Source: an uncultured Zetaproteobacteria bacterium | GTDB taxonomy: Bacteria > Pseudomonadota > Zetaproteobacteria > Mariprofundales > Mariprofundaceae | Assembly (NCBI GenBank): GCA_913056285.1 | Contig: CAJXNE010000001.1 | Coordinates: 1 to 41,909, forward strand | Direction: 5' to 3' | Length of the DNA stretch: 41,909 nucleotides | Shown: positions 1 through 41,909 of the stretch, in pieces | Layout of the letters: every line of letters starts with the position of its first letter | How positions within the stretch are numbered: the stretch's first letter is position 1 | The notes under the pieces: generated by a model | Told to the model about the DNA's origin: nothing | The model's input: the letters and a program-made list of their open reading frames with translations, nothing else | The model's database searches: none | Program-made: the position numbers and the translations under genes

Positions 1-1
1 A

Positions 2-112
2 TTTAGTAGCCCTTCAGCTGCGGCTGGAATCGTGATGGGGCGATCAGCTAATGGTTTGACTGAATGGAAAACGACTTCCGGTCAGATTTTGAAAGCTTTG
101 GAAAAGGGCTGA
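2..112 (+). CDS. 3' end of a DUF4357 (RAMA)-domain protein, truncated by the window edge
   Basis: Hand translation from base 2 gives [36 protein letters not shown]. This matches the FxSPSxAA..V.GRS.NG..EWK pattern of DUF4357, a domain often fused to GIY-YIG nucleases. Not in the ORF track. Confidence 0.75.
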
Positions 113-115
113 TTT

Positions 116-733
116 ATGGACGTTCTTTTGGCTCATGGTTCTTCCGATGGCAGGCATGTTGAACAGGTGAAAGCTCTGGCATGCAGGGTGTCCGGTTTGC
201 TGGATGAAGAAATAGGCGCAGCATTTCTGGATGATCATGCCTTGCCGGAGGGGGCAACGGTGTTGCCGCTGTTTCTCGGTCGGGGCAAGCATGTCCGTGA
301 AGATGTTCCCGCCCTGATTGCGGCATCGGGTTGCCGGGTTTTACCTCCATTAGATCATCTTGCTGATACGATTGCGGATATGGCGGTTGGTCAGATGACA
401 AAAGAAACACGCCGTATCAATGCTATGTTTGTGCTCTATCGCTTTGCCGGTTTCGAGAAACTGGCGGCGGCTCTTTATGGCAGGATGAAAATCTGTTCGA
501 AACATGCGCTTGCTTCGCTGCACAGCGAACCTTCAGTGAAAACTGTGCTGATGCACTGGCGGCAGGAGGCCGTCAGCCCCATATCCGTGCAACCGATGTT
601 ATTGTTTGAAGGCAGTAGCATGGACAGAATGCGCACCATGACTGAGGCCTTCGATATTAATATCGCACCGGTATTATCGGAATACGACGGTTTTACCGCG
701 CTGATTGCGGATCAATTTCGGCAGCAATCGTGA
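116..733 (+). CDS. CbiX/SirB-family sirohydrochlorin chelatase-like protein
   Basis: N-terminal LLAHGS and PLFLGRGKHVREDVP motifs of CbiX/SirB; overlaps the cobA start. Confidence 0.75.
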   Translation: MDVLLAHGSSDGRHVEQVKALACRVSGLLDEEIGAAFLDDHALPEGATVLPLFLGRGKHVREDVPALIAASGCRVLPPLDHLADTIADMAVGQMTKETRRINAMFVLYRFAGFEKLAAALYGRMKICSKHALASLHSEPSVKTVLMHWRQEAVSPISVQPMLLFEGSSMDRMRTMTEAFDINIAPVLSEYDGFTALIADQFRQQS

Positions 734-1482
734 AGCTGGATGCGCCCTTGCAGCGCGGCGAAGTGGCATTGGTTGGAGCAGGGCCGGGGGCAGCGGCGCT
801 GTTGACGCTGGCGGCAGCGAAACTGATTGGTGATTGTGATGCGATTGTGTATGACGCGCTGGTGAGCGATGAGGTGATGGCCATGGCCGATGCCTCGGCG
901 GAAAAAATCATGGCCGGCAAACGCGGCGGTCGGGCATCGGCCAGTCAGCATGATATTTGCGAAACGCTGGTTCGCCTGGCTAAAGCAGGTAAACGGGTCG
1001 TTCGCCTCAAGGGCGGCGATCCGTTTGTGTTCGGGCGCGGCGGCGAGGAGGTGCGGACGCTGGCCGTAGAGAGGATTGCATTCCGGATTATTCCGGGCAT
1101 CACATCCGGCATTGCGGCACCGGCCATGGCCGGGATTCCGGTGACCGATCGCTCGGTCAATGCAACGCTGGCATTTTTGACCGGCCATGAAGCCAGCGAG
1201 AAATCGCGTATGGATTGGCGGGCGCTGGTAGAGGCATTTCCAGTGCTGGTCTTCTACATGGGGGCGAGAAACCTGCCGAACATTGCAAAATGCCTGCTTC
1301 ATGCAGGACTTGCGAAACAGACCCCACTGGCCATCATTCGCAATGCGACACTTACCAATGAACAAACCACGGTTGCAACACTATGCGAGGCAGCTGATGG
1401 CAGCATCACCGCCCGGTCGCCATCAATTGTTATTATTGGCGATGTCGTGGCTGAACGAATGAACTGGAAGGATGAACTATGA
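730..1482 (+). CDS. cobA: uroporphyrinogen-III C-methyltransferase
   Basis: LVGAGPG, VVRLKGGDPFVFGRGGEE and IPGITS motifs; GTG start overlapping the upstream stop. Confidence 0.95.
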   Translation: MKLDAPLQRGEVALVGAGPGAAALLTLAAAKLIGDCDAIVYDALVSDEVMAMADASAEKIMAGKRGGRASASQHDICETLVRLAKAGKRVVRLKGGDPFVFGRGGEEVRTLAVERIAFRIIPGITSGIAAPAMAGIPVTDRSVNATLAFLTGHEASEKSRMDWRALVEAFPVLVFYMGARNLPNIAKCLLHAGLAKQTPLAIIRNATLTNEQTTVATLCEAADGSITARSPSIVIIGDVVAERMNWKDEL

Positions 1483-1796
1483 AAAAACCGCCTATGATGC
1501 CTTATAAGCGCCATGCTATTTTTTGCTGTGGTAAAAGCTGTGGCGAGAATATGCCACTACTCAATTATCTGAAAGACAAGGTGATTGAGGCTGGCTTGAC
1601 AGTGGGCGATCCGAATGCGGTGCGCGTTAATCGGGCCGGTTGTCTGGGCGTCTGCGCCGAAGGGCCAATCATGGTCGTGTATCCGGAAGGCGTGTGGTAT
1701 TGCCATCTTGATGAAGCGGGCATTGATCGTATTGTTGAAGAGCATTTCAAAGGCGGCAAGCCTGTCGAAGCGTTGTCATTTTACCACTACGCATAA
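1479..1796 (+). CDS. thioredoxin-like [2Fe-2S] ferredoxin
   Basis: C..C and RAGCLGVCAEGPIMVVYPEGVWY motif; ATGA overlap with cobA. Confidence 0.9.
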   Translation: MKKPPMMPYKRHAIFCCGKSCGENMPLLNYLKDKVIEAGLTVGDPNAVRVNRAGCLGVCAEGPIMVVYPEGVWYCHLDEAGIDRIVEEHFKGGKPVEALSFYHYA

Positions 1797-1868
1797 AGCA
1801 AATACTGGCGCAAGACGATTCGGCTGATTAAGCTAGCCGCGAGGACTGGTTTCCTTCCGGGGTGGAAG

Positions 1869-3872
1869 ATGCGGATTCCTGTATCGATGATTGTGATTTT
1901 TCTGTTCTGGGCGCTTTCGCCTCAGGCGTTTGCCGCCCCGTCATCTGCACAGCAAACATTGTTAAAGCAGCAGCGCATCTGGTTCCATCAGGCGCATCGG
2001 GCGCTGAATAAACATGACATGAAAACGTTTCATCGTTTGCAAGCCAAACTGGCGGATTATCCACTTACCCCCTATCTCAAAATCTGGCAGGCCCGCAAGG
2101 CATTAAAACAGGGCAATGATCGGATTGCCGCAGACACGTTGGTGCGTTTCGCCGATATTCCCGAGTCCAGAAACCTGCGCAGAGCATGGTTCAAAAGTCT
2201 GGCCAAGCGAGGTCGCTGGGCGCATATGGATAATATGATGTCCTACTATCCCAAGCTGGCATCGAGGTATCCGGATACAGCCATGCTGACCAACTGGCAT
2301 GTCGGCAAAAAACAACTGGCGATCAATCAGTTTTCCGAACGCTGGCAAAAGGGAAAAAAGTTTCCCGTTGCATACGGGCTGCTGCAAAAGGCATGGACGA
2401 CGCAGGGACACCCCACCGCGAGCGAACGCTGGAACCTGATTAGTCGTCTGGCCCGGCAAGGTAAATGGAAACAGGCTCGCAAACTCGCAAGGCCACTCCC
2501 CAAAAAACAGCGCCATTGGTTGACATACTGGCGCAATGTCCAGAAATCGCCGGAAAAGGCATTGCAACATTGGCCGGCATCAATCCCGCCTGTGCAAGCG
2601 GCCATGATCATCAGCGATGGCATCAAACGCCTGTCCCGCAGCGATGCAGGCAAAGCATGGGCGCTGTTGAAGCAGTTGGAAGCATTGGATGGACAACATA
2701 TCAACGGCGATTACCTGGCTAAACTGGAGCGATTTACTGCGCTCAGAGCCGCAAGACAGCATAAGCCGGAAGCCGCCCAATGGCTGGCCTCGCTGGATAA
2801 ATCCGTACAAAATGAGGACACACGCGGCTGGCGCAATCGGATGTGCATTCTCCAACATGATTGGCAGGCAACCCTTGAAGCGATTGCAGCCATGCCTGAA
2901 CAAGAACAGCAGCAGAGCCGCTGGATTTACTGGTCGGCGCGTGCGGCCGATGCTATCGGCGAGCCGGAAGCGGCCAGATTTCTGTTTGCCAAGCTGGCCG
3001 GGGAGCGTGGTTATTACAGTTTTTTAAGCGCTGAACGACTGGGTCAGCCATTCCAGTTTAATGCATCCGGCATCACAGCCTCGGATGCCATGATTGCATC
3101 CATCGAACAACAAGCCGGCGTGCAGCGTGCCTATGAATGGTTGAAGCTGGGTAAGCGCAGTAAAGCCGCGCGTGAATGGCATCATGCACTGGCCGGGGCT
3201 AATCCGGAGAGATGGCAAGCTGCAGCGATACTGGCATCACGCTGGCAATGGTATGATCAGGTGATCCGCGCTGCATTCAAAGCCAATAAACTCGATGCCA
3301 TGCAAGATCGTTTCCCCATTGCTTTCGAAAAATCTGTGATGAAAGCCGCCAAAGAAACCGGTCTGAAACCGGCTTCGATCTGGAGCATTATCCGGCAGGA
3401 GTCCGCTTTCAATCAGCATGCCGTTTCCTATGTTGGCGCTAAAGGATTGATGCAACTGATGCCTAAGACAGCGCGAAAAGTCGCGCGTAAATTGGGTATG
3501 GGCAAGGGCAGGCCGAGACTATTTTCTCCCTCAGTGAATATCCGTCTTGGCGCCACATACCTAGCTACACAGAAGAGCCGATTCGGCAATCTGGCTTTGG
3601 CTTCGGCGGCCTATAATGCCGGGCCACATCGGGTTTCACGCTGGCTGAAACGTATGCCATTTGATGATCCCGAAGCATGGGTGGAAGCCATTCCGTTCAA
3701 TGAAACGCGCCGCTATGTGCAACAGGTTATGGCATTTGTTTCCGTCTATGAATGGCGACAAAAGAAACCGTCGACCAGCCTGATTGCCCGTCTGCATGAG
3801 CAGATACAACAAGTCAGCATGAATGATGATGCTCTGAAAAAGCCTGCTTTAGTCAGGGGTGGCAATCCATGA
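1869..3872 (+). CDS. slt: soluble lytic murein transglycosylase (Slt70-like)
   Basis: Signal peptide, long helical N-region and SLT domain motifs IRQES, GLMQLMP, AYNAGP, IPFNETRRYV. Confidence 0.93.
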   Translation: MRIPVSMIVIFLFWALSPQAFAAPSSAQQTLLKQQRIWFHQAHRALNKHDMKTFHRLQAKLADYPLTPYLKIWQARKALKQGNDRIAADTLVRFADIPESRNLRRAWFKSLAKRGRWAHMDNMMSYYPKLASRYPDTAMLTNWHVGKKQLAINQFSERWQKGKKFPVAYGLLQKAWTTQGHPTASERWNLISRLARQGKWKQARKLARPLPKKQRHWLTYWRNVQKSPEKALQHWPASIPPVQAAMIISDGIKRLSRSDAGKAWALLKQLEALDGQHINGDYLAKLERFTALRAARQHKPEAAQWLASLDKSVQNEDTRGWRNRMCILQHDWQATLEAIAAMPEQEQQQSRWIYWSARAADAIGEPEAARFLFAKLAGERGYYSFLSAERLGQPFQFNASGITASDAMIASIEQQAGVQRAYEWLKLGKRSKAAREWHHALAGANPERWQAAAILASRWQWYDQVIRAAFKANKLDAMQDRFPIAFEKSVMKAAKETGLKPASIWSIIRQESAFNQHAVSYVGAKGLMQLMPKTARKVARKLGMGKGRPRLFSPSVNIRLGATYLATQKSRFGNLALASAAYNAGPHRVSRWLKRMPFDDPEAWVEAIPFNETRRYVQQVMAFVSVYEWRQKKPSTSLIARLHEQIQQVSMNDDALKKPALVRGGNP

Positions 3873-3920
3873 GTTCGAGAGCTAGATTGCGCGACCAATT
3901 TTGAGTGAGAGGTATTATTC

Positions 3921-4265
3921 ATGGCATTTGTTGTCACCCAGTTATGTAAAGATTGCGTCGATACCGCCTGTGTCGCTGTTTGCCCGGTAGACTGCTTTTA
4001 TCAGCCCAAAGACGTTAGCGATGAAACACCGAACCTGCTGTATATCTCTCCGGAAGAATGCATTGATTGCGCCGTTTGCGAGCCGGAATGCCCATGGGAA
4101 GCCATTTATCCTGAAGAAGATGTGCCGGAAGTGTTTGAGTCGGATATCGAACTGAACGAACTTTGCGACACGGAGCGTGACAGCTTCGTACTGGCTGAAG
4201 TGAACGATCATGAACCGCCATCAGCTGAGGAAGTGGCCCAGAACAAGGCCAAATACGGCCTGTAA
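3921..4265 (+). CDS. fdxA: 7Fe-type ([3Fe-4S]/[4Fe-4S]) ferredoxin
   Basis: [18 protein letters not shown] and [12 protein letters not shown] motifs, as in Azotobacter FdI; GAGG RBS upstream. Confidence 0.88.
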
Positions 4266-4288
4266 TCGTTTCAGGCTTTAAACATATT

Positions 4289-4325
4289 AAGCGCATGTGC
4301 GGCGAGTCGCACATGCGCTTTTTTT
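4289..4325 (+). terminator. rho-independent terminator after fdxA
   Basis: Stem aagcgcatgtgcg / cgcacatgcgctt running into a T-tract. Confidence 0.9.
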
Positions 4326-4331
4326 ATCACG

Positions 4332-5396
4332 ATGAATCACCCCGCCCATAAAACGCCTCTCAACGGCCTGACTTACGAACAACTGGTTGAACTCTGTCAT
4401 CGCATCGGGGTGAAACCGGTGCATGCCGAACGCTTGCTGGCATCAATTTTCCGGCGTTATAACACGGACATTGGCGCTATTACAGAGCTGCCAGCCGCCC
4501 TGCGCAACTATCTGAGTGAATGCACGTCCATCTTTGTGCCGGAATGCACGGCCAGTCAACAGGCTGCCGACGGCACGCAAAAACTGCTGCTGGGCATGCC
4601 CGATGGTAAAGAGGTGGAGACTGTTCTAATTCAGGGCTCGGGCCGATTGACCCAGTGCATCTCCACACAGGTCGGTTGTGCGGTGGGTTGCACATTCTGC
4701 CTGACTGCCACGGCCGGTTTGACGCGCAACCTGAGTGCCGCTGAAATGGTCTCCGAAGTGTTTGCCGGACAACACATCAGTGGCCGCAAAGTGCGCAATC
4801 TGGTCTTGATGGGCATGGGTGAGCCGCTGCATAATTACAATGCCGTGGCGCAATTCGTTCGCATCGCCACCGACCCGAAAGGCATGGCCTTCTCGCCCAA
4901 TCGCGTCACCCTCTCGACTTCCGGTCTGGTGCCTGCGATGTATCGCATGATTGACGATGAATTACCATGCAACCTGGCTGTGTCGCTCAATGCCACCACC
5001 GATGCGGTACGCGAGCGCATCATGCCAATCAACCGCAAATATCCAATTGCCGCGCTGATGAAGGCTGTTCGCGCTTATATTACTGCCAGAGGCAATAAAC
5101 GGGTGTTAATTGAATACGTCTTGCTGGCCGGAGTGAATGACAGTGCGGATGATGCCGTGCGTTTATGCGAATTGCTCGACGGGCTCGATTGCACGGTGAA
5201 TCTGCTGCCCTTTAATCCCTTCCCCGGCAGTGATTTCAAACGCCCGGATGATGCCATTGTCACGGCCTTCCGTTCCGCACTGGCAAGCGCAGGCAAGGTT
5301 GTCGTGGTACGCGAATCCAAAGGTCGTGAAATCTCCGCCGCCTGCGGACAGTTAAAAACAGAAACAAAGCAGCAGCACTTGCGCACAGGCGGTTAA
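4332..5396 (+). CDS. rlmN: 23S rRNA/tRNA m2A methyltransferase (radical SAM)
   Basis: CISTQVGCAVGCTFC, MGMGEP and ISAACGQL motifs. Confidence 0.96.
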   Translation: MNHPAHKTPLNGLTYEQLVELCHRIGVKPVHAERLLASIFRRYNTDIGAITELPAALRNYLSECTSIFVPECTASQQAADGTQKLLLGMPDGKEVETVLIQGSGRLTQCISTQVGCAVGCTFCLTATAGLTRNLSAAEMVSEVFAGQHISGRKVRNLVLMGMGEPLHNYNAVAQFVRIATDPKGMAFSPNRVTLSTSGLVPAMYRMIDDELPCNLAVSLNATTDAVRERIMPINRKYPIAALMKAVRAYITARGNKRVLIEYVLLAGVNDSADDAVRLCELLDGLDCTVNLLPFNPFPGSDFKRPDDAIVTAFRSALASAGKVVVVRESKGREISAACGQLKTETKQQHLRTGG

Positions 5397-5482
5397 ATAT
5401 GGCTGTAGGGATTTACGCTATCAACAATATCGTCTAGCGTAAGAGGTCAGCAGAATGTAAAACATGATCGAAGTGAGGCGCT

Positions 5483-6355
5483 ATGATTACAGGCAGTTGC
5501 ACCTGTGGACAGGTCAGATATGAAATTCGTGGCCCAATGGGGGCGATTACCCATTGTCACTGCCCGACCTGCCGTAAAGCGCACGCGAGCGCTTTTTCTT
5601 CCGTGTCACGGGTAGGGCTGGATGACCTTGTGTTCACGGCAGGACGGCAACTGCTGAAATCCTATGCGTCATCTCCGGGTAAAAAAAGATATTTCTGTTC
5701 CAATTGCGGTTCGCACATTTATGCCCGGCGTGAGGATCAAAATCATTATCTCTTCCGTATGGGTACGATAGATGGCGATCCGGGCGTGCGCCCGGCGCAA
5801 CATATTTTTACAGCCTATCAAGCACCCTGGTACAATATTCACGATCATATTCCTGAATATCCCGAGTGGCCCCCGAACCCATCCACGGATAGGGCTTCAA
5901 GTACTGAACGAAATGAACAGTTTTTCACGGCCATGCAGCTGATGTTGACCGAGGCAATCAGGCACGATACAGCTTCATCGTTGCTGCTGTTTGCATTGCA
6001 CGGAGACGCACAGCAGCATCTATCCGGCATATTACTGCACGAAATCCGCAGCAATATCCGCGGCTCTGATACTGTTGAAAGACTCGGCGAATCTGAATAT
6101 GCCGTATTGCTGCCTTATACAGACACTGCCGCATCGATGGTGCTGACTGAACGCATTTTAAACGCGATGAGAAGTAAATCTGCCGATGATGTATTCAGTA
6201 TCGGCGCAGCTACCATACATCCGGATCAGTTAAGCAGCACCACGATAACACAGAATATTCAGCACATTATGTCCATGGCGAATACAGCCGTGAATCATGC
6301 CATGCAAAAACCGGGCACCTATCCTGCGGCCAACCATTTTGACCGGCTAGATTAG
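5483..6355 (+). CDS. GFA (CENP-V) Zn-binding domain fused to a degenerate GGDEF-like domain
   Basis: N-terminus GSCTCG...HCHCPTCRK...RYFCSNCGS (GFA); C-terminus IRGSDTVERLGESEYAVLLP...FSIGAA (GGDEF fold with a degenerate active site); GAGG RBS. Confidence 0.8.
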   Translation: MITGSCTCGQVRYEIRGPMGAITHCHCPTCRKAHASAFSSVSRVGLDDLVFTAGRQLLKSYASSPGKKRYFCSNCGSHIYARREDQNHYLFRMGTIDGDPGVRPAQHIFTAYQAPWYNIHDHIPEYPEWPPNPSTDRASSTERNEQFFTAMQLMLTEAIRHDTASSLLLFALHGDAQQHLSGILLHEIRSNIRGSDTVERLGESEYAVLLPYTDTAASMVLTERILNAMRSKSADDVFSIGAATIHPDQLSSTTITQNIQHIMSMANTAVNHAMQKPGTYPAANHFDRLD

Positions 6356-6389
6356 CCCATCCATGCCTTATGGCATCATGGCGCAATCA

Positions 6390-6543
6390 TCATAGCGCCA
6401 GTTGAAGTAGTCTGACGTGCGCCAGCGAACGCCTGAAATGCAGCCAGTCCCATTGCTTGCCCGGATCCCATTTGCGGCCCGGTGCAATATCCTGATGGCC
6501 GAGAATGCGATCAGATGAAATGGCCGGATAGTCTTGTATCAGG
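6390..6543 (-). pseudogene. ampD: 3' fragment of a second, divergent ampD allele
   Basis: 6418-6542 aligns without gaps to 7226-7350 (16 mismatches in 125 bp by hand count, with a 54-bp identical run). Reads LIQDYPAISSDRILGHQDIAPGRKWDPGKQWDWLHFRRSLAHVRLLQLAL*. Confidence 0.92.
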
Positions 6544-6688
6544 AGGCAAGGTTGTCGTGGTGCGCGAATCCAAAGGCCGTGAAATTTCCGACACCTGTGG
6601 ACAATTGAAAACGGAGACTGTCACAAGGCGACAGCCCGATCACACCGGTTCATGTAGCGACTCAAGTTGCGTTATAACGCCCAAATAA
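6544..6688 (+). pseudogene. rlmN: 3' fragment of a second, divergent rlmN allele
   Basis: 6544-6619 aligns to 5291-5366 (11 mismatches, 9 synonymous). Reads GKVVVVRESKGREISDTCGQLKTET followed by a different C-terminal tail. Confidence 0.92.
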
Positions 6689-6694
6689 CGCGGA

Positions 6695-7198
6695 TTATTG
6701 ATTCGTACGCTGTAATGTGATTTCCACTCGCCGGTTCTGATCCAGACAATGCCTTGAATTGCCTCTACATAGCGGATTCTCTTCACCGTTTCCGATCACT
6801 ACGATATCGCGTTGGCTGACGCCGTTCGACTCCAAATAATCCCGAGCTTCGCTGCTCATGCGTGCTGATAATGCCAGGTTATATGCGCGCGGGCCTGTTT
6901 TGTCGGTATAACCGTCCAGCTCAATGCTCATATGCACGCCCGCTGCCTTTCGATCAAGATAATAATGCGCATATTGTTGTAATATTGCTTTCGCCGATAC
7001 GCTCAGGGCGCGCCAGTTGCGGGCAAAGTGAATCACGTTTTTAGCTGGTGGGGAAACTGCCTTATGCGTCACTGATCTGTGGAATTTGATCAGCGATTCA
7101 GACGCATCTGCTGTAGTAACAATAAGAGTCAGCATACCTGCCATCATCAAGAGCAGCATCATTTTTTGCCTTGCCATCGAATAACGAACCTGATTCAT
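6695..7198 (-). CDS. exported OmpA C-terminal-like peptidoglycan-binding protein
   Basis: Signal peptide; DGYTDKTGPRAYNLALSARM and NRRVEI OmpA-like motifs; ATGA overlap with the ampD stop. Confidence 0.88.
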   Translation of the reverse strand: MNQVRYSMARQKMMLLLMMAGMLTLIVTTADASESLIKFHRSVTHKAVSPPAKNVIHFARNWRALSVSAKAILQQYAHYYLDRKAAGVHMSIELDGYTDKTGPRAYNLALSARMSSEARDYLESNGVSQRDIVVIGNGEENPLCRGNSRHCLDQNRRVEITLQRTNQ

Positions 7199-7737
7199 GT
7201 GATGACCAGTTCTCCTTGCTGAATATGCGCCAGCGAACGCCTAAAGTGCGACCAGTCCCATTGCTTGCCCGGATCCCATTTGCGGCCCGGTGCAATATCC
7301 TGATGTCCGACGATGCGTTGCGGGGAAATGGCCGGATAACGCTGTATCAGCGTTTTGCACAATCGTGCGGTTTCACGATATTGGTGTACGGTAAATGGGT
7401 GGTTTTCATCGCCGATCATTTCGATACCGATAGCAAAGTCGTTGCAGCCGCTCCGGCCTTCCCACTCGGAAATTCCGGCATGCCAGGCTCGCTCGCAGCA
7501 AGCCACAAACTGCGTGATTTCTCCTTTGCGATCAACCACAAAATGGGATGAAACCTTCAAGCCCTTCAACGATTGAAAATCCGGATGCACAGCACAATTC
7601 AGCTGCCCCATGAATAAATCATCAATATATTGCGGCTCGAATTGTCCCGCCGGCAGGCTAATCGCGTGCAACACAATCAAGTCAATTGCCATGCCTTTCG
7701 GGCGTGCATTCTGATGGGGTGAATGAAGTTTGCGCAT
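7195..7737 (-). CDS. ampD: 1,6-anhydro-N-acetylmuramyl-L-alanine amidase
   Basis: LIVLHAISLP, VSSHF, RAWHAG and GHQDIAPGRKWDPG motifs. Start placed at ATG 7737 (MRKLHSPHQNARP) rather than the track's upstream codon. Confidence 0.93.
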   Translation of the reverse strand: MRKLHSPHQNARPKGMAIDLIVLHAISLPAGQFEPQYIDDLFMGQLNCAVHPDFQSLKGLKVSSHFVVDRKGEITQFVACCERAWHAGISEWEGRSGCNDFAIGIEMIGDENHPFTVHQYRETARLCKTLIQRYPAISPQRIVGHQDIAPGRKWDPGKQWDWSHFRRSLAHIQQGELVIT

Positions 7738-7743
7738 GGCCTT

Positions 7744-7772
7744 ATCATGGTGAGGAAATCCCTGTGGCACAA
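7744..7772 (-). promoter_or_regulatory. putative sigma70 promoter of ampD (candidate leaderless)
   Basis: Minus strand TTGTGC-N17-CATGAT-N6-ATG with no SD sequence. Confidence 0.5.
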
Positions 7773-7859
7773 GCCGCGCCATCCCACCTAACGTCTCAGA
7801 CCTCACCCACTCACGTTTTTTTAGTTTTATTCAAACGTCATTTTGGTCACAATTGCACC

Positions 7860-8756
7860 ATGAGTAGCCACAATGCAAAACTGATGCGATGGGCAACCTA
7901 TGCTTCCATGAGCGTAGCCATCATATTGATTCTGACCAAGGTTGTGGCATGGATCATGACTGGCTCGGTTAGCCTGATGGCTACGCTGATCGATTCATGC
8001 CTCGATGCGCTGGCCTCGCTGGTTAACCTGATTGCTGTACGCCATGCCCTGGCTCCGGCGGATAAACAGCACCGTTTCGGCCATGGCAAGGCGGAAGCGC
8101 TGGCTGGGCTAGGGCAGGCAACATTCATTACCGGATCTGCCCTGTTTCTGGTATTGGAGTCAATTTCTCATCTCTGGAACCCGCAGCCGATCAGCGCCAT
8201 GAATATTGGCATTGGCGTGATGATTATTTCTATCCTTGCCACCCTCGGGCTGCTGATGTTTCAGAAACATGTCATCAGCAAAACCGGTTCAACGGCGATC
8301 AAGGCCGACCATCTGCACTACAAAACCGATCTGCTGGTCAATGGCAGCGTTATTGTTGCGCTGCTGTTAGCCTCTTACGGCTGGCCGGGATTTGATCCCG
8401 TGTTCGCACTGGGCATTGCCGCTTATATTTTGTACAGCGCCTGGGAGATTGCCCGCGAATCGCTGGATCTGCTCATGGATCGTGAATTGCCCGCAGAGGA
8501 TCGCGCAAAAATCAAGGCGCTTGCCCGCAATCACCCGCAAACGCGCGGCATGCATGATCTGCGCACCCGCAAATCCGGCACGACTATGTTTATTCAACTA
8601 CATCTAGAGCTTGATGATCAATTAACCTTGCTACAGGCGCATGCGATTGCCGATGATGTGGAGGATCGTATCCGGGCAGAATACCCCGATGCAGAAGTGA
8701 TCATTCATGAAGATCCGGCCGGCCTGAATGAGCCAATGCCGACGTTTGTCGAATGA
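7860..8756 (+). CDS. fieF: cation diffusion facilitator, FieF-like
   Basis: DSCLD, HRFGHGKAEALA, ADHLHYKTD, HDLRTR and IIHEDP motifs; start at ATG 7860. Confidence 0.9.
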   Translation: MSSHNAKLMRWATYASMSVAIILILTKVVAWIMTGSVSLMATLIDSCLDALASLVNLIAVRHALAPADKQHRFGHGKAEALAGLGQATFITGSALFLVLESISHLWNPQPISAMNIGIGVMIISILATLGLLMFQKHVISKTGSTAIKADHLHYKTDLLVNGSVIVALLLASYGWPGFDPVFALGIAAYILYSAWEIARESLDLLMDRELPAEDRAKIKALARNHPQTRGMHDLRTRKSGTTMFIQLHLELDDQLTLLQAHAIADDVEDRIRAEYPDAEVIIHEDPAGLNEPMPTFVE

Positions 8757-9676
8757 TCCGGCTGCTTGCGAAAGGCCTGTTTGCCAGTCTGTTCTGCTGC
8801 GGATTGAGTCTGAATGCCCTGGCTGCAACAGACATGGTAGAGGTCTATTTCCTGCCACTCAATGAAGCCGCCGATACGGTCAGGAGCCAATTATCGGATG
8901 ACGGAAAAGTTGCCGTCATTGCGTCACGCCAAATGCTGATCATTGACGATGATCAGGCCCATATCGCCAAAGCCAAAGCATTGCTCAAACGTCTGGATCA
9001 TCCTGCTGGCCAGTATACCGCATTCCTCAACCTTGAGGATACCAGATCAGAACAGCGCAGTGCAGCATCGGTATCCGCTCAGCTTATGTCGGGATCATTA
9101 TCAGGCGGCTGGATGCGACTACAAACGGGCTATCGACAATCCGGCGGTCAATACAGGCAATCCTTCCAGTTACGTATTTCCGGCAATCAACCAGCCAGCA
9201 TGGAAACAGGCGTGTTGCGCTCGTTCAGCCGTGCAACGCGTCTGTGGCTGGCAGGCTATGGTGTGATTCAGGTGAATAGCGTGGAGATGATTCCAATCAC
9301 TTCCGGCTTTCATATCATGATCAGGCCCGCCGGGAAGGATCAGGTACGGGTACGCATCGTGCCGTGGATGCAGCGCGCTGTGGCGCAGGTTCAGGGTCAG
9401 CATGAAATCCTGATTGACCTGGGCAATACGACCAAGCCGGCTACCCCGCCATCGAATACGGCCAATATGCGTTTGAATGCTCAGCCAGGACTACAGGCTC
9501 AACCGATCATTGAGATTGCAGGCGCAGCTACGGAGTTGGTCATTCCGGTTGATGAGTCTGTCACCATTGTTGCCTCGAACAGGGAGGCTGAAAAGCTTGG
9601 TGCTGCATTGTTATCGCGATTTTCCAGTGTCCGGAAACGTCAGTTTGTTATCCATTTGCGGGTTGCAAAAAACTAG
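8753..9676 (+). CDS. exported protein with a secretin N-terminal (NolW-like) domain, short secretin-like family
   Basis: Signal peptide; V..LPLNEAADTVRSQLS..GKV.....QMLII.D....IAKAKALLKRLD resembles secretin N3 domains; beta-rich remainder. Confidence 0.6.
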   Translation: MIRLLAKGLFASLFCCGLSLNALAATDMVEVYFLPLNEAADTVRSQLSDDGKVAVIASRQMLIIDDDQAHIAKAKALLKRLDHPAGQYTAFLNLEDTRSEQRSAASVSAQLMSGSLSGGWMRLQTGYRQSGGQYRQSFQLRISGNQPASMETGVLRSFSRATRLWLAGYGVIQVNSVEMIPITSGFHIMIRPAGKDQVRVRIVPWMQRAVAQVQGQHEILIDLGNTTKPATPPSNTANMRLNAQPGLQAQPIIEIAGAATELVIPVDESVTIVASNREAEKLGAALLSRFSSVRKRQFVIHLRVAKN

Positions 9677-9688
9677 GGACGGCGGCAC

Positions 9689-9973
9689 TCAGCGTTTCAG
9701 GCGGTACCACTTTGCTTTGGTTTTGCGCCAGAATTCGCGATATTCACCTTCGCTCACTTGGTTATCACGATTGGCGTCCATTGTTTTGAAGCGCGACCGG
9801 GCGCGCTGGTCCACCATGGCCTTATATTCAGCATAGGAGACGCTGTCGGAGTGATTTGTATCCAGTTCCATGAACGTATCTACGACTTTATCCGTCGCGG
9901 ATTTGGGGGCTGCAGTGGATGTGGATGCCATCAATCCAAGCATTATCATTACACCAAACAGTCGAACAATCAT
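9689..9973 (-). CDS. small exported EF-hand protein
   Basis: Signal peptide and two EF-hand loops (DTNHSDSVSYAEY, DANRDNQVSEGEY); GAGG RBS. Confidence 0.85.
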   Translation of the reverse strand: MIVRLFGVMIMLGLMASTSTAAPKSATDKVVDTFMELDTNHSDSVSYAEYKAMVDQRARSRFKTMDANRDNQVSEGEYREFWRKTKAKWYRLKR

Positions 9974-10054
9974 GGTAACCTCACACTCCCGGATTGCCGT
10001 CTTAAACGACAGGCGGCATCATATCCGAGTTAATTTCAACAGGCGAGAGGGAAC

Positions 10055-10888
10055 ATGAAAGTCTATCTGGATTTGATGCGCCATGTGCGCGACCACGGAA
10101 CACAAAAAGGAGACCGTACCGGCACCGGCACCCAGTCGGTGTTCGGCCATCAGATGCGTTTTGATCTGTCCCGGGGTTTTCCACTGGTCACCACCAAAAA
10201 AGTACACCTGAAATCTATTATTCATGAATTACTATGGTTTTTGAAGGGCGATACGAACACCCGTTATTTGACAGAAAACGGCGTAAAAATATGGAATGAA
10301 TGGGCCACCGAAGATGGCTCGCTGGGGCCGGTTTACGGTTTCCAGTGGCGCAACTGGCCAACGCCGGATGGCAAACTGGTCGATCAGATTGCCGATCTTA
10401 TTGAACAGATTAAACGTACGCCCAATTCTCGTCGCTTGATTGTATCGGCATGGAATGTGGCGGATCTGCCGGATGAATCCATCAGCCCGCAGGCCAACGT
10501 CGCCAACGGAAAAATGGCACTGGCACCCTGCCACGCTTTTTTCCAGTTTTATGTCGCAGATGGCAAACTTTCCTGCCAACTCTACCAGCGCAGTGCTGAT
10601 ATTTTTCTTGGCGTACCCTTCAATATTGCTTCCTATGCGCTGCTGACGTTGATGATTGCGCAAGTCTGCGATCTGGACGTGGGCGATTTCATCCACACCT
10701 TTGGCGATGCGCATCTGTATTCTAATCATGCCGAACAGGTCGAAACCCAACTAGCGCGCCAACCTTTCTCTCTGCCAATGATGAAGATTAACCCGAAGAT
10801 CAAAAATATTTTCGATTTCACCTTTGAAGATTTTGAACTGGTTGATTACCAATGCCACCCCGGCATTCGCGCTCCAATTGCCATTTAA
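10055..10888 (+). CDS. thyA: thymidylate synthase
   Basis: DRTGTGT, MALAPCH and [14 protein letters not shown] motifs. Confidence 0.98.
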
Positions 10889-10915
10889 TGCGGTTGTCCG
10901 AACTGGGGCCAAGCG

Positions 10916-11410
10916 ATGAATAAACCGCTCATTTCTTTCATCTGGGGGCAAGACAGAAACAGGCTGATCGGTTGCAATAACAGCCTGCCATGGCGGTTGC
11001 CGGCGGATATGGCGTGGTTTAAAAAATCGACCATGGGTAAGCCGATTCTGATGGGGCGCAAAACATATGAATCGATTGGGCGACCACTGCCGGGGCGTAC
11101 CAACCTGATTCTGAGCCGACAAACGGATTTTCTGATTGACGGGTGTACTGTGGTGCATTCACTCGATGACGCCAAATCAGCGGTTCCTGATGCCGATGAA
11201 GTCATGGTCATGGGCGGGGCTGAAATTTATGCCCTGTTATTCAATCAGGCCGAACGTTTATATATCACTGAAATTGACGCTGAATTCGAGGGGGATGCAT
11301 GGTTCCCCGAATTTGACCGCGGTCAGTGGAAAGAAATCTTCAGGGAGTCTCATCAACCGCATGAGAAAAATGCTTATCCTTATGCATTCATCATTCTGGA
11401 ACGGAAATAG
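10916..11410 (+). CDS. folA: dihydrofolate reductase
   Basis: LPWRLPADM, MGRKTYESIGRPLPGR and GDAWFP motifs; follows thyA. Confidence 0.97.
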   Translation: MNKPLISFIWGQDRNRLIGCNNSLPWRLPADMAWFKKSTMGKPILMGRKTYESIGRPLPGRTNLILSRQTDFLIDGCTVVHSLDDAKSAVPDADEVMVMGGAEIYALLFNQAERLYITEIDAEFEGDAWFPEFDRGQWKEIFRESHQPHEKNAYPYAFIILERK

Positions 11411-11416
11411 ATCGGC

Positions 11417-12211
11417 TTAGCTGCTTTGAATCAGGGCGTGATTGCTGCGAATCATCGATTGAATCGTTCTGACATAGGCCATGCCACGTTCGGAATAGGA
11501 TTTCAGACCCACGACTAACACGTGTGCATTCAGCGGCTTGCTCTGTACCCGCAAGCTGTGGCGGATGCTGCGAAATTCGGCGTAGGCAGGCGATGTATTG
11601 ATATTGCTCAGATAAGCGCGCACCGACTGGCGCACATTGTCAAAGCGCCGCACTTCATGGCTGACACCAGCAGCTCGCTGTTTGGGAACCATGCCGCAGC
11701 CTTTTTTATAACACCATTGTCCAAAATAATTATTGCCCTGCCGGGCAAAACGCGATTCCCCCCATGCCGATTCATTGGCGGCCTGAATCAGCGCCATATC
11801 CAGCGGTATAATATCCACGCGAGCCAGTAATGCTTGCCACTCGTCGTAAGTTGGCTCTGCATGCATGTTCACACCATATTGCTCTGCGGTATGTTTTAAG
11901 CGCGCCTGCTGCTCAACATTTAGATGCGACGCTGCCTGCATTTGCCTGATTTGCTGACGCAGGCTTAATATGCGTTTGTTTTCAGCCATGATCACCGGTT
12001 TCATGCTGGCAAAGAAATGCGTTTTCTTCTGCATGATATCGGTCTGGGCAGGTGTTTGTGATAGCTGCGCAACCGGCTTTCGATGAGCATTCTGTTGAGA
12101 TGAAAACTGAATGCTTGTCGAACATGCTGATAACAGCATGGCCAGCGCCCAAAGGGAGATCGTGAGTAATACTCGGGTAGTCAGGGGAATATGAAATCTG
12201 TGTCTATGCAT
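11417..12211 (-). CDS. Bax-like GH73 glucosaminidase-domain lipoprotein
   Basis: Lipobox LSAC; QAANESAWGESRFARQGNNYFGQWC and YSERG motifs of the Bax family. Confidence 0.85.
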   Translation of the reverse strand: MHRHRFHIPLTTRVLLTISLWALAMLLSACSTSIQFSSQQNAHRKPVAQLSQTPAQTDIMQKKTHFFASMKPVIMAENKRILSLRQQIRQMQAASHLNVEQQARLKHTAEQYGVNMHAEPTYDEWQALLARVDIIPLDMALIQAANESAWGESRFARQGNNYFGQWCYKKGCGMVPKQRAAGVSHEVRRFDNVRQSVRAYLSNINTSPAYAEFRSIRHSLRVQSKPLNAHVLVVGLKSYSERGMAYVRTIQSMIRSNHALIQSS

Positions 12212-12307
12212 GGGGGCAAGCCTGCAAATGCATGCTATCTATTCTGTGATCAGCGCCACAATCCAGATTAAACAGACACCGGTCGCCATTGTCGTTACGC
12301 TTTGCCG

Positions 12308-13297
12308 ATGACCGGACAGAATCACACTGCCTCATTTTATGACCTCGGCCCTGAACAGGTGTTGCAGGCGGTCGAAAGCCTGGGTTTTGCCTGCAATGGC
12401 CATCAAATGGGGCTGAATTCCTATGAAAATCGCGTCTATCAAATTGGCATCGACAATGACGAATCCCTTGTTGCCAAGTTCTATCGGCCCAAACGCTGGA
12501 GCGATGCCGCTATTCTGGAGGAACATGTTTTTACACTGGAGCTGGCAGAATTGGATATACCGGCAGTGCCACCGCTGCTTATTGATGGCAACAGCCTGTT
12601 TCATTTCGGCGCACACCGTTTTGCCCTTTACCCCTTAAAAGCCGGGCGCTCGCCTGATCTGGAATGCAAAACGCATCTGCAACAATTAGGGCGCTTTATC
12701 GGGCGCATTCATGCGCTGGGGTCGACACAGGATTTTCAATATCGCCCCGAATTGAATGTGCAAACCTTCGGCGATGACGCCTATGAATACTTGATGGAGA
12801 ACGATTTTATTCCTCCGGAACTGGAAAAAGCCTATGAAACACTGGCGGAGGATTTGCTCGATGCGATTGAAGAACGATTCGCCAATATCGACCCACAACT
12901 GATTCGTCTGCACGGAGACGGGCACCCCGGCAATATCCTGTGGAAACACGATGCGCCCTATATCCTCGATTTCGATGATGCCCGCATGGGACCAGCCGTG
13001 CAGGATTTATGGATGTTTCTTTCGGGTGAACACCAGCATCAGTTAACGACGCTCGATACGCTGCTCACCGCCTACAGCCAGTTCTACGATTTCGATTGTC
13101 GTGAATTATCGCTGATCGAGCCGCTACGCACCCTGCGCATGATGCATCACGCCGCCTGGCTGGCCGAGCGCTGGGACGATCCCGCTTTTAAACGCGCTTT
13201 CCCGTGGTTCAATACGCAGCAATATTGGGAAGAACATATTCTCACACTAAAAGAACAGGCCGCGGCCATGCAGGAAGAGCCACTGCAATGGTTATAA
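12308..13297 (+). CDS. srkA: stress response Ser/Thr kinase (YihE/RdoA)
   Basis: LNSYENRVY, KFYRP, RLHGDGHPGN, DFDD and DPAFKRAFPWF motifs. Confidence 0.94.
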   Translation: MTGQNHTASFYDLGPEQVLQAVESLGFACNGHQMGLNSYENRVYQIGIDNDESLVAKFYRPKRWSDAAILEEHVFTLELAELDIPAVPPLLIDGNSLFHFGAHRFALYPLKAGRSPDLECKTHLQQLGRFIGRIHALGSTQDFQYRPELNVQTFGDDAYEYLMENDFIPPELEKAYETLAEDLLDAIEERFANIDPQLIRLHGDGHPGNILWKHDAPYILDFDDARMGPAVQDLWMFLSGEHQHQLTTLDTLLTAYSQFYDFDCRELSLIEPLRTLRMMHHAAWLAERWDDPAFKRAFPWFNTQQYWEEHILTLKEQAAAMQEEPLQWL

Positions 13298-14839
13298 TCA
13301 GTATTCGTAAGCAAGAACTACTTTCAGCAAACCTTGATCGCTGGCAGAGGTAAGCCCGAACAGATAACCCGCTTCATAGGTGAGCCCGCTGCGTAGCTTG
13401 CCGATCACAACCGGCCCAATCTGGTGGGATTGCAGAGATGGTAATTTGGTATTTCCCACTTCCCCGAGCGAGCCATACAATTCAATTGCCGGTTCCAGCC
13501 ATCGTTTCCAGCGCCATTTGCTTTGCCATGCATATCCCAGCGTAGTGTTTTGCGTGGCCAGCGCCCCCAACTCTTTTTTGAAAATCAGGTTGGCGGTATG
13601 GATGATTCGTCCATATTGTTTTTCCAGCAATAGTTTAAATTCCAGCGCATCCGCTTTGTTCAACGATTTTTGTGGCACGATATATTCAAAATACAGTCCT
13701 GCATCCAGCCAGCGCTCGCCCTGCCCGAACAACTGATAAATATTTTCCCACTTCAAGCCCTGATAAGTGAATTTATTCCCCGGCCTTTTTCTGAAATCGC
13801 CATAAATGGCCGTCATCCAGCGATCAGTCACACCATACTCCAGTTCAAACTGGTGACGGGCGCTGGTGTTTTTGGTCAGGTCGGCATCGATACTGTAATC
13901 AAGCGAATATTCCAGTTCCACCTCACCTTGTTCGACAATGGGCGAGTATACTTTTTTGGCCTGTGCATCCGTTGCCTGCATGGTCATGCCCAGGCAGACC
14001 AGCAACACAGCTGCAACCGTGCCGGCTGGTCGCACCTGTGATTTTTTCTGATAGCGAATAGCTGCCCAGGTTAGTAATAGTACGCTCACAAATGTAAACG
14101 CCTGCATGCCGCTGGGTCTGTCATCATAGCCCATTAACGCATGCAACAGTTGACCTATGATTCCATGTTCCGAAATAACACCGGAGCTATTCCAGATCGG
14201 CTGGCCCCATGCAGGCAATACATCAATCATCACCAGCCACGCCACGCCCTGCGATGCCATGCCAGCGGATAATAGTACAATTAAACATGTCACAACCAAA
14301 AACACATAGCGAAGAGGCACATGGACCAGGCTCTGATACAGACCCAGCGCGACCACAATACCCAGCAGCATGCCTGCCGCACCGCCTGCCAGCATGCCCG
14401 AAGCGCCAGCATTTCCTGTCGCAGCTACGCCATACAGGAATAGCACAACTTCCGAACCTTCCCTCGCAACAGCCAGACCCACAACGATTGAGAGAACAAA
14501 TTTTGCGGTGCCCTGCCCCTCCACATCCTGACATGTCTGGCGAATTTTATGAGACATTTCACGCCCATGTTTGCCCATCCAGATTGCTGTCCAGGACATC
14601 ATTAACGATGCTGCAATCAGCACACCCGCATTGAATACTTCCTGTCCCATGCCCTGCATCGAGCCGGATAATAAATCTGCGAATAATGCAACCAGAATCG
14701 CTACAATCAGACCGCCGGTGATACCACCATAAATCCAGCGGATTTGAATATTCGCCTCGCGCGCGGCCGCCGTTGCAATACCGACAACCAGCATCGCCTC
14801 CAGCACTTCACGAAATACAATAATTAAAGTGGAAATCAT
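13298..14839 (-). CDS. FTR1/EfeU-family iron permease fused to a C-terminal predicted outer-membrane beta-barrel
   Basis: REVLE and REGSE iron-permease motifs, hydrophobic helices and LMGYDDRPS in the first ~260 aa; then a signal-like linker and ~219 aa of amphipathic strands ending LAYEY. Confidence 0.88.
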   Translation of the reverse strand: MISTLIIVFREVLEAMLVVGIATAAAREANIQIRWIYGGITGGLIVAILVALFADLLSGSMQGMGQEVFNAGVLIAASLMMSWTAIWMGKHGREMSHKIRQTCQDVEGQGTAKFVLSIVVGLAVAREGSEVVLFLYGVAATGNAGASGMLAGGAAGMLLGIVVALGLYQSLVHVPLRYVFLVVTCLIVLLSAGMASQGVAWLVMIDVLPAWGQPIWNSSGVISEHGIIGQLLHALMGYDDRPSGMQAFTFVSVLLLTWAAIRYQKKSQVRPAGTVAAVLLVCLGMTMQATDAQAKKVYSPIVEQGEVELEYSLDYSIDADLTKNTSARHQFELEYGVTDRWMTAIYGDFRKRPGNKFTYQGLKWENIYQLFGQGERWLDAGLYFEYIVPQKSLNKADALEFKLLLEKQYGRIIHTANLIFKKELGALATQNTTLGYAWQSKWRWKRWLEPAIELYGSLGEVGNTKLPSLQSHQIGPVVIGKLRSGLTYEAGYLFGLTSASDQGLLKVVLAYEY

Positions 14840-14848
14840 ATCGGCATC

Positions 14849-15205
14849 CTACTTCGCCACAATACGGCCCTGCGCCGTATCAGGATTGAACTCGCCAAAA
14901 AACGGATATTCACCCGCATCGAGTGCGGGCAGAAAAATCACGATTTTACTGTTGCCTGCGACAACTTTTTCCCGATTCAGTTCATAACTCTCAAATTCCT
15001 CCGGGGTGGCATCGTGATTGAGCACAATCAGACGATGCTTTTGCCCCGCCGCCACCTCGATCCGGTCTGGCATAAACACATGGTTTTCAATCACCACGGT
15101 ATATTCGGCTGTACTTCCCATAGCCGGATAAGTTATGCCTATCGTAACAAGCATGGCTATTAGACTCATTTTTAAGATATTGTTTGATTTCATTGTTCGA
15201 TTCAT
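14849..15205 (-). CDS. periplasmic cupredoxin-domain protein (FtrB / EfeO N-terminal-like)
   Basis: Signal peptide; TPEEFESYELNREKVV and YPFFGEFNP motifs. AGGAG RBS at 15211-15215 favours ATG 15205 (or 15208). Confidence 0.88.
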   Translation of the reverse strand: MNRTMKSNNILKMSLIAMLVTIGITYPAMGSTAEYTVVIENHVFMPDRIEVAAGQKHRLIVLNHDATPEEFESYELNREKVVAGNSKIVIFLPALDAGEYPFFGEFNPDTAQGRIVAK

Positions 15206-15220
15206 CATCACTCCTGTGGC

Positions 15221-15239
15221 GCAAATGATAATCGTTATC
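15221..15239. promoter_or_regulatory. Fur box 1
   Basis: GCAAATGATAATCGTTATC, 16/19 match to GATAATGATAATCATTATC, directly upstream of the iron-uptake genes. Confidence 0.88.
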
Positions 15240-15255
15240 ATATTCAGGAGTCAAC

Positions 15256-15274
15256 AAGAATGATAATCGTTATC
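15256..15274. promoter_or_regulatory. Fur box 2
   Basis: AAGAATGATAATCGTTATC, 16/19 match; shares an identical 16-bp core with box 1, 35 bp away. Confidence 0.85.
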
Positions 15275-15337
15275 GAACACACTGCCGAGTGAAGTAACAC
15301 TGCACACTGAGCACTGCACAAGCCAATCTGATTTGGC

Positions 15338-15349
15338 TAGAATACGCCC
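15338..15349 (+). promoter_or_regulatory. putative -10 element of slyX (candidate leaderless)
   Basis: TAGAAT-acgccc-ATG with no SD sequence. Confidence 0.55.
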
Positions 15350-15553
15350 ATGCAAGATCGACTAATCGAACTGGAAACTAAAATTTCGTATCAGGATCAC
15401 ACCATTGGCGAACTCAATAGTGTGGTAATCCGCCAACAGCAACAAATCGACCAACTGGAAAAGAACCTTAAACGATTGCAAGCGCATCTGAAGCAGTCCG
15501 ACAATCATGACATTGCCCGCCCTGACGAAGAAGTCCCGCCGCCGCACTATTAA
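15350..15553 (+). CDS. slyX: SlyX family protein
   Basis: RLIELETKISYQDHTIGELN and C-terminal PPPHY. Confidence 0.95.
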   Translation: MQDRLIELETKISYQDHTIGELNSVVIRQQQQIDQLEKNLKRLQAHLKQSDNHDIARPDEEVPPPHY

Positions 15554-15627
15554 TCCAGAGGCAGTGATGTTTCCGTTATACGGCAAGCGCGGCTATAGTT
15601 GCCGCATCTTGCTGGCAGGTGATAAAC

Positions 15628-17010
15628 ATGTCTGAAAAACCATGGGGCGGTCGTTTTGAATCCCCGACTGATGAATTTGTAGAAGCATTCAATGCATCCA
15701 CCGATATCGATGCGCGCATGTATGCCGAGGATATCGCCGGCTCCAAAGCGCATGCCAGAATGTTATGTGACCGGGGCATTCTGGCGCAGGAAGATTTAAA
15801 CGCCATTTTGCGTGGCCTCGATGAGATTGAAGGCGAAATCAAAAGTGGTGAATTCGCATTCACCATTGCACTGGAAGATGTGCATATGAATATCGAATCA
15901 CGCCTGACCGAAAAAATTGGCGATGCTGGAAAACGCCTGCATACGGCCCGCTCGCGCAATGATCAGGTGACCACCGATACGCGTTTATATTTACGCCGCC
16001 GTAGCGATGCGATGGTTGCGCGCATCCGCCTGCTGCAATCAGTATTGGTCGAACTGGCCGATGCACATGCTGACACCATCATGCCCGGCTTCACCCATTT
16101 GCAAACCGCGCAGCCGGTAACATTTGGTCATCATCTACTGGCCTATGTCGAAATGCTTGAGCGTGATGCAGGCCGCTTCCTTGATGCGCGCAAACGCATG
16201 AATCAATGCCCGCTGGGTTCGGCCGCGCTGGCAGGTACAACATTTCCGATTAACCGGCAGATGACTGCCGAGGCGCTCGGGTTTGATGCGCCGACCGCCA
16301 ACTCGCTCGATGCTGTTTCGGATCGCGACTATATTATGGAATTGCTGGCTGCAGCCTCGATTTGCGCCGTCCATCTCTCCCGTTTTTCTGAAGAGCTTAT
16401 TCTGTGGATGAGTGCGCAATTTGGCTTCATCGACCTGCCCGATGCATTTTGCACCGGCTCATCCATTATGCCGCAGAAGAAAAACCCGGATATGCCGGAA
16501 CTGGTACGCGGCAAGTCCGGTCGCATTATCGGCGGCTTAATAGCCATACTAACCACCGTCAAAGGGCTTCCTCTGGCCTATAATAAAGACATGCAGGAAG
16601 ACAAAACAGCCGTATTCGATGCCTTCGATAATCTCGAAGGTTGCTTAAAAGTATTCGCCGATATGTTGCCCGGCATGCAGGTTAATAAAGAGATCATGCA
16701 CAAGGCGGCGTCATCCGGCTTTGCCACTGCGACCGATCTGGCTGATGCGCTGGTGCGCGCCGGCGTTCCATTTCGTAAAGCGCATGCCATTGTCGGTAAA
16801 TCAGTTGCCCACTGTATCCATGAGAACATCGAGCTACATGAAATGGATGCAGCTACCTGTGCTGACATTGACTCACGTTTGACGACCGATATGGTGCGCT
16901 CGCTTTGCGTGGAAACATGCGTGGCAGCCCGCAACCATATTGGCGGAACCGCACCCGATCAGGTGCGTATTCAAGTCGACACATGGAAAAAAAGACTGGA
17001 GCAATTATGA
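15628..17010 (+). CDS. argH: argininosuccinate lyase
   Basis: WGGRF, HTARSRNDQ, GSSIMPQKKNPD and LPLAYNKDMQEDK motifs; ATG at 15628. Confidence 0.98.
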   Translation: MSEKPWGGRFESPTDEFVEAFNASTDIDARMYAEDIAGSKAHARMLCDRGILAQEDLNAILRGLDEIEGEIKSGEFAFTIALEDVHMNIESRLTEKIGDAGKRLHTARSRNDQVTTDTRLYLRRRSDAMVARIRLLQSVLVELADAHADTIMPGFTHLQTAQPVTFGHHLLAYVEMLERDAGRFLDARKRMNQCPLGSAALAGTTFPINRQMTAEALGFDAPTANSLDAVSDRDYIMELLAAASICAVHLSRFSEELILWMSAQFGFIDLPDAFCTGSSIMPQKKNPDMPELVRGKSGRIIGGLIAILTTVKGLPLAYNKDMQEDKTAVFDAFDNLEGCLKVFADMLPGMQVNKEIMHKAASSGFATATDLADALVRAGVPFRKAHAIVGKSVAHCIHENIELHEMDAATCADIDSRLTTDMVRSLCVETCVAARNHIGGTAPDQVRIQVDTWKKRLEQL

Positions 17011-17444
17011 TGAATATTTTCCTACGCCGCATGCTGTGGGCCGGTTTAATCATTGCCATTACATTGGGCGCTTGTGGCCGGAAAGAAGCACCGCAACCGA
17101 TTGTCTCAAGCTCTGAGAAGCCTCAATTGGTTGATCTGGAATATGAGCAGTCCGGCAATGTTTTGAAATTGACCTTTGTCCTCAAAGGCAACCCTGAGGG
17201 TATGGGTTACCAAATCGATCGCACCCAGATTGACCCTTACTGCAAGTGCCCCGGTTTCTGGCGGCGCTATTCTGATCAACTGCCGTTATCCGACCTGGCG
17301 AACAGGAAAACCAAGAAAATGATTAACCTGAAAACGACCAAGGTGGAATATGTATACCGGCTGCGGGCTACTGATTGGAATGGCAACTTCGGCCCATGGA
17401 GCAAATCAATCCGGGCTCGTAGCGTGGATCTGATGCACAAGTGA
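17007..17444 (+). CDS. lipoprotein with an LptM/YifL-like N-terminus and a fibronectin-III-like domain
   Basis: Lipobox LGAC followed by GRKEAP; YVYRLRA..W.GNFGPWS FN3-like end; ATGA overlap with argH; sits in the argH/dap context typical of yifL. Confidence 0.7.
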   Translation: MMNIFLRRMLWAGLIIAITLGACGRKEAPQPIVSSSEKPQLVDLEYEQSGNVLKLTFVLKGNPEGMGYQIDRTQIDPYCKCPGFWRRYSDQLPLSDLANRKTKKMINLKTTKVEYVYRLRATDWNGNFGPWSKSIRARSVDLMHK

Positions 17445-18646
17445 GCCAACGCATGCAATCAAATCAGGTGCGACTGGAGCAACTCGGCACTTACCCGTTC
17501 GAGCGACTGAAAGCCCTGTTTTCAGGGCATATTCGCAATATCGATCTCACGCCGATTGATGCTGGCGCTGGCGAGCCGCGCTTGCCACTGCCATCGTTTG
17601 TTGCTGAAACTATCGCGTCAAATCTGGATGGCTTTTCCAAATATCCCTCCACGGTCGGTTCCCCTCAACTGCGACAGGCCATCGCCGACTGGCTGGAAAA
17701 GCGTTATGGCTTGCAGCATGTTGATGCCGCCTCGCAGGTACTCTCGGCCAATGGTACGCGCGAAGCGCTGTTCGCCATTGCCCATGCCCTGATTAATCCT
17801 GAAGCGAATCCGAAGCCCAATGTATTGATGCCCAATCCGATGTATCAGATATATCTGGGAGCGGCGTTGACTGCCGGAGGCAATCCGGTGTTTTTGCCGT
17901 GTACGGCAGACAACAGATTCGCCCCTGACCTGGAAGCCGTGGCCGAGTCGGTATGGCGCAATACCGCGCTGGTTTACGTCTGCTCGCCATCCAATCCGAC
18001 CGGCTGGATTGCCGATGCTGATTATTTCACCCGTCTGCTGGCACTGGCTGATGAACATGATTTTTATATTGTTTCGGATGAATGTTATTCAGAAATTTAT
18101 TGGGATGAAAAACCGGTCGGCTTATTGCAAGTGGCCGAATCACTGGGACGGGACGGTTTCAGCCGCTGTCTGGTGATGAACTCCTTATCCAAACGCTCGG
18201 CCTTGCCGGGTATGCGTTCCGGCCTGATTGCCGGCGATGCGCAACTGATTAAACGCTTTGCCAAATTACGCAGCTATACCGGCCCGGCCACACCATTGCC
18301 GCTACAGGCCGTTGCTGCGGCAGCATGGTCGGATGAAACGCATGTGCAAGATCACCTGGCCGTGTATCGCCAAAGCTTGCAGGCATTTTTCGATATTTAT
18401 GGCGGTATTGATGACGGAAAAATCCCTGCCGGTTCGTTCTTCGTCTGGTTACCGGTTGAAGATGACGAAGCGTTTGCCGTCGCCGCATACGAGCAACAGG
18501 CAGTTACGATTCTGCCCGGTTCCTATTTATCAGCAACCGATGCTGATGGAGTCAATCCCGGTTCCGGCTTTATTCGCGCCGCACTGGTCGATGGACCGGA
18601 GCGTGCAGCAGAACTTGCGCGCAGGCTCTGCGCCGTCAGGATTTAA
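17441..18646 (+). CDS. dapC: N-succinyldiaminopimelate aminotransferase
   Basis: YPFERL, NGTREALF, CSPSNPTG, SDECYSE and SLSKRS..PGMRSG motifs; clustered with dapD. Confidence 0.88.
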   Translation: MSQRMQSNQVRLEQLGTYPFERLKALFSGHIRNIDLTPIDAGAGEPRLPLPSFVAETIASNLDGFSKYPSTVGSPQLRQAIADWLEKRYGLQHVDAASQVLSANGTREALFAIAHALINPEANPKPNVLMPNPMYQIYLGAALTAGGNPVFLPCTADNRFAPDLEAVAESVWRNTALVYVCSPSNPTGWIADADYFTRLLALADEHDFYIVSDECYSEIYWDEKPVGLLQVAESLGRDGFSRCLVMNSLSKRSALPGMRSGLIAGDAQLIKRFAKLRSYTGPATPLPLQAVAAAAWSDETHVQDHLAVYRQSLQAFFDIYGGIDDGKIPAGSFFVWLPVEDDEAFAVAAYEQQAVTILPGSYLSATDADGVNPGSGFIRAALVDGPERAAELARRLCAVRI

Positions 18647-18648
18647 TC

Positions 18649-19848
18649 ATGCAAATACCCTCCGCTGTTGAACAAAAGCTACGCCAACTGGCCAAGCATG
18701 GCGCAACGCTGAATTGTTATATCTATGATACTGCGCCAATGCGCAGCAAAATCGCACATCTGACCGAGATTATGCCTGCCGGTGTGGAGGTTTTTTATGC
18801 CATGAAAGCCAATCCGCATGCTTCGTTTCTGAAAGCTGCATTGGAAAGTGGTGCGCGTGGTATCGAAATTGCCAGCCTGGGCGAAGCAGAGAAGGCCATT
18901 GAAGCCGGTTTCTCGCCAGCACAATTGATTTACACCGGACCCGGCAAATCACCGGAAGAACTGGCATGGGCGGTGAGCCACGGCATCCGCACCGTGCATA
19001 TCGAATCGCTGACCGAAGCGCACCGGCTCAACGCCATCGCTGCTGCTGCCGGTCATACGCAGGATATTCTGCTGCGCATCAATGCCGATTTCGATATCCA
19101 TGAAGCACAAACCACCTTCTCGGGCGGCTCTAAAAAATTCGGCGTCGATGAAGAACAACTGGATCATATTTTGCCTCAGATACTGGCTTTGGATAGCCTG
19201 AATTTCCGTGGCCTGCATGTCTATGCCGCTTCCGGCGTGCTCAATGTCGCCGACCTGCTGAAAAACTGCGAACTGGTGTTCGGCATGGCGCAGCATATCG
19301 AGCAAACATACAACGGTGCGGTTTGCGATACGATTGATTTCGGCGGTGGCTTCGGCGTCGATTATCTGGAAACAGGGCACGATTTTGATCCGCAGGCTTA
19401 TGCCGATGGGTTAAGCGCCTTGATCAAACGCTATGGTTTTGGCGGTCGCACATTTTTTCTGGAACTGGGCCGCTATCTGGCTGCCGATTCCGGCTGGTTT
19501 TGCACTGAGATTCTCGATATCAAAACATCACGCGGCAAGAAACAGGTCATCTGCGCCGGCGGCATTAATCATTTCCGGCGCCCGGCGGCACTGGCGATTA
19601 ATCACCCGCTGGCGATTGTGCGTATGGGCAAACAAACCCTGTTTGACGGGCAGGAACGTATCGATCATGAATCGGTCTATTTCGGCGGGCCGTTATGCAC
19701 CGGTGCCGATAAACTGGCCAACGATGTTGCTATCGATGCCGCTGATATCGGTGATGTCGCGGTCTTCGGGCTGGCCGGAGCTTACGGTTTAAGCATGTCC
19801 AATCTCGAATTTCTCAGCCATGAGCGACCGGCCGAAATCGTTCTTTAA
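18649..19848 (+). CDS. type III PLP-dependent decarboxylase (LysA-like; possible diaminopimelate decarboxylase)
   Basis: YAMKAN, SKKFG, DFGGGFG, ELGRY, GPLC and GAYG motifs; lies between dapC and dapD. Confidence 0.8.
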   Translation: MQIPSAVEQKLRQLAKHGATLNCYIYDTAPMRSKIAHLTEIMPAGVEVFYAMKANPHASFLKAALESGARGIEIASLGEAEKAIEAGFSPAQLIYTGPGKSPEELAWAVSHGIRTVHIESLTEAHRLNAIAAAAGHTQDILLRINADFDIHEAQTTFSGGSKKFGVDEEQLDHILPQILALDSLNFRGLHVYAASGVLNVADLLKNCELVFGMAQHIEQTYNGAVCDTIDFGGGFGVDYLETGHDFDPQAYADGLSALIKRYGFGGRTFFLELGRYLAADSGWFCTEILDIKTSRGKKQVICAGGINHFRRPAALAINHPLAIVRMGKQTLFDGQERIDHESVYFGGPLCTGADKLANDVAIDAADIGDVAVFGLAGAYGLSMSNLEFLSHERPAEIVL

Positions 19849-19948
19849 TCAACAGCTCCGGCATTACCCGTCTGATGCCGCATTCGTGCTGGATTGCAGA
19901 CCTCGGGATGGTATCATTCATCAATAGTGCGAGACAGGGAGTTTATGC

Positions 19949-20770
19949 ATGAATCATTTACAGAACACCATTGAAAGCGCCTGGAATAGCAGATCGGAAT
20001 GGGATTTTCATTCGGCCAATGCCGAAACCCGCGATGCAGTAGAACACACTATTCAGTTGCTCGACGACGGCGGCGTGCGCGTGGCTGAAAGAGGTGCTGA
20101 TGGCAACTGGGCGACGCAGGAATGGCTGAAGAAAGCCGTGCTGCTGTATTTCAAGCTACATGACAATCAGGTCATCAGCGGCGGCGATACGAATTATTAT
20201 GATAAAGTGCCGCAGAAATTCGCCACCTGGGGCGAGGATATGTTCCGCAAGGGCGGCATGCGCGTGGTGCCGTCGGCGACAGTGCGCAAAGGTGCGTTTA
20301 TTGCGCCGAAAGTGGTGCTGATGCCGTCCTATGTGAATATCGGTGCTTATGTCGATGAGGGTACGATGGTTGATACCTGGAGTACAGTCGGCTCCTGCGC
20401 CCAGATCGGAAAAAACGTGCATCTATCCGGTGGCGTCGGCATCGGTGGTGTACTCGAACCATTGCAAGCCACGCCGACAATCATTGAGGATAATTGCTTT
20501 ATCGGAGCGCGTTCGGAAATTGTCGAAGGCGTCGTTGTACGAGAAGGTGCGGTCATTTCGATGGGCGTTTATATTGGCCAGTCGACGCGTATTTTTGATC
20601 GCGAAACCGGCGAAACCTTATACGGCGAAGTGCCTCCCTATTCGGTAGTGGTATCGGGCTCTATGCCCGGAAAATCCGGCGGCCCGAATTTATACTGCGC
20701 GGTCATCGTCAAGAAAGTGGATCAAAAAACACGCGCCAAAACCGCCATTACAGAACTACTGCGCGAATAG
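19949..20770 (+). CDS. dapD: tetrahydrodipicolinate N-succinyltransferase
   Basis: [21 protein letters not shown] and [17 protein letters not shown] motifs; GGAG RBS. Confidence 0.98.
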
Positions 20771-20825
20771 AACTGTACTACAATTTAGTCGCGCATAGCA
20801 AAACAATCACCAAAGGGGAGGCAAT

Positions 20826-21275
20826 ATGCCACTAAGCAAACTGGAAGCCAGTATAGAAATCAGTCGACCGATTGCAGAAGTTATCGCGTTTGTCGATGAC
20901 AATAGTAACGATCCGATGTGGCAGACATCGGTGCTGGAGTCGGAAAAGAAAACCGATGGCCCGGCCGCTGTTGGCACGATTTATCACATCAAGGAAAAAT
21001 TTCTCGGTCGTGTGATTGAGCAGGACTGGGAAGTCACCGCTCGCAATGAAGATGGCAGCACGTGGTCAGCCAAGAGCCTGTCCGGCCCATTTCCGATGGA
21101 AGCCACCATGGCATTTGAAACGTGTGGTGATCAGTGCACCCGCGTCAGCCGAAGCCTGAGCATTGATGTCGGTCGCTTCTTCAAAGCGGCATCACCGGTA
21201 GTCGGTCATATCGCCAAGCGAGAGATGGACACGGATTTTGCCAACCTCAAGGAACTGCTCGAAGCAGCGGCCTAG
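20826..21275 (+). CDS. SRPBCC (polyketide cyclase/START-like) protein
   Basis: ASIEISRPIAEV.AFVDD..N.P.W start and ANLKELLE end; GGAGG RBS. Confidence 0.85.
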   Translation: MPLSKLEASIEISRPIAEVIAFVDDNSNDPMWQTSVLESEKKTDGPAAVGTIYHIKEKFLGRVIEQDWEVTARNEDGSTWSAKSLSGPFPMEATMAFETCGDQCTRVSRSLSIDVGRFFKAASPVVGHIAKREMDTDFANLKELLEAAA

Positions 21276-21283
21276 TTCATACT

Positions 21284-21310
21284 CGTCAGGGCCTGCTTCG
21301 GGCCCTGACG
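21284..21310. terminator. stem-loop after the SRPBCC gene
   Basis: Perfect 10-bp stem cgtcagggcc/ggccctgacg, but no real U-tract. Confidence 0.45.
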
Positions 21311-21430
21311 GTTCCGGCATCATTCCGGCATAAACAAATTTTAACCTTTCAGCCATCATGTTTTTACAGTTTTCAGGGCAGGCTTCGCGCCGTTTTTTTA
21401 TAATCGGATCGAAAATAAGGAGATAGACAG

Positions 21431-22495
21431 ATGCGAAAAATCATCCTGCTTGTGGCTGCATTGACGGCTATGACGCCGCTCACCCAGGCTAATGAAATGC
21501 TGGATTGGCTTAATGAACATGCAGCCGGCATTGCTCCCGGAGTCGGTCATTCAAAGGCAGTTGTCGCAGCAGATTCAGCAATGCTATTAACACTGGAAAA
21601 CAAGCAAAGCGAAATGTATCCGCAGCCCTCTCCGGATGGTCGCTACCTGCTGAACGTAAGCTGGAAAGGGAAAGATGCATGGATTTCCCGTCGCTATAGT
21701 GAAAATGGCGACCCGGCCAACCGCGTCAGCTCCGATGAAAGAGCGCTGGATTCCATTCACTGGAAAAATAATGACAAGGTTTATTACCTGTCCGGTCGAG
21801 CTGGCGGGTTGGGTTTGTGGGAAAAAATATCAGATGGCGAAGGTATGCAACGGCGAATTCAGCGGCTTTCCGGTATTATTACCCAACCCATTCTGTTGCG
21901 CGATGACACGATCATTGCAACGCGCTTGAAACCCATCAGCCGAAAAAGCAAACATTCAAGCCATCGTAACCATGATGATTTCAACAACTGGACGTTCCCG
22001 GGTTATATTGCCGAAATCGTCCGCTTTGATAAAGATGGGAGCGTTCATAGCCTGGCTGATGGTGTCAACCCAGCTCTGTCGCCTGATGGTAAATGGATCG
22101 TTTTCGCCATGCCGACAGGTCGCAGCGTTCACCTGTTCCGTATGCGCACTGACGGTTCCGACCTGATCCAGATTACCGATGCCCGCAGCATTGACGTGCA
22201 GCCATCCTGGAGCAACGATGGTAAATCCATTTTATTCACCTCCAATCGCGCCAATAACGATCTTCGACATCCGGAAAAATCAGGCTGGGATATCTGGTCT
22301 ATTGGCATTGATGGACGCAACCTGATTCAGGTCACCTTTGATAAAGCGCGCGATGGCGGTGCCAGAATGGGTGGCGACGGACGTATTTACTTTCATTCCA
22401 ATCGCGCCATCACCAAAGCCATGCTGACCGAACATCAAATGAAATCAGGCTCTTCACACGGCTATCACATCTGGACCATTAACTCCCCGCAATAA
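21431..22495 (+). CDS. exported TolB-like (PD40) beta-propeller protein
   Basis: Signal peptide; repeated PQPSPDG, PALSPDG and PSWSNDG..ILFTSNR motifs. Confidence 0.85.
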   Translation: MRKIILLVAALTAMTPLTQANEMLDWLNEHAAGIAPGVGHSKAVVAADSAMLLTLENKQSEMYPQPSPDGRYLLNVSWKGKDAWISRRYSENGDPANRVSSDERALDSIHWKNNDKVYYLSGRAGGLGLWEKISDGEGMQRRIQRLSGIITQPILLRDDTIIATRLKPISRKSKHSSHRNHDDFNNWTFPGYIAEIVRFDKDGSVHSLADGVNPALSPDGKWIVFAMPTGRSVHLFRMRTDGSDLIQITDARSIDVQPSWSNDGKSILFTSNRANNDLRHPEKSGWDIWSIGIDGRNLIQVTFDKARDGGARMGGDGRIYFHSNRAITKAMLTEHQMKSGSSHGYHIWTINSPQ

Positions 22496-22501
22496 CTTTT
22501 A

Positions 22502-22918
22502 TTAAAAAAGCCCTTGAGAGGGGGCTTTATTTATTGCCGCCGCAAGTAAGTTGACCAAATCGTCATTGGCTTGGGGCATCGCGTAATTCGACAAATCATC
22601 CGTATTGGCCCAGACATGCTCAGATTCAGTATTTAGCTGGGCGAGATTGTCGCAAAGGCAGGCAAACAGATTAAAATGCAGCAGGCGATCAGGGTATGCG
22701 AAGTTGCTTTGGCCGATGAAGCGCCAGCCATGCGCACTCATCCCTGTTTCCTCTTTCAACTCGCGCATAGCCGCTTGTTGCGCTTGTTCTCCGCCTTCAA
22801 CTTTACCACCGGGGAAGGACCATAAGCCGCTGCAATGCTGGTGTTCACCCCTTTTCAGCAGCAGCAGATGCCCCTGTTCATCAAAGGGGGCGACCAGCGC
22901 AATGGTTTGTTCCTTCAG
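22502..22918 (-). CDS. mutT: MutT-like NUDIX hydrolase (probable CTG start)
   Basis: The frame stays open 50 codons upstream of the track's Met and gives GLWSFPGGKVEGGEQAQQAAMRELKEETG, a complete Nudix box; secA-argJ-mutT gene order. Confidence 0.88.
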   Translation of the reverse strand: MKEQTIALVAPFDEQGHLLLLKRGEHQHCSGLWSFPGGKVEGGEQAQQAAMRELKEETGMSAHGWRFIGQSNFAYPDRLLHFNLFACLCDNLAQLNTESEHVWANTDDLSNYAMPQANDDLVNLLAAAINKAPSQGLF

Positions 22919-24120
22919 GTGCGATACTCCGCATTGATCGTGATATATTCATGGGTAAGATCGCCTGTCCAGATGGTCGCTTCGGAATCGCCCATGCCAA
23001 GATTCAGGCAGATCGAAAATTCAGATTGCGCGAATACGGCCATGCCCGCTTCATCACAATAATCCGGGTGTAGCTGGCCATTTTCCATCATCATTACATC
23101 ATCACAGGACAGGGAAATTCGATCTGCATCGAAAGCGATGCCGGCATTGCCGGCAGCTGCCACAATGCGCCCCCAGTTGGCATCGGAGCCGGCAAAAGCA
23201 GTCTTAACAAGTGGTGATACCGCAATAGTTCGACCCACCTGGTACGCATCTTTTTCCGAAGCTGCCCCTTTAATTTGAATGGTGACAAACTTACTCACAC
23301 CCTCACCGTCGCGCACAATCATCTGCGCCAGTTCAATACATAAGCTGGTCAAAGCAGCTTCAAATTCAGCAACATCCTGTATCGGCGCATGGCCAAGTCC
23401 CAGACCACTGGCCAGCAGATATACGGTATCATTGGTAGATGTATCGCCATCAACACTGATGGCATTAAACGACTGCCTGACTACGCGTTTAAGCATCGGT
23501 TGCATCTGATCGCGTGATAGCGGCGCATCGGTTGCAATGAAACCGAGCATGGTTGCCATATTCGGATGAATCATACCACTGCCCTTGGCAATGCCGGTCA
23601 TGGTGAAATCGCCAACACGACGCGAAGCCCATTTGGCATACGTATCGGTGGTTCGAATCGCATTGGCCGCACCCTGCCAGTCCGCTTCACAGGTCGAGGC
23701 TGCGCGGATGCCGGACTCGATGCGTTCAATCGGAAACGGCGTGCCGATGACGCCGGTGGAAGCAGACAGTAATTGTTCCGGTGCCACAGCAAGCGATTCA
23801 GCCGTCGCAGCGATCATCATTTGAGCCCATTCAGCCTCGCGAATGCCGGTGCCGGCATTGGCATTGCCGCTATTTGCGACGATACCGCGAATATCAGAAC
23901 CATGTTCGTGGATGGCTTTTTCGCCAAGGTCCACACAAGCGGCCCGCAGGCGATTCTGCGTGAATGTGCCTGCGGCATGGCAATCCACATCCGCAGCAAT
24001 GATGGTCAAATCAGTGCGTTTCCCCTTCAACTCCGGCGCTTTGACGCCGCATGACGCCGTGCCAATCCTGAAGCCGGGAACATGAAGTGCAGCATCCAAC
24101 TCAGGCGGATTGACGGCCAT
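22915..24120 (-). CDS. argJ: ornithine acetyltransferase / N-acetylglutamate synthase
   Basis: NSGNANA, KGSGMIHPNMATML, DGDTSTND, DGEG and C-terminal INAEYRT. Confidence 0.97.
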   Translation of the reverse strand: MAVNPPELDAALHVPGFRIGTASCGVKAPELKGKRTDLTIIAADVDCHAAGTFTQNRLRAACVDLGEKAIHEHGSDIRGIVANSGNANAGTGIREAEWAQMMIAATAESLAVAPEQLLSASTGVIGTPFPIERIESGIRAASTCEADWQGAANAIRTTDTYAKWASRRVGDFTMTGIAKGSGMIHPNMATMLGFIATDAPLSRDQMQPMLKRVVRQSFNAISVDGDTSTNDTVYLLASGLGLGHAPIQDVAEFEAALTSLCIELAQMIVRDGEGVSKFVTIQIKGAASEKDAYQVGRTIAVSPLVKTAFAGSDANWGRIVAAAGNAGIAFDADRISLSCDDVMMMENGQLHPDYCDEAGMAVFAQSEFSICLNLGMGDSEATIWTGDLTHEYITINAEYRT

Positions 24121-26774
24121 CAGTTACGTTTCCCGTGGCACTGTTTGTATTTTTTACCGGAACCGCACGGGCACGGATCATTACGCCCTACTTTCGGCTG
24201 TTCACGCTTATACGTTTGTTGTGGCTCCTGCGGCTCATCGTCTTCGCCGAGGTTATAGCTGACCGCAGTCTCCTGCTTTGGCGCCTCGATGACAGGAGCG
24301 GGCTCTTCCACTTCCACCTGTACCCGGTGCAGCGCAATCATGGTTTCTTCGCGTACCTTGCCGAGCATGCCCTCAAACAGTTCGAATGATTCGCGCTTAT
24401 ACTCCTGAATCGGCTGTTTCTGGGCATAACCGCGCAAACCTACACTCTGGCGCAAATGATCCATGGCCAGCAAATGCTCTTTCCAGTGGTGATCGAGAAT
24501 TTGCAGAATCAGGTATTTCTCGAAGTTGCGCATTTGTTCGGCGCCGGTAATGGCTTCCTTGGCCGCCATATGCGCCTTTAATCCCTCAAGAATTTGCGCG
24601 CCCATATCATCACTGCTTTCCACCGCATCGCTATCCATCCACGATTTCGGATCAGCTTCGATACTCAAACGCTCTTTCAGCGCCTCGCGCAATTCATCCA
24701 GCCGCCATTCTTCCGGGTGGCCTTCGACAAACTCATGCGCCAGACGGTCGGCATAATCGCTCTGCATATCTTCAATCACATCATGCACATCTTCGGCTTC
24801 AAGCAGTTCACGGCGCTGGGAATAAACCACATCACGCTGCTGGTTCATTACATCATCGTATTCAAGCAACTGCTTGCGTATATCGAAGTTACGACCCTCC
24901 ACTTTCTTCTGCGAATTTTCGATAGCCTTGGTCACCCACGGGTGTTCAATGGCTTCGCCTTTTTCAAAGCCCATCTTGGTCAGCATGGATTGCATCTTTT
25001 CGCCGCCGAAAATGCGCATCAGATCATCTTCCAGCGACAGATAAAAACGCGTCACGCCCGGATCGCCCTGACGACCGGAACGGCCGCGCAACTGATTATC
25101 AATACGGCGTGACTCATGCCGTTCGGTGCCGAGAATATGCAGGCCGCCCGCCTCAACCACTTCGAGATGTTCAGCCTGACAGGCTGCTTTGATTTCTGCT
25201 GCTTTCGTTTCACGATCAGGGCCGGAAATCTTGCCCGGCAACTGAGCGATCAACATGTCCGGATTACCACCCAGCATGATGTCGGTGCCACGTCCGGCCA
25301 TATTCGTGGCGATGGTGACGGCATGTTTGCGTCCGGCCTGCGCCACGATATCCGCTTCGCGCTCGTGATGTTTGGCATTCAACACTTCGTGCTTAATGCC
25401 CTTTTTCTTCATCTGCCCGGACAGGTATTCGGATTTCTCAATGGAAACCGTACCGACCAGCACCGGTGCGCCGGTTTTGTGCGCCACTTCGATATCATGG
25501 ATAATGGCTTCGTATTTATCTTCAGCGTCCCGGTAAATAAGGTCGGGCAGGTCTTTGCGGATCATGTCCTGATTGGTCGGCACAATAACCACTTCCAGCT
25601 TGTAGATTTTTTCAAATTCCTCAGCTTCGGTATCAGCCGTGCCGGTCATACCGGACAGTTTATCGTACATGCGGAAATAGTTCTGGAAGGTGATGGAAGC
25701 CAAAGTCTGGTTTTCCGGTTGAACCGTGACCCCTTCCTTGGCTTCCAGGGCTTGATGCTGACCATCGGAATAACGCCGCCCCGGCATCATACGACCGGTG
25801 AATTCATCAATAATAATCACTTCATCATCACGCACGATATAATCCACTTCGCGTGTAAACAGCGTATTGGCGCGCAACGACTGGGTAGCGGCATGCATCA
25901 GATTAACATTTTCAGGGTCGTACAGATTACCTTCTTGCAGCAGGCCAGCCTCACGAAACAATGCTTCGACATGATCATTTCCGGCTTCGGTCAAGGAAAC
26001 CGCCTTGTCTTTTTCATCCTTGTCGTAATCTTCTTCGTTTAGCTGTTTGATCAGGGCATCGGCCTGCTGATATAGCTCGGTGGCTTGCTCGGCCGGGCCG
26101 GAAATAATCAAGGGCGTACGCGCCTCATCGACCAGAATCGAATCGACCTCATCGACAATGGCATAATGGTGTCCACGCTGCACCAGCTCTTCGCTGGCAA
26201 ACGCCATATTGTCGCGTAGATAATCAAAACCAAATTCATTATTGGTGCCGTAAGTGACGTCACAAGCGTATGCATCGCGCCGTTCATCATTGCTAATACC
26301 ATGCACGATCACGCCGGTGGATAGCCCGAGAAAACCGTATAACTGGCCCATATATTCGGCATCGCGGCTGGCCAGGTAATCATTCACTGTCACCACATGC
26401 GCGCCTTTGCCGGACAAAGCATTAAGATAAACCGACAACGTCGCTGTCAGCGTTTTACCTTCGCCGGTTTTCATTTCTGAAATTTTGCCCTGATGCAGAA
26501 TCAGACCGCCGATTAACTGCACGTCGAAATGGCGCATGCCCAGCACGCGTAGGGACGCCTCGCGCACCACGGCGAAGGCTTCGGGTAGCAGATCATCTTC
26601 TGTTTCACCCTGTTGGAGGCGTTGGCGGAATGCATCCGTTTTGGCTGCCAGCGCCTCATCACTGAGCGCTTGTATATCTGCTTCCAGCGCATTGATTTGA
26701 TGGGCGATGGGCCACAATTGTTTGAGCAAACGGTCATTGCGGCTGCCGAACAGCTTGGTAAGGGCTTTTAACAT
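24120..26774 (-). CDS. secA: preprotein translocase ATPase
   Basis: [28 protein letters not shown] and SEC-C motif [19 protein letters not shown]; start [13 protein letters not shown] with a GGAG RBS. Confidence 0.98.
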
Positions 26775-26903
26775 GGGGTTAGAACTCCAGCGGAATTTGA
26801 AGCTGCGCAAGCTAGCATGCAGTGCGACACGCACCAAGTAGGCTTTGAGACAGTCGCCCCGGAGTCTACTGCCTTTACGCCATGATGATGAGCGCCTTGA
26901 GCA

Positions 26904-28043
26904 TTATCGCAGAAAATCGCCAATTCGTTGTACGCCTGTCCGGATATCATCCAATCCGGTGGCGTAGGAAAAGCGAACGTGTTCTGCCGCCTTGAATACG
27001 CCAAAATCCTCACCGGGCGTAATGGCGACGCCGGCCTGCTCCAGCAGTTCCCAACAAAAGGCTCTGGCATCCGGCGTGATCTTTGCAACATTGGCATAGA
27101 TATAAAATGCTCCCTGCGGCTCTATCACAATATCGAAACCGAGTTCGGGCAAAGCATTCAGCAAATAATGACGCCGCTCATTATAGGCCAGGCGCATGCT
27201 CTCCACTGCATCATCCGCCCTTAATGCGGCAATGGCGGCATGCTGGGACAAGGTCGGCGCGGCAATAAAAATATTCTGCATCACCCGGCGGCAGGCATCG
27301 ATCAGTGTTTCCGGTACAATCATCCAGCCAATACGCCAACCGGTCATGGCCCAGCGCTTGGAAAAACCGTTCACTACAATCGCGTTATCATCAAATTCCA
27401 GCGCACAGCGCGCCTGCCTGCCGTAAGTCAGGCCATGATAAATCTCGTCGGAAATCAGATAACCGCCCAATTCACGGCAGGTTTCGGCCAACGTCGCCAT
27501 GGCCTGATCATCAATCAGGGTGCCGGTCGGGTTGGACGGGTTGATCACAACGGCGGCCCGGCTGTGCGCTTGCCAGTGTCGCCTGATCAGTTCGGCTGAT
27601 AAATGATAACGCGTATCCGGCCCAACCGGAATGTTGATCGGTTCAGCACCATTGAGGCGGATAAAATTGCGCTGGCATGGGTAGCCCGGGTCAGACAATA
27701 GCACCGATTCGCCCGCATCGAGCAGGGCGGCATAAATCAGACTGAACGCGCCGGATGTGCCCGGTGTAATCAGGATACGCTGTGCGTCCACATCAACGTC
27801 GTACTCCTTTTTGTACCAACAGCTGATGGCTTGTTGCAGTACAGGACTGCCGGTCGAAGGTGTATAAAAATTATCGCCGCCATCCAGATGCCGGTGAGCC
27901 GCGTCAATGACAATAGCCGGCGTCGGGAAATCCGGCTCGCCGATTTCCATGTGGATAATCTTGCGCCCCTCCGCCTCCAAAAGCTTGGCGCGCTCCAGCA
28001 ACTGCATGACGCGAAATGGTTCAATTTGATCAATTCTACGCAT
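26904..28043 (-). CDS. class I/II PLP aminotransferase
   Basis: EIGEPDF, NPSNPTG, SDEIY and GFSKRWAMTGWRIG motifs; start at 28043 or 28055. Confidence 0.92.
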   Translation of the reverse strand: MRRIDQIEPFRVMQLLERAKLLEAEGRKIIHMEIGEPDFPTPAIVIDAAHRHLDGGDNFYTPSTGSPVLQQAISCWYKKEYDVDVDAQRILITPGTSGAFSLIYAALLDAGESVLLSDPGYPCQRNFIRLNGAEPINIPVGPDTRYHLSAELIRRHWQAHSRAAVVINPSNPTGTLIDDQAMATLAETCRELGGYLISDEIYHGLTYGRQARCALEFDDNAIVVNGFSKRWAMTGWRIGWMIVPETLIDACRRVMQNIFIAAPTLSQHAAIAALRADDAVESMRLAYNERRHYLLNALPELGFDIVIEPQGAFYIYANVAKITPDARAFCWELLEQAGVAITPGEDFGVFKAAEHVRFSYATGLDDIRTGVQRIGDFLR

Positions 28044-28167
28044 AGGCGCTAGCATACAGGATGTGTTGCACTGATTATAGCGCTAACAGTTTGCATTATT
28101 TTCTGCGATACTGCGCCGCCGCTGACCAATCAGGTTAGCGAATGACAGCTAGAAGGGCATCAGAACC

Positions 28168-29229
28168 ATGACTATGAAGTACAACACTGACGATCTCCGC
28201 ATCAACGGCATGAGCGAAATTGCAGCACCCGAACAAGTGCATGCCGAACTCCCTATCTCCGAAGTGGCCGCACGTACCACGCACGAAACCCGCAATGCCA
28301 TCCATGAAATACTGATGGGTGAAGATGATCGTTTGTTGGTCGTTATCGGCCCGTGCTCTATTCATAACCCCAAAGCCGGTTTGGAATACGCCCGTCATAT
28401 TCAGCGCATGCGGGAAGAACTGGGTAAGGATTTATTGATTGTCATGCGCGTCTATTTTGAGAAACCGCGCACGACAGTTGGCTGGAAAGGCCTGATCAAC
28501 GATCCGAACCTGGATGGAAGCTTTGAAATCAACAAGGGTATTCGTCTGGCCCGCAAGCTGCTGCTGGATATCAATGAAGTGGGCGTGCCCGCAGGCACCG
28601 AATTCCTCGATCTGATTACGCCGCAATATATGGCTGATCTGGTTAGTTGGGGCGCTATTGGCGCGCGCACGACCGAATCGCAGGGGCACCGTGAACTCTC
28701 CAGCGGTCTGTCATGTCCGGTCGGATTCAAGAATGGTACGGATGGCGGTTTCAAAATCGCCATTGACGCGCTGCATGCAGCACGCCATCCGCATGTATTC
28801 ATATCACTGACGAAGCAGGGCAAATCGGCTATTTTCTCTACGGTCGGCAATGACGATTGCCATATTATCCTGCGTGGTGGCAAAACGCCGAACTACGATG
28901 CAGAAAGCGTGGCTTGCGCCACGACCTCACTAGAGGCGGCCAAACTGCCTTGTCATTTGATGGTGGATTGCAGTCATGCCAACAGTAGCAAACAGTTTAA
29001 GCGCCAAATTGTGGTGGGCGAAAATCTGGCCGGGCAGATTGCGGCCGGCAATCGTTGCATCACCGGGGTCATGATTGAGTCGCATCTGCATGAAGGGCGT
29101 CAGGATGTTGTTGCGGGCGAGCAACCGGCATTCGGCATCAGCATTACCGATGCCTGTCTGGGCTGGGAAGACTCAGAAGCCTTGCTGCATGCGCTGGCCG
29201 AAGCAGTTCGTGAGCGGCGGAAAGTGTGA
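28168..29229 (+). CDS. aroG: class I-alpha DAHP synthase (AroG/AroF type)
   Basis: GPCSIH, YFEKPRTTVGWKG, IGARTTESQ and DCSHANS motifs; feedback specificity cannot be read from sequence. Confidence 0.93.
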   Translation: MTMKYNTDDLRINGMSEIAAPEQVHAELPISEVAARTTHETRNAIHEILMGEDDRLLVVIGPCSIHNPKAGLEYARHIQRMREELGKDLLIVMRVYFEKPRTTVGWKGLINDPNLDGSFEINKGIRLARKLLLDINEVGVPAGTEFLDLITPQYMADLVSWGAIGARTTESQGHRELSSGLSCPVGFKNGTDGGFKIAIDALHAARHPHVFISLTKQGKSAIFSTVGNDDCHIILRGGKTPNYDAESVACATTSLEAAKLPCHLMVDCSHANSSKQFKRQIVVGENLAGQIAAGNRCITGVMIESHLHEGRQDVVAGEQPAFGISITDACLGWEDSEALLHALAEAVRERRKV

Positions 29230-29232
29230 GAC

Positions 29233-29272
29233 TGAAGCATCAGGGTGGGTTTTCCTCACACCTGATGCCTCA
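29233..29272. terminator. stem-loop between convergent aroG and RRM genes
   Basis: Inverted repeat tgaagcatcagg / cctgatgcctca. Confidence 0.5.
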
Positions 29273-29283
29273 CCTTTAACGCT

Positions 29284-29736
29284 TTAATCTTCGCCTTTTT
29301 TCTTGGCCTCATTCACACGCAAGGTGCGTCCGGCATAATCGTTGCCATCGAGTTGTTTGATGGCTTCCCGTGCGCCAGCAGCATCCATTTCCACAAAACC
29401 ATAACCCTTAAAGCGTTTGCTGCGACGATCTTTAACCAGTCGAATATCTGCCACGTTTCCAAATGGGGAGAACAGGTTTTTCACATCGTCCTGACCGGCA
29501 TTAAAGGGTAAGTTTCCTACATAGATATTGCTGGTGCCTTCTTCCTGACTGGCCGCAGCCGGTTTCGATGCAAGCGCAACCAGCAGTCCGCCAAACAAAA
29601 CGCCAAGGGTAATACCGGTGGCAAACAAAGATTCAGCCGGCACGCCCTGAGGATCAATGGCGGACAAGGCATAATACCCCGCCAATGAGGCTACAATCGC
29701 CACAATAAATAATTTCACAAAACATGATACACTCAT
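29284..29736 (-). CDS. RRM RNA-binding protein with two N-terminal hydrophobic helices
   Basis: RNP2 IYVGNL, RNP1 KGYGFVEM and GRTLRVNEA; hydrophobic N-terminal ~57 aa; GGAG RBS. Confidence 0.9.
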   Translation of the reverse strand: MSVSCFVKLFIVAIVASLAGYYALSAIDPQGVPAESLFATGITLGVLFGGLLVALASKPAAASQEEGTSNIYVGNLPFNAGQDDVKNLFSPFGNVADIRLVKDRRSKRFKGYGFVEMDAAGAREAIKQLDGNDYAGRTLRVNEAKKKGED

Positions 29737-29882
29737 TCAATCACTCCAAAGACTGCAAAAATACGCAGTTCATGGTCGCGAAGCATGCCAAAACCTGTGC
29801 CGAAAAGCACGCCTGTTTGTTATTAAATACGCACAAAACATGATGGATTTACGTAAGCCGAAGATGCGCTAGCCTTGCCCGC

Positions 29883-30800
29883 ATGAGTAGAAAAGTGATT
29901 CCTATCCAGACAGAGCTTCAGGGCGAGCCAATGGTGGGCAAACCGACATGGTTGAAAGTGCGCGCACCGATGTCGCCCGAATACAAATCAATCGTTCAAC
30001 TGATGCGTGAATTGAAATTGAATACGGTCTGTGAAGAAGCCTCCTGCCCGAACATCGGCGGTTGCTGGAAGCAGGGTTCAGCTACATTCATGATTCTGGG
30101 TCGCGTTTGTACCCGCACCTGCGCATTTTGTGATGTGGCGACGGGACGGCCTGATCCGGTCGATCCGGATGAAGCGGCAAACCTGGCCAAAGCTGTAGCG
30201 CAGATCGGACTTAAACACGTGGTCATCACTTCGGTGGACCGCGACGATCTGAAAGATGGCGGTGCAGGCCACTATGCGACGGTGATTCGCGAACTGAAAG
30301 CACGCCAACCGCAGGTGACGATAGAAATTCTGACACCCGATTTTCAACGCAAACCGGCCTCTTGCCTGAATACGATTATCGAAGCCAAACCGGATATCTT
30401 CAATCACAATCTGGAAACCGTGCCACGACTGTACCGTTCGGTGCGCCCCGGCGCACGCTACTTCACTTCGTTGCGCCTGTTACAACGAGCCGGAGAGCTT
30501 GCCCCCGATGTGGTAACCAAATCAGGTATTATGGTTGGCCTCGGCGAAGAGCGTGACGAGATATTACAGGTGATGGATGATCTGCGCGAAGCAAGTGTTG
30601 ATATCCTGACCATCGGCCAGTATCTCAGACCGAGTGTAAAGCATCATCCTGTGATGAAATACTGGACGCCGGAAGAATTTGACGAACTCAAATACCTGGC
30701 CGAGAAAAAAGGCTTTGGTATGGTGGCATCCGGCCCGCTGGTGCGTTCATCTTTTCATGCCGATGAAGTATTTCAGGCGCTCAAATCGAAAACCGCCTGA
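29883..30800 (+). CDS. lipA: lipoyl synthase
   Basis: [20 protein letters not shown] and PLVRSS motifs. Confidence 0.98.
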
Positions 30801-30810
30801 CGACAGGCTC

Positions 30811-31749
30811 CTAACCCCTGTGCAGGAATGCTCCGGGGTTGATTAATTTACCATTGTACCGGACTTCGTAGTGCAAGTGAGGGCCGGTGGAATGACCGGT
30901 TGAGCCGATACGGCCCAGCTTCTGGTTTCCGGCAACCACATCGCCGACATTGACCGCCAAACTGGACATATGCGCATAACGTGTTCGATAACCGTAACCG
31001 TGCTCGATATCCACCACATAGCCGAAATCTTCCATTTTACCGGCAAAGGTTACAACGCCGGCGCTGGCTGCTTTAACCGGAGCGCCAAAGTGGTTGGCAA
31101 TATCAACACCATGGTGAATAGCCGGCGCGCCGGAGAACGGATCAATGCGCGGGCCAAAACCGGAACTGATCCAGCCACCTGTAGTCGGCCATGCATGTGG
31201 TTTGGCGTTAGCAGCAGTGGTTTTTTTCTCCAGCATATAGTTGACTGCTGTCAACTGCTCATCGAGTTGCTTCAAGCGCCCTTGCGCCGAATTGATGCCC
31301 TGATACAGGCCAGCGTCAGCACTGAGCGTTTCGGTTGTCTGTTGGCGAAGGCCGCCAAAGGCAGGCGCCAGTCCAAAATCAAATTCCGTTTTATCCAGTG
31401 CGGCAACATCGACCAGATGGGCGCCGAGCGCATCGAGCCTGGACATGCGAGCCTGCATTTGACCAAGCGTACGCGCATACACGGCGCGTTTATGTTGCTC
31501 GGCCTGTAACGCTGCAGTCAGTGTTTCAATCCGGGAGTCATTTCCCACCCTGATCTGTTGCAATTCACCCCGGACATGCTGTAGCGATTTGGCAAGCTGT
31601 TCACTATGATAAACGCCGTAAGCACCCCATACGCCAAAAACGGACAGCATGAAGAGCAACAGTGAGCAAACCATAAAAACATTACGGCTCATGACGATTC
31701 CGAACAATCCTCCCGATGAGGATGCGGACATTAATAGCTGTTTTTTCAT
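30811..31749 (-). CDS. M23 family metallopeptidase with a TM helix and coiled coil
   Basis: HHGVD, TRYAH and STGPHLHYEV motifs. Confidence 0.92.
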   Translation of the reverse strand: MKKQLLMSASSSGGLFGIVMSRNVFMVCSLLLFMLSVFGVWGAYGVYHSEQLAKSLQHVRGELQQIRVGNDSRIETLTAALQAEQHKRAVYARTLGQMQARMSRLDALGAHLVDVAALDKTEFDFGLAPAFGGLRQQTTETLSADAGLYQGINSAQGRLKQLDEQLTAVNYMLEKKTTAANAKPHAWPTTGGWISSGFGPRIDPFSGAPAIHHGVDIANHFGAPVKAASAGVVTFAGKMEDFGYVVDIEHGYGYRTRYAHMSSLAVNVGDVVAGNQKLGRIGSTGHSTGPHLHYEVRYNGKLINPGAFLHRG

Positions 31750-31863
31750 CTGCTTCGTGAAGTCTCCATGGCTACTAAAAAAGTGATCTTCAGTTTAACT
31801 CTCCGTATTTACCGTGATAAAAATCACAATAGCATTTCAGTGAACGACTCATGCCTGCGTGCA

Positions 31864-31897
31864 TTGACGACGTGTTACAAGGTTTTATGCTTGCGCC
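31864..31897 (+). promoter_or_regulatory. putative sigma70 promoter (candidate leaderless)
   Basis: TTGACG-N16-TATGCT-N6-ATG(31898). Confidence 0.65.
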
Positions 31898-32374
31898 ATG
31901 CACTCAGACATCCATGAAATTTTCATTCATCGCCATTGTATGCAGCAAATACTTTATGAGGCCATCTCTTGCTCATCACATACTTCAGATTCCTCAAGCT
32001 CAAAGAGGCGAGATGTTTGCCATGGGCTGCTTACAGGCGGCGGCAATATGCTAAAAAATCATCTTGCTGTCACGGAAAATCCTTTATCAGAACAGCATGC
32101 CGACCTGAATCTTTCTACTGCCGCATCCGGCCATAACGCAATATGCGGCATTTATTGCTCCATTTTTGCCCCGGATGTGATTGATCACGACCGCATTCGC
32201 AGCCTGAGCAAGCTTGTTCAACAGTATTACGGGCATCCACCCGATTGTTATCTGCTGATTGAGCTGGGTCACAAAGGCCGGGTGGATGCTCGCCTGTTCG
32301 CCGATGAGGCACTCAGCTCACCCATGCCGCTCAATATGCAGGAAGATGGCAACGCCGTGGTGACGAATGAATAG
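31898..32374 (+). CDS. hypothetical protein, degenerate MPN/JAB (JAMM)-like fold
   Basis: Good promoter and overlap with the next gene. RDVCHGLLTG, GIYCS and YLLIELGHKG resemble proteobacterial MPN proteins, but the HxH motif is absent. Confidence 0.55.
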   Translation: MHSDIHEIFIHRHCMQQILYEAISCSSHTSDSSSSKRRDVCHGLLTGGGNMLKNHLAVTENPLSEQHADLNLSTAASGHNAICGIYCSIFAPDVIDHDRIRSLSKLVQQYYGHPPDCYLLIELGHKGRVDARLFADEALSSPMPLNMQEDGNAVVTNE

Positions 32375-33578
32375 TGGTACTGACATCAATGAGCCTTACC
32401 ATTTGATTGTCATCGGTGCCGGTATTTCCGGTCTGGCGATGGCCTTTGAAGCGCAACAGGCGGGCAAGACGGCACTCGTGCTGGAAAAGGAAAATCGCAC
32501 TGGCGGTTGTTTTCATTCAGAAATTGTTCCGGGTGAAGGCGAACCGTTCTGGCTGGAAATGGGAACGCATACCTGTTTCAATTCTTATGGACGCCTGCTG
32601 GACATATTGGACAGGCTGGGGCTGCGGGATCAGATGCTTGACCGCGAAAAATTACGCTATCGCATGCTGGCTGACGGAAAACTGGTTTCCATACCTTCCC
32701 GGCTACGTTTCATTGAATTATTCACCCATATCTGGCGGATTTTTTCCATGAAAAAAGAAGGCAAATCCATTGCAACCTATTACAGTGAACTGATGGGCCA
32801 GAGCAATTATGCCAATGTGCTCCGGCACGCATTCAATGCCGTTATCTGTCAGCCATCGGATCATATGCCGGCAGATATGCTGTTCCGCAAACGTCCGCGT
32901 GATAAATCCGTACAGCGCAGCTATACCTTTGCGGATGGTCTGGGCCGCATCATTGCAGCACTTGAACAGCATCTGGAAATTAAAACCGGGCAGGTGATTC
33001 ACGCGATTCACCGCCATGCAGAAGGTTATGTCGTTGAAACAGAACATGGGGTGTATGCATGTGACAAGCTGGCCTGCGCTACGCCCGCAGCCGCTGCATC
33101 ACGTTTAATGAAGCAGGCCCATCCCAGGATCGCGGAGCAATTGGGTTGGGTGAATGAAGTGGAAATTGAATCTGTCGGTATTGTAGTTCGCAAGGAGTCA
33201 CTGCCGCTTGCGCCTGCTGCTGGCATTATTGCAGTGGATGGCGACTTTTATTCGGCTGTATCCCGTGACTATCTCAGCCATCCGCATCTGAGGGGGTTCA
33301 CATTTCATTTCAAACCGGGTCTGCTCGGTGATGACGACAAGCTACAACGCATCTGCACTGTCCTCAGCATATCATTATCTGATTTACTTTATGTGTTCCA
33401 CAAAACCAATCGTCTGCCCGCGCCCGATATGGGCCATCATCAACTGATCGAAGAATTAGATTGCATGCTTGCCGATCAACCGTTGGCTCTGGTTGGTAAT
33501 TATTTCGACGGGGTGGCAGTAGAAGATTGTCTCGAACGTGTTGAAAAAGAATGGCAGCGTTTATTCGCGCCAGCATGA
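32367..33578 (+). CDS. HemY-like FAD-dependent oxidoreductase (proto/coproporphyrinogen oxidase family)
   Basis: VIGAGISGL FAD motif, EMGTHT, FADGL and C-terminal GNYFDGVAVEDC. Confidence 0.75.
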   Translation: MNSGTDINEPYHLIVIGAGISGLAMAFEAQQAGKTALVLEKENRTGGCFHSEIVPGEGEPFWLEMGTHTCFNSYGRLLDILDRLGLRDQMLDREKLRYRMLADGKLVSIPSRLRFIELFTHIWRIFSMKKEGKSIATYYSELMGQSNYANVLRHAFNAVICQPSDHMPADMLFRKRPRDKSVQRSYTFADGLGRIIAALEQHLEIKTGQVIHAIHRHAEGYVVETEHGVYACDKLACATPAAAASRLMKQAHPRIAEQLGWVNEVEIESVGIVVRKESLPLAPAAGIIAVDGDFYSAVSRDYLSHPHLRGFTFHFKPGLLGDDDKLQRICTVLSISLSDLLYVFHKTNRLPAPDMGHHQLIEELDCMLADQPLALVGNYFDGVAVEDCLERVEKEWQRLFAPA

Positions 33579-33810
33579 GGTGCATCAGGAAAGGGTGGTT
33601 TTCGGAACCAGTCAGACATTCAATGCCGCCGACAGCATCCATATCGACTCTCAGAAAAAAACATTAACACCTCACTGTTGCCCGGTTAAGAGATTAGCGG
33701 CAAGAAAGCAGGGTTGAATTCCCAACGTTTGTGGTAGATTTGAAGTTGTCGAGATAAGAAATTCTCCGCATGGGAACTTTGCTTCACTGAGATGAAGCAG
33801 GTAGCTCGGG

Positions 33811-34782
33811 TTAGGCAGAGGGGCGAATGTTGGTGAGGATTTTCAATCCGGTTTTGATGCTTTTGACCGGTTCGCCGAGGGCATGGGATATCAGGCGGGA
33901 ACAGCCGACAGCGCAACCTGATTCGCAAGGCTTGTGGCAATGGGATGCGGCCAGTTCATGGGGTGTGGCTTGAGATAATAGCAGGTCGGCGCCTATTTGC
34001 TGGCTGCACCACTGAATGCGCCCATTGGTGTTGATATATAGAAATTTGGAACCGCCGAGACATTGCCATGGTTTGCTGAAATCGCCGGAGAGCAGCGCAC
34101 GGGCATGTTCTTCATACAGTTGCATGCCACCCCAGAGTTGCTGCTGATCAAACAGCTCCAGATATTGCGACCCTTGAATGGCGATCTTGCCACCGGCCTG
34201 ATGTAGAAATGAAAAACTGAACTCAAACGGGAAATCGGCCATTAGTCGGCGGAAATCTTCGTACTCTGCCGCTGTTTCCGGCGTTAATACTGTTTGTACC
34301 TTCACAGTGAACTGCGCCTGTTCAGCCAGCATGGTCAAGCGTGGCAACAGACTTTTTAATGATTTCATCGACTGGGCGCCGGGGTGTACGGAATCGACGC
34401 TGATTTGCATCAAATCTAGCCCGGCAGCATTGAGGGCAGTGATGATCCCGGTAGTGAGCAGAAAACCGTTGCTGATCAACGTTGCCAGGTTGGCACCACG
34501 TTGCTTGGCTTTGATATGAGCCACTACATCGGGTAGTGCGGGATGCATTAGCGGTTCGCCGCCAAGGATGTCATAAATCAGCACGCCCAGATCATCCAGC
34601 TTGTCGATGCGCCGCATCAACGTTTCGACCGGCAGGTGCGGCGCGCCTGAGGTATATTCATTGCAATAGGCGCAGCTAAGATTGCAGTTGCGCGTAATGA
34701 CAAGCTGGGCATACAAGGCCTTGTCATCGAGCAGCCGTTTGGATGCATGGGCTATGAAACGGGCCTTTTGCAACGGCGTCAT
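33811..34782 (-). CDS. radical SAM protein with a C-terminal Cys-rich (SPASM/twitch-like) region, last gene of the hopanoid operon
   Basis: CNLSCAYC, GGEPLMHP and CLGG..WCSQ..PCESGCAVGC; overlaps the upstream gene by 4 nt. Confidence 0.88.
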   Translation of the reverse strand: MTPLQKARFIAHASKRLLDDKALYAQLVITRNCNLSCAYCNEYTSGAPHLPVETLMRRIDKLDDLGVLIYDILGGEPLMHPALPDVVAHIKAKQRGANLATLISNGFLLTTGIITALNAAGLDLMQISVDSVHPGAQSMKSLKSLLPRLTMLAEQAQFTVKVQTVLTPETAAEYEDFRRLMADFPFEFSFSFLHQAGGKIAIQGSQYLELFDQQQLWGGMQLYEEHARALLSGDFSKPWQCLGGSKFLYINTNGRIQWCSQQIGADLLLSQATPHELAASHCHKPCESGCAVGCSRLISHALGEPVKSIKTGLKILTNIRPSA

Positions 34783-35783
34783 GTCTCAGGGGCCTGTTCT
34801 GCCTGACGGCGTCGCCATAGTCGGTACCCTGTGCCGATTTGCCAGGTGATCAGGCCGGGCAGACCCAGTATCAGTTCGCGCACCCGTTTGCCCAGAGAAA
34901 GAGCCAGTGCTGTTTGTGGCGGGATGCCCAGAACGGCGCCAAGTAGCAGGAAACCACCTTCCTGAATGCCCAGCGAAGCAGGGATGAGGAAACCCGCTGC
35001 GCGGATGGCCTGACCAAGACTTTCCAGCAATAGTGCCTCCAGCAAACTGACAGGCATACCGAAGAAGTACATCAGCAGCCAGACCTCACCAGTGCCGATC
35101 AGCCAGCTTATCAAACGCCAGACAGAGGCCGTAGCCAATACTTGTTTATTGCCATAGATATGCGCAATTGCCTGATCAAGCTTATCGGCACCGCCAGACA
35201 AAGCCATCCATTCCCTGCCACCGGCAATGCGTTCGACCTGATACGCTATTTTACCAAAGAATTGCTGGCGCTGGGCGCTATAAAATATGACCAGCAATGC
35301 CCCGAAAGCGGACATGCCTGATATGATCGCCAGAATCAGATTCAGGTTGGACTTCACCTGCAACAGCAGCAGTGTCAGTCCGATTATGGTGAACAAAATC
35401 TGGGTCATCAGGGTAATGGTTAATTCTACCACGACACTGGCACCAGCCGTGCTTCCCTGTACGTTGTAATGCATCATCCATCGGGCTTTGGCCAGTTCAC
35501 CGCCAACCTGAGCGACTGGCAGCAGGCTGTTAACGGATTCTCCAATCCATCGTGCCTGCAACAGACGCAATAGCCTCGGCCGTTGTCCGGAAGGGAAAAG
35601 GGTGTGCCAGCACATGCTGCTGCTCAGCATCGGAATCAGGTGAAAGGCAGTGACAGTGAGTAGTCCCCAACCTGCTGCGATGAGTGCGGTGGCAATTTCA
35701 TCGATGCCTTGCCAGATCACCAGAGAGATCAGTATGGTGAGTCCGGTCATTAGACCGAGTTGGGTGCCTGTTTTCATGCTCAT
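34779..35783 (-). CDS. HpnL-like / lysylphosphatidylglycerol synthase TM-domain membrane protein
   Basis: ARWIGESVNSLLPVAQVGGE, IPASLGIQEGG and KRVRELILGLPGL motifs; hopanoid context. Confidence 0.8.
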   Translation of the reverse strand: MSMKTGTQLGLMTGLTILISLVIWQGIDEIATALIAAGWGLLTVTAFHLIPMLSSSMCWHTLFPSGQRPRLLRLLQARWIGESVNSLLPVAQVGGELAKARWMMHYNVQGSTAGASVVVELTITLMTQILFTIIGLTLLLLQVKSNLNLILAIISGMSAFGALLVIFYSAQRQQFFGKIAYQVERIAGGREWMALSGGADKLDQAIAHIYGNKQVLATASVWRLISWLIGTGEVWLLMYFFGMPVSLLEALLLESLGQAIRAAGFLIPASLGIQEGGFLLLGAVLGIPPQTALALSLGKRVRELILGLPGLITWQIGTGYRLWRRRQAEQAPET

Positions 35784-35824
35784 ATCAGGTCAGTCCAAAG
35801 TAGAGCCAGCGCATTACATGCATA

Positions 35825-36817
35825 TCAACTGCAATAACCATGAGTCTTGAACCATGTTACAGCATCCGCGAGCGCCTCCTGCGCTGAGCGAGGGTGATAG
35901 TCTAGTTCGCGTTGGGCTTTATCGGATGAGAAATACATATGCTTGCGTGTCATGCGTACGCCGTCCACAGCAATCAGCGGCCCGGAGGCGCCAGTGATCG
36001 TTGCAACAACTTCACTCAACCAGGCCAGTGGCAGCACGCCGTAATATGGCATGCATATACGCGGCGGTTTACGTCCGGCCAGCGCGGCGACATGCGAAAG
36101 AATTTCTCTAAGAGGCAGGTTTTCGCCACCGAGAATATAGCGATCGCCAAATTTCCCTTTTTCAAAAGCCAGCAGATGCCCTTCGGCCACATCATCGACA
36201 TGCACAATATTCAGGCCGGTATCGATATAACCGGGCATGCGTCCGCGCATGGTGTCGAGCACCATCTGGCCGGTCGGCGTCGGTTTGATATCGCGTGGAC
36301 CGACGGGGCCGGCAGGATTGACAATGACGGCAGGCAGCCCCTGCTCCGAAACCAGCTTTCGGACAAGGTTCTCAGCCATGAATTTGGAGCGTTTATAGTG
36401 GCCGATCATATCATCGAGTTTCGATGGCGTGGTTTCATCGGCGGGAGTGCCATCGGCATGCAGCCCGAGCGTGGCGACGCTGCTGGTATATACGATACGC
36501 GATACGCCTGCTTTAGCGGCGGCAAGCATGATATTGCGCGTGCCATCGACATTGATTTGATACATTTCATCAGGATTGCGCGTCCACAAACGGTAATCGG
36601 CGGCGGCGTGGAATAATGAAGAGCAGCCTGAAACGGCGCGCGCCAGTGATGCCGAATCGGTTAAATCGCCGACAACCATGTCTACCGGCAATCCGGTGAT
36701 GTTGTTACGCGGGCTGCGTTCTCTTAACAGTACACGCACTTTATGCCCAGCCTGCAAAAGCCGCCGCACGATGGCCGAGCCGACAAAGCCGGAGGCACCG
36801 GTGACCAGCGTGGTCAT
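35825..36817 (-). CDS. hpnA: hopanoid-associated NAD-dependent epimerase/dehydratase
   Basis: LVTGASGFVG, HAAADYRLW, YKRSK and GPRDIKPTPTG motifs; ATG 36817 overlaps the hpnN stop (ATGA). Confidence 0.9.
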   Translation of the reverse strand: MTTLVTGASGFVGSAIVRRLLQAGHKVRVLLRERSPRNNITGLPVDMVVGDLTDSASLARAVSGCSSLFHAAADYRLWTRNPDEMYQINVDGTRNIMLAAAKAGVSRIVYTSSVATLGLHADGTPADETTPSKLDDMIGHYKRSKFMAENLVRKLVSEQGLPAVIVNPAGPVGPRDIKPTPTGQMVLDTMRGRMPGYIDTGLNIVHVDDVAEGHLLAFEKGKFGDRYILGGENLPLREILSHVAALAGRKPPRICMPYYGVLPLAWLSEVVATITGASGPLIAVDGVRMTRKHMYFSSDKAQRELDYHPRSAQEALADAVTWFKTHGYCS

Positions 36818-39525
36818 GCCGTTTTCCCCGTTTTCGAAACGTCGTTGCCGGGATGCCATTGCAAGAATGCCGGCAGCACGATGAGCGTACAGATCAGAAT
36901 CATGATCACCCCGAGCATCAGCAATTGCCCCATATCCGCCGTGCCCTGATGTGGTGAAAAGGATAGTGCGCCGAAGCTGCACAGTGTGGTTAGTGCGCTA
37001 AGTACTACGGCTCTGGATGTGCTGGAGCGTAATAGCGATTGTGCGCCAAATGGTTCGGATTGCATATGCCGGAAACGCTGCACCATGTGAATGCCATTAT
37101 CCACGCCAATGCCAAGCAGCAGGGGCATTGCAATCACATTGGCAAAGTTAAAGGGAATGCCGAGGATGATGCTCCCGGTGGATGTTAACAGGGCGGCCAG
37201 CATCAAAGGCAGAAGAATCAGCAATGTATCGCTCAGCTTACGTAATAGCAGTAGCAACAGCAGAAAAATAAGCACAAACGCAATCGAGAAAGCATGCACA
37301 AATGCGCCAATCACGGCATTTCCTGCCTCCAGTGTGAATACCGGAGCGCCGGTGGCATGTGGCGCAACTGAGCGCACCTGGCCGACGAAGCGGCGCAGAT
37401 TTTCAATGTCTCCAATATCGTTTTTTGGCATGACTTCGATGCGATATAGCCCGCTACTGCTCAGCCAGCGTCGGCTTAAATCGGCGGGGATACGCTGCCG
37501 GTTGATCGGTTCGGCGGTGAGCATGGTTTGGAGTAATGCAATCGTGGGGCGAAATGTACCCAGCAAATCCTTCTCCAGTAATTTCAGTATCTGTAATTGC
37601 TTCTGTTTCGGCTGGTCTGCTAGCCAGTGGGAGAATGCCTGCAAATGCTGACCCAGTTTGAAAATATCAGAACCAGACTGTGTTTGCCCTGCATGTGTGA
37701 GGTAGGTGCTTAGGGCGGATTGCAGGTGCTTGATGGCTGCTAAGTGTTCGGCAAGGGAAGAGGGTGCAGAAACGAGCGCATCCGGTTCAAAGCCGAGCAG
37801 TAACGACATATCATCAATGATGGCAAGTTTTTCATCCTGATTCGATGGGATGAAATTTAACAGGGATACGGTTTTATCCACCGAGTCGAGTTGGTCCAGC
37901 CGTTGTTGAATGGCCCGAACCTCTGAAGCATCGGATGTGAGTACCATAATACTGGAGGGGGAAATATTATGATTTTTCACCAAATCCCTGTAGGTCTGAA
38001 TGGATTCGCTGGACTGATCGCGCAGATTGATTGGATTATAATCGAAGCTTATCTGCGGCAACCACAAGGCGGAAGCAAGAGCAGTCAGCACGGTCATGAT
38101 CCGAATCGTACGGGCAGAGGGTGAACATATTGCTGGCACACGCCATGTGGTCACTTCTTTGATATTCACAGTCGGTTTATATTGAGTCGAAAATAGTTTG
38201 TTCCATACGCATAGAATGGCGGGCAGCAGGGTGAGCGTAACCACCAGGCTGATAAACATGCCGCTGCCCGATATGATGCCGAGCTCTGAAACGCCGGTGT
38301 AGTCCGTTGGTACGAAACAGTAAAAACCGACAGCGGTAGTCACTGCACATAAAAACAATGATGCGCCGACATCACGAGAGGCTAGCCTAAGTGCGGCAGC
38401 GGTTGGCTGACCTGTTTCTTCAATTTCTCGGCAGCGCAGGCAAAGGTGGATGGCATAGTCCACGCCAAGGCCGATATACAGAACCGCAAAAGCAACTGAA
38501 ATAAGATTCAAATGGCCGATGGCGAGCGCAGCAAATGCGGCAGTAAGAATCAGGCCTGCGATCAGGCAAGTCAGCGTAGCAGCTACAAACCGGAAGGATC
38601 CCATGCCGATGGTCAGCACCAGTGCCACCAACAGTAATGCCAGCAGGGCGGCTGTGCCGGCACCGGTACTGACGCTGACTAGCTCATCATGGCTTAAAGC
38701 GGCGCTGCCGGTCAGCCGCACACTTACGCCATGATCGGCATCAAGTTGCAGGGATGCTGCGGCATTTCTCACCGCCTGCATGGCCGGCTTTGCGGCCAGA
38801 AAAGACGAATAATCCATGCGCGGTTGTAGCAGGATAAATTGCTGGCGCTGTTTGGGGATATTTTTTGCAGACGAATCTCCCTGCATTAATTCCTGCCATG
38901 ATAAGGGTGCGCGCTTATGGGCTATGACTGCATCAATGGATGCAGTGACAGGCTTGACGATAGGAGTGATGTCGACTGCAGCGGAAGTGCCCTGGGCGTC
39001 AATCGCATCCGAGAGCATGAGAAACAGGCCGGGCAGGCTCATCTCGTCAGTCAGCCTGCCGAGAAACGGTTGCATGGTTGCAAGATCGCTGGCGGTTTGT
39101 TCCAGTTCGTCCATGCTTTGATAAAGCAGGGCATGGCGTTCCATAAATGTATTGGCGCGCGGCAGATAAACAGATGAAAAAAGTTGCGGCTGTTTTTGCA
39201 ATGCCCTGGCTAATTGTTTGGCCGCACCGCGAGCCTGTTCCGGCGAGCCAGCATCAACCACAACCAGAATATTATGGGTGTATTGCGGGAATCCCTGTTC
39301 AAACTGGCGGTAAGTTTGCCGGAATGGCAAATCGGCTGCCAACATATCATTGGTGCTGGTATGAAAACCCAGATGGTGCGTTGTATATTGGAAAGCGCCA
39401 CCGCAACAAAGGATGGCAATCACAACTACCCAGCTGGCTCTCTTGCATACACCGCTGACCCACCAACCCGGCAATCGGCTCAGGCGGGAATGAGGCTTAT
39501 CCTGTTCGTATGCAGAGGCTTGCAT
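36814..39525 (-). CDS. hpnN: hopanoid-associated MMPL/RND transporter
   Basis: LNLISVAFAVLYIGLGVDYAIH and FNFANVIAMPLLLGIGVD motifs; two TM blocks with periplasmic loops. Confidence 0.9.
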   Translation of the reverse strand: MQASAYEQDKPHSRLSRLPGWWVSGVCKRASWVVVIAILCCGGAFQYTTHHLGFHTSTNDMLAADLPFRQTYRQFEQGFPQYTHNILVVVDAGSPEQARGAAKQLARALQKQPQLFSSVYLPRANTFMERHALLYQSMDELEQTASDLATMQPFLGRLTDEMSLPGLFLMLSDAIDAQGTSAAVDITPIVKPVTASIDAVIAHKRAPLSWQELMQGDSSAKNIPKQRQQFILLQPRMDYSSFLAAKPAMQAVRNAAASLQLDADHGVSVRLTGSAALSHDELVSVSTGAGTAALLALLLVALVLTIGMGSFRFVAATLTCLIAGLILTAAFAALAIGHLNLISVAFAVLYIGLGVDYAIHLCLRCREIEETGQPTAAALRLASRDVGASLFLCAVTTAVGFYCFVPTDYTGVSELGIISGSGMFISLVVTLTLLPAILCVWNKLFSTQYKPTVNIKEVTTWRVPAICSPSARTIRIMTVLTALASALWLPQISFDYNPINLRDQSSESIQTYRDLVKNHNISPSSIMVLTSDASEVRAIQQRLDQLDSVDKTVSLLNFIPSNQDEKLAIIDDMSLLLGFEPDALVSAPSSLAEHLAAIKHLQSALSTYLTHAGQTQSGSDIFKLGQHLQAFSHWLADQPKQKQLQILKLLEKDLLGTFRPTIALLQTMLTAEPINRQRIPADLSRRWLSSSGLYRIEVMPKNDIGDIENLRRFVGQVRSVAPHATGAPVFTLEAGNAVIGAFVHAFSIAFVLIFLLLLLLLRKLSDTLLILLPLMLAALLTSTGSIILGIPFNFANVIAMPLLLGIGVDNGIHMVQRFRHMQSEPFGAQSLLRSSTSRAVVLSALTTLCSFGALSFSPHQGTADMGQLLMLGVIMILICTLIVLPAFLQWHPGNDVSKTGKTA

Positions 39526-39538
39526 TAATTAATTCGCA

Positions 39539-40324
39539 TCAGTTTATTGCATCAGTCAGACAATGTTTTTTTGAGGAGGGGGGGGGTAATAGACCATCTA
39601 CCCCGACCTTTTCATTGATACGAGACAAGCTGGCTTTTGCTACGCTAAATTGTCGACCCAGGCGCATCAACCGGCGCCAGGATGCCGGATGCATCAGCAG
39701 CAACCCGAGCATGCGGGTGATGTTGATATGGCCGTAGTTATCCATGGCTTTGTTGATGTAATCCGGGATGCCGGTGTTTACATCATCGGCAATGGCGCGA
39801 ACTGCCATAAAGGGAACGCCCGCATCTTGCGCAATCAGGGCGATAGAGGCGCTCTCCATATCCACGGCTACAGCGCCGCCTGATTGATATAAAACCTGTT
39901 TCTGCAGCGGCTCAGTGATGATTTGAGCGCTTCCGGCCAGTGTGTCGGTCACAATTTTTCCGCTACCGGGGTACTGGCCAGAAAACAGTTGCGATAACAG
40001 GCCGGAAAGATATGCATGCCATGCTTTATCGGTCTGTAGTGCCCCGGATGTTTGATGCATTATCGTGTGCGGTAACACCACATCGCCGGGCTGTAAAACT
40101 TCCGATAAAGCGCCTGCGCACCCCCAACTTAGCAGGGCATCAGCACCATGTTGGATTAGTGCCTTGGCAGCTTTTTCAGCCTGTTCAGTTCCGATGCCGG
40201 AGATGATGAGAAATACGTTATCAGCAAGTTGAAGCGGGGATGAAAGGGCTTTGCGTATGTCTGTCGATTTTGCCAGACATTTCGCCTCCGCTGGAAGCGC
40301 AGCAATAATGCCGAACTGTTTCAC
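39539..40324 (-). CDS. hpnG: hopanoid-associated nucleosidase/phosphorylase
   Basis: LLSWGCAGAL, AVDMES and VRAIAD motifs; GTGA overlap with the shc stop. Confidence 0.85.
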   Translation of the reverse strand: MKQFGIIAALPAEAKCLAKSTDIRKALSSPLQLADNVFLIISGIGTEQAEKAAKALIQHGADALLSWGCAGALSEVLQPGDVVLPHTIMHQTSGALQTDKAWHAYLSGLLSQLFSGQYPGSGKIVTDTLAGSAQIITEPLQKQVLYQSGGAVAVDMESASIALIAQDAGVPFMAVRAIADDVNTGIPDYINKAMDNYGHINITRMLGLLLMHPASWRRLMRLGRQFSVAKASLSRINEKVGVDGLLPPPSSKKHCLTDAIN

Positions 40325-41909
40325 AGACTTTGATGATGCGTGTCTGGCTGATGCAGCTTGCGAAATCTGGCCAGTGCCCAGAGGGGAAAATATTTATCAT
40401 AACCGTGGTATTTCAAATAAAAGACGCGTGGAAAACCGGGGGCAGTAAATGCATCGTCATGCCATAAACCATCGGCTTGCTGTGCGGCTTGTAAATAGGC
40501 AATGCCGCGCCGTACTTCGGCAGAATCAACTTCACCAGCTGCCATGAGTCCCAGCAGCGCCCAGGCAGTCTGGAATGTGGTGCTGATGCGTCCCTGTCCG
40601 GCTTTTTCCGGGCTACAGTAGGTGTCGTGATCTTCGCCCCAGCCGCCATCCTGTCGTTGCACTGATTTCAACCAATCAGCGGCGCGGCGAATCATAGGGT
40701 CATCCTGCGCCATGCCGATTTTCTCCATCGCCACCAGCACAGACCAGGTACCATAAATATAATTGGTACCCCAGCGCCCGAACCATGAGCCGTTCGGCTC
40801 TTGTTCATTGCGCAGATAGCTCATGCAGCGATCCAAAGCAGTCTGGAAGGCCGGATCATGATTAGCCATGCAGGATAATAGAATCGCGCAACGGGCGCTG
40901 ACATCGCTGCTGGGTGGATCAAGCAGAGCGCCGTGATCTGCAAAAGGGATTTCATTGAGGTATTCATAAGTGTTGTCGACATCAAACGAGGCAAAACCGC
41001 CATTGCTTGATTGCATGCCACAAATCCAGTTGGCAGCGCGTTGAATAGCGAACTGGTAACGGTCGGTTTTAGCTCGCTGGTCGGCCTGGCACATGGGCCA
41101 TGCGACTGCACTGGTATCATCCAGATCGGGGTAATGGCTATTACTGAACTGGAATGCCCAGCCGCCGCCTGATAAATCCGGACGATGCTCACGCCAGTCG
41201 CCCGGCTCATCCAGCAGTTGCTGTCCCTTCAGCCAATCCAGTGCCTTGTCTGTCGCCTGCGTGTTGTGCCACCCCCCGTAACAATCTCAGCTTCCTGTAG
41301 TGCCAGTGCAGCCAGCGCTGTATCCCAGACTGGCGAATTGCAGGGCTGGCAAAAAGCTTCATGTTCTTTAATGACCAGCAAATCCTGCAAGGCTTTTTTT
41401 GCCGCCCTGCGAGATGGGTGGTCTGCGCTATAGCCCAATGCGTCGAGTGCTTCATAGGCATTGATCATGGCAGGAAATATCGCGCCCAGACCGCCATCGC
41501 CATTAAGTCGTTCAATGATCCATGTGCCGGCTTTTTTCAGGGCGCGTTTGCGCAACCGTCCGGGAATGAACGGCTCGGTCAGACTGGTTAGAAATTCAAA
41601 ATAGAGAAACAGGCGATTCAGGCCGGAACGGACAGGGAAGTAGTGATGGCGTTTTTTAGGTAATTCTGACAGCAGTTCCTGAATGTGGGTTTTCTGAGGG
41701 TTGCGACTGCTGCGTTTGAGGGTGCAGAGAACCAGCAGGGGCACCATCACTGTGCGCGACCAGTAGGAAACCTTGCTCAGGTGAAACGGAAACCAGCGCG
41801 GTAATAGCATGATTTCCACCGGCAGATAGGGCACCGCCTGCCACGGGATCTGGCCGAACTGGGCCAGCATAATGCGGGTGAATACATTGCAGCGGCTGGC
41901 GCCGCCCTG
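40321..41909 (-). pseudogene. shc: squalene-hopene cyclase, 5' end outside the window, with one apparent frameshift
   Basis: SYWSRT, PAMIN and CQPCNSPVWDT lie in one frame; GGWAFQF..HYPDLDDT, GSWFGRWG, DGGWGE and GFPRVFYLKYHGY lie in the -1 frame. Gene identity is secure; the frameshift may be an artefact. Confidence 0.85.

What the first reader, a model, noticed from the sequence alone, without database searches (positions are those of the whole stretch)
13298..15274. Fur-controlled iron uptake system with an inner-membrane permease / outer-membrane barrel fusion joined by an internal signal peptide (candidate polyprotein)
Seen: one 513-aa ORF with no internal stop. The first ~260 aa are a complete FTR1 permease (REVLE, REGSE). 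It continues RYQKKSQVRPAG-TVAAVLLVCLGM-TMQATDAQA|KKVYSP, which has the n-, h- and c-regions of a Sec signal peptide with an A-x-A site (last Ala is aa 294, codon 13960-13958). The remaining 219 aa have alternating amphipathic strands, aromatic residues and a terminal LAYEY resembling a BAM beta-signal. Established: FTR1-family permeases are inner-membrane proteins with a cytoplasmic C-terminus in the yeast Ftr1p model, and beta-barrels are exported before outer-membrane insertion. Inference: one translation product supplies both membranes. The linker would act as an extra TM segment, and signal peptidase I would release a porin in 1:1 ratio with the permease. With the upstream cupredoxin this gives a compact two-gene porin/periplasmic/permease iron path. 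No FtrA/P19, FtrD or EfeB partner is adjacent. I saw no SD before the internal GTG at 14035.
Basis: partly seen in the sequence, partly recalled or inferred. Interest (0 to 1): 0.88.

Follow-up and report, generated by a model that had tools for sequence, protein, structure and literature searches.

The report
One gene supplying two bacterial membranes
One conserved gene encodes an FTR1-family iron permease, then a built-in stretch shaped like a secretion signal, then a predicted 12-stranded outer-membrane channel; signal peptidase likely cuts the chain so that one translation would supply both membranes of an iron-uptake route.

Summary
Confirmed. The 513-aa ORF (14839-13298, minus strand) is a real, conserved fusion: 103 of 120 listed homologs are full-length FTR1+barrel proteins, and 43 of 71 named genome loci are fused, across four phyla. 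Residues 295-513 are predicted as a 12-strand barrel (pLDDT 97) of the FapF/COG4313 fold. The linker is only 16-26% conserved, yet keeps basic, hydrophobic and [AVS]-x-A parts in the register of the stand-alone barrels' signal peptides (96 of 104; shuffles 27). Internal ribosome-binding sites are at background level. Distant proteobacteria carry the same three parts as separate genes: cupredoxin, FTR1, barrel. Two Fur-like boxes lie upstream. Best reading: a polyprotein cut by signal peptidase I into an inner-membrane permease and an outer-membrane metal channel. Cleavage, location and substrate are untested. Signal-peptidase cutting of polytopic proteins is known (LtaS; FbcH recalled), but my searches found no permease-barrel case. 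This scan noted the same fusion in four other genomes.

The parts
15256..15274 (.). Upstream Fur-box-like site (3 mismatches to the recalled E. coli consensus)
   Evidence: one of two matches in the window, 0 of 100 shuffles reach two; best site at 5 or fewer mismatches upstream of 20 of 37 fused loci, against 1.5% in shuffles
15221..15239 (.). Downstream Fur-box-like site, overlapping a sigma-70-like -10 hexamer
   Evidence: (best promoter-like match TTGACT-18-TATCAT, 15254-15225; 8 such matches found against 3.8 expected, so weak on its own)
14849..15205 (-). FtrB-like periplasmic cupredoxin with an N-terminal signal-peptide-like leader; probable start 15205 or 15208
   Evidence: Pfam Cupredoxin_1 E 2.4e-26; only solved-structure hit is FtrB 8VUK, E 4.5e-17; directly upstream in 38 of 38 fused loci with enough flank
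14054..14839 (-). FTR1-family permease, aa 1-262, seven predicted helices, two REXXE motifs
   Evidence: two REXXE in 100 of 104 fused proteins; alternating K+R loop bias
13958..14056 (-). Internal Sec-type signal peptide: n-region 14056-14021, h-region 14020-13979, c-region with A-Q-A 13978-13958; predicted signal peptidase I cut after Ala294
13922..13957 (-). Conserved mature N-terminus KKVYSPIVEQGE, likely the plug that folds into the barrel lumen
   Evidence: V-Y-S-P nearly invariant; residues 1-12 non-strand in the model; model aligns to 4RL8 from residue 1; plug role inferred from Pput2725 (PMC4493636)
13298..13957 (-). Predicted 12-strand outer-membrane beta-barrel, aa 295-513, ending in an aromatic residue
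   Evidence: pLDDT 97.4; FapF Z 21.8, rmsd 2.8, 212 aligned, and Pput2725 Z 21.1, rmsd 3.0, 215 aligned; last residue F in 88 of 104, Y in 2

Best explanation
The gene encodes one chain, FTR1 permease + signal-peptide-like linker + predicted 12-strand barrel, which signal peptidase I likely cuts after Ala294, so that the permease would stay in the inner membrane and the freed barrel would likely be folded by BAM into the outer membrane as a channel for iron or a similar divalent metal. Steps: (1) shown: one ORF, conserved as a fusion; (2) inferred: under iron shortage Fur leaves the two boxes and the cupredoxin and the fusion are made; (3) inferred from charge bias: seven permease helices insert N-out/C-in, and the linker helix then threads the barrel into the periplasm; (4) inferred from motif conservation: LepB cuts at A-Q-A, leaving the h-region as an eighth helix on the permease (or trimmed later); (5) predicted: the freed KKVYSP end folds into the lumen as a plug; (6) inferred from gene context: iron passes barrel, FtrB-like cupredoxin, permease. 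The fusion arose by loss of the stop between two neighbouring genes of a cupredoxin-FTR1-barrel operon.
For: Conserved fusion. Barrel fold among outer-membrane proteins. [AVS]-x-A in register in 96 of 104 (shuffle mean 27, max 41) and in 23 of 23 below 60% identity (mean 6.7, max 14), while linker identity is only 0.16-0.26 against 0.52 in both domains. h-region, n-charge and h-to-site distance match stand-alone signal peptides. A matrix trained on 120 stand-alone signal peptides ranks the linker site first in 109 of 124 fused proteins, and in 5 more the top site was the linker A-x-A that my anchor had misplaced. No conserved internal Shine-Dalgarno: 24% against 26% in control windows and 86% at true starts, n=49. 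Only about 7 residues separate the helix from the mature N-terminus and 19 from strand 1, against about 150 helical residues in the trans-envelope MlaD (PMC10665443). Split operon in the same order in 17 of 34 out-of-family regions. Signal peptidase I and a BamA-family gene are in the genome. Lumen-facing positions conserved at 80% or more include 7 Glu and 1 Asp against 2 Lys. In L069 an Nramp-family gene follows cupredoxin and barrel in place of FTR1.
Against: No cleavage product, fractionation or expression data. The linker helix is as hydrophobic as true permease helices (best 19-mer 1.81 against 1.71-2.16), so hydrophobicity does not separate a signal from a permanent helix. The matrix scored sites inside the permease (mostly near aa 58 and 200) above the linker site in 10 of 124 proteins, so a good motif is not proof of cutting. 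8 of 104 lack [AVS]-x-A, though 7 of these 8 have other small residues at -1 and -3. 7 of 49 fused loci have a strong internal Shine-Dalgarno plus start codon. The nearest solved uptake channel, Pput2725, is thought to carry hydrophobic solutes (PMC4493636). Many barrels have no FTR1 nearby (25 of 71; 23 of 42). The cupredoxin lacks the FtrB copper ligands D118/H121 (G and N here). Lumen assignment came from residue alternation and was ambiguous for three strands.
Confidence: 0.7

Rival explanations
1. Cleavage and two-membrane delivery are right, but the barrel does not carry iron. It admits copper for the cupredoxin, another metal, or an organic iron ligand or hydrophobic solute.
For: COG4313 channels of the same fold are linked to hydrophobic substrates (PMC4493636, passages). 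Stand-alone barrels lie beside cation-efflux and MerR-family genes (L058) or TonB-dependent receptors (L082, L089, L091). In some loci the barrel is next to the cupredoxin without FTR1 (L069, L076, L077, L101; L137, L141, L149).
Against: Fur-like boxes are kept upstream, including in L039 where only the barrel remains. The conserved lumen is acidic. The commonest recognised partner is FTR1.
Confidence: 0.16
2. The chain is not cut. The linker is a permanent eighth helix, and the barrel stays tied to the permease, either in the inner membrane or at a point where the two membranes touch, giving a direct iron conduit.
For: The helix is as hydrophobic as the permease helices. A single chain with an inner-membrane anchor and an outer-membrane barrel has precedent in Veillonella MlaD (PMC10665443). 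Fusion would be easy to rationalise as channelling.
Against: The tether is 7-19 residues, far short of a periplasm of about 24 nm as measured in V. parvula (PMC10665443). A-x-A is conserved well above shuffles, which a permanent helix would not need. The same mature N-terminus follows ordinary signal peptides in stand-alone homologs. The linker length varies from 47 to 63 residues between Q246 and the mature start.
Confidence: 0.07
3. The working barrel is made from an internal start codon as an ordinary precursor. The read-through tail on the permease is incidental and is trimmed or degraded.
For: 44 of 49 fused loci have some in-frame ATG/GTG/TTG 20-40 codons before the site, and 7 of 49 have a strong Shine-Dalgarno. 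Stand-alone barrels themselves often have weak ones (46% at -5 kcal/mol or better), so the test has limited power.
Against: Frequency and strength equal control windows elsewhere in the gene (24% against 26%). Start positions are not aligned between loci, and 5 of 49 have no start codon there. The window's only candidate scores -0.1. A useless in-frame fusion would not be expected to persist across phyla.
Confidence: 0.06
4. The fusion is a sequencing or assembly error, or a one-off stop-codon loss in this genome.
For: The genome is an 84%-complete assembly, and split operons exist.
Against: 103 full-length fused clusters, 15 same-genus genomes, a named strain record, Kordiimonas marina A6E486 (L085), and run contigs without indels over the linker.
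Confidence: 0.01

Closest known systems
FtrABCD / FtrAPBCD ferrous-iron transporters (Brucella, Bordetella, Burkholderia, Rubrivivax; PMC11966278, passages and section 5 read)
   Same: FtrB-type cupredoxin (hit to 8VUK) directly before an FTR1/FtrC permease with two REXXE motifs; the three Glu iron ligands of FtrB align with Glu here.
   Different: No FtrA/P19 or FtrD in the operon, and P19 was not found in the 84%-complete genome. FtrB D118/H121 are G/N. An outer-membrane-type barrel is fused to the permease; the passages I read name no such part.
EfeUOB
   Same: FTR1-family permease with a cupredoxin-fold periplasmic partner under a Fur-like box.
   Different: EfeU model score is below cut-off (129 against 255). 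No Dyp peroxidase found in the genome. The cupredoxin is a single domain without the M75 part.
COG4313 (Phenol_MetA_deg) channels such as Pput2725, and FapF (PMC4493636, passages read)
   Same: 12-strand barrel with a short N-terminal segment before strand 1; best structural matches (Z 21.1 and 21.8); ESM Atlas neighbours carry PF13557.
   Different: About 10% identity; no Pfam hit for this protein and only weak PF13557 hits in 8 of 84 homologs; about 50 residues shorter; conserved acidic lumen; metal-transport gene context.
Staphylococcus aureus LtaS (PMC10865820, PMC12260438, passages read)
   Same: Type I signal peptidase cuts a polytopic membrane protein at an internal Ala site and releases its C-terminal domain.
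   Different: The released part is a soluble catalytic domain of the same enzyme in a one-membrane cell, not a second membrane protein bound for another membrane.
Bradyrhizobium japonicum FbcH (Thony-Meyer 1991, PMID 1647023; only the title seen, in a reference list; content recalled)
   Same: One gene gives two membrane proteins (cytochromes b and c1) through an internal signal-like segment and a signal-peptidase-type site (recalled).
   Different: Both products stay in the inner membrane, in one complex. Here the second product is predicted to go to the outer membrane.
Veillonella parvula MlaD (PMC10665443, abstract and passages read)
   Same: One ORF with an inner-membrane helix and a C-terminal outer-membrane barrel.
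   Different: MlaD is proposed to stay whole and span the periplasm with about 150 helical residues. Here there is no spacer, and a conserved cleavage motif instead.

Membership tests
FTR1/OFeT iron permease family | Pfam PF03239 above cut-off | tested here: met
   105 bits against 25.3
FTR1/OFeT iron permease family | Seven helices and two REXXE motifs | tested here: met
FTR1/OFeT iron permease family | Iron transport activity | not testable with these tools
   needs an uptake assay
FtrABCD system | FtrB cupredoxin next to FtrC permease | tested here: met
FtrABCD system | FtrA/P19 and FtrD in the operon | tested here: not met
   neighbours are srkA-like kinase and argH; PF10634 not found in the 84%-complete genome; FtrD not searched genome-wide
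FtrABCD system | FtrB copper ligands D118/H121 | tested here: not met
   G and N at the aligned places (numbering inferred from the alignment). The paper reports D118G in its Cluster III
EfeUOB system | EfeU equivalog score and EfeB Dyp peroxidase partner | tested here: not met
   none adjacent
Outer-membrane beta-barrel (BAM substrate) | Even-stranded amphipathic barrel with aromatic C-terminus | tested here: met
   12 strands, pLDDT 97; top structural matches are outer-membrane barrels; F or Y last in 90 of 104
Outer-membrane beta-barrel (BAM substrate) | Outer-membrane location | not testable with these tools
   needs fractionation
COG4313 / PF13557 | 12-strand barrel with N-terminal plug | tested here: met
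   Z 21.1, rmsd 3.0, 215 aligned to 4RL8; plug position inferred, coordinates not inspected
COG4313 / PF13557 | Sequence membership of PF13557 | tested here: inconclusive
   no hit for this protein; 8 of 84 homologs hit weakly, best E 2.3e-4; Atlas neighbours carry it in 24-85% of members
Signal peptidase I substrate (internal site; LtaS/FbcH-like) | n/h/c regions with small residues at -1 and -3, helix oriented in-to-out | tested here: met
   SignalP itself was not available
Signal peptidase I substrate (internal site; LtaS/FbcH-like) | Demonstrated LepB-dependent cleavage | not testable with these tools
   needs proteomics or a tagged construct
Trans-envelope bridge (MlaD-long type) | Periplasm-spanning spacer between anchor and barrel | tested here: not met
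   7-19 residues; the Q246-to-mature-start distance is at most 63 residues in all 104
Fur regulon | Fur-box-like site over the promoter and Fur in the genome | tested here: met
   binding and iron response not tested

The most novel reading that the evidence does not exclude
A natural bacterial polyprotein in which signal peptidase I splits one translation product into an inner-membrane transporter and an outer-membrane channel, handing a co-translationally inserted chain over to the BAM route. Its barrel defines a large unnamed family (3112 clusters at 50% identity) of Fur-linked channels that are the missing outer-membrane entry step for Ftr-type ferrous-iron uptake, including in iron-oxidising Zetaproteobacteria.
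Probability: 0.55. Interest if true: 0.88.

Novelty: new variant of a known kind. Interest (0 to 1): 0.78.

Why it matters
Bacteria normally couple envelope partners through operons, and inner- and outer-membrane proteins take different targeting routes. A conserved single ORF that feeds both would show that an outer-membrane barrel can be exported from the tail of a polytopic protein and released by signal peptidase, which fixes synthesis at 1:1 and makes a simple test case for Sec-to-BAM handover. Separately, the gene context assigns a likely metal-uptake role to a large unannotated barrel family and offers a candidate for how iron crosses the outer membrane in Ftr-type systems. Databases hide the barrel by naming these 510-525-aa proteins 'FTR1 family protein' or 'high-affinity iron transporter'.

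Tried and rejected
Pfam and NCBIfam gave no hit for the barrel. A profile search of solved structures gave only a chance hit, E 0.33. A search for longer forms (561-2000 aa) found none among 7996 scored candidates, which is weak evidence. The full-length AlphaFold model (pTM 0.43; linker 267-293 below pLDDT 50) says nothing on how the two domains sit, so I used it only for secondary structure. No RNA holder was listed among public runs, so expression was not examined. The careful barrel tree did not finish; only the quick tree was read. Trees need 11 (barrel) or 6 (FTR1) changes of the fused label. All fused FTR1 rows lie on one starred branch with 9 split rows, and the 12 rows outside it are all split. 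One old fusion with several fissions is therefore plausible, but repeated fusion is not excluded and the roots are midpoint only. Rows left out of the trees: barrels matching under 170 profile positions (3 of the 71 loci plus L100) and FTR1 matching under 200. The first motif window (-1 to +1: 87 of 102 strict, 95 relaxed) was shifted to -2 to 0 after I saw the data. The L050 'split' was rejected as a true fission, since the frame changes at an 8-A run and the barrel has no good start. No Fur-like box at 3 or fewer mismatches in L085 (5 mismatches). The FbcH paper is not held in the library. Literature searches (listings only) showed no description of this fusion. Subscription papers and all supplements were unseen, and gene tables in supplements could mention it.
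Full report
Observation. The window holds one 513-aa ORF at 14839-13298 (minus strand) with no internal stop. The N-terminal part is an FTR1 permease (Pfam E 5.6e-30; EfeU model below cut-off), with REVLE and REGSE. The last 219 aa match no Pfam or NCBIfam family. Upstream are a cupredoxin gene and two Fur-box-like sites at 15221-15239 and 15256-15274, the only two in the window at up to 3 mismatches from the recalled consensus. Homolog names and record titles place the genome among the Mariprofundaceae.

The fusion is real and widespread. Searching with the barrel part among proteins of 282-898 aa gave 127 hits. Of the 120 listed, 103 are 495 aa or longer and carry PF03239, down to about 40% identity in the barrel. 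The whole ORF is open in 15 of 36 same-genus genomes. Of 71 named genome loci, 43 are fused, 3 have FTR1 adjacent as a separate ORF, and 25 have no FTR1 in the fetched DNA; some of the 25 are cut by contig ends. By record title, fused loci come from Zeta-, Gamma-, Beta- and Alphaproteobacteria (including the named strain Kordiimonas marina A6E486), Omnitrophota, Planctomycetota and Krumholzibacteriota; most are metagenome bins whose labels I did not check. The cupredoxin lies directly upstream in 38 of 38 fused loci with enough flank, and a Fur-like site within 5 mismatches precedes 20 of 37 (1.5% in shuffles). Contigs of three public runs cover the linker without indels (two samples at most, one possibly the source). 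The fusion is a minority form of the family as a whole. The barrel profile finds 3112 clusters at 50% identity, and 19 of the best 150 are of fused length. In a draw of 401 genomes, none of the 38 hit genomes outside the window's family had a fused-length open frame.

The C-terminal part is an outer-membrane-type barrel. AlphaFold2 on an 84-sequence alignment gives 12 strands after a 12-residue non-strand N-terminus (pLDDT 97.4, pTM 0.90). The best matches are FapF (Foldseek E 1.9e-7; Z 21.8, rmsd 2.8, 212 aligned) and the COG4313 channel Pput2725 (Z 21.1, rmsd 3.0, 215 aligned), followed by KdgM/NanC porins and autotransporter barrels. In Pput2725 the first 14 or so residues plug the lumen from the periplasmic side (PMC4493636, passages). 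The nearly invariant V-Y-S-P start here fits such a plug; I did not inspect coordinates. The last residue is F in 88 and Y in 2 of 104. By residue alternation, lumen-facing positions conserved at 80% or more include 7 Glu and 1 Asp against 2 Lys, with three strands ambiguous.

The linker is the barrel's own signal peptide. Stand-alone homologs begin with an ordinary signal peptide ending in A-x-A just before the same mature start. In fused proteins the n-, h- and c-regions are only 16, 20 and 26% identical on average, against 52% in both domains, yet [AVS]-x-A ends in register in 96 of 104 (2000 shuffles: mean 27, max 41), in 23 of 23 below 60% identity and in 9 of 9 below 50%. The window of positions was adjusted once, which gave 87 of 102 strict and 95 relaxed. 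Hydrophobicity, uncharged span, n-charge and h-to-site distance match the stand-alone leaders. A matrix trained on 120 of 125 stand-alone leaders ranks the linker site first along the whole protein in 109 of 124 fused proteins (3 more had no anchor). In 5 of the 15 misses the top site was the linker A-x-A that my anchor misplaced; in 10 a site inside the permease scored higher. Mean K+R per loop alternates 2.3, 0.1, 5.0, 0.1, 2.2, 1.3, 4.0, which puts the n-region in the cytoplasm and the cut site in the periplasm, where signal peptidase I cuts exported proteins at A-x-A (PMC13067283, passage). The genome has a signal peptidase I gene and a BamA-family match.

Alternatives to cleavage. Internal initiation: in 49 distinct fused loci, a start codon with a Shine-Dalgarno duplex of -5 kcal/mol or better occurs in 24% of linkers, 26% of 980 control windows and 86% of true starts. 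The window's GTG scores -0.1. Seven loci do have a strong site, so dual use in some lineages is open. An uncut bridge: only 7 residues separate the helix from the mature start and 19 from strand 1, whereas the trans-envelope MlaD of Veillonella uses about 150 helical residues for a 24-nm periplasm (PMC10665443, abstract and passages). Against my reading, the linker helix is as hydrophobic as true permease helices, and no cleavage product has been seen.

Origin. I fetched 40 non-fused hits (34 outside the family, 6 inside) and added two plasmid-collection loci. FTR1 lies directly upstream of the barrel on the same strand in 19 of these 42 (17 of the 34, none of the 6, both plasmid loci; L103 and L140 are one record), and the cupredoxin precedes it in 17 of the 19. 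The order is the same as in the fusion. On the quick FTR1 tree all 41 fused rows sit on one starred branch with 9 split rows, and the 12 rows outside are split. On the barrel tree, stand-alone rows nest among fused ones. L039 is the window's own locus, syntenic on both sides, with cupredoxin and FTR1 missing; there the barrel sits directly behind the two Fur-like boxes, with a leader ending QASDAEA. This suggests the internal leader works as an ordinary signal peptide once placed at an N-terminus. L096 is a clean split with a new ATG; L050 is a frameshift at an 8-A run. One old fusion followed by fissions fits best, but repeated fusion is not excluded.

Function. The cupredoxin's only solved relative is FtrB (8VUK, E 4.5e-17). 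The three Glu iron ligands align, while D118/H121 are G/N; D118G is described for one FtrB cluster (PMC11966278, passages and section 5). P19 and Dyp peroxidase were not found in this 84%-complete genome. The system is thus a minimal Ftr module with an added barrel. In L069 an Nramp gene follows cupredoxin and barrel, and some lone barrels sit by cation-efflux or TonB-receptor genes. This supports metal uptake broadly, but not iron specifically; most lone barrels examined had unrelated neighbours.

Comparison and novelty. Signal peptidase I cutting a polytopic protein is known: LtaS is cut between Ala217 and Ser218 (PMC10865820 and PMC12260438, passages). B. japonicum cytochromes b and c1 come from one gene (title seen in a reference list; mechanism recalled). 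In neither is the second product an outer-membrane protein. Searches (listings only), and passages of PMC9360617, PMC13067283 and PMC1698941, showed no account of an FTR1-barrel fusion or of this barrel family. Subscription papers and supplements were not seen. After forming my reading I found four earlier AI notes of this scan on other genomes with the same conclusion. They are not independent evidence and did not change my scores.

Verdict. Observation confirmed; interpretation supported but untested at the bench. I put about 0.85 on signal-peptidase release of an outer-membrane barrel from this chain, and 0.7 on the full model with iron or a similar divalent metal as substrate. New variant of a known kind; interest 0.78.

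Noticed in passing
L039:4780-5657 (same locus as window 13298-15600): A Mariprofundus relative has lost cupredoxin and FTR1 at this locus. The barrel follows the two Fur-like boxes directly, starts MNR like the window's cupredoxin, and keeps a leader resembling the internal one.
   Followed up: partly
L069:4585-6887: Cupredoxin, barrel and an Nramp-family gene in a row, with no FTR1 in the locus: the barrel may pair with a different divalent-metal importer.
   Followed up: partly
L050:1930-2160: FTR1 and barrel are in different frames across an 8-A run, and the barrel has no good start: assembly error, recent frameshift or slippage site.
   Followed up: partly
window 13291-15302: Contigs in runs X2 and X3 (one sample) join these positions with 110 other letters between: a related strain appears to lack the whole cupredoxin-fusion unit.
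   Followed up: no
G000:C46:8992-10205: A second, unfused FTR1 paralog (283 aa, 39% identical) lies directly behind a Fur-family regulator gene.
   Followed up: no
L082, L089, L091 (downstream of the barrel): Stand-alone barrels followed on the same strand by a TonB-dependent receptor and a DUF6580 gene.
   Followed up: no
L103:5908-6657 (NZ_CP044976.1): In a Hydrogenophaga plasmid the barrel gene behind FTR1 is broken by a TAG and annotated as two hypothetical proteins; the unit occurs twice in the record.
   Followed up: no
L054, L061, L070, L078, L090, L052, L056 (linker region): Seven fused loci have a strong Shine-Dalgarno-like match before an in-frame start codon 20-40 codons ahead of the cut site, so an extra internal start may operate in some lineages.
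   Followed up: partly
P0044 (295 aa): A predicted protein with part of the cupredoxin running directly into the signal peptide and barrel; may be a deletion product or an assembly chimera.
   Followed up: no
window 13297/13298: The stop codons of the convergent kinase gene (12302-13297, +) and the fusion gene abut with no spacer, and no terminator-like site was listed there.
   Followed up: no
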